Below are positions 1 through 28,073 of a stretch of 28,073 nt of DNA, in pieces. Source of the DNA: a virus; the IMG/VR virus record IMGVR_UViG_3300021255_001591, positions 1 to 28,073 of that record, one strand, 5' to 3'. Positions within the stretch are counted from its first letter, which is position 1; every line of letters begins with the position of its first letter. The notes beneath the pieces were generated by a model. It saw only the letters and a list, made by a program, of their open reading frames with translations. It made no database searches and had not been told where the DNA came from. Made by a program: the position numbers and the translations under genes.

Positions 1-107
1 CCCTGTTCATCTTCCAAGCGCTCAAAGCTCAGCCTATCGGCAAGGCTGTCCACCGCTTTTGTGCACCAACCGCTCACGGCTTGAAATTGTATTTGCAAGC
101 TTGTCGG
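1..107. repeat. Terminal direct repeat copy 1 (identical to 27967-28073); circularisation overlap
   Basis: ccctgttcatcttccaagcg...gcaagcttgtcgg occurs at both window ends, 107/107 identical by direct comparison. Confidence 0.95.
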
Positions 108-218
108 AACAGCATTTATGGAGTACCAACGATCATCTTTTTGTTCGTAGTATGTATATCTTGTCTTAACTCTGTTTCTCTTTATGGCAAGTTTCTTTTT
201 TAACGCATCTATCGGCAT
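1..218 (-). CDS. Portal protein, N-terminal segment (continues in frame from 26976-28073 across the circular junction)
   Basis: Minus-strand ATG at 218 is preceded by aaaagggg, 4 nt after the stop of 223-603. It opens MPIDALKKKLAIKRNRVKTRYTYYEQKDDRWYSINAVPTSLQIQFQAVSGW..., which is the start of track ORF 26976-28064. The joined gene is 1209 nt (402 aa). The TTG start at 28064 in the track is a window-edge artefact. Confidence 0.85.
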   Translation of the reverse strand, partial: MPIDALKKKLAIKRNRVKTRYTYYEQKDDRWYSINAVPTSLQIQFQAVSGWCTKAVDSLADRLSFERLEDEQ

Positions 219-222
219 TGTT

Positions 223-603
223 TCACCCCTTTTCGGGCATCGCCCACTCGGTTCCGTACTTGTCTGTTATCTGCTTGAAGTCTTCGTAATCATGGGGAAC
301 TATTTTTGAGTTTTCCCCAACGTGTAAAAGTTCATGTTCAAGTAATATTTCATATTGCTTTTGATTAAAATATTCACAATTCGGTGTGTAGATCACTATA
401 TAAAAATTTGCATCAATGAAAGTTTTATCTATTTCTTTGACCTTTATGCACTGCCCGAAAACTGTTTTTTTGCCGTTTCTTTTTGCTTTATCGCAAAGGA
501 GATACTTTATTTTTATATCCTTTTCCTTTATCCAGTTAAGCTCCGGCACCTCGGATATAACCTTTTCGGCAAGCTTTGTTATTTCCTTGCTTTCTGTGTA
601 CAT
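223..603 (-). CDS. Putative phage zinc metallopeptidase (HExxH motif)
   Basis: 126 aa from ATG at 603, overlapping the endolysin stop (TGATG). The HELLH motif lies in LLEHELLHVG. The first M in the track is a TTG. Confidence 0.6.
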   Translation of the reverse strand: MYTESKEITKLAEKVISEVPELNWIKEKDIKIKYLLCDKAKRNGKKTVFGQCIKVKEIDKTFIDANFYIVIYTPNCEYFNQKQYEILLEHELLHVGENSKIVPHDYEDFKQITDKYGTEWAMPEKG

Positions 604-1484
604 CAATCAAACAGTCCTTTCCGGTCAAGGGAAACATAAACCCGTAAAGTATCATAGGTAAGTGAAAGCCCTTTATCATCGCCTACGATAAAACCCTTTT
701 CTACAAGTTTTTGAACCGTTTCCTTACCCCACTCAGGGACTTCATCAAGGTTGCTGTACTTTTTGGGAGCGAGAGCCTGTACGACCGTGTCGATTTTTCT
801 GTCGACCATAGCCATCAGCTCATCATTCTGTAATTTGTTGTATTTATATATCATATTGTTACAAATCTTTTCCACTTCTGCCGTTGTCATATCATCACCC
901 CATTCGTAACAAATGTTCATATCAACATTGCCGTCTATGCCTTTTACTCTGCCTTTGCTTGTGTATTGCCATATTATTTCGCCACAATTTGGCTTGTAGT
1001 CAGCCCACACCGTACCGTCATTGCCACCGTAGGCGGCAAGCCAGAGTGGATAGCCCTTCACCCCTCGTAAATAGCTGTAGTAATAGTTAAAACCTGTATA
1101 AATACCCACTTCGTAGCCGTGAGCGTTCATAATGTTGGTAAATTCTTTGATGGCGTTTTTCGCATACCACCCCAAATACTCTTCTTCGACATCGTACCAA
1201 ACAGGACCCGTAATTTTGCCTTCACACCGCTCTATTTGTGTTATGGCGTGATACGCTTCCGAAACTGCTTCCTGTGTGGTCTGTGCGTAAGAGTATATAT
1301 ACGCTCCTACTTTTAATCCTGCATTATAAGCATTTTCCACATTTCGCACAAATGTATAATCGTTTTGGCTTTCAAAATTACAGCCATAGCCTAATTGGCA
1401 AATTACACCTGTGATCCCGTCTTTTTTTACAGCCTTAAAATCAATGTCGCCGTTGTGCTTACTTACATCAATTATCTTTTCCAT
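603..1484 (-). CDS. Endolysin, GH25 muramidase with C-terminal SLH-like cell-wall-binding segment
   Basis: N-terminus IIDVSKHNGDIDFKAVKKDGITGVI and WYDVEEE are typical GH25 signatures. SD gaggtgagg precedes the start. It sits directly downstream of the holin. The C-terminal DEVPEWGKETVQKLVEKGFIVGDDKG...LTYDTLR resembles an SLH motif. Confidence 0.85.
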   Translation of the reverse strand: MEKIIDVSKHNGDIDFKAVKKDGITGVICQLGYGCNFESQNDYTFVRNVENAYNAGLKVGAYIYSYAQTTQEAVSEAYHAITQIERCEGKITGPVWYDVEEEYLGWYAKNAIKEFTNIMNAHGYEVGIYTGFNYYYSYLRGVKGYPLWLAAYGGNDGTVWADYKPNCGEIIWQYTSKGRVKGIDGNVDMNICYEWGDDMTTAEVEKICNNMIYKYNKLQNDELMAMVDRKIDTVVQALAPKKYSNLDEVPEWGKETVQKLVEKGFIVGDDKGLSLTYDTLRVYVSLDRKGLFD

Positions 1485-1692
1485 CTTGCCTCACCTCGGG
1501 CAATCCCGCCAAGCTTGTTAACATCGATAGTATGCCCGAAAGCACGGCAGTTGATATAACGGTTTTCCAGTCAACAGCAGACATAAGAGCCGTTGTGCCT
1601 ATCATCGCAACTGCTGTCTGTGCCATTGTTTTAATTGCTCTTATCAGAGCGGCTTCAAACCACCGCTCAAAGTACGTGTTTAACTTATCCAT
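1468..1692 (-). CDS. Holin, phage phi LC3-type (Phage_holin_1-like)
   Basis: 74 aa. The IRAIKTMAQTAVAMIG...VDWKTV...LSMLTSLAGLPE pattern matches LC3/r1t-type holins. It has hydrophobic segments, an SD gagga, and overlaps the endolysin start. Confidence 0.8.
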   Translation of the reverse strand: MDKLNTYFERWFEAALIRAIKTMAQTAVAMIGTTALMSAVDWKTVISTAVLSGILSMLTSLAGLPEVRQDGKDN

Positions 1693-1921
1693 TTTCCAAA
1701 TCCTCGATTCTGTGATTTGCTACCGCTATTTTTTCGTCTATGACTTTTATATCTTGCTCTGCTTTATACATTCGGTCTATCAGGCTGTTATGTGATTGCA
1801 CTTTTTTCTCTAACTGTTCAAGCCGATACACGACCAGCTTATTGTTGAGCACCAAGCCCACAAAAGCACCGATACCCGAACCTATCAGCCCAACAAGAGC
1901 GGATATTATAGTTGTTGTCAT
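1685..1921 (-). CDS. Small membrane-anchored coiled-coil protein of the lysis cassette (holin accessory, XhlA-like role possible)
   Basis: 78 aa. N-terminal TM (IISALVGLIGSGIGAFVGLVL) is followed by a heptad-like coiled coil. It overlaps the holin start. Confidence 0.55.
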   Translation of the reverse strand: MTTTIISALVGLIGSGIGAFVGLVLNNKLVVYRLEQLEKKVQSHNSLIDRMYKAEQDIKVIDEKIAVANHRIEDLENG

Positions 1922-1935
1922 ACTATCTCACCGCC

Positions 1936-2109
1936 TCAGTAGCGCTTTACTTCAACACCAATTTCCTCTAAACTTTTCTTGTGTACCCAATGTCTACTCA
2001 TAAACGTTTCGTAGGTTTTATGATTAACCTCTTTTCCGTCATACTCACCGTAATATCTGCCGTTCTTGTATTCGACCGTACCCGTTATGCTGTCGTATTC
2101 AAATTTCAT
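1936..2109 (-). CDS. Hypothetical small protein (57 aa), below the ORF-track cutoff
   Basis: Hand translation gives MKFEYDSITGTVEYKNGRYYGEYDGKEVNHKTYETFMSRHWVHKKSLEEIGVEVKRY. A strong SD ggagga lies 6 nt upstream of the ATG at 2109. The ORF overlaps the RT stop by 11 nt and fills an otherwise empty gap. Confidence 0.5.
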   Translation of the reverse strand: MKFEYDSITGTVEYKNGRYYGEYDGKEVNHKTYETFMSRHWVHKKSLEEIGVEVKRY

Positions 2110-3133
2110 ATATATTCCTCCTATAAAAATTATCTATGTGTTGTATCTTTTTATAACAATTATATCTATTAATTAAACTTTGTCGCCAAGCTTTGTAATT
2201 ATTTGCTATTTCCTCAACACTCATAAAGCGTTTAAGTTTAAGCAGTTTGCATTTTTCTCTTTGAATAGCCTTTCTCTTTAGTGTCACAGTTATCTTGCCA
2301 CTTTTCGAAATGGTGTACTTCTTTTTCAAGAAAGTAAAGCCGTGCGAGAGCTTGACTATATGTGTTTTCTGTGCGTGAATATTCAACTTATTTTTTACAC
2401 ATACTTCTTTGAGTTCGCTATATAAATCTTTTAAAAAATCTTTTGACGAATGTATGATGTAAATGTCGTCCATATATCGCCCGTAATACTTACAACCTTT
2501 AACTGTTTTACAATAAGTGTCTACGGGGTTCGCATACAGTATTCCTATGGATTGCGATATAGGATTACCGATAGCTACAGACTTATCTCCGAAGCTATCA
2601 ATAATACTTTCAATAAAAACTTTGAGATTGTTGTCGCAATTTACATATTTGAATAACAAGTCCTTTGCCTGTTTATGGTCTACATTATCAAAATATTTAG
2701 CAAAGTCCATTTGGAGTATATAGCCGTCAGCTCCGTGGTGTCGGTAATACCGTCTTAGATGTTCCTTTAATCTATTTTCGGTAAATGTAACACCTTTGCC
2801 TTTCTGTGAAGCTCCGTTATCATATATTAAATACTTTTCTATGCTCGGCAAAATAACATTGTCATTTAAAGCACCATACACAACCCTATCTCTAATTGTG
2901 TTGGCTCTGATATGTCTTGTTTTGCCTCTTTCGTTTATATCAAATTCAAGACATTTATCAGCTTTATATAAACCGCTTTCGAGGTCGTTATGTATTTGCG
3001 TAAGATTTCTTAAAAGATTAAATTCAAAACGTTGTACACTTTCTTTCCATTGTACATCACGCTTGCATTTCAAAAATGAGCGATACAGCACATTAAGGTC
3101 ACTTATATCTTTGATAGTATGTATTTTGTTCAT
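2099..3133 (-). CDS. DGR-type reverse transcriptase
   Basis: 344 aa. It has the RT motifs YGRYMDDIYII (YxDD) and the DGR-diagnostic IGNPISQSIGILYANPVD (SQ in motif 4). No maturase or endonuclease domains are present. It sits immediately downstream of the TR. Confidence 0.9.
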   Translation of the reverse strand: MNKIHTIKDISDLNVLYRSFLKCKRDVQWKESVQRFEFNLLRNLTQIHNDLESGLYKADKCLEFDINERGKTRHIRANTIRDRVVYGALNDNVILPSIEKYLIYDNGASQKGKGVTFTENRLKEHLRRYYRHHGADGYILQMDFAKYFDNVDHKQAKDLLFKYVNCDNNLKVFIESIIDSFGDKSVAIGNPISQSIGILYANPVDTYCKTVKGCKYYGRYMDDIYIIHSSKDFLKDLYSELKEVCVKNKLNIHAQKTHIVKLSHGFTFLKKKYTISKSGKITVTLKRKAIQREKCKLLKLKRFMSVEEIANNYKAWRQSLINRYNCYKKIQHIDNFYRRNIYEI

Positions 3134-3250
3134 AGTGCATATCCGTAGATAATTGCATCAAAATACTTGTAATTTTACTCTTTCGAGACGGGGAAGTTCT
3201 CCTTTCCATACATTCTGCATCCGTAGACTTTTTTCAGACTTTTGGAAATC

Positions 3251-3339
3251 GGACGAACGCCATTGCTATTCGAAGCATTGTTGTTGTTGCAATTGCCGTT
3301 GTTGTTGACATTCGAGAAGCCGTTAGAATTGGCGACATT
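3251..3339 (-). repeat. DGR template repeat (TR)
   Basis: Ungapped 89-nt alignment to 3944-4032 shows 18 mismatches, all at + strand T (A in minus sense). It is non-coding, lying between the avd-like gene and the RT. In the VR frame it carries 14 AAY codons. Confidence 0.92.
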
Positions 3340-3345
3340 CAGAAC

Positions 3346-3879
3346 TTACCCAAATTGCTTTTTGATTTTATTATCTGCCTTTCGCCACGCACGGAGCAAG
3401 GCAATTTCTTTTTCCACAAGCTCCGTATAGCGTGTATATTTATTTATATCTACATTAACACAAAGGATTGATATTATATATTGCATTTCTTGTAACAAAC
3501 ATTCGCAAGAACAAATCGCTTTGTTTTGATAATTTCTTCTCTCGGTATATTCACTTTCATTGGTAACAAATATTGTATTTGCCGATGCGATGCTTTGTAT
3601 CAGCTCGCTAAGTAACCTAATTATGTTTTCTCGAAAGTGTTCAACAAGCCATTCAGGATATAAAGCCGTTAAGGTTTTGTTGAAACCGTATTTTTCACCC
3701 AAAGCATTAAATACAGCCCTATCTTCTTCCGTGAAGTTGGCTATTACTTTGTAATCCCTTATTTTTGCTTTTATTCCGAAGTCACGAAGCAACAACAATG
3801 TAAATTCACGCCTAAGTTTTACAGCGTGTATCAAAACTTCGAATTTGCTCTCGCCTCGCTTGTATTTAGGAACTGCCAT
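3346..3879 (-). CDS. avd: Accessory variability determinant (Avd)-like protein, unusually long
   Basis: 177 aa in the canonical avd position (target-avd-TR-RT). It is helical and basic, with the C-terminal helix and tail LVEKEIALLRAWRKADNKIKKQ. SD aaaggaag precedes the start. Confidence 0.6.
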   Translation of the reverse strand: MAVPKYKRGESKFEVLIHAVKLRREFTLLLLRDFGIKAKIRDYKVIANFTEEDRAVFNALGEKYGFNKTLTALYPEWLVEHFRENIIRLLSELIQSIASANTIFVTNESEYTERRNYQNKAICSCECLLQEMQYIISILCVNVDINKYTRYTELVEKEIALLRAWRKADNKIKKQFG

Positions 3880-3901
3880 AAATCTTCCTTTCTTTATTTA
3901 T

Positions 3902-3922
3902 CGCACCCTGTATAGGGGTGCG
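3902..3922 (-). promoter_or_regulatory. GC-rich hairpin just downstream of the VR and stop codon (candidate DGR target-recognition hairpin)
   Basis: cgcaccc / gggtgcg forms a 7-bp stem (3902-3908 with 3916-3922) and a 7-nt loop. No U-tract follows on the minus strand, so it is not a classical terminator. Confidence 0.55.
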
Positions 3923-3924
3923 GA

Positions 3925-4848
3925 TTAGCCGATGTATAGAAGCGGACGAACGCCATTGCTACCCGAAGCACCGCCGTCGTAGCAATCGCCGCCGTCGCCG
4001 ACATACGAGAAGCCGCCAGAATTGGCGACATCTTGAAGCCAATACCACTGCCTGCTACTTGTCGCACCTTTATAACCTCTATTGCATTGTATATAATCAG
4101 GTCTTAGTCTAAAAATCGGTAATTGTTTCCTTAACCCACCGTAATTGCATCCGTCATAACTATGGTTCCAGATGCTCTGCCCGTATACCTCCCGTTCCGT
4201 CATCAACTGTATTTTAAACTTATTATCGCCGTCCGCCCAATCATCTTCACTATACCAAGTATAATTACTCTCATAGTATTTCACATTACCTACGGAGTTT
4301 CTTGTGAAATCCGTGCTTGAGCAAATTGAATTATAGGGAGCGAAAATTCTGTCTACGCCGAAAACTTCCTCGAACGCATTAAGATATATTGGTAAAGTGG
4401 TGTTAGCCATTTCACTTGAATGATATCCGTTTTCCGCTGTGTTTGTTGCGTTCATTTTCGCTGTTGTTTTCAAACAATCTTTTGTGATAAGTGCTAAATG
4501 GTTTCTTTTCGCTCCGTCATACTCATCGTTTTCGCTATCCCAGATAATCATATCAGCACCGAATGAGTTTATACCCGCCACAAGCAGCTCAACCTGTTCT
4601 GCACCACCAAGAGAAGTGTTGATATTTACGGTTATCGTGTCGCCTACGTAAATATCCTCAAAATCCCCGCTTTGTACCTTGCTTAAAATTTGTGCTATGG
4701 TGTACTTGTCTGTCAGCTCTACACCGTCACGACATACGCTGTTGTGATTGAAGTTGCTTACCGCTTTGCTGTTTGCAATCGCTTTTATGCCCTCTGCTAT
4801 TGCTTGTCCTGTACTGTCTAAAATAATTGGTTTTGTAATTGTGCTCAT
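3925..4848 (-). CDS. DGR target (variable) protein with C-terminal VR, likely C-type-lectin/DUF1566-like ligand-binding fold
   Basis: 307 aa from the ATG at 4848, with SD ggagga 6 nt upstream. The ATG at 4854 has no spacer. The C-terminus ...WYWLQDVANSGGFSYVGDGGDCYDGGASGSNGVRPLLYIG contains the VR. Confidence 0.85.
   Translation of the reverse strand: MSTITKPIILDSTGQAIAEGIKAIANSKAVSNFNHNSVCRDGVELTDKYTIAQILSKVQSGDFEDIYVGDTITVNINTSLGGAEQVELLVAGINSFGADMIIWDSENDEYDGAKRNHLALITKDCLKTTAKMNATNTAENGYHSSEMANTTLPIYLNAFEEVFGVDRIFAPYNSICSSTDFTRNSVGNVKYYESNYTWYSEDDWADGDNKFKIQLMTEREVYGQSIWNHSYDGCNYGGLRKQLPIFRLRPDYIQCNRGYKGATSSRQWYWLQDVANSGGFSYVGDGGDCYDGGASGSNGVRPLLYIG
3944..4032 (-). repeat. DGR variable repeat (VR) at the 3' end of the target gene
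   Basis: This is the counterpart of the TR. 12 of the 14 TR AAY codons are replaced by D/G/Y codons. The 3'-proximal 18 nt (agcaatggcgttcgtccg in coding sense) are identical to the TR, making them a candidate IMH region. Confidence 0.92.
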
Positions 4849-4850
4849 AA

Positions 4851-5054
4851 TCATTCCTCCGTATATACTATATTTAGTGCGCCGTTAACTACTTTTAAGC
4901 CTAAGTCTTCTATCATATTGTTCACATAATCGATTGTTGCATAGTCGTTAAATCTTTGGTTTATCCCATTCAAGAGATCGACAATGTTGTGAGTTTGTCC
5001 GTCTTCTCCTATAAATCTTCCGGTATGCGGTACCATTTTGTCTATATCAGCCAT
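4851..5054 (-). CDS. Small protein (67 aa) carrying a conserved N-terminal module shared with the LRR protein 25537-26235; possible adaptor for the DGR target
   Basis: SD gaggagg precedes the start. The stop lies 2 nt before the target-gene ATG. The N-terminus MADIDKMVPHTGRFIGEDGQTHNIVDLL is 18/28 identical to the N-terminus of 25537-26235. Confidence 0.75.
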   Translation of the reverse strand: MADIDKMVPHTGRFIGEDGQTHNIVDLLNGINQRFNDYATIDYVNNMIEDLGLKVVNGALNIVYTEE

Positions 5055-5066
5055 TTTTATACCTCC

Positions 5067-6470
5067 TCAACATATTATTTTCTGTTTTTTCTTCTCTCTG
5101 GTGACGGTTGCCTGCCATGTTGCAAGCACAACGCTTTCCACCAAACTTATATCCACTCCCATAATCAATGAGTTGTAACCGAAGCCTCCGCCTTTTCCTA
5201 TGGCTCTATGTTCACAGTTGGTAACCGCTTTTGTAAGGGACGGTTGCCCACAATGTACAATTTGCTCTGCAAAAACTGCCTGTTCAAAGATAGAGCTTGC
5301 TGTCACAACTTCCGAGTATGTTACGTTGAAAAAGCCTTTTATTTTGTTTTCTTTGCAAATCTCGTCAAGCTGTGCTCCGATAGATCCGTCACACGCTATC
5401 GCTTTTACTTTCGGATTTTTAAAATATGGCAAAAGCCAAGCTAAACCTTGCCGTTGTGGTCTGCAATCTATCACTTCGGTAAAAATTTTCCCGTCTTTTG
5501 TTTTAGCAGCTATCGCCAGCGATGTATTGCCGGTATCCTTACCAAGTTTTACACCTAAAAATCTGTCATTCTCCAAAAGCGGAACCGTTTCAGCACGAAG
5601 CTTGTCCCAATCTCTTTGCGTAAATACTCCCTTTACGTTGTAATTGAGCCACAAACCGAGCCTTTGTTGGTTAAAATCAAGCTTATTTTTACCAAGCTCA
5701 TCCTCAACATTTCTTTCGGTAAAGAGATAGCCTAAAGAGGGATTGGTCTCATACCATAAATCTTTGTTTTCTGTGTCTTCCTGTTCCGTTACTCCCCACT
5801 CATACCACATAGAATTTCGGCTTTTGTTTTCTATCACGCTTCTTCGGTATGCTCCGAACACGGTGCCACGGCTTACCTGTGTATCGGGTGTCCCGATCAT
5901 GATCGTTTGTGGACTGCGGGAAGATGTAACGGTGTACTTAAGTGTGGTTTCTTGATCGTCTGTGTACTCTTGCGCTTCGTCAATGACAAGTAAATCATAG
6001 CCACGGCCTAATCCTCCCGTTGCGGTTCGCGTTCGGAAATTTATTTCGCCCTTAGTGCCGTTTATCTGTATTCTTTCGGCGCCTCGTTGTCGGGATAACT
6101 TGAAATCATCTTTTTCTTTAAACCCTAACTCTGTCAACAAGTTTACCATGTTTTCAAAAGAACCGTGTGCGGTATCTACCAAATGAGCGGTATGCAATAT
6201 ACTTTCCTCAAGAGCTATCGCCCCATATAATTCTCTTGCAGTAACCGCTTCCGTTTTCCCGTTTCGCCGTGGGACCGATCCGCCTATTTTGGTATGCACC
6301 CACAGCCCTTCATCGTTCACGGCAAGATAATCATATAAAATTCTTTCTTGCCACGGCAAAAGGCGCCTGCTTGTCTTGTTATATAGGTTTACCGCTTCAC
6401 CGCCTAAGGTCTTTTTATAATCAATTATTCTTTCGAGTGTCGGTTCTTGCCTGCCTTTCCTTTCCTCCAT
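5067..6470 (-). CDS. terL: Terminase large subunit
   Basis: 467 aa. It has a Walker A-like PRRNGKTE and a Walker B LLVIDEAQ, with a C-terminal nuclease-like region. It follows an HNH gene and a small DNA-binding gene. Confidence 0.9.
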   Translation of the reverse strand: MEERKGRQEPTLERIIDYKKTLGGEAVNLYNKTSRRLLPWQERILYDYLAVNDEGLWVHTKIGGSVPRRNGKTEAVTARELYGAIALEESILHTAHLVDTAHGSFENMVNLLTELGFKEKDDFKLSRQRGAERIQINGTKGEINFRTRTATGGLGRGYDLLVIDEAQEYTDDQETTLKYTVTSSRSPQTIMIGTPDTQVSRGTVFGAYRRSVIENKSRNSMWYEWGVTEQEDTENKDLWYETNPSLGYLFTERNVEDELGKNKLDFNQQRLGLWLNYNVKGVFTQRDWDKLRAETVPLLENDRFLGVKLGKDTGNTSLAIAAKTKDGKIFTEVIDCRPQRQGLAWLLPYFKNPKVKAIACDGSIGAQLDEICKENKIKGFFNVTYSEVVTASSIFEQAVFAEQIVHCGQPSLTKAVTNCEHRAIGKGGGFGYNSLIMGVDISLVESVVLATWQATVTREKKKQKIIC

Positions 6471-6474
6471 TCAA

Positions 6475-6708
6475 TCACATCCGTATTTCCGCCAACAAAT
6501 TATTTATTTTGGTTTTGGTACTTTCATTATCCTTTTCTCCCTCGCGCCTCATTTTTCGCTTAATCGAAGATCTGATTCTGTTACGCTGCGTGTAACCGCA
6601 GGCATCTCTTTTTTGCTTTCGCCCTTTTGCCATGCAAACTTTTGAGCAATATATTTGTCGGTTGGATTTGGGTTCAAAATCTTTTCCGCATATAGCACAT
6701 TTTTTCAT
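6475..6708 (-). CDS. Small basic zinc-ribbon protein in the terminase small-subunit position
   Basis: 77 aa with CAICGK...YCSKVC (a four-Cys zinc-ribbon arrangement) and a very basic C-terminal half. It lies 4 nt upstream of terL. The call is positional only. Confidence 0.4.
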   Translation of the reverse strand: MKKCAICGKDFEPKSNRQIYCSKVCMAKGRKQKRDACGYTQRNRIRSSIKRKMRREGEKDNESTKTKINNLLAEIRM

Positions 6709-6817
6709 GCTGCTGCCGCCTTTCTATGCGTACAACGCTATTTATTCCGAACAGTCCACGGCTCGAGGTCCGCTGTGGGAGGGGAGGGGGGGAGATACCC
6801 CCATAACACCGAAAAAA

Positions 6818-7150
6818 TTAAAAATTTCTCCAATCTGCCGATTGCGGCAAGTCATTATTATTTATTGCCGTTGCTTCCTCAGGGAAGAGAACCGTCACAA
6901 GCTTGTCCGATTTTTGCCGATTGCACATCGAATGAGCAAGCTGCAAATTATTGGGATCGAAAGGGTGACCGCCTTTTGCAAGCGGAATGATATGGTCTAT
7001 ACATGCCGACATTGGATCGGGATATTTGATTTTTTTGTCCACAGGTAGGCCGCATATACCACAAACTGATTGCGTTTTTAGTATTCTTTTTTTTGCCCGT
7101 TCAAACTCGGTGCGGGCTGTGCCCTTATGGTCTGCTCTTTGCTTCGTCAT
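6818..7150 (-). CDS. HNH endonuclease (packaging-associated)
   Basis: CGICG...IDHIIPLAKGG...NLQLAHSMCNRQKSDK is a classic HNH motif. It is the first gene of the late operon, upstream of the terminase. Confidence 0.9.
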   Translation of the reverse strand: MTKQRADHKGTARTEFERAKKRILKTQSVCGICGLPVDKKIKYPDPMSACIDHIIPLAKGGHPFDPNNLQLAHSMCNRQKSDKLVTVLFPEEATAINNNDLPQSADWRNF

Positions 7151-7163
7151 TTTAAATCACCAA

Positions 7164-7198
7164 CAAACAAAAAAGGAGCCGTCTTTGCAAACGGCCCC
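7164..7198 (-). terminator. Strong intrinsic terminator in the leader of the late operon
   Basis: In minus sense the sequence is GGGGCCGTTT-GCAA-AGACGGCTCC. That is a 10-bp stem with two G-U pairs and a GCAA loop, followed by TTTTTTGTTTG. It ends 13 nt before the HNH ATG. Confidence 0.8.
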
Positions 7199-7239
7199 TT
7201 GGAGAAAGGAGAATTTATGAATCAACTTTCTATGTTAAC

Positions 7240-7275
7240 ATTATACCACATGAAAATGTTACTTTGTGTTACTTT
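7240..7275 (-). promoter_or_regulatory. Candidate late promoter: extended -10 (TGgTATAAT) with two 9-bp direct repeats replacing the -35
   Basis: In minus sense: aaagtaaca-c-aaagtaaca-ttttca-TGgTATAAT. The -10 is at 7240-7245 and the TG at 7247-7248. The repeats are at 7257-7265 and 7267-7275, spaced 10 bp apart. No TTGACA-like -35 is present. Confidence 0.55.
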
Positions 7276-7482
7276 TTAAGCTCTTCCTCTTATTTAAAAA
7301 CAGGCGATTCTTTTAAGTCGGCAGTATCAAAACATATCGACTCTCCTTCAATATAGCACTTTATAGACATTACAAAGGGTAAGTTGTACTCTATAAAGTC
7401 CATAAATTCATGTAAATCGTCTCTACCTACCACTTATCCAGTATTTCGCTTATAGCTCTCTCCATTTTGCTTCTCCTTAAGC

Positions 7483-7740
7483 TCATTGACATAAAATCAC
7501 ACGATTTAAGTCTTCCTCATCAAAAAAAATGCAATTTTCGAGAATGCGGCATCTTAAGCTCGTTATCTTTGGAACCACAGCTCCGATCATATCCATAAAT
7601 TCGGATATATTCTTTCTGTCAACCATATAATATGTTTTCCCGTCTTTGCATTTGCGAATTGTCAAGCGTTGAGGGTTCTCTTTGTGCTTATCCTCAAACC
7701 ACACCTCGAAAACTTTATTGATAACTCTATCCATTCTCAT
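7483..7740 (-). CDS. Hypothetical protein
   Basis: 85-aa ORF with ATGA-type overlap to the upstream gene. It is the last gene before the late promoter region. Confidence 0.6.
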   Translation of the reverse strand: MRMDRVINKVFEVWFEDKHKENPQRLTIRKCKDGKTYYMVDRKNISEFMDMIGAVVPKITSLRCRILENCIFFDEEDLNRVILCQ

Positions 7741-8168
7741 TCTCCTTTCACACTAAGCTCCATTACTTCCTTACGGAACATTTCAAGAGCTTCCCCATGC
7801 ATTCTCCTAACATAAATAAAACTGTAATGCATCTCCACCGCAATTTGTTCCAAGCTCTTATACTGTACGTACCGAGCGTATAACAAACGCATGTACTTGT
7901 CATTGGGAAGCTCTTCAATTTCTCTTATAATATTTGTCTGCTTTATTCGAAACGCCAACAGATCCGCTTCAAGCTCTTTCACCAAATCCAAATACTTAAC
8001 AAGCAATTTCTCTTGTCCATTCCCGCCGGAGGTCTGCACCTTGTCTTTCGAATAATCTATCCCCGAAACGTGAATGCATTTCGTTCTTATCTCTTCAATT
8101 TGTTGCTTCCTGTGTTTTAGTTTTTCGTCTAAACATCTTATTTGGCTTAAATATTCTTTCGGTGTCAT
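7737..8168 (-). CDS. Late-gene transcriptional regulator, sigma-70 region-4-like (RinA/ArpU/DUF1492-like)
   Basis: 143 aa. The C-terminal RLLYARYVQYKSLEQIAVEMHYSFIYVRRMHGEALEMF looks like a sigma region-4 HTH. It is positioned just upstream of the packaging genes, as in Firmicutes phages. Confidence 0.6.
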   Translation of the reverse strand: MTPKEYLSQIRCLDEKLKHRKQQIEEIRTKCIHVSGIDYSKDKVQTSGGNGQEKLLVKYLDLVKELEADLLAFRIKQTNIIREIEELPNDKYMRLLYARYVQYKSLEQIAVEMHYSFIYVRRMHGEALEMFRKEVMELSVKGE

Positions 8169-8707
8169 TATTTTATCTCCCTGAAAACATACGGCTCGGG
8201 TTCTCTCGGCGTTCCCTGCAAGCTTCGCAGGTGCTCAACACTTTCGCCGATCCACTTTGAAACCACTTCCGGAGAGTTGTCATTAAGCAAAACTCTTGCC
8301 ATATTTCGGTATTTCGGAGTTCGTTCTGTGTATGGTACGTTTTTTATTTCGTCCCATTCGGGTATTTCCCTGTTCAATATTTCCCTTAAAACCGTTTCAA
8401 AAAAACCGCTTCCCCTTATTCCTCGGAGAGTTTTCTTTATCTCTAAAAATGTCATTTCGGTTATTTCGGAGTGCTCTTTTAGCGCTCGTCTAATATCCTC
8501 TACATGTACATCTGTAAATTCCGATGTCACTCTCGGGAACTTTTTCCAGTTTAGAAATTGTTTCCAGTTAACTTTTTCCATTTCTCCTTTTTCCGTTCCT
8601 TCCTTAACCGCTGCTTCAACACTCTTCGTGAGCGATAGAGCTGAGGGAGTGTCATTTTCGAAAAGTGGCAGTATTGAGGTGCAATTTTTAATCTTTTCGA
8701 GAGCCAT
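8168..8707 (-). CDS. Hypothetical protein (start uncertain: 8707 or internal ATG at 8581)
   Basis: 179-aa ORF. The start at 8707 has no SD and overlaps 8551-8787 by 157 nt out of frame. The internal MEKVNWKQF start at 8581 has aaaggagaa immediately upstream. Confidence 0.6.
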   Translation of the reverse strand: MALEKIKNCTSILPLFENDTPSALSLTKSVEAAVKEGTEKGEMEKVNWKQFLNWKKFPRVTSEFTDVHVEDIRRALKEHSEITEMTFLEIKKTLRGIRGSGFFETVLREILNREIPEWDEIKNVPYTERTPKYRNMARVLLNDNSPEVVSKWIGESVEHLRSLQGTPREPEPYVFREIK

Positions 8708-8787
8708 TTATAAACAGCTCTCTTACTGCCTTTCAATTCGTCCACCATGCTATGACACTCTTTCCTCAACTCTTCGTAAATATCCAT
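8551..8787 (-). CDS. Small protein with the motif YKWLSKRLKI...CHF (resembles phage zinc-finger/DUF3268-like proteins)
   Basis: 78 aa from the ATG at 8787, 1 nt after the stop codon of 8789-9127. The sequence is MDIYEELRKECHSMVDELKGSKRAVYKWLSKRLKIAPQYCHFSKMTLPQL. The family assignment is from memory only. Confidence 0.5.
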   Translation of the reverse strand: MDIYEELRKECHSMVDELKGSKRAVYKWLSKRLKIAPQYCHFSKMTLPQLYRSRRVLKQRLRKERKKEKWKKLTGNNF

Positions 8788-8788
8788 C

Positions 8789-9127
8789 TTATAACTTTGC
8801 AACCATTTTCCCGTGATCGTCAATAAATGTAAATCCTGTTTCATCTTTGATCGTCTGTTCCAGATCGTCAAAGGATATATATCCCTTGTCGAAACTATCA
8901 AGCAAGTTCATCACCTTCGCCGCAAACACTTTCAATCTTTTGCCTCCGAAGCCGTACTCATCTCGCAGCGCCATCAGACTTAGCCCGAACATCTTGACGA
9001 AGCTGTGTACAACCGTTCTTTTTGCTATTTCCATTTTCATTGTCTCGAACTGTTCACGGTTCAGGGTGTAGATAGTATTCTTTTTTGCTTCCTCTTTGGC
9101 TGCTCTTCTTCTTTCCGCACGATTCAT
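8789..9127 (-). CDS. Hypothetical phage protein
   Basis: 112-aa ORF with basic N-terminus MNRAERRRAAKEEAKK. It is tightly packed in the early operon. Confidence 0.65.
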   Translation of the reverse strand: MNRAERRRAAKEEAKKNTIYTLNREQFETMKMEIAKRTVVHSFVKMFGLSLMALRDEYGFGGKRLKVFAAKVMNLLDSFDKGYISFDDLEQTIKDETGFTFIDDHGKMVAKL

Positions 9128-9130
9128 TTT

Positions 9131-9337
9131 TCAGCCTCCCCAATACTTATCACTGAGGCCTAAAATATAGTCGGCGCTGCAATTATATCTCTTACACACT
9201 TTCACCAATGCTTCAAGCACCTTCGTGTTGCGATATTTTATAAGCAAATCTGCATCCCTGCCATACTCGGGGTCTTTCCAATTTACTTGCAGCACCCCGT
9301 TTTCTGTTAGTACCTTGTTCATTCTCTCTTTTATCAT
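9131..9337 (-). CDS. Hypothetical small protein (C-terminus resembles the end of an XRE-type HTH)
   Basis: 68 aa with SD agaaaggagc. The ...CSADYILGLSD motif is typical of the last helix of XRE HTH domains. Confidence 0.55.
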   Translation of the reverse strand: MIKERMNKVLTENGVLQVNWKDPEYGRDADLLIKYRNTKVLEALVKVCKRYNCSADYILGLSDKYWGG

Positions 9338-9357
9338 TTTTTTTGCTCCTTTCTGTC

Positions 9358-9590
9358 TTATAAATCCCCCATACTACCAAAATCTCGATAATCTGGCGCA
9401 TATTTATTTTTGAACACCTTTACTAAGCAATCTCCGTTTTCTTTCTGAAAGAGACATTCATCACATCTAAATTTCAAATCGTCAAATCTTTCATAGTCGT
9501 TTTTGTATCTGCAAAAGTCTTTGTAAACAAATCAAGCAACACCACCGCTTTTGAGATTTCTTCTTTGTCAATATCTTCCCACATACACAT
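9358..9590 (-). pseudogene. Possible frameshifted small Cys-rich gene (two abutting frames)
   Basis: The ATG at 9590 (SD aagga) gives 38 aa and stops at 9474. The -1 frame is open from 9531 to 9358 (57 codons, ...DFCRYKNDYERFDDLKFRCDECLFQKENGDCLVKVF...) but has no ATG. The region where both frames are open, 9474-9531, contains a T5 run at 9500-9504. Confidence 0.35.
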
Positions 9591-9592
9591 CT

Positions 9593-9931
9593 TCATTCCT
9601 TATCCTCACTTCCTGCCTTATCTGCCAAGATTGCAATGCTTTTGGATATATCCGCAAGTATTACGGAGATTGTACCAAGTTGAAGCGGCATCGCTTCCTC
9701 ATAAGTCTCAGCCGGATTAAGTTTTGTCATTGCAGCTAAGTTATTAACAACCTTTCTATTTTCTTCACATCTTGTCGTTTCGCAATGTTTTCCTCTTTCT
9801 TTTAGTTGCTTTAACTCGCCCAACCATTGTGCAAGCTGTTTATGCTCTTCGGCACATTCTTTACATTCACCCTGAGCTGTTATTCCGTTTGCGACTTCTT
9901 CACAATGTTTAATTGCTTCGTCAATTGTCAT
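9593..9931 (-). CDS. Hypothetical protein (Cys-containing, coiled-coil-like)
   Basis: 112-aa ORF with ATGA overlap to the upstream gene. Confidence 0.65.
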   Translation of the reverse strand: MTIDEAIKHCEEVANGITAQGECKECAEEHKQLAQWLGELKQLKERGKHCETTRCEENRKVVNNLAAMTKLNPAETYEEAMPLQLGTISVILADISKSIAILADKAGSEDKE

Positions 9932-10113
9932 TATTCTTCCTCGCTTTCATCGGTAAGTAATACACACGGTTCGGCAACTCCAAAAAACCCATAACTATCT
10001 TTCCTTACGCTATTAACATATCCGACATTTCCAAAAAATTCTGCCTTTTTTGTCATTACTTCAACATCATCATCAAAATCTTTTAGAATATCACACAATT
10101 CTTTTACAGTCAC
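9931..10113 (-). CDS. Hypothetical small protein
   Basis: 60-aa ORF in an operon of tightly coupled genes. Confidence 0.55.
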   Translation of the reverse strand: MTVKELCDILKDFDDDVEVMTKKAEFFGNVGYVNSVRKDSYGFFGVAEPCVLLTDESEEE

Positions 10114-10116
10114 TCC

Positions 10117-10374
10117 TCATTCCTCACTTTCTGCTTTATAAAAGGAATCCCACCACGTAGAATTGAATTTATATTCATTATTTATGATGTAAGTAGACCC
10201 TTGTTCATATACGCTTGCATTTGGGAACATAGCCATAATCATATCGCCATTAGTCAAATTTCCCGCAATCTCTACACAAAAAGCCCTTACTCTATTTCCC
10301 TGTAATAACGGTATTTCTTTTCCTGTTAACAGGTCGTGTAAGTCTATCTTGTCTATGATATATTTATGTGTCAT
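10117..10374 (-). CDS. Hypothetical protein
   Basis: 85-aa ORF that overlaps the stop of the upstream gene (10371-10374). Confidence 0.6.
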   Translation of the reverse strand: MTHKYIIDKIDLHDLLTGKEIPLLQGNRVRAFCVEIAGNLTNGDMIMAMFPNASVYEQGSTYIINNEYKFNSTWWDSFYKAESEE

Positions 10375-10619
10375 ACTTTATCCTCGCTTTTTTTCATTTG
10401 TTCTTCAAGATGTTTTAATTCTTCAATCGGCAACATTCCCGTAGCCACATAAACCTCTTGTTTTATTTGTTGCTCTAACGCTTTGATTGCCTCATCAATA
10501 ACAAAATTAAAACTATCTATGTTTACGCTAAGAACAGCCGTATTTTTACCGCTTTTTGCTGACAGTGTCTTTAATGTTTTTAACATTACTATCACTGTTT
10601 TTAATTCGTCCGCTTTCAT
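10371..10619 (-). CDS. Hypothetical protein
   Basis: 82 aa from the ATG at 10619, with a strong SD gagggag upstream. The longer track start at 10649 lacks an SD. Confidence 0.6.
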   Translation of the reverse strand: MKADELKTVIVMLKTLKTLSAKSGKNTAVLSVNIDSFNFVIDEAIKALEQQIKQEVYVATGMLPIEELKHLEEQMKKSEDKV

Positions 10620-10641
10620 AGTCACTCCCTCACTTTCTGTC

Positions 10642-10935
10642 TTAACCATAAATTTGTTCCAATTCTTCCTCGGTCATTTCTCCTTCAATGGTTTCCGTGG
10701 TATACATCCACTGTATTTCTGCTGATAATCTAAATTTCTTTCCGCACTCATCACAAATAAACTCGCCCCGTTCTCCTTCTTTGTAACAATCGACCTCTTT
10801 GCCGCCTATAAAAGTTTCCTCATAAGTCGGCTCATATATCTTGAGACAATAAGGGCAAATGATAACATCTTCGTATTCCCAATTTGAATACCATTCTTTG
10901 CTTATTCCTCGTTTAACGTCTTCATCAAATTTCAT
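10642..10935 (-). CDS. Zinc-ribbon protein
   Basis: 97 aa with CPYC...CDEC Cys pairs. It overlaps the stop of the replisome organizer gene. Confidence 0.6.
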   Translation of the reverse strand: MKFDEDVKRGISKEWYSNWEYEDVIICPYCLKIYEPTYEETFIGGKEVDCYKEGERGEFICDECGKKFRLSAEIQWMYTTETIEGEMTEEELEQIYG

Positions 10936-11828
10936 GTTGTTCCTCTCTGCCTTTCTCGTTTAAGCTCCAATATCTTTTTCTTTTCCTCTTCGGTATAAGA
11001 AGAGCCTTTAAAATTATTGAAATTATCCTTTTTAAGCTCTTTCTTACTCTTTTCTTCGTCTTGCTTAGCCCACCTTACCAACGTGGCAAGATGATCCGAG
11101 TATTCCTTACCCGTTGCTCTCATATACTCGGAAAGATTATCGATTTTCCTTTGCCAACTTGCAGGATAATGGGCTTTCAAATACTCCAAATCGCCGTCCG
11201 TCAAAAACACATTGGAAAATGTCCCACATGTGTTTATAGAGAGCGAGCTTAATTCTTTCTCTCTCTCTTTCTTTTTATTTTCTTTTTTTTTCCTTTCTCT
11301 TTCTATTTCTCTTTCTCTTTGTTCGTAAATGTCAACATTTACTTCGTTAATGTCAACATTTACTTCGTTAATGTCACATTTTTCAAAAATGGACAGAATG
11401 CCCTTATTGTTTCCCAGAGCCTTCATCTCCGGGAGAGAAAGCATCCAGATGTTTGGGTCAACAGATATATTTTTCCGTCGTGCAGTGGCGATGTAGTACG
11501 TCTCCTGCACCCGTCTCGATGTAATAATACCCTGCTTGTAATGGTCTGCACTAAAGAGTCTTTCTGCCACCAGCATTTCTATTACACCTTCGACTATATC
11601 GGTGTCCGGGCCATATTTCCCTTGCAGCATATACGCTATTTTGACTACTACATTCTTTCTTTTGTCAACATAATACCCCTTGTCTCTGTATATAAGCTCT
11701 AAGAGAATATCGTATATGGCATAACAAATATAGCCGTATTTAATTTTTACAGGGATGAATTTTACATCCTCATATAGATCTGTCGACCTCGGGTAGTAAT
11801 CAAGTCCCACCTTCGAGGGCGCAGCCAT
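10932..11828 (-). CDS. Phage replisome organizer / replication initiator (DUF4373/Lin1244-like N-terminal domain)
   Basis: 298 aa. The N-terminus GLDYYPRSTDLYEDVKFIPVKIKYGYICYAIYDILLELIYRDKGYY fits the Lin1244-like domain. It has an internal charged linker and DNA iterons, and ssb lies upstream in the same early operon. Confidence 0.7.
   Translation of the reverse strand: MAAPSKVGLDYYPRSTDLYEDVKFIPVKIKYGYICYAIYDILLELIYRDKGYYVDKRKNVVVKIAYMLQGKYGPDTDIVEGVIEMLVAERLFSADHYKQGIITSRRVQETYYIATARRKNISVDPNIWMLSLPEMKALGNNKGILSIFEKCDINEVNVDINEVNVDIYEQREREIERERKKKENKKKEREKELSSLSINTCGTFSNVFLTDGDLEYLKAHYPASWQRKIDNLSEYMRATGKEYSDHLATLVRWAKQDEEKSKKELKKDNFNNFKGSSYTEEEKKKILELKRERQRGTT
11328..11376. repeat. Tandem 21-bp iterons (2 perfect copies plus a partial third) inside the replication gene; candidate ori
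   Basis: aatgtcaacatttacttcgtt occurs at 11328-11348 and 11349-11369, followed by aatgtca. It sits next to a 68-nt tract at 11253-11320 that is all pyrimidine on the + strand except for two A. Confidence 0.75.
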
Positions 11829-11859
11829 CTAATCACCTCCCTTTTCCGAATCGTTGAAA

Positions 11860-12060
11860 TCACTCGATATGGAAATTGCAGAAAGTTTCCATTGTCATAT
11901 CAAGATTTTTTTGTATTTCTTTCTCTGTTCTATCCTTAAGCTCTTCACGCATTCTTTTTTCCCTTTCCTCGGCTATAAATGTTCTTAGGTCAAAGCCCAC
12001 CAAGAAGCCGAATGCCATAAGCATGGTTATCATCAAGAGCGAAATCATCAAATCTTCCAT
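11860..12060 (-). CDS. Small membrane protein
   Basis: 66 aa with a strong SD ggaggaaaaagg. It has an N-terminal TM (LMISLLMITMLMAFGFLVGF) and a charged C-terminus. Confidence 0.6.
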   Translation of the reverse strand: MEDLMISLLMITMLMAFGFLVGFDLRTFIAEEREKRMREELKDRTEKEIQKNLDMTMETFCNFHIE

Positions 12061-12086
12061 CCTTTTTCCTCCTATCCTATAATTTG

Positions 12087-12536
12087 TTAAAACGGCAAAT
12101 CATCATCATCATCAACAGGTACCGGTGTGAATGATGTTTTACTGTTCTTACTGTTCTTGTTCCCTTTGGTTCCCTTTGTCGGCTTCGTCTCGTTGGTTGC
12201 CGGAGCTTCGTCAGACTTCTTCTTGCTTTCGCAAAATTCGAACCCGTTGACATAGAAAACAATGTCGTAATGTTTCCTATTTTCTTTATCTGTCCAGTTG
12301 TTATTCCTTGCCTCACACTCAAGCAAGAGCTTAGTTCCCTTTGTCACTTGGCATTTCCCGAAGGTTTCGGCTATGCCATCGAAGGCGACGCAGCTAAAGA
12401 AGTCTGCATCGGGTTGTCCTTCCTGTTTGAATCGTCTGTCAACGGCAAACCAGAATTTGCAAACGCCTTTGCCCGAAGCCGTTCGAAAATATTCGGGGTC
12501 GGTTGCAATGCGCCCCATGAATGTAATGCTGTTCAC
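12087..12536 (-). CDS. ssb: Single-stranded DNA-binding protein
   Basis: It has an OB-fold N-terminus (V)NSITFMGRIATDPEY and an acidic tip DDDDDLPF. The GTG start at 12536 has aaggagg 6 nt upstream and overlaps the upstream stop (GTGTGA). The ATG at 12569 in the track is less likely. Confidence 0.9.
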   Translation of the reverse strand: MNSITFMGRIATDPEYFRTASGKGVCKFWFAVDRRFKQEGQPDADFFSCVAFDGIAETFGKCQVTKGTKLLLECEARNNNWTDKENRKHYDIVFYVNGFEFCESKKKSDEAPATNETKPTKGTKGNKNSKNSKTSFTPVPVDDDDDLPF

Positions 12537-12739
12537 ACAATATCCTCCTTGAATATATTGTAGATCCACCGTCTGCCGTTATACTCGGCAGTGCCGAAGC
12601 TTGCTTCACCGTTACGCAACTTGTACGCAACGTCTAAGGCGGTTGTGCCTAAGAGCTTAGCAGCCTCGGCACATGTAATTTTTGTTTTTTGCCCTCTTAA
12701 GCTCATGATGAGAGCTTCTTCTTCCTTGGTAAGGTTCAT
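12533..12739 (-). CDS. Small HTH DNA-binding protein of the early operon (Cro/excisionase-like)
   Basis: 68 aa with SD gggaggtaag. ITCAEAAKLLGTTALDVAYKLRNGE is a helix-turn-helix-like segment. Confidence 0.55.
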   Translation of the reverse strand: MNLTKEEEALIMSLRGQKTKITCAEAAKLLGTTALDVAYKLRNGEASFGTAEYNGRRWIYNIFKEDIV

Positions 12740-12784
12740 TCTCTTACCTCCCTTTTCCCTTGCGAGTGGGTTTGTTTTGTTTGC

Positions 12785-12904
12785 TTAGCTTGCCTTATCA
12801 AGCTCTTTCTGTGTTCTTAATCCGAGCATAAAACCGTAAACGATTTTCTTTTCATCGTCTGTCAAGCTTAACACCGTTACAGCAAATTTCTTTAAAACGT
12901 CCAT
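12785..12904 (-). CDS. Hypothetical 39-aa protein, first ORF of the early leftward operon (below ORF-track cutoff)
   Basis: Hand translation gives MDVLKKFAVTVLSLTDDEKKIVYGFMLGLRTQKELDKAS. The SD aaaggaggg lies 6 nt upstream of the ATG at 12904, downstream of the predicted early promoter. Confidence 0.45.
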   Translation of the reverse strand: MDVLKKFAVTVLSLTDDEKKIVYGFMLGLRTQKELDKAS

Positions 12905-12937
12905 GTGTTTTCCCTCCTTTCTGTTGATTACATTAAC

Positions 12938-12966
12938 ATATTACATCATTCAATTAACTTTGTCAA
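12938..12966 (-). promoter_or_regulatory. Early lytic promoter (TTGACA-17-TAATAT)
   Basis: In minus sense, TTGACA is at 12966-12961, followed by a 17-nt spacer and TAATAT at 12943-12938. It lies in the divergent region opposite the repressor gene. Confidence 0.65.
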
Positions 12967-12996
12967 TAGTTTTTTATTCATTTAGTTAACTTTTTA

Positions 12997-13025
12997 TTGA
13001 CTTTTTTTGCTTTCTTTAATATAAT
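12997..13025 (+). promoter_or_regulatory. Repressor (maintenance) promoter (TTGACT-17-TATAAT)
   Basis: TTGACT is at 12997-13002, followed by a 17-nt spacer and TATAAT at 13020-13025. This is 22 nt upstream of the repressor ATG. Confidence 0.65.
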
Positions 13026-13047
13026 AATCAATGTGGAGGTGAAAATA

Positions 13048-13521
13048 ATGACTATAGGCGAAAGAATAAAAACATTGCGAAAAGAATTAAAATTCACATT
13101 AGAGAATTTTGGTTTAAGACTTGGTATAACAAAAAGCGCTCTAAGCATGCTTGAAAGTGGAAAAAATAATCCATCAGAGCAAACAATAATGCTCATCTGT
13201 CGTGAATTTAATGTGAATGAAGAGTGGTTAAGAAACGGCACGGGAGAAATGTTCAATACCTCTTCCGGCAGCCAAGCTCTTGATGAGCTAAAGAAAGAAT
13301 TTAACTTAGACGATTTTTCGGTAAAGTTGATAAAGGCATTTTCGGAATTGACCGATGAGCAAAGAGCTTCGGTGAAAGATTTTATTGAAAATTTGGGTGA
13401 TCTTACGGGAGAGAATGAGAAATCTATAGAAGAGCTTGAGACGGAATATAAAAAAGCCTTAGGTTTTGCACCGAGCACAAGCTCATCTGCTTCGAATATC
13501 ACAGACGAAAAAGAGGCTTGA
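13048..13521 (+). CDS. CI-like phage repressor, XRE-family HTH, no recognisable S24 peptidase domain
   Basis: 157 aa from the ATG at 13048 (SD ggaggtg). MTIGERIKTLRKELKFTLENFGLRLGITKSALSMLESGKNNPSEQTIMLICREFNVNEEWL is a canonical XRE HTH. The track start at 12997 lies inside the promoter. Confidence 0.85.
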   Translation: MTIGERIKTLRKELKFTLENFGLRLGITKSALSMLESGKNNPSEQTIMLICREFNVNEEWLRNGTGEMFNTSSGSQALDELKKEFNLDDFSVKLIKAFSELTDEQRASVKDFIENLGDLTGENEKSIEELETEYKKALGFAPSTSSSASNITDEKEA

Positions 13522-13531
13522 AATAAAAAAA

Positions 13532-13563
13532 TCCCTCCGGGGGTAGTTTTGAACCCGGAGGGA
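13532..13563 (-). terminator. GC-rich hairpin with U-tract only in minus sense, between the repressor and integrase genes
   Basis: tccctccggg / cccggaggga forms a 10-bp stem with a 12-nt loop. The + strand A7 run upstream (13525-13531) becomes T7 after the stem in minus sense. No T-run follows in plus sense. Confidence 0.5.
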
Positions 13564-13653
13564 CGGAGGACTTCCTAACGGTGGAAGTTATGATGTTCTC
13601 GATTAAGCTAAAGGAAAGCGGGAAGTACTTAGCCTCGAAGAACACTATACTTA

Positions 13654-13677
13654 ATACTTAAGTATATACTTAAGTAT
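13654..13677. repeat. Tandem duplication of a 12-bp perfect palindrome ATACTTAAGTAT upstream of int
   Basis: atacttaagtat occurs at 13654-13665 and 13666-13677, with a partial copy tatacttaa at 13646-13654. It lies 62-85 bp upstream of the integrase ATG. Confidence 0.8.
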
Positions 13678-13738
13678 ATCACTTTTCTTCCAAAGAGTCA
13701 ACCTTGCGAGTGGGCGATTTTTTAAGGAGGAAATAAAA

Positions 13739-14737
13739 ATGAAAAATCCTAACGGATACGGAACTATTGTTAAATTGCACGGCAACAGGCGGCGGCCTTA
13801 CGCTACAAAGATAACTTTTGTAACACTTGATGCTATAACAAATACCTATGTACGAAAAAGCAAATATTTGGGCTATTACGAAACGCATGAAGAAGCTCTT
13901 ACAGCTCTTGCAAAACATAACATCGGAAGTATTCCCGAGAGTATAGTCGATTTGACATTTAAGGAAGTGTGGGATATATGGGCAAAGAGAAATTTGGAGA
14001 AAGGTTCAAGCTCCCGTACAAGCGCATACACCACCGCAATAAAAAAGTGGGTGCCCATATACAACAAGCGCATGACCGATATTAAGCTCATCCATTTACA
14101 AGATATTATAGACGAGTACGAAGGGCAAAGCAAGAGCGCACTCAATAATATGAAATTGGTAGCAAATTTTGTTTTTGAATGGTCGATAAAAAATGATTTA
14201 ATCACAAAGAATTATGTTGAGTATCTCGATCTGAATCCGAAAGATGTTGCAAACCATGTGCCACTTTCACACGAAGAGTTTAACAGAGCTGTGAATTTGC
14301 CGTTGTCCGAAACAAGTGCCCTGATCAACATTTATCTGCGGTGTGGTTGCCGTCCCTCGGAGCTGCTTACGCTGCCACTGGAAGATGTGCATCTGAACGA
14401 AAGATATTTTGAGCTCAAAAGAGCCAAAACAAAAGCCGGCATAAGAATCGTTCCCATTGCCGAAAAAGCGGTGCAGAGCTTTGAATATCTTACAAAAAAT
14501 GCTTCAAAATTTCTTACAAACATAGATTACCAAGATTACCGCACCCAATTTAACAACCTTGTCCCCGGACATGTCCCCCACGATACCAGAGCAACCTTTA
14601 TATCTTTTATGCAGGAAAAGGAAGTCCCGTTACCAATAATTCAAAAAATAGTCGGGCATGTTTCGGGAAACATCACCACCGATGTTTACACTAAAATTTC
14701 GCTTGAACCAATGCTGAAAGCGGTCAATAATTTGTAA
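13739..14737 (+). CDS. int: Tyrosine integrase (site-specific recombinase, phage integrase family)
   Basis: 332 aa with SD aaggagg. It has an N-terminal SAM-like domain. Catalytic residues are CGCRPSEL (R), HVPHDTRAT (HxxR), GHVSG (H) and DVYTK (Y). Confidence 0.9.
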   Translation: MKNPNGYGTIVKLHGNRRRPYATKITFVTLDAITNTYVRKSKYLGYYETHEEALTALAKHNIGSIPESIVDLTFKEVWDIWAKRNLEKGSSSRTSAYTTAIKKWVPIYNKRMTDIKLIHLQDIIDEYEGQSKSALNNMKLVANFVFEWSIKNDLITKNYVEYLDLNPKDVANHVPLSHEEFNRAVNLPLSETSALINIYLRCGCRPSELLTLPLEDVHLNERYFELKRAKTKAGIRIVPIAEKAVQSFEYLTKNASKFLTNIDYQDYRTQFNNLVPGHVPHDTRATFISFMQEKEVPLPIIQKIVGHVSGNITTDVYTKISLEPMLKAVNNL

Positions 14738-14750
14738 CTAATTTGTAACT
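14729..14750. repeat. Tandem 11-bp repeat aatttgtaact x2 spanning the int stop codon
   Basis: aatttgtaact occurs at 14729-14739 and 14740-14750, with a third copy at 14893-14903. Confidence 0.7.
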
Positions 14751-14892
14751 AACGACCTAAAAAGCAAAAAATAAAAACCCCCATAATCCCGTATTTTTCG
14801 GGGTTTCAAAATGGGGACAAAATAATACTATTTTATAATTTCAAATTGATAAAATTGTGATTTAAAGCCTACTCACAAGGAATGTTGTAAAC

Positions 14893-14903
14893 AATTTGTA
14901 ACT
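14893..14903. repeat. Third copy of aatttgtaact (candidate Int arm-type site / attP region)
   Basis: This is an exact 11-mer (13-mer with the trailing aa) matching 14729-14750. It lies in the 290-bp non-coding region downstream of int. Confidence 0.6.
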
Positions 14904-14906
14904 AAT

Positions 14907-14948
14907 AAAGGCACGATTGTATATATTTCGTGCCTTTTTTTATTTTTA
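14907..14948 (+). terminator. Intrinsic terminator downstream of the int region
   Basis: aaaggcacga-ttgtatatatt-tcgtgccttt forms a 10-bp stem and is followed by tttttatttttatt. Confidence 0.8.
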
Positions 14949-15010
14949 TTATATCAAATATTTCTTCCTTTGTTCAAGAAAAATTTTTTTACATAAATTT
15001 AAATTTTATA

Positions 15011-15039
15011 TTGACTTTATGTAAACTCTATGATATACT
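15011..15039 (+). promoter_or_regulatory. Strong sigma-70-type promoter of the moron cassette (TTGACT-17-TGaTATACT)
   Basis: TTGACT is at 15011-15016 and the extended -10 tgatatact at 15031-15039, with 17-nt spacing. This is 48 nt upstream of the GNAT ATG. Confidence 0.7.
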
Positions 15040-15086
15040 ATAGTTACAGTAAAGGAAAGCAAAAAAGCAAAGAAAGGAAGAGCACC

Positions 15087-15425
15087 ATGTTAAAGATAGA
15101 AAAAAGACTTGCAGAAAATGAGGATGCATACAAATTTTATGATATCGACATCATTCTCGATGATGTGAAAATAGGTTATGCGGAGCTGTTTATTATAGAC
15201 GAGTACAACTACATAAAAAGCATTGAAATAAAAAAAGAGTATAGAAACAAAGGATACGGAACAAAAGTATTAACAGACCTTGCAGCAGAGCTCGATGGAC
15301 TGTATATCTGCCCGGATAACAACGATGCCGAAAGACTATATGCAAGGCTCGGAGACGAAACAAGTGCACCCGGATGTTTGGAAAGTGAAACTGACGAATA
15401 CGGCACTATGTACTATATAGGATAA
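15087..15425 (+). CDS. Small GNAT-family N-acetyltransferase (moron)
   Basis: 112 aa from the ATG at 15087 (SD aaaggaag). The acetyl-CoA motif is IEIKKEYRNKGYGTKVLTDL (R-x-x-G-x-G). The track start at 15030 lies inside the promoter. Confidence 0.75.
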   Translation: MLKIEKRLAENEDAYKFYDIDIILDDVKIGYAELFIIDEYNYIKSIEIKKEYRNKGYGTKVLTDLAAELDGLYICPDNNDAERLYARLGDETSAPGCLESETDEYGTMYYIG

Positions 15426-15482
15426 AAAATTATTAAGCAAGCAAAAGGCGGCAAACAGCCGCCAAAGAAAGGAGAAATAAAA

Positions 15483-15902
15483 ATGAAAAAAATTATCAAT
15501 GGAAGACTTTATGACACAGAGACAGCAAAAGAGCTTGGAAGTGACGGTTACAGCAACCGCCGAGACTTCCACTACTGGGCGGAAACACTCTACAAAAAAA
15601 GAACAGGGGAGTTTTTTATATATGGTGAGGGAGGACCCTTATCAAAATATGCCGAAGCCGTCGGCTTAAATGGATGGTCGGGCGGCGAGCGTATAATGCC
15701 GCTCAGCTATGCAGAAGCTCAAAAATGGGCTGAAGAACATCTTAACGGAGATGAATATATAGAAATCTTCGGCGAACCCGAAGAGGATGATACAAAGCAA
15801 AAAATAACGCTGTCGCTATCAGTGGCGGCGATTGCCAAAGCCAAGCAAGAAGCGGCAAAAGCAGGAATAACGTTATCCGCTTACGTAGAAAATCTTATAT
15901 AA
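15483..15902 (+). CDS. Hypothetical protein with C-terminal ribbon-helix-helix-like tail
   Basis: 139 aa with SD aaaggaga. The C-terminal KITLSLSVAAIAKAKQEAAKAGITLSAYVENLI has a beta-strand, helix, helix pattern like CopG/RHH. Confidence 0.65.
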   Translation: MKKIINGRLYDTETAKELGSDGYSNRRDFHYWAETLYKKRTGEFFIYGEGGPLSKYAEAVGLNGWSGGERIMPLSYAEAQKWAEEHLNGDEYIEIFGEPEEDDTKQKITLSLSVAAIAKAKQEAAKAGITLSAYVENLI

Positions 15903-15912
15903 AAAATGGTAA

Positions 15913-15932
15913 AGGGCGTGAATCCACGCCCT
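15913..15932. terminator. Hairpin terminator between convergent genes
   Basis: agggcgtg-aatc-cacgccct forms an 8-bp GC-rich stem. It is flanked by an A-run upstream and tattttattt downstream. Confidence 0.75.
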
Positions 15933-15936
15933 TATT

Positions 15937-17250
15937 TTATTTAACATACATAACCATTTCTTTTACTTCGTTCGCACCTGTTTTTTTGAAAAATCGCATC
16001 TTGTAAACGTTGCCGTTTTTCTTCCTGTACCATGTTGCTTTTCTTCCCGTGTTTCTGGTACGCAAATACTGAACACTTCCTGCCCAGTGCCAAGGATCCA
16101 CCGGCAGCGTATTATATAAATCATATCCCTGGTAGTTATCAATTACCAGTAGGCCATGAGGACCCGAGTTGTAAAATGCATTATAACTACTACCGCAATT
16201 AAAGTGGTATGGTACATAAGCGTATTCAAGATTTGTCATATTTGCAAATGCTGTTAAGCTTCCTGCTCCAAGCCAACCGGGATCAATGATCAATCGTTTT
16301 ATGTATGTGTTGTAATAAAAAGGTCCCTCCGCGACGGCTCCCGTTTCGGGGTCGTAATATTCACCGATGGAACGCAACACATTCGGTGCCGGCAAGTTTA
16401 CCACCGTTGCTTTTAAATTATAGAAACAAGACGGTCCCAGATATGTAGCATTTGGATTTAATGTAAAGCTTGCAAGTGTGTCCGAATCGTCATAAGTTGG
16501 CAAGCACCTTTTTCCGAAATAGAGCACTTGTTCAAAATTTATTATATCACTGCCGGAGGGGAACGATGTATTTAAACCGAAATTGTTTATTTTTGTTATA
16601 GTTTGTACATTGTGGAGCTTAACAGCCGCAGGCGTAAAGCCTTGCCTTCCCGTTGCTTCATAAAAAGCATGGTCGGGTATCTCTGTAAGGTTGAGCTTAA
16701 GCTCAATCTTATAAGTGTCTCCTATGCAATGTACCCACGCAAAAGCATACTTACCTAAGTTTGAAATGCCGGCTCCTGAAAGAGATTGTGTTATGCCTCT
16801 TGCCCATCTGCCTGCAAAAGCATACTCTCCCACACTTACAAGAGATGAAGGGAGATTAATATCGTAAAGAGGCACCGTTGGTATGCTTCCCGTTTCCGAA
16901 TAGCAAAAGGCATAAGTGCCTATAGTGGTAAAGTTTTCGGGAATCGTTATGATATATGGAGTAGCATCGTAAAAACCTATTGCGGATAAATCGCTGTATG
17001 AATTGTTTATAGGTTCCCCTTTAAAAGCATTGTCGCATATAGTGGTACCGGCAGAAAGAAAATATAAATTATCTACCGGTACGTTTAAGCTCTTCCACGG
17101 TGTTGATGTAACGCTGCCGTCAATAAGAAGTGCCGATCTGTAGGGTGTAGTTACTCCCGTTGTGGTATTGATTCTATAATTTATCCAAAATTCGTAAGTT
17201 CCTCCACAATCTCCGGAGTCTGCAAGTCGCCACTCGTAAACAATAGCCAT
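15937..17250 (-). CDS. BspA-like leucine-rich-repeat (LRR_5-type) protein, putative receptor-binding/tail-tip protein
   Basis: 437 aa and the last gene of the tail module. It has repeated motifs such as IPENFTTIGTYAFCYSE, INLPSSLVSVGEYAFAG, ISNLGKYAFAWV, LTEIPDHAFYEA and LRSIGEY. Confidence 0.6.
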   Translation of the reverse strand: MAIVYEWRLADSGDCGGTYEFWINYRINTTTGVTTPYRSALLIDGSVTSTPWKSLNVPVDNLYFLSAGTTICDNAFKGEPINNSYSDLSAIGFYDATPYIITIPENFTTIGTYAFCYSETGSIPTVPLYDINLPSSLVSVGEYAFAGRWARGITQSLSGAGISNLGKYAFAWVHCIGDTYKIELKLNLTEIPDHAFYEATGRQGFTPAAVKLHNVQTITKINNFGLNTSFPSGSDIINFEQVLYFGKRCLPTYDDSDTLASFTLNPNATYLGPSCFYNLKATVVNLPAPNVLRSIGEYYDPETGAVAEGPFYYNTYIKRLIIDPGWLGAGSLTAFANMTNLEYAYVPYHFNCGSSYNAFYNSGPHGLLVIDNYQGYDLYNTLPVDPWHWAGSVQYLRTRNTGRKATWYRKKNGNVYKMRFFKKTGANEVKEMVMYVK

Positions 17251-18888
17251 TTATGTCACCGCCTCCAAAATATAACCCACGTCACCCGTGGCATAGTCGG
17301 AGCTGTACATATCCGCCACCGCTGTTATTTCTTTTGCAAATATCCCCTCAAACTCCATTTCGGTATAATTTGTATCAAATGTTGGAATTTTAACAGGGAA
17401 CTCGGTTGTTTGCTGTCCCGTGTCGGCATACTCAAAATTGGAGGAAGTAAAGTACAAGGGCGAGCCATTAACAGTAACATTTTGCGTATTTGCCGATGTG
17501 TAGTAATAGTAAGTGTTGCCCTGCTGATCCGTGTCGCTTGAAGGCTGCGTGAATGTTACTCTTCTTTTTACCATAACATTGCCCTCGCTTGAGAATATGA
17601 CGGCCGTCATACTCGAAGGTAAAGAACCGCTCACAAATAGCCATCGGTCAAGGGTGCTGTTATACTTTAACGCCCATGCTTTAAGCTCTGTGAACATTTC
17701 TAATCCTTCCAAAGGCATTCCGCCACCACCGCCACCGGCGACTTTCTTTATAGCTTCGTTTGTTTCCGTGCCATCCTCAAGAATTGTTTTTGCCATAAAG
17801 CCGTCCGAAGTCTTGTTGATTGGTTTGTTTATTTCGTAAGATGATGTTTTTGCCGTCCTTGCAGCATAAGTTCTTGTGTAGGCTCCATCATATTTTGTTG
17901 TGATAGAAAAAACTACGCTCTGTTGTTGGCCGCCGTCTCGATCCACTATCAAAACACAGTCGCCCGGCTTTACCGATACATTTCCGGGACAAGTTGCCTC
18001 AAAACCGATATAATTCAATCCGTTAAGATACTCCCATATTTTGGTATAATTGTAAGTTTCTTGTTCCCCGGAAGGTATTTGCAAATACTTCAAGAGCTCA
18101 TTGTCTACATCCACAATTAAATTGTATTGTCCGGAGCTTGGTGTGGAACTTGAATAAAAAACATCGTTTATGTTTATGGCATTTACTTTTGATGTACACA
18201 TTGCCGTGCTGAAACGATATGTGATAGATGGAGTTATGGTGTATGTGGCTTGGTACGAATCGGGCAACTTTGTCATGCTTATAGTTGTTGCCGATCCTGT
18301 CGGATCTATATAGGCATTTGCACAACCCAAGCCTGCAATCATACCCACAAGCTCTCTGCCTGTGGGCTTATGTGCTAATGTGTCCACAAAATCACCGAAT
18401 TTAAACATGTCAAAATCGGAAGAGGTAACAAAGTTCGGAAGAACCACGCTTACCCCGTATTTGTCATCGATTAGATCTCTAAAGTCGTTAACGGAAAACG
18501 CTGTTTCTTGTCTTAAGCTCTCTATCTCCGTGTCGGTAAGTTCCAAAGGGTTACCCAGTACGGTAATCATTGCATCGGCACCTTTTACCGTGGTTAAAAT
18601 GCCGTCTTTTTCAAGCTCCGTAACGCTGCCTTTTGCAATCGTCGTTGTAACGCCTGTATCGGAATTTGTGAGATTTACTACAATACTGTCACCAATGCCG
18701 ATATCGCTTACATTGTTGGGTTGTCCGTCATAATTGATATTATAGAGCTGCATAGTATATGTGGAAGCTCCCGTGTTGCCAACAGATATAGAGCTGTCAT
18801 TTATCAAGGCATCATTTATTTCAAGTGACTTAAGATTTCCATCATCAAAGTAATAAGAGCCTATGGTTATGCTTATAGTATATGACAT
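17251..18888 (-). CDS. Tail-associated protein (Tal-position baseplate/tip protein)
   Basis: 545 aa from the ATG at 18888 (SD gaggtga). It sits two genes downstream of the tape measure, after the Dit-position gene. It contains an internal GGGGGG linker. Confidence 0.55.
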   Translation of the reverse strand: MSYTISITIGSYYFDDGNLKSLEINDALINDSSISVGNTGASTYTMQLYNINYDGQPNNVSDIGIGDSIVVNLTNSDTGVTTTIAKGSVTELEKDGILTTVKGADAMITVLGNPLELTDTEIESLRQETAFSVNDFRDLIDDKYGVSVVLPNFVTSSDFDMFKFGDFVDTLAHKPTGRELVGMIAGLGCANAYIDPTGSATTISMTKLPDSYQATYTITPSITYRFSTAMCTSKVNAININDVFYSSSTPSSGQYNLIVDVDNELLKYLQIPSGEQETYNYTKIWEYLNGLNYIGFEATCPGNVSVKPGDCVLIVDRDGGQQQSVVFSITTKYDGAYTRTYAARTAKTSSYEINKPINKTSDGFMAKTILEDGTETNEAIKKVAGGGGGGMPLEGLEMFTELKAWALKYNSTLDRWLFVSGSLPSSMTAVIFSSEGNVMVKRRVTFTQPSSDTDQQGNTYYYYTSANTQNVTVNGSPLYFTSSNFEYADTGQQTTEFPVKIPTFDTNYTEMEFEGIFAKEITAVADMYSSDYATGDVGYILEAVT

Positions 18889-18892
18889 AAAA

Positions 18893-19327
18893 TCACCTCT
18901 CTGTAAGCTCAAGCGACAGCCCGTTCCAAAGTCCCGTTACCGCTCCCGTTTTCGATATCCCCTTAAGGCCAATGTAAGGAACCGTTCTATCGGACACATA
19001 GGCGGTTATTGTTTCCGGAAGTCCCGTTGACGATGTAACGGGATCAAGATATTTTACGCCAACATACACACCACTCATAAGAGGGGTGAGCACTATATTA
19101 GATTCCGCAGGAGATAAGGGACGAAATGTTAAAGATATTCGCCGTTTGGTTGTTATTTTGTTTTTGATGTATGCTCCGTTGGTGGTCCTTCCCGATTGAG
19201 ATTCTATATCCACTATATCAACCTTGAAGCTTTCGAGATACTCCGTGATATTGACATAAGTGCCTACCGTACCGTTTACTATTGGTGCGACAAAGCAAAC
19301 CTCGCTTATATATGTACTTGTATCCAT
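18893..19327 (-). CDS. Distal tail protein (Dit)-position protein
   Basis: 144 aa, immediately downstream of the tape measure gene. The assignment is positional only. Confidence 0.45.
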   Translation of the reverse strand: MDTSTYISEVCFVAPIVNGTVGTYVNITEYLESFKVDIVDIESQSGRTTNGAYIKNKITTKRRISLTFRPLSPAESNIVLTPLMSGVYVGVKYLDPVTSSTGLPETITAYVSDRTVPYIGLKGISKTGAVTGLWNGLSLELTER

Positions 19328-19329
19328 TA

Positions 19330-21339
19330 TTACACCTCCAAAACAACACGGCCTGCTTTTCTTTGCAGTTCATTTATACTGTCCACTACCAAACGGCCGA
19401 AGCTCTGACCGCCGATATTCAATTCAATCGTAATAGGTTTATCATAAGAGCTTGATGCGGCGGAAGTCTGAGCTGTGGTCGTTCCCACTGCTACAGGTGA
19501 ACCGCTCAGTACTCCGTTAAGCTCTCCGTTAAAGCCTTGTTTAATATCATCATTCAAACCTCCCACGCTTGCAAGTACGGTTCCTGTAGAGCTTGCTATA
19601 CCTTCGGCAAGGCCTTCACCCATAAAGTTGCCCATTTCAGCCATAACAGCAGAGGGGGAGTGTATTCCCCACGCTTCACGGAAAATATCAATTACAGATT
19701 GTCCAAAGCTTTTTATTTTTTCTACTATCCAGTCTTTTGCGTTACTAATGCCATTCCAAATGCCTTGAACTATCATTGTGCCGGCTTCTTTAAATCGGTC
19801 GATTACGGCATTAATTGCAACTATCGCTCCTTTGCCCAGTGAATACATTATATTGCCAAGGCATTCAAGCAGTTTCGGTATGCCGTAGATCAATCCTTCA
19901 CCGAACTTTAATATTATCAGCCCCGCTGCATCAAATAATTTGGTTAGAGTGGTGGGATCACTGAGAGCAACTTCTATTTTTTCTATAATCATCGGTATCT
20001 TTTCAATCAATATCGGCAATGCCTCAGCAATACCAAGAGTAAGCCCAGTGATAATAGAAATGGCTGCATCTAACAAAAGTGATAAATTGTCGCTGTCCGT
20101 CAGCACATCTACTATAGCAAGCATTATATTGACTACTTGAGGTACAAGTGTAGGTAGCGATTCCCCTATACCGTTTCCAATGGCAAGTACTATTTGCAAC
20201 GCAGTTTCTGCCAGTATAGGCAATAAAGTAAGTATCATTTGTCCAATCTGCCCGATACCCTCGGTAAGAGCCGGGAGGATAGCCGTTATAATGGTAGGCA
20301 AATTATTTCCGATGGCTGTTATTATAGATGTTGCTGCTGAAATAGCAGCAGGAAGAACGGCTACTAAAAGTTCGGGAAGAGTTTTTGATATCATAGGGGA
20401 GAGCTTAGTGACAAGTTGAGGGAGAGCTTTGCCTATTGCTGTTGTTATCCTTTGCAGGGCAGGAAAAATATTGTCGCTGACGGCTCCCAAAGATTGCATT
20501 AAATTTTCTACCAAGCCGTCAAGAGGAGCATCTTCACGGCCGAATCCCGTTATAAGGTTTTCCCATGAAGCTTTTAACATGTTGAGAGAGCCTGAAATGG
20601 TTGTAGCACCTTCTTCTTGTGTGGCGTTGGCTATTCCCATTTTATCTTGGATTACACCTATTGCCGTTGCTATGTCCGCAAAGGAGGAAATATCATAATT
20701 CACTCCACTTATTGCTGCTGCATCTTGTAGGAGCCTTTCCATCTCTTCTTTGGTGCCGCCGTAACCGAGCTTAAGGTTATCGAGCATGGTGTAATTTTGT
20801 TTGGCAAAACCTTGGTAAGCATTTTGAATGGCTTCCATCGAGGTGCCCATCTTGTTGGCATTGTCTGCCATGTCAATTATAGCTCTGTTGGCTACATCTG
20901 CCGCTTTGTCGGTGTCACCGCCTAAGGATTGAATTAGAGAAGCAGAAAAGGAAGTAACGGTTTCCATGTATTGATTACTTGACATTCCTGCCTTTTCAAA
21001 CGCTCCTGCAGCGTTGTTAAGTACCTTTTGCTGTGCATCTCCGAAAAGGGTTTGCACACCCCCCTCAAGCTGTTCGTAATTTGCATAAGCGTCAAGGGCT
21101 TGTTTCCCCAGAACCCCCACAGCAGCACTCGCTGCTCCGAGGCCTGCCGCTGCTGCCGATCCGATTCCTGCCGCAACCGATCCCAATCCTTTTAAGGCAT
21201 TGCCAAATGCAGAGGAAAAGCTTTTTCCGGAAGCCGCTCCGTTTTCGTTAAATGCCTTTTCGAGATTTTCTTTCAAACCCTTTGTTGTCGGCATTATCTG
21301 CACATAAGCTTGAGCAATAGCGCTATTCTCGTTTGCCAT
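19330..21339 (-). CDS. Tail tape measure protein
   Basis: 669 aa. It is Ala/Gly/Ile/Leu-rich with long hydrophobic helical central repeats. It follows the G/G-T chaperone genes. Confidence 0.9.
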   Translation of the reverse strand: MANENSAIAQAYVQIMPTTKGLKENLEKAFNENGAASGKSFSSAFGNALKGLGSVAAGIGSAAAAGLGAASAAVGVLGKQALDAYANYEQLEGGVQTLFGDAQQKVLNNAAGAFEKAGMSSNQYMETVTSFSASLIQSLGGDTDKAADVANRAIIDMADNANKMGTSMEAIQNAYQGFAKQNYTMLDNLKLGYGGTKEEMERLLQDAAAISGVNYDISSFADIATAIGVIQDKMGIANATQEEGATTISGSLNMLKASWENLITGFGREDAPLDGLVENLMQSLGAVSDNIFPALQRITTAIGKALPQLVTKLSPMISKTLPELLVAVLPAAISAATSIITAIGNNLPTIITAILPALTEGIGQIGQMILTLLPILAETALQIVLAIGNGIGESLPTLVPQVVNIMLAIVDVLTDSDNLSLLLDAAISIITGLTLGIAEALPILIEKIPMIIEKIEVALSDPTTLTKLFDAAGLIILKFGEGLIYGIPKLLECLGNIMYSLGKGAIVAINAVIDRFKEAGTMIVQGIWNGISNAKDWIVEKIKSFGQSVIDIFREAWGIHSPSAVMAEMGNFMGEGLAEGIASSTGTVLASVGGLNDDIKQGFNGELNGVLSGSPVAVGTTTAQTSAASSSYDKPITIELNIGGQSFGRLVVDSINELQRKAGRVVLEV

Positions 21340-21954
21340 ACAGTTGCACCTCCAATTCTTCTATATTGTATGTTCCGTATTCTTTTTCTTTGGTTAATAT
21401 TTCGTATACGCTTTCGGGTTTGTTCCTTCCCTTTTGTCCGTCTTTCGTTTTAGCCCAGACAAGCCAACTCAAGCGATCCACTATCAAACTTAGCAAGGTT
21501 TGCTCGATTGTAAGCTTTTGCTTCGATAACGTTTTCATTAAACGGCTATCTGCCGGAAGTCCACATGCAAGAGTGGCTATTAAAACAACGTTGTAATCCG
21601 TATAATTGTAAATATTATAATATTGAGCTAAATCGCATATCAATTCTTCCTCGTTGGTTGCGATAATCCCCCCGAGGGTTATTATTTTTTTATTTTGCTG
21701 TCTTTTCCTATCTGCTCTATAATATCCGTTATTTCTTCGGAAATCTTTCCGGTGTCCGCTATTCCGTCTACGGTGCAATGTTCTATCAATTCTGTATCAT
21801 CGCCGATAAGTAAATCCACCAAATCAAAGAGGGCGGAGGCACTGATCAAAGGGTCCTTTGATTTTGTTTTTGCTATAGCCTTTACAAATCTGTAGTCGTT
21901 TAACATCTTTTCATTAACTTCACATTGAAATCCTGTTTTTGTTGTTATTTTCAT
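21323..21954 (-). CDS. Tail assembly chaperone G-T fusion made by -1 programmed ribosomal frameshift
   Basis: The G frame ends ATA AAA AAA TAA. The A AAA AAA heptamer is at 21691-21685. The -1 frame continues ...KK/IITLGGIIATNEEE... to 21323 and overlaps the tape measure start. Confidence 0.8.
21682..21954 (-). CDS. Tail assembly chaperone (gpG-like)
   Basis: 90 aa and acidic. It lies between the major tail protein and the tape measure. SD taggagg precedes the start. Confidence 0.8.
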   Translation of the reverse strand: MKITTKTGFQCEVNEKMLNDYRFVKAIAKTKSKDPLISASALFDLVDLLIGDDTELIEHCTVDGIADTGKISEEITDIIEQIGKDSKIKK

Positions 21955-21965
21955 ATTTTCCTCCT

Positions 21966-21998
21966 ATAAAAAAACACCCTCCCTCAATAGAGGAAGGG
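21966..21998 (-). terminator. Intrinsic terminator after the major tail protein gene
   Basis: In minus sense, cccttcctc-tatt-gagggaggg forms a 9-bp stem with one G-U pair and is followed by tgttttttta. Confidence 0.7.
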
Positions 21999-22012
21999 TA
22001 AAATTTGTTGGA

Positions 22013-22555
22013 TCAGTCTGCTATATATTCGTAGTGTGTTACTCCGGTCGCATCGGGTAAGCAGGTGATTGTGACATCATACTTGATGATATCGTTGTCC
22101 ACATAGGTAATGTCGCCCACTTCGGTTACTACGCCGTTGGGAACCACAATTCTTTTAAGTGTCCCCTCTCGGAGTACCATGTCAAACACATAGGCGTGAG
22201 CTTCAAGAGCCGCCTGTGTAGCCTGTACGGTTATGTCTGTAGTTCCCGTTACCTTGGTATCACCATAAACAACTTTTAAAGCATCGGCGTTCTTCGATTC
22301 GATCAAGCTAAACGCAAAAGTATCGTCTCTGGTCTGTTGTTTTACCAGTACCACATCGCCGCCCCATGCGTGTACTACCTCAGTGTCGGGACTGTTTGAA
22401 TTTGTCAAACCGTCTTCCGACACATAACCGAGTGCTGTAAACCCTGTAAGCGCATCGCTTGCACTTGTCGGCATCGTTGCGGTGGTGGGTGCTATATGTA
22501 TAGCTCCGCTTGCTTTCGCTTTACCTGTACTAACGTTTTCAACTGTATTTGCCAT
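22013..22555 (-). CDS. Major tail protein (phi13/TP901-1-like)
   Basis: 180 aa. The N-terminal pattern GKAKASGAIHIAPTTATMPT...LTGFTALGYVSEDGLT is typical of Phage_tail_2-family major tail proteins. It lies upstream of the chaperones. Confidence 0.8.
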   Translation of the reverse strand: MANTVENVSTGKAKASGAIHIAPTTATMPTSASDALTGFTALGYVSEDGLTNSNSPDTEVVHAWGGDVVLVKQQTRDDTFAFSLIESKNADALKVVYGDTKVTGTTDITVQATQAALEAHAYVFDMVLREGTLKRIVVPNGVVTEVGDITYVDNDIIKYDVTITCLPDATGVTHYEYIAD

Positions 22556-22568
22556 TTAATCACTCCTT

Positions 22569-22898
22569 TCAGTAGTGTACGATATCGTACACGGATTGAT
22601 ATCTGTATTCTTTTGTCTCCGGGTCTGTAAAATTGGATGAGCTGTTGAGCTTGATCGAAGATATATTGTGATGCTCGGTGCTTAAAAGAGTATTTTTGAC
22701 TTGCTCATCAAGCTCAGCAGCATAAAGAAGGCTATCGGCGTAACTCTGTACGGCTATTCTCGAACGGTACAAAATCCCGTGTTCCTCGCAACTTTGTCCA
22801 ATCCGCTCTAAAAGTACCCATTGCTTAGGTGCTTTCGGAGGTCTTTCCGTAAAGCATTTATAATCCGATAAAACGGATAATAAATCTTTTTCTATCAT
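22569..22898 (-). CDS. Tail terminator / tail completion protein (positional)
   Basis: 109 aa, immediately upstream of the major tail protein gene. Confidence 0.5.
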   Translation of the reverse strand: MIEKDLLSVLSDYKCFTERPPKAPKQWVLLERIGQSCEEHGILYRSRIAVQSYADSLLYAAELDEQVKNTLLSTEHHNISSIKLNSSSNFTDPETKEYRYQSVYDIVHY

Positions 22899-23137
22899 TC
22901 GCTCACCGCCTTCAATAATGTGTTGTGCCTATAGTTGTCTCGCTTCGCCTCGGGGGTAACGGGAGCCACAGAAACATTGATTCTGTGTTTACCGGTAAAT
23001 GTGTTTGTTTCGTAGCCTGCTCCTGCTTTGTTTGCTACTCCTTCGGCAACTTTTTCACAATACTCTTTTACTTCCTCGGCTTTCAATATCTCACTGCTCA
23101 CATTGGCTTGTACAAGCTTAATTTTCGTCTTGCTCAT
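22895..23137 (-). CDS. Head-tail joining protein (HK97 gp10-like position)
   Basis: 80 aa from the ATG at 23137 (gagagga upstream). The track start at 23155 is a TTG. Confidence 0.5.
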   Translation of the reverse strand: MSKTKIKLVQANVSSEILKAEEVKEYCEKVAEGVANKAGAGYETNTFTGKHRINVSVAPVTPEAKRDNYRHNTLLKAVSE

Positions 23138-23483
23138 ATTCACCAATCCTCTCAATTTTTACCTTCTTGTTCCATTTCAAGGGTATATTGCTTTCTATTC
23201 CTGCCGTGGGATAGCCAATTGTCCTATATGTTCCCTCAAAAGGTGCCGGCAACGTTACCTTTGCGTTTACCCAGTTGTGTGCATCGCCTTTCGGTATCGC
23301 TAATAAATATGCCACCCGTTTGCCATACAAATTATAGGTATCCGTAATGTCTTGTGTGGAAGGTTCTCCAACAAGCACATTTTCAACGGTGCTTGTGGTG
23401 TAAACCGTTGTCGGATGATTGAACTCATCAACCGCACCTCCGGAAGGTTCATGTATCGTTACCGATATTCCTTGTATATCCAT
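23118..23483 (-). CDS. Head closure / head-tail adaptor protein (SPP1 gp16-like position)
   Basis: 121 aa in the conserved connector gene order. Confidence 0.55.
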   Translation of the reverse strand: MDIQGISVTIHEPSGGAVDEFNHPTTVYTTSTVENVLVGEPSTQDITDTYNLYGKRVAYLLAIPKGDAHNWVNAKVTLPAPFEGTYRTIGYPTAGIESNIPLKWNKKVKIERIGEYEQDEN

Positions 23484-23484
23484 T

Positions 23485-23889
23485 TCAGCTCTCTCCCCTC
23501 ATAAGCTCTGCCATATCTATGCCGTATAACCTCTGCCGGAGGAAGCCCAGCTCTTTTAATTCGGCTTTTGTGATATACAAAGTTTGTCCACGGTTTGAAT
23601 ATTGCGTTGTAAGCGAGTAGCCCATGGCCGATTGTGTAAAACCCGTAACGGTGGAAGGTGCCGATGTGTCGGTAGTAGTATCCACTGCTCTATGTGCCGC
23701 ATTTATACATACAGACTTTACGATTTCGAGATAATCTTCGTCCTCTACCGCCGTGACAATATCAAAATTGTACTTTTTTGCAAGCACATTTATTTTCGCT
23801 GAAGCCGTTTGGAGGTACCCCTCGATCATCGCTGCCTCGCTTGCCTGATATGGATAATACACGGCATAATCTGTCAATTCCGCATACAT
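23485..23889 (-). CDS. Head-tail connector protein (gp6-like position)
   Basis: 134 aa. It is the first large gene after the capsid gene. SD aaggaggtg precedes the start. Confidence 0.55.
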   Translation of the reverse strand: MYAELTDYAVYYPYQASEAAMIEGYLQTASAKINVLAKKYNFDIVTAVEDEDYLEIVKSVCINAAHRAVDTTTDTSAPSTVTGFTQSAMGYSLTTQYSNRGQTLYITKAELKELGFLRQRLYGIDMAELMRGES

Positions 23890-23905
23890 TACGGCACCTC
23901 CTTAA

Positions 23906-24064
23906 TTACTTTTTTACCGTTCTTTTCTTTGGCGGCTTGGTTTCAGATACCGCCGTTTCGCTGGCGGTATCCTTTTCATCTGTAACAGCTTCATAACCTT
24001 CCCAATTAAGAGGCATTTCGCATGTTACAATTCTACCGGTATTTTTTTGTTTGTATATAAACAT
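23906..24064 (-). CDS. Hypothetical 52-aa protein between capsid and connector genes (below ORF-track cutoff)
   Basis: Hand translation gives MFIYKQKNTGRIVTCEMPLNWEGYEAVTDEKDTASETAVSETKPPKKRTVKK. The SD is weak. Confidence 0.35.
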   Translation of the reverse strand: MFIYKQKNTGRIVTCEMPLNWEGYEAVTDEKDTASETAVSETKPPKKRTVKK

Positions 24065-24076
24065 CCAATCACGCCC

Positions 24077-24964
24077 TTATTGCGATACTATCTTCGCAAA
24101 AGCTCCGGCATTGAGCACAGCCCATCCGATATACGCTTCCGCTCTGATGTAGATCTGATTGTATCGTTTAAGGTCTCCGTTGTTATCGGGATCACCGTAA
24201 GGGATTATTTCCATGGGGATCTCTTTTGCGAAACCCCACTTGAAATAATCAAAGTCACCGACAATGGCAAGGTCCTTATTGTTTGTGCCGTAAGAAACGG
24301 TGTTGTTTACCTCTACAGGCATACCGTTAAGGACTTGATTGTCTTTAGTTGACCATGTTAATTCGGGGAACATCTTAGCTCCGTTGGAAGTGGTAATCTT
24401 GGCAAGAGCAGATCTGTAAGCCTTGCTCATAATAATTCCGTTTATGTCAAACTTATCTGAGGTATCAAAAAGTGCAAGAGCATCCTCAACATCCTCATTT
24501 TCACTGCCTGCTGTTGTTGTTACGGAGTTCACGGTCTGATCGATATAGTTGGTAATAATTGCAGCGGTTGTTCCTGTTCTGGGGTTGAAACCATGCATAG
24601 CCATGATATCTAAGCCTCTACCAACTTTCTTGGCGAAGCCGTCAGTAAATTTTGATAAAATTTCAATCTGCTGCTCTTGACTGGCGAACATAAATTCATC
24701 GGAAACTCTGAAACCGTACTCTACCTTTTTGGGAGATATAGTAACCGCTGTGATCGAAGGATCGCCGCTTGATTTTGCTCCATTTTCGTCAACAAGGTTT
24801 ACTTCATCGTCCATGTTAAAAACGAAAACTTTGTTGCCAACGAACGAGACGGGAGATGCAGCAGCAAGTCGTGCAAGTGAAGAGTGTCCGCCCACCTTTC
24901 CAAAAACTTCTTTTGTCAGAATTTCGGGGAAAAGAGCCCCTTTAGACAGATTAGCTGTAGGCAT
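24077..24964 (-). CDS. Major capsid protein (HK97 fold)
   Basis: 295 aa. It follows the scaffold gene and has typical Phage_capsid-family features (...GFRVSDEF..., ...NGMPVEV..., C-terminal ...YIGWAVLNAGAFAKI). Confidence 0.85.
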   Translation of the reverse strand: MPTANLSKGALFPEILTKEVFGKVGGHSSLARLAAASPVSFVGNKVFVFNMDDEVNLVDENGAKSSGDPSITAVTISPKKVEYGFRVSDEFMFASQEQQIEILSKFTDGFAKKVGRGLDIMAMHGFNPRTGTTAAIITNYIDQTVNSVTTTAGSENEDVEDALALFDTSDKFDINGIIMSKAYRSALAKITTSNGAKMFPELTWSTKDNQVLNGMPVEVNNTVSYGTNNKDLAIVGDFDYFKWGFAKEIPMEIIPYGDPDNNGDLKRYNQIYIRAEAYIGWAVLNAGAFAKIVSQ

Positions 24965-24986
24965 AAAACCTACCTCCTTTCGTGTT

Positions 24987-25466
24987 TTACTTTGTTAATG
25001 CACTTAATAACTCTTGCAGGCCGTTGTTTTCGGGCTCATGCGTATTGTTTTGCGCAATGGGCTGTTGAGGTGACAGCAAGCTGCGGAGCTTAGCCGCAGA
25101 TTGGGCAAGTTCCTCATCGGTGTCGCCTTGGAGAAATTCAACGGCGCTTGCCGGAAGGTTGCTTTCTGTCGCAACCTTTTGTTTAAGAGCGTTTTTTGCA
25201 TACATTTCATTTTCTGTTTGTAATTTCTTGTACTTTTCAGCAAGTTCCGAACTGCTCTTTTCTGCTTCTTGGTACTTCTCGGTCAGTTCTTCAAGTTGCT
25301 TGCTTATAGTACTTATTTGATTTGTTACTTCCTCGGATTTCTTCTTTTCACGGTTCACACGCTCTTGAATGATTCTGTTGAGTTGTTCCTGTGAAGTAAT
25401 TGGTTTGAAATCCGTGTTTCCCTCGTTTAAAGGTTCGAGTTCCTTGTTTTCAGCATTTTCAGCCAT
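24987..25466 (-). CDS. Capsid scaffolding protein (DUF4355-like)
   Basis: 159 aa from the ATG at 25466 (SD aaaaggagga). It has the TSQEQLNRIIQERVNREKKK motif and a coiled-coil acidic sequence. It lies upstream of the capsid gene. Confidence 0.8.
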   Translation of the reverse strand: MAENAENKELEPLNEGNTDFKPITSQEQLNRIIQERVNREKKKSEEVTNQISTISKQLEELTEKYQEAEKSSSELAEKYKKLQTENEMYAKNALKQKVATESNLPASAVEFLQGDTDEELAQSAAKLRSLLSPQQPIAQNNTHEPENNGLQELLSALTK

Positions 25467-25502
25467 GTTTATTTCCTCCTTTTGCCTCTTGAGTATGAGT
25501 AA

Positions 25503-25529
25503 ATATAAAAAAAGAGCCAAAGGCTCTTT
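25503..25529 (-). terminator. Intrinsic terminator between the head-module LRR gene and the scaffold gene
   Basis: In minus sense, aaagagcc-ttt-ggctcttt is followed by ttttatattt. Confidence 0.55.
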
Positions 25530-25536
25530 AGTTATC

Positions 25537-26235
25537 TTATACGTATATATCTCCCAACCATCTAATCAAAACATCGGGGGGGATACTTTCTGTGTCGAAA
25601 GTAACATTTAATTTTGAATTGTCTATATTTATCTTTTCTATTGACGAATTGTAACAAACCCCTGAGCTTATCGAGGTACAGCTTTCGGGAATGTTTAGTA
25701 TCTCCACCGCCGAGCGTGCGAAAGGTGCGTAGCCTACGCTTTGAATACCTCCCATTACAACGTTTTTCAAAGCGGTACATCCTTCAAACATATAATCGCT
25801 TATTCTCGTTATTCCATCGGCGATGAAATTCACAATTTCGGTGCAGTTTCCGAGAAAACTTTGTCCTACCGTTTTGACGGTATCGGGCAAAACTAAGATT
25901 CCCCCATGATAGTAAAGTTTTTCGATATGGAAACAAGTCGAGGGAAAACTCACACTTTTTAGCATGGGATAAGGTTTGGAGGCAGTGAAGATCGTCATTC
26001 CCTCCGATATGTTCATCTCTGTTACATCCGACACATCTATACTGTAATCAAGTCCGGGACCAAATGCACCCGTGCCGGATATGGTCAGTACAGAGCCTTT
26101 TTTCTCCCATGCGAAATTTCCTGTCGTTCCTCTTGAAACAGGTACCGGAGAAAGCATGTCAACAATATTGTAAGCTTCCCCATCCTCTCCTATAAATCTG
26201 CCGGAATGGGGTTCCATTTCGTTAATGTTTGGCAT
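25537..26235 (-). CDS. BspA-like LRR protein with N-terminal module shared with ORF 4851-5054 (head-module insertion)
   Basis: 232 aa from the ATG at 26235 (SD aaaggagtg), 5 nt after the stop codon of 26241-26969. The N-terminus is MPNINEMEPHSGRFIGEDGEAYNIVDML. The LRR_5-like repeats include ISDYMFEGCTALKNVVMGGIQSVGYAPF and ILNIPESCTSISSG. Confidence 0.7.
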   Translation of the reverse strand: MPNINEMEPHSGRFIGEDGEAYNIVDMLSPVPVSRGTTGNFAWEKKGSVLTISGTGAFGPGLDYSIDVSDVTEMNISEGMTIFTASKPYPMLKSVSFPSTCFHIEKLYYHGGILVLPDTVKTVGQSFLGNCTEIVNFIADGITRISDYMFEGCTALKNVVMGGIQSVGYAPFARSAVEILNIPESCTSISSGVCYNSSIEKINIDNSKLNVTFDTESIPPDVLIRWLGDIYV

Positions 26236-26240
26236 TTTGT

Positions 26241-26969
26241 TCACTCCTTTCGGTTTGTACCACTTTCCATCTCTTTTGCAAGAGCAATTCTTTCCTCTCT
26301 TCCGGAAGTCGCTGCAAGCTTTTCCTGTGTTCTCACGTCCTTCATATAGTTGGAAATTTTCTGTCTTTTCCCTTTGCTCGGGTAAAAGTCTATTGTGCAA
26401 ACACAACCCTCATGTCTTGCATATATTCCCTTTGCTTTTGCTTCCTCGGGCGTGTAGGTTCCTGCAAGGCTTGCGCACCAACTGCAACAATTAGGTTCCG
26501 TTCTTCTTACAACCTTTGCATTAAATCCTGCTTTTGCCTGTTTTTCGGCATTTACCTGTATAATATCGGTATTTACCGATTGCAAAAAGTTCTTGGAACC
26601 TGTTGAGAGTAAAGCAAGAGAGCCCGCAGCAAGCAAACCCTTAAGCCGATTTTCGCTGTATCTTGTTTTTGCGGCTTTCATGTTTATGTCCGCTCGCTTG
26701 TTCAAGCTCTCTTGTGCTAAATAGGTATAATATTTTATTTCTTTTGCCGATGTTCTTTCAAGCTCTTTTATTTCCTTGTATTCTTCATCGGAGAGAGTAA
26801 AGTCTTCATCGGCGGCGTCACTTTTGTATTCTTGTATAAGTTTTCTTACAAGCTCCCCAATTAATTCGGCATAACGGTTGCTATCATTATGGTCGGGGTT
26901 TCGTTTGTTTTTTAAAGCTTGCAGCTCTTCATTCTTTTCAAATTCTTTCCAAAACCTTTCAGACAGCAC
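26241..26969 (-). CDS. Head morphogenesis protein (SPP1 gp7 / Mu F-like minor capsid protein)
   Basis: 242 aa, immediately after the portal. The motif is NCCSWCASLAGTYTPEEAK...ARHEGCVCTIDF. Confidence 0.75.
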   Translation of the reverse strand: MLSERFWKEFEKNEELQALKNKRNPDHNDSNRYAELIGELVRKLIQEYKSDAADEDFTLSDEEYKEIKELERTSAKEIKYYTYLAQESLNKRADINMKAAKTRYSENRLKGLLAAGSLALLSTGSKNFLQSVNTDIIQVNAEKQAKAGFNAKVVRRTEPNCCSWCASLAGTYTPEEAKAKGIYARHEGCVCTIDFYPSKGKRQKISNYMKDVRTQEKLAATSGREERIALAKEMESGTNRKE

Positions 26970-26975
26970 TCTCTA

Positions 26976-28073
26976 TCACCTGCCTAAGAACGTGTTTAAG
27001 CTCTCCTCCGTAAAGTATTCGGGAATAGCCTGGTTTATTTTGTTGATCGCATCGCCCATTCCGCTCATGTCGCTTGGCGTTACCTCAAAAATAGGATGCC
27101 ATATTGCTTTGTAATCCGAAAATACATCTCGTGAGTATGCATAATCGTCGCGCAATGCCGCCGCCGTGTATGCAATGTTCAAAAAAGACGATGTAAAGGT
27201 GCGTTGTGCTTTGGTAGCCATAAGCCTTAAATTTTCATGGCCTGCCTTGATAGCCTCAGCACTTGACGGGTTATCGGTAGAAAAGCCCAAATCGTCAAGT
27301 GTCAATCCACATTCCCCTGCAAACATGGAAGCTATACTTTTCAGTTGGTCGATATAGGGTGCCATTGTCTGCTGTTGAAACTGTCCTATCGCAGGCTTGT
27401 CGCCGTCTTCGTCTTTGGTTATCTGTAAGAATGTTGACATGTACATTCGGAATGTATCCTCGGTCGCATTATCTTCCGAGAGTCCCAACAAATACTTTTG
27501 AGGGTATGAATAAAACTCTCCCGAAACGTCCGCCCGTAGCATTGTTCTTTTAGCTGTGTCTTGCAAATACATACAACTGCGGCTTATTCTTGAATGTCCG
27601 AAGGGTCGTTTTGCATCGGGTTTGTAAATTATAGGAACAAGCTGCGCTGCTACGGTTTTATCTGTCCATTCTTTGTTGTTTTCAATGTCAAAGTAAACTG
27701 TTTCCGCTGGTGTGAAGTATGCTTCAAGTGCGGGAGCTCCTTTGGCATCTCTCTTAAGAACCGCATAACCCTCGTCAAGTAAATTCGTTATAGGGTTAAT
27801 GTTGCCCGTAGCATTTGAACCGTCTATCACCTGTAGTGAAATGTTATCTCCCTGCTTTGAAATATAAGCAAAGCAGCAAGCAGAAATCAGTGCCGATAAT
27901 ATTGCACTATCAAAAAATATGTCCGGGTTGTTTCGTTTAAAAATATCATTTACCGCAAAAACGTCTCCCTGTTCATCTTCCAAGCGCTCAAAGCTCAGCC
28001 TATCGGCAAGGCTGTCCACCGCTTTTGTGCACCAACCGCTCACGGCTTGAAATTGTATTTGCAAGCTTGTCGG
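26976..28073 (-). CDS. Portal protein (SPP1 gp6-like), C-terminal 3/4; N-terminus wraps to 1-218
   Basis: This is a large ORF running off the window edge. It is continuous with the 1-218 frame through the 107-bp overlap. It lies upstream of the head morphogenesis, scaffold and capsid genes. Confidence 0.85.
   Translation of the reverse strand, partial: PTSLQIQFQAVSGWCTKAVDSLADRLSFERLEDEQGDVFAVNDIFKRNNPDIFFDSAILSALISACCFAYISKQGDNISLQVIDGSNATGNINPITNLLDEGYAVLKRDAKGAPALEAYFTPAETVYFDIENNKEWTDKTVAAQLVPIIYKPDAKRPFGHSRISRSCMYLQDTAKRTMLRADVSGEFYSYPQKYLLGLSEDNATEDTFRMYMSTFLQITKDEDGDKPAIGQFQQQTMAPYIDQLKSIASMFAGECGLTLDDLGFSTDNPSSAEAIKAGHENLRLMATKAQRTFTSSFLNIAYTAAALRDDYAYSRDVFSDYKAIWHPIFEVTPSDMSGMGDAINKINQAIPEYFTEESLNTFLGR
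27967..28073. repeat. Terminal direct repeat copy 2 (identical to 1-107)
   Basis: Direct comparison of the window ends shows 107/107 identity. Confidence 0.95.

Follow-up and report, generated by a model that had tools for sequence, protein, structure and literature searches.

A diversity-generating retroelement with adenine-specific TR/VR divergence in a small circular genome of a temperate phage from the ruminant gut

Results

Organization of the locus

The window that we analyzed, a stretch of 28,073 nt, represents the circular 27,966-nt genome of a temperate phage of the siphovirus type, whose host belongs to the Bacillota of the ruminant gut. All of the structural elements of a diversity-generating retroelement (DGR) are present and intact, and they are arranged in the usual order target-avd-TR-RT (Table 1). 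Both the phage-borne nature of the element and the canonical gene order had been proposed in an initial annotation made from the sequence alone, and both were borne out. Together with a lysis module, the DGR is placed between the terminase and portal genes. We reject misassembly as the source of this odd TerL-DGR-lysis-portal order because contigs assembled separately from other samples show it too.

This is a rare element in the IMG/VR, JGI metagenome and GTDB collections that were searched: patterns made by masking the adenines of the TR matched a single contig each in IMG/VR and the JGI metagenomes, and nothing in GTDB. A search of the INPHARED phage collection gave no near match.

Table 1. 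Features of the DGR and its surroundings, in coordinates of the window
Feature	Position	Strand	Basis and remarks
DGR RT gene, 344 aa	2099..3133	-	Pfam RVT_1, phrog_1423, 8ub7_A, motifs
TR-RT spacer	3134..3249	-	Conservation, RNAalifold consensus
TR	3250..3338	-	Begins 6 nt past avd stop codon; TR/VR alignment, masked pattern, own-TR comparison
Avd-like accessory gene, 177 aa, pI 9.1	3346..3879	-	phrog_3206, helical-bundle model, position
GC-rich hairpin CGCACCC-CTATACA-GGGTGCG	3902..3922	-	Starts 3 nt past target stop codon
DGR target gene, 307 aa	3925..4848	-	Other ATG at 4854; VR at extreme C-terminus
VR	3943..4031	-	4032 probably just beyond VR; alignment, masked pattern, own-TR comparison, translations
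Invariant GC-rich VR 3' end TGGCGTTCGTCCG, candidate IMH core	3943..3955	-	TR copy 3250-3262 identical
67-aa ORF directly upstream of target	4851..5054	-	Between TerL and target

The reverse transcriptase and the Avd-like protein

The RT matches Pfam RVT_1 (1.7e-15) and phrog_1423 (8.7e-61), and it carries the two motifs that had been assigned to it, the DGR-specific IGNPISQ (at residue 188) and YMDD (at residue 220). Its best match in the PDB is 8ub7_A, a 328-aa RT that we take to be the Bordetella phage bRT (3e-14, 56 bits), with IGNPISQ aligned to IGSLTSQ. An adenine-biased TR/VR pair lies upstream of the RT in 37 of its 50 closest IMG/VR relatives. Judged by these neighbors and by the match to 8ub7_A, the RT groups with the RTs of DGRs. 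A group II intron, retron or defense RT was rejected, since the NCBIfam models for these classes scored far under their curated cut-offs (TIGR04416, group II intron, 80 bits with a cut-off of 300; Drt3a, 54 with a cut-off of 200; retron St85, 41 with a cut-off of 235).

The gene that had been called avd is in place, and its product matches phrog_3206, "Avd protein of DGR" (E 2.7e-7), as do 33 of the 39 members of its family (best E 1.2e-11); Pfam matched 0 of these 39 members, the window protein included. A profile search of the PDB gave no match and did not find bAvd. The AlphaFold model (pLDDT 80) is a helical bundle with an extra segment at residues ~32-75, and Foldseek aligned it to 2rld_A with a probability of 0.98, a TM score of 0.74 when normalized to target length, and an E value of 0.83. 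From its description, we presume 2rld_A to be a member of the Pfam family that holds Avd (23S_rRNA_IVP). Homologues of the Avd-like protein occur together with an RT in distant loci, and in some of them the ORF continues into a TR. From these profile matches, the protein appears to be a divergent, long form of Avd that PHROGs detects and Pfam misses, which matters to the automated annotation of DGRs.

The target protein and its upstream partner

Gene callers start the target at 4848 (MSTITK...), not at 4854, and the 307-aa form is 100% identical to the database protein P0014. Among 25 homologues, the C-terminal 26 residues are hypervariable and the remainder of the protein is conserved; the hypervariable residues are those at the AAY codons of the VR. 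The domain family to which the target belongs has 3,893 representatives, and the domain is C-terminal in all of them, also in proteins as long as 1,927 aa, one of which has collagen repeats. The close family is tiny, with 11 clusters among 5.8 billion proteins.

The target had been described as a ligand-binding protein, and comparison with C-type-lectin-fold DGR targets had been proposed as a check. DUF6273 has been reported as a C-type-lectin-like DGR target domain in phages of gut Clostridia (PMC10743442, PMC11792537), and our assignment of this fold is based on those reports together with weak matches to DUF6273 in 13 of the 27 close homologues and 35 of the 57 wider ones (best 1.2e-5 to 1.4e-6). 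The window protein itself gave no Pfam match over threshold, DUF6273 included, and profile searches of the PDB with close and wide alignments found nothing. A fold search of the PDB was uninformative because the AlphaFold model, built from a 27-sequence alignment, is poor (pLDDT 53, with the C-terminal 80 residues <50). We consider the target most likely to be a C-type-lectin-like (DUF6273-related) virion protein that binds a ligand or receptor.

The 67-aa ORF upstream of the target had no match in Pfam, PHROG or NCBIfam. The motif at its N-terminus, GRFIGEDGxTHNIV, occurs in P0007 as a fusion to the target N-terminus (57% identity over 35 aa, E 2e-11), and short ORFs occupy the equivalent site in L053 (98 aa, with the motif twice) and in L064 and L065 (57 aa). 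By this recurrence, the ORF is a conserved partner of the target gene, and its product may attach the target to the virion.

The target might instead be some other surface-exposed adhesin, for example a capsid decoration or an accessory "moron" acting outside the virion, and not a receptor-binding tail protein; we regard this as rather unlikely, and it is the strongest of the alternatives. Here the target gene is outside the tail module, between TerL and the lysis genes, so that synteny in this genome lends no support to a tail-fiber role. The gene follows an amidase and lies beside an integrase in L149 and L067, and precedes HNH and terminase genes in L064. Moreover, the Ig-like domains of tentaclins, which are DUF6273-bearing DGR targets, have been compared with the capsid protein Hoc of phage T4 (PMC10743442), and a similar Hoc-like comparison was made for a different target with Ig repeats, Mushu (PMC11792537). 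In L053 and L059, however, the gene follows tail-fiber-like or LRR_5 genes in the tail region, and the domain caps long proteins, including the one with collagen repeats. A further point against this alternative is the lack of a hydrophobic N-terminal segment, judged by reading the sequence alone.

Adenine-specific divergence of TR and VR

On the minus strand, positions 3251-3339 and 3944-4032 align without gaps over 89 nt. All 18 mismatches fall at an A of the TR sense strand (16 A>G and 2 A>T). The comparison covers 29 TR adenines and 60 other positions, none of which differ (0/60), and the hypergeometric chance of placing 18 of 18 mismatches on A is 1.1e-11. The adenine-only divergence described earlier is therefore confirmed. 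When each TR adenine was replaced by N, the resulting pattern had two exact matches in the window, where shuffles expect 0. The VR makes up the last 30 codons of the target ahead of LLYIG-stop. On retranslation, the TR reads NVANSNGFSNVNNNGNCNNNNASNSNGVRP and the VR reads DVANSGGFSYVGDGGDCYDGGASGSNGVRP, as the initial annotation had given them, with 14 AAY codons in the TR frame and 12 of these changed in the VR.

The limits of the repeat needed small corrections. On the 3' side, the G at 3250 and 3943 is identical as well, and thus the identical 3' run is 19 nt and not 18. At the other end the pairing is gapless as described, and the first mismatch, an Asn-to-Asp change at 3339/4032, probably lies beyond the homed segment, because Asp275 is unchanged in 25 of 25 homologues and because TR and VR of L064 differ at the adjoining position, 1 nt inside, which is a non-A base. 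The core of ~88 nt then has 17 mismatches, all at TR adenines (P 1.4e-11), and 17 of its 27 adenines are changed without any drift at the 61 other positions. A>G dominates the substitutions of this VR (15 of 17 in the core); selection favoring Gly and Asp, and not the raw mutational process, may account for this excess.

The shared 3' end of TR and VR had been put forward as a candidate IMH of 18 nt. It remains a candidate at a shorter length: adenines in L151 are mutated as far as the 14th base from the 3' end, so the invariant IMH-like stretch is only ~13 nt. The TGGCGTTCGTCCG region is the sole part of the VR without a mutation in any allele, and directly downstream of this GC-rich end the flanks of TR and VR diverge. 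The hairpin that follows the target (DNA fold -8.6 kcal/mol, z -2.15) has no T-run of a terminator. L061, L053, L064 and L067 have a hairpin at the equivalent site, with stems that differ in sequence and show compensatory changes.

The spacer between TR and RT is probably part of the DGR RNA. It is ~80% conserved in comparison with L053 and L064, versus 67-72% for coding genes, and conservation of the TR plus spacer exceeds that of the flanking ORFs. The TR itself is 96.7% identical to the TR of L061 and ~84% identical to those of L053 and L064. In an RNAalifold consensus from only 4 sequences, the 3' end of the TR pairs with the spacer (26 pairs, 2 with compensatory changes). An Rfam search with the TR-spacer RNA matched no family.

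Transfer from TR to VR in related phages

Comparison with relatives shows that TR and VR evolve in concert and that transfer is one-way, from TR to VR. VRs differ from their own TR at 0, 1, 0 and 1 non-A sites and from a foreign TR at 10-14 sites in distant lineages or 3-4 sites in the close pair of the window and L061. Three non-A changes of the L061 TR are also present in the L061 VR.

The initial annotation had predicted that population data would reveal VR variation at TR adenines with an invariant TR, and this signature is present in a sister lineage. L151 and L152, near-identical contigs from different samples, have 19 differences in 3,647 nt; the VR accounts for 18 of these, each at a TR-A site, and no difference separates their TRs. 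With L061 included, one TR is associated with three VRs, and 22 of the 23 variable VR sites correspond to TR adenines. These comparisons show recent diversification in the sister lineage. For this exact genome a single VR allele is known, P0014 occurring on three contigs with the same VR, and current activity here is inferred. The earlier claim of active, recent homing thus applies directly to the sister lineage and by extension to this genome.

Loss of the cassette in relatives

Six lineages have lost or broken avd-TR-RT and kept the VR (L052/L059, L056, L065, L149, L067 and L150). At least five have independent deletions of the cassette; in a sixth, the RT gene is split. Every one of these lineages retains its VR together with the IMH-like end and hairpin. 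Two of the orphan VRs match the TR of the window at 61 of 61 non-adenine sites, and the surrounding gene is ~9% diverged. Assembly collapse between TR and VR was rejected as the source of the cassette-less relatives because the junctions lie outside the repeats and are unlike between lineages.

These six lineages indicate that loss of activity is common in this phage family. Together with the single VR allele on record, they could mean that the cassette of this genome is intact and inactive, with a VR frozen from past homing and heading to the decay of its relatives. We think this unlikely: the RT, the Avd-like gene, TR, spacer, IMH-like end and hairpin are all intact, the lengths of the elements equal those in the very recently diversified sister lineage, and change at 17 of the 27 core adenines without drift at other bases argues against a long freeze. 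A further reading, in which an ordinary duplication has since diverged by chance or through a process unrelated to DGRs, accounts for the existence of the repeat and nothing further, and we give it practically no credence, as it is refuted by the adenine-only mismatches (P ~1e-11), the recurrence of this pattern with different TR sequences in L061, L053, L064 and L150, the presence in VRs of copies of non-A TR changes, as seen when own and foreign TRs are compared, and the DGR-type RT and Avd-like gene in the same cassette.

Discussion

We conclude, with a probability of about 0.9, that the locus is a complete DGR of the common target-avd-TR-RT layout on a ~28-kb circular temperate tailed phage. 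By analogy with Bordetella phage BPP-1, we postulate that the avd-TR-spacer-RT region would be transcribed and that the RT, together with the basic, helical-bundle Avd-like protein, would reverse-transcribe the TR RNA and misincorporate opposite template adenines. The cDNA would then take the place of the VR in the 3' part of the target gene, and two features would guide it there: the GC-rich 3' end common to TR and VR, and the hairpin that follows the VR. In this way ~13 AAY codons among the last 30 of the 307-aa target could be randomized, giving on the order of 1e15 variants, and scaffold residues would be retained. Likewise inferred are how the target folds and what part it plays in the virion.

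The DGR of BPP-1 is organized as mtd-avd-TR-brt (PMC5758913), and the element described here shares its order of target, accessory gene, TR and RT. The two also have in common mismatches at adenines only, a VR at the 3' end of the target gene, a GC-rich 3' end common to TR and VR, a GC-rich hairpin after the VR, and a basic, helical accessory protein. The best PDB match of the RT, the presumed bRT 8ub7_A, aligns at IGxxxSQ, although the alignment is weak (56 bits, E 3e-14). In contrast to BPP-1, the accessory protein is 177 aa (128 for bAvd) with the extra modeled segment at ~32-75, the TR is shorter, measuring ~88 nt and holding 27 A (134 nt and 23 A in BPP-1), no sequence similarity was found between the target and Mtd, and the host is a Gram-positive gut anaerobe. 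Architecture B1 in the survey of Wu et al. (PMC5758913) likewise has an avd-TR-RT core, with the target adjacent on the upstream side. As in that group, the accessory protein here is basic (pI 9.1, compared to a mean of 9.5 for Avd proteins), and it is longer than a typical Avd.

DUF6273-type DGR targets are found in phages of gut Oscillospirales (nd4/nd12 tgt2, tentaclins; PMC10743442) and in the Faecalibacterium prophages Lelie, CP11, Roos and Pioen (PMC11792537). As in those systems, the target here is a small, single-domain protein in which the VR ends a DUF6273-like domain reported as C-type-lectin-like, the phage is a temperate phage of Clostridia, and the cassette includes an Avd gene. 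Unlike those targets, the window protein is under the DUF6273 threshold and its homologues match weakly; it also comes from the ruminant gut, its close family has only 11 clusters, and its DGR and lysis module sit between terminase and portal. Departures from a textbook DGR are modest: the long Avd-like protein, the position of the module and the loss of the cassette in relatives.

This type of system is already known, and the present results leave the understanding of DGRs unchanged. The locus adds a real and well-supported case, a clean and complete natural DGR in a temperate phage whose circular genome is very small (28 kb), and it adds a ruminant-gut lineage to the phage DGRs with DUF6273-type targets. 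The related contigs provide an unusually clear comparative case for one-way, adenine-specific transfer from TR to VR.

A more speculative possibility, which we hold to be improbable, is that avd-TR-RT is a dispensable, shareable module and that orphan targets can be rewritten in trans by co-infecting relatives that carry a DGR, the present phage among them. If so, a retroelement carried by one phage would generate diversity in the receptor-binding proteins of other phages of its rumen community. The graded series of cassette decay in these relatives could be used to probe whether a successful binding variant becomes fixed once the mutator is lost, or whether orphans are served in trans.

Adenine-specific divergence of the repeats

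All of the features that define a diversity-generating retroelement (DGR) and can be tested from sequence were found in the window element. The initial annotation had proposed a complete and active phage-borne DGR, and this interpretation is supported by mismatches between the template repeat (TR) and the variable repeat (VR) that lie only on adenines, by the motifs of the reverse transcriptase (RT), and by information transfer in relatives. The element has the B1 architecture of the survey by Wu et al. (PMC5758913) and, by analogy, would work like the DGR of BPP-1.

Features of the DGR region and the genome ends
Feature	Coordinates	Strand	Remarks
RT	2099-3133	-	Pfam RVT_1, 1.7e-15; PHROG 1423, 8.7e-61
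TR-RT spacer	3134-3249	-	Conserved above the coding genes
TR	3250-3339	-	Gapless alignment with VR
Avd-like ORF	3346-3879	-	177 aa
GC-rich hairpin	3902-3922	-	Begins 3 nt past target stop codon
Target	3925-4848	-	Coordinates with the most likely start
VR	3943-4032	-	Extreme C-terminus of target
67-aa ORF	4851-5054		Upstream of target
Terminal direct repeat	1-107, 27967-28073		Exact, 107 nt

Over the 89 nt compared initially, all 18 mismatches fall on TR adenines (16 A to G and 2 A to T), and 0 of the 60 non-adenine positions differ. Given 29 adenines in 89 nt, the chance of such confinement is 1.1e-11. With N at each adenine, the TR pattern has two exact matches in the window, the TR and the VR, and none in 100 shuffles. 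The translations of both repeats agree with the earlier ones, with 12 of 14 AAY codons changed. The alignment over 89 nt thus stands, but the first mismatch probably falls outside the homed segment: its residue, Asp275, is invariant in 25 of 25 homologues, and in the distantly related locus L064 a non-adenine difference between TR and VR is already present adjacent to this position. The core would then be ~88 nt with 17 adenine mismatches. The identical 3' end, put at 18 nt, is indeed identical and is one base longer (19 nt). Because adenines in relatives are mutated as far as the 14th base from the 3' end, the truly invariant stretch is only ~13 nt (TGGCGTTCGTCCG). The most likely start of the target gene is at 4848, giving 307 aa.

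Information transfer from TR to VR

Four loci with complete cassettes were compared. Each VR has almost no non-adenine mismatches to its own TR (0 in the window, 1 in L061, 0 in L053 and 1 in L064), versus 10-14 to foreign TRs in distant lineages and 3-4 within the close pair of the window and L061. The L061 TR has three non-adenine substitutions relative to that of the window, and the L061 VR carries all of them.

The clearest test comes from a sister lineage in which the cassette, the VR excepted, shares 88-97% identity with that of the window. Two of its loci, L151 and L152, each from a different sample, are colinear across 3,647 nt. Of the 19 differences between them, 18 are inside the 88-nt VR and opposite TR adenines, and the TRs are identical. 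Adding L061 gives three VR alleles for a single TR, with TR adenines at 22 of the 23 variable VR positions. Among 25 target homologues, the AAY-encoded residues are hypervariable and the other ~280 residues are conserved.

The single non-adenine difference in L061 (VR at 2747-2834 of that locus) is TCTAAC in the TR versus TCATAC in the VR. It is a T to A change beside a mutated adenine, the sole such case among the three alleles of the lineage.

Reverse transcriptase, accessory protein and noncoding regions

The RT has the motifs reported initially, IGNPISQ (residue 188) and YMDD (residue 220). Its best relative of solved structure is 8ub7_A, a 328-aa reverse transcriptase (3e-14) that we take to be the Bordetella phage bRT, in which IGSLTSQ aligns with IGNPISQ. 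Scores against models of group II intron, Drt3a and retron RTs were far under the cut-offs. At 37 of the 50 closest IMG/VR RT loci (33-42% identity), an adenine-biased repeat pair lies upstream of the RT, placed as in the window. The L053 RT (7735-8874 of that locus) is longer, 379 aa versus 344 aa in the window, with an insertion of ~30 residues immediately ahead of its IGNPI(A/S)Q motif.

We call the product of the 177-aa ORF a divergent, long Avd-like accessory protein. It matches PHROG 3206, "Avd protein of DGR" (2.7e-7), as do 33 of 39 family members (best 1.2e-11). None of the 39 matched Pfam, and a PDB profile search found no relatives. The protein is basic (pI 9.1) and is modeled as a helical bundle (pLDDT 80). 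The model resembles 2rld_A with a probability of 0.98 and a TM of 0.74 over the target structure, yet with an E of 0.83; 2rld_A presumably belongs to the Pfam family that holds Avd. Homologues adjoin related RTs in Prevotella, Bacteroidaceae and Bacilli MAGs. In several, the ORF runs on into TR-like sequence (FANCNNNGNCNNNNASNSNGVRP). The ORFs of P0094, P0098 and P0102 extend in frame into the TR (…FANCNNNGNCNNNNASNSNGVRPDF), and the accessory gene and the TR overlap in these systems.

In the distant relatives L053 and L064, the TR is 84% and the spacer ~80% identical to the window, versus 67-72% for the protein-coding genes of the cassette. This conservation fits a structured DGR RNA that is under constraint. 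In a consensus fold of four sequences the spacer pairs with the 3' end of the TR, with weak support from two covarying pairs. Relatives also have a hairpin at the corresponding position after the target, built from different stem sequences.

Target protein and its upstream partner

Among 5.8 billion proteins, the close family of the target forms just 11 clusters at the 90% identity level, and a profile of its domain retrieves 3,893 representatives. This domain of ~270 aa is C-terminal in every case, on proteins of 225 to 1,927 aa (one with collagen repeats), and ends in a common pattern, QLPLF...WWL..V.S..F..V...G......AS...GVRP.FLIG. Matches to Pfam DUF6273 are weak (13 of 27 and 35 of 57 homologues). 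DUF6273 is reported to be a C-type-lectin-like, VR-carrying domain of DGR targets in Flavonifractor and Faecalibacterium phages (PMC10743442, PMC11792537). PDB profile searches gave no match, and the structure prediction is poor (pLDDT 53), leaving the fold unconfirmed by the model. Relatives are found in one MAG of the Acutalibacteraceae and another of a goat-rumen Bacillota.

Gut MAGs of uncultured Bacilli/"Tenericutes" encode dozens of distant homologues of the domain per genome, at 27-33% identity (loci L071-L148; MAGs Lapin-002 bin30, Lapin-005 bin63 and bin86, MGBC121705 and others). At only a few of these loci (L106, L075 and L133/L136) is there an RT with an Avd-like gene close by. The homologues may represent multi-target DGRs or a large paralogous family of surface proteins.

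The 67-aa ORF has no family match and contains the motif GRFIGEDGxTHNIV, which is duplicated in its 98-aa homologue in L053 (5704-6000 of that locus). In the homologous proteins P0007 and P0032 the motif is joined to the N-terminus of the target, and the fusion in P0007 suggests that the 67-aa protein and the target act together.

Phage genome

The terminal repeat indicates a circularly closed (or terminally redundant) genome of 27,966 nt. It encodes an integrase, replication proteins, HNH, TerL, portal, capsid, major tail and tape measure proteins, and a lysis cassette. ENA ERZ28612978 scaffold_3326 is 100% identical across the DGR. The gene order is TerL, 67-aa ORF, target, Avd-like gene, TR and RT, followed by a 57-aa ORF, an XhlA-like gene, holin, GH25 lysin, metallopeptidase and portal. 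This synteny (window 223-6470 and 13739-17250) is unusual: between TerL and portal lie the DGR and the entire lysis cassette, and the tail genes directly adjoin the integrase, a junction that lacks lysis genes. Misassembly is ruled out because the same order recurs in other assemblies and samples (L058, L061-L063).

Cassette loss in relatives and activity in the window genome

In six related lineages avd-TR-RT is deleted or disrupted, and the target, VR, GC-rich IMH-like 3' end and hairpin are all kept. L052, L059 and L060 lack the equivalent of window 2125-3882, and L056 that of 2304-3849, leaving 10 avd and 68 RT codons. L065 and L066 are missing 1,657 nt relative to L064. L149 retains the Avd-like gene without TR and RT; in the L067/L068 lineage, L067 lacks TR, RT and most of the Avd-like gene. 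In L150 the RT is split into two ORFs. The junctions differ from lineage to lineage and fall outside the repeats, which marks these as independent events and rules out collapse during assembly.

In L052 and L056, the orphan VR agrees with the window TR at 61 of 61 non-adenine positions, although the gene is otherwise 8.6-9.4% diverged (chance ~0.003-0.005, assuming equal drift of sites). Two accounts would fit this agreement: a conserved TR was lost recently, or homing took place in trans. It seems improbable that the cassette acts as a shareable module by which orphan targets are served in trans. The window genome has a single VR allele on record. Since its cassette is intact and shows zero non-adenine drift, we infer that the DGR is currently active in this phage.
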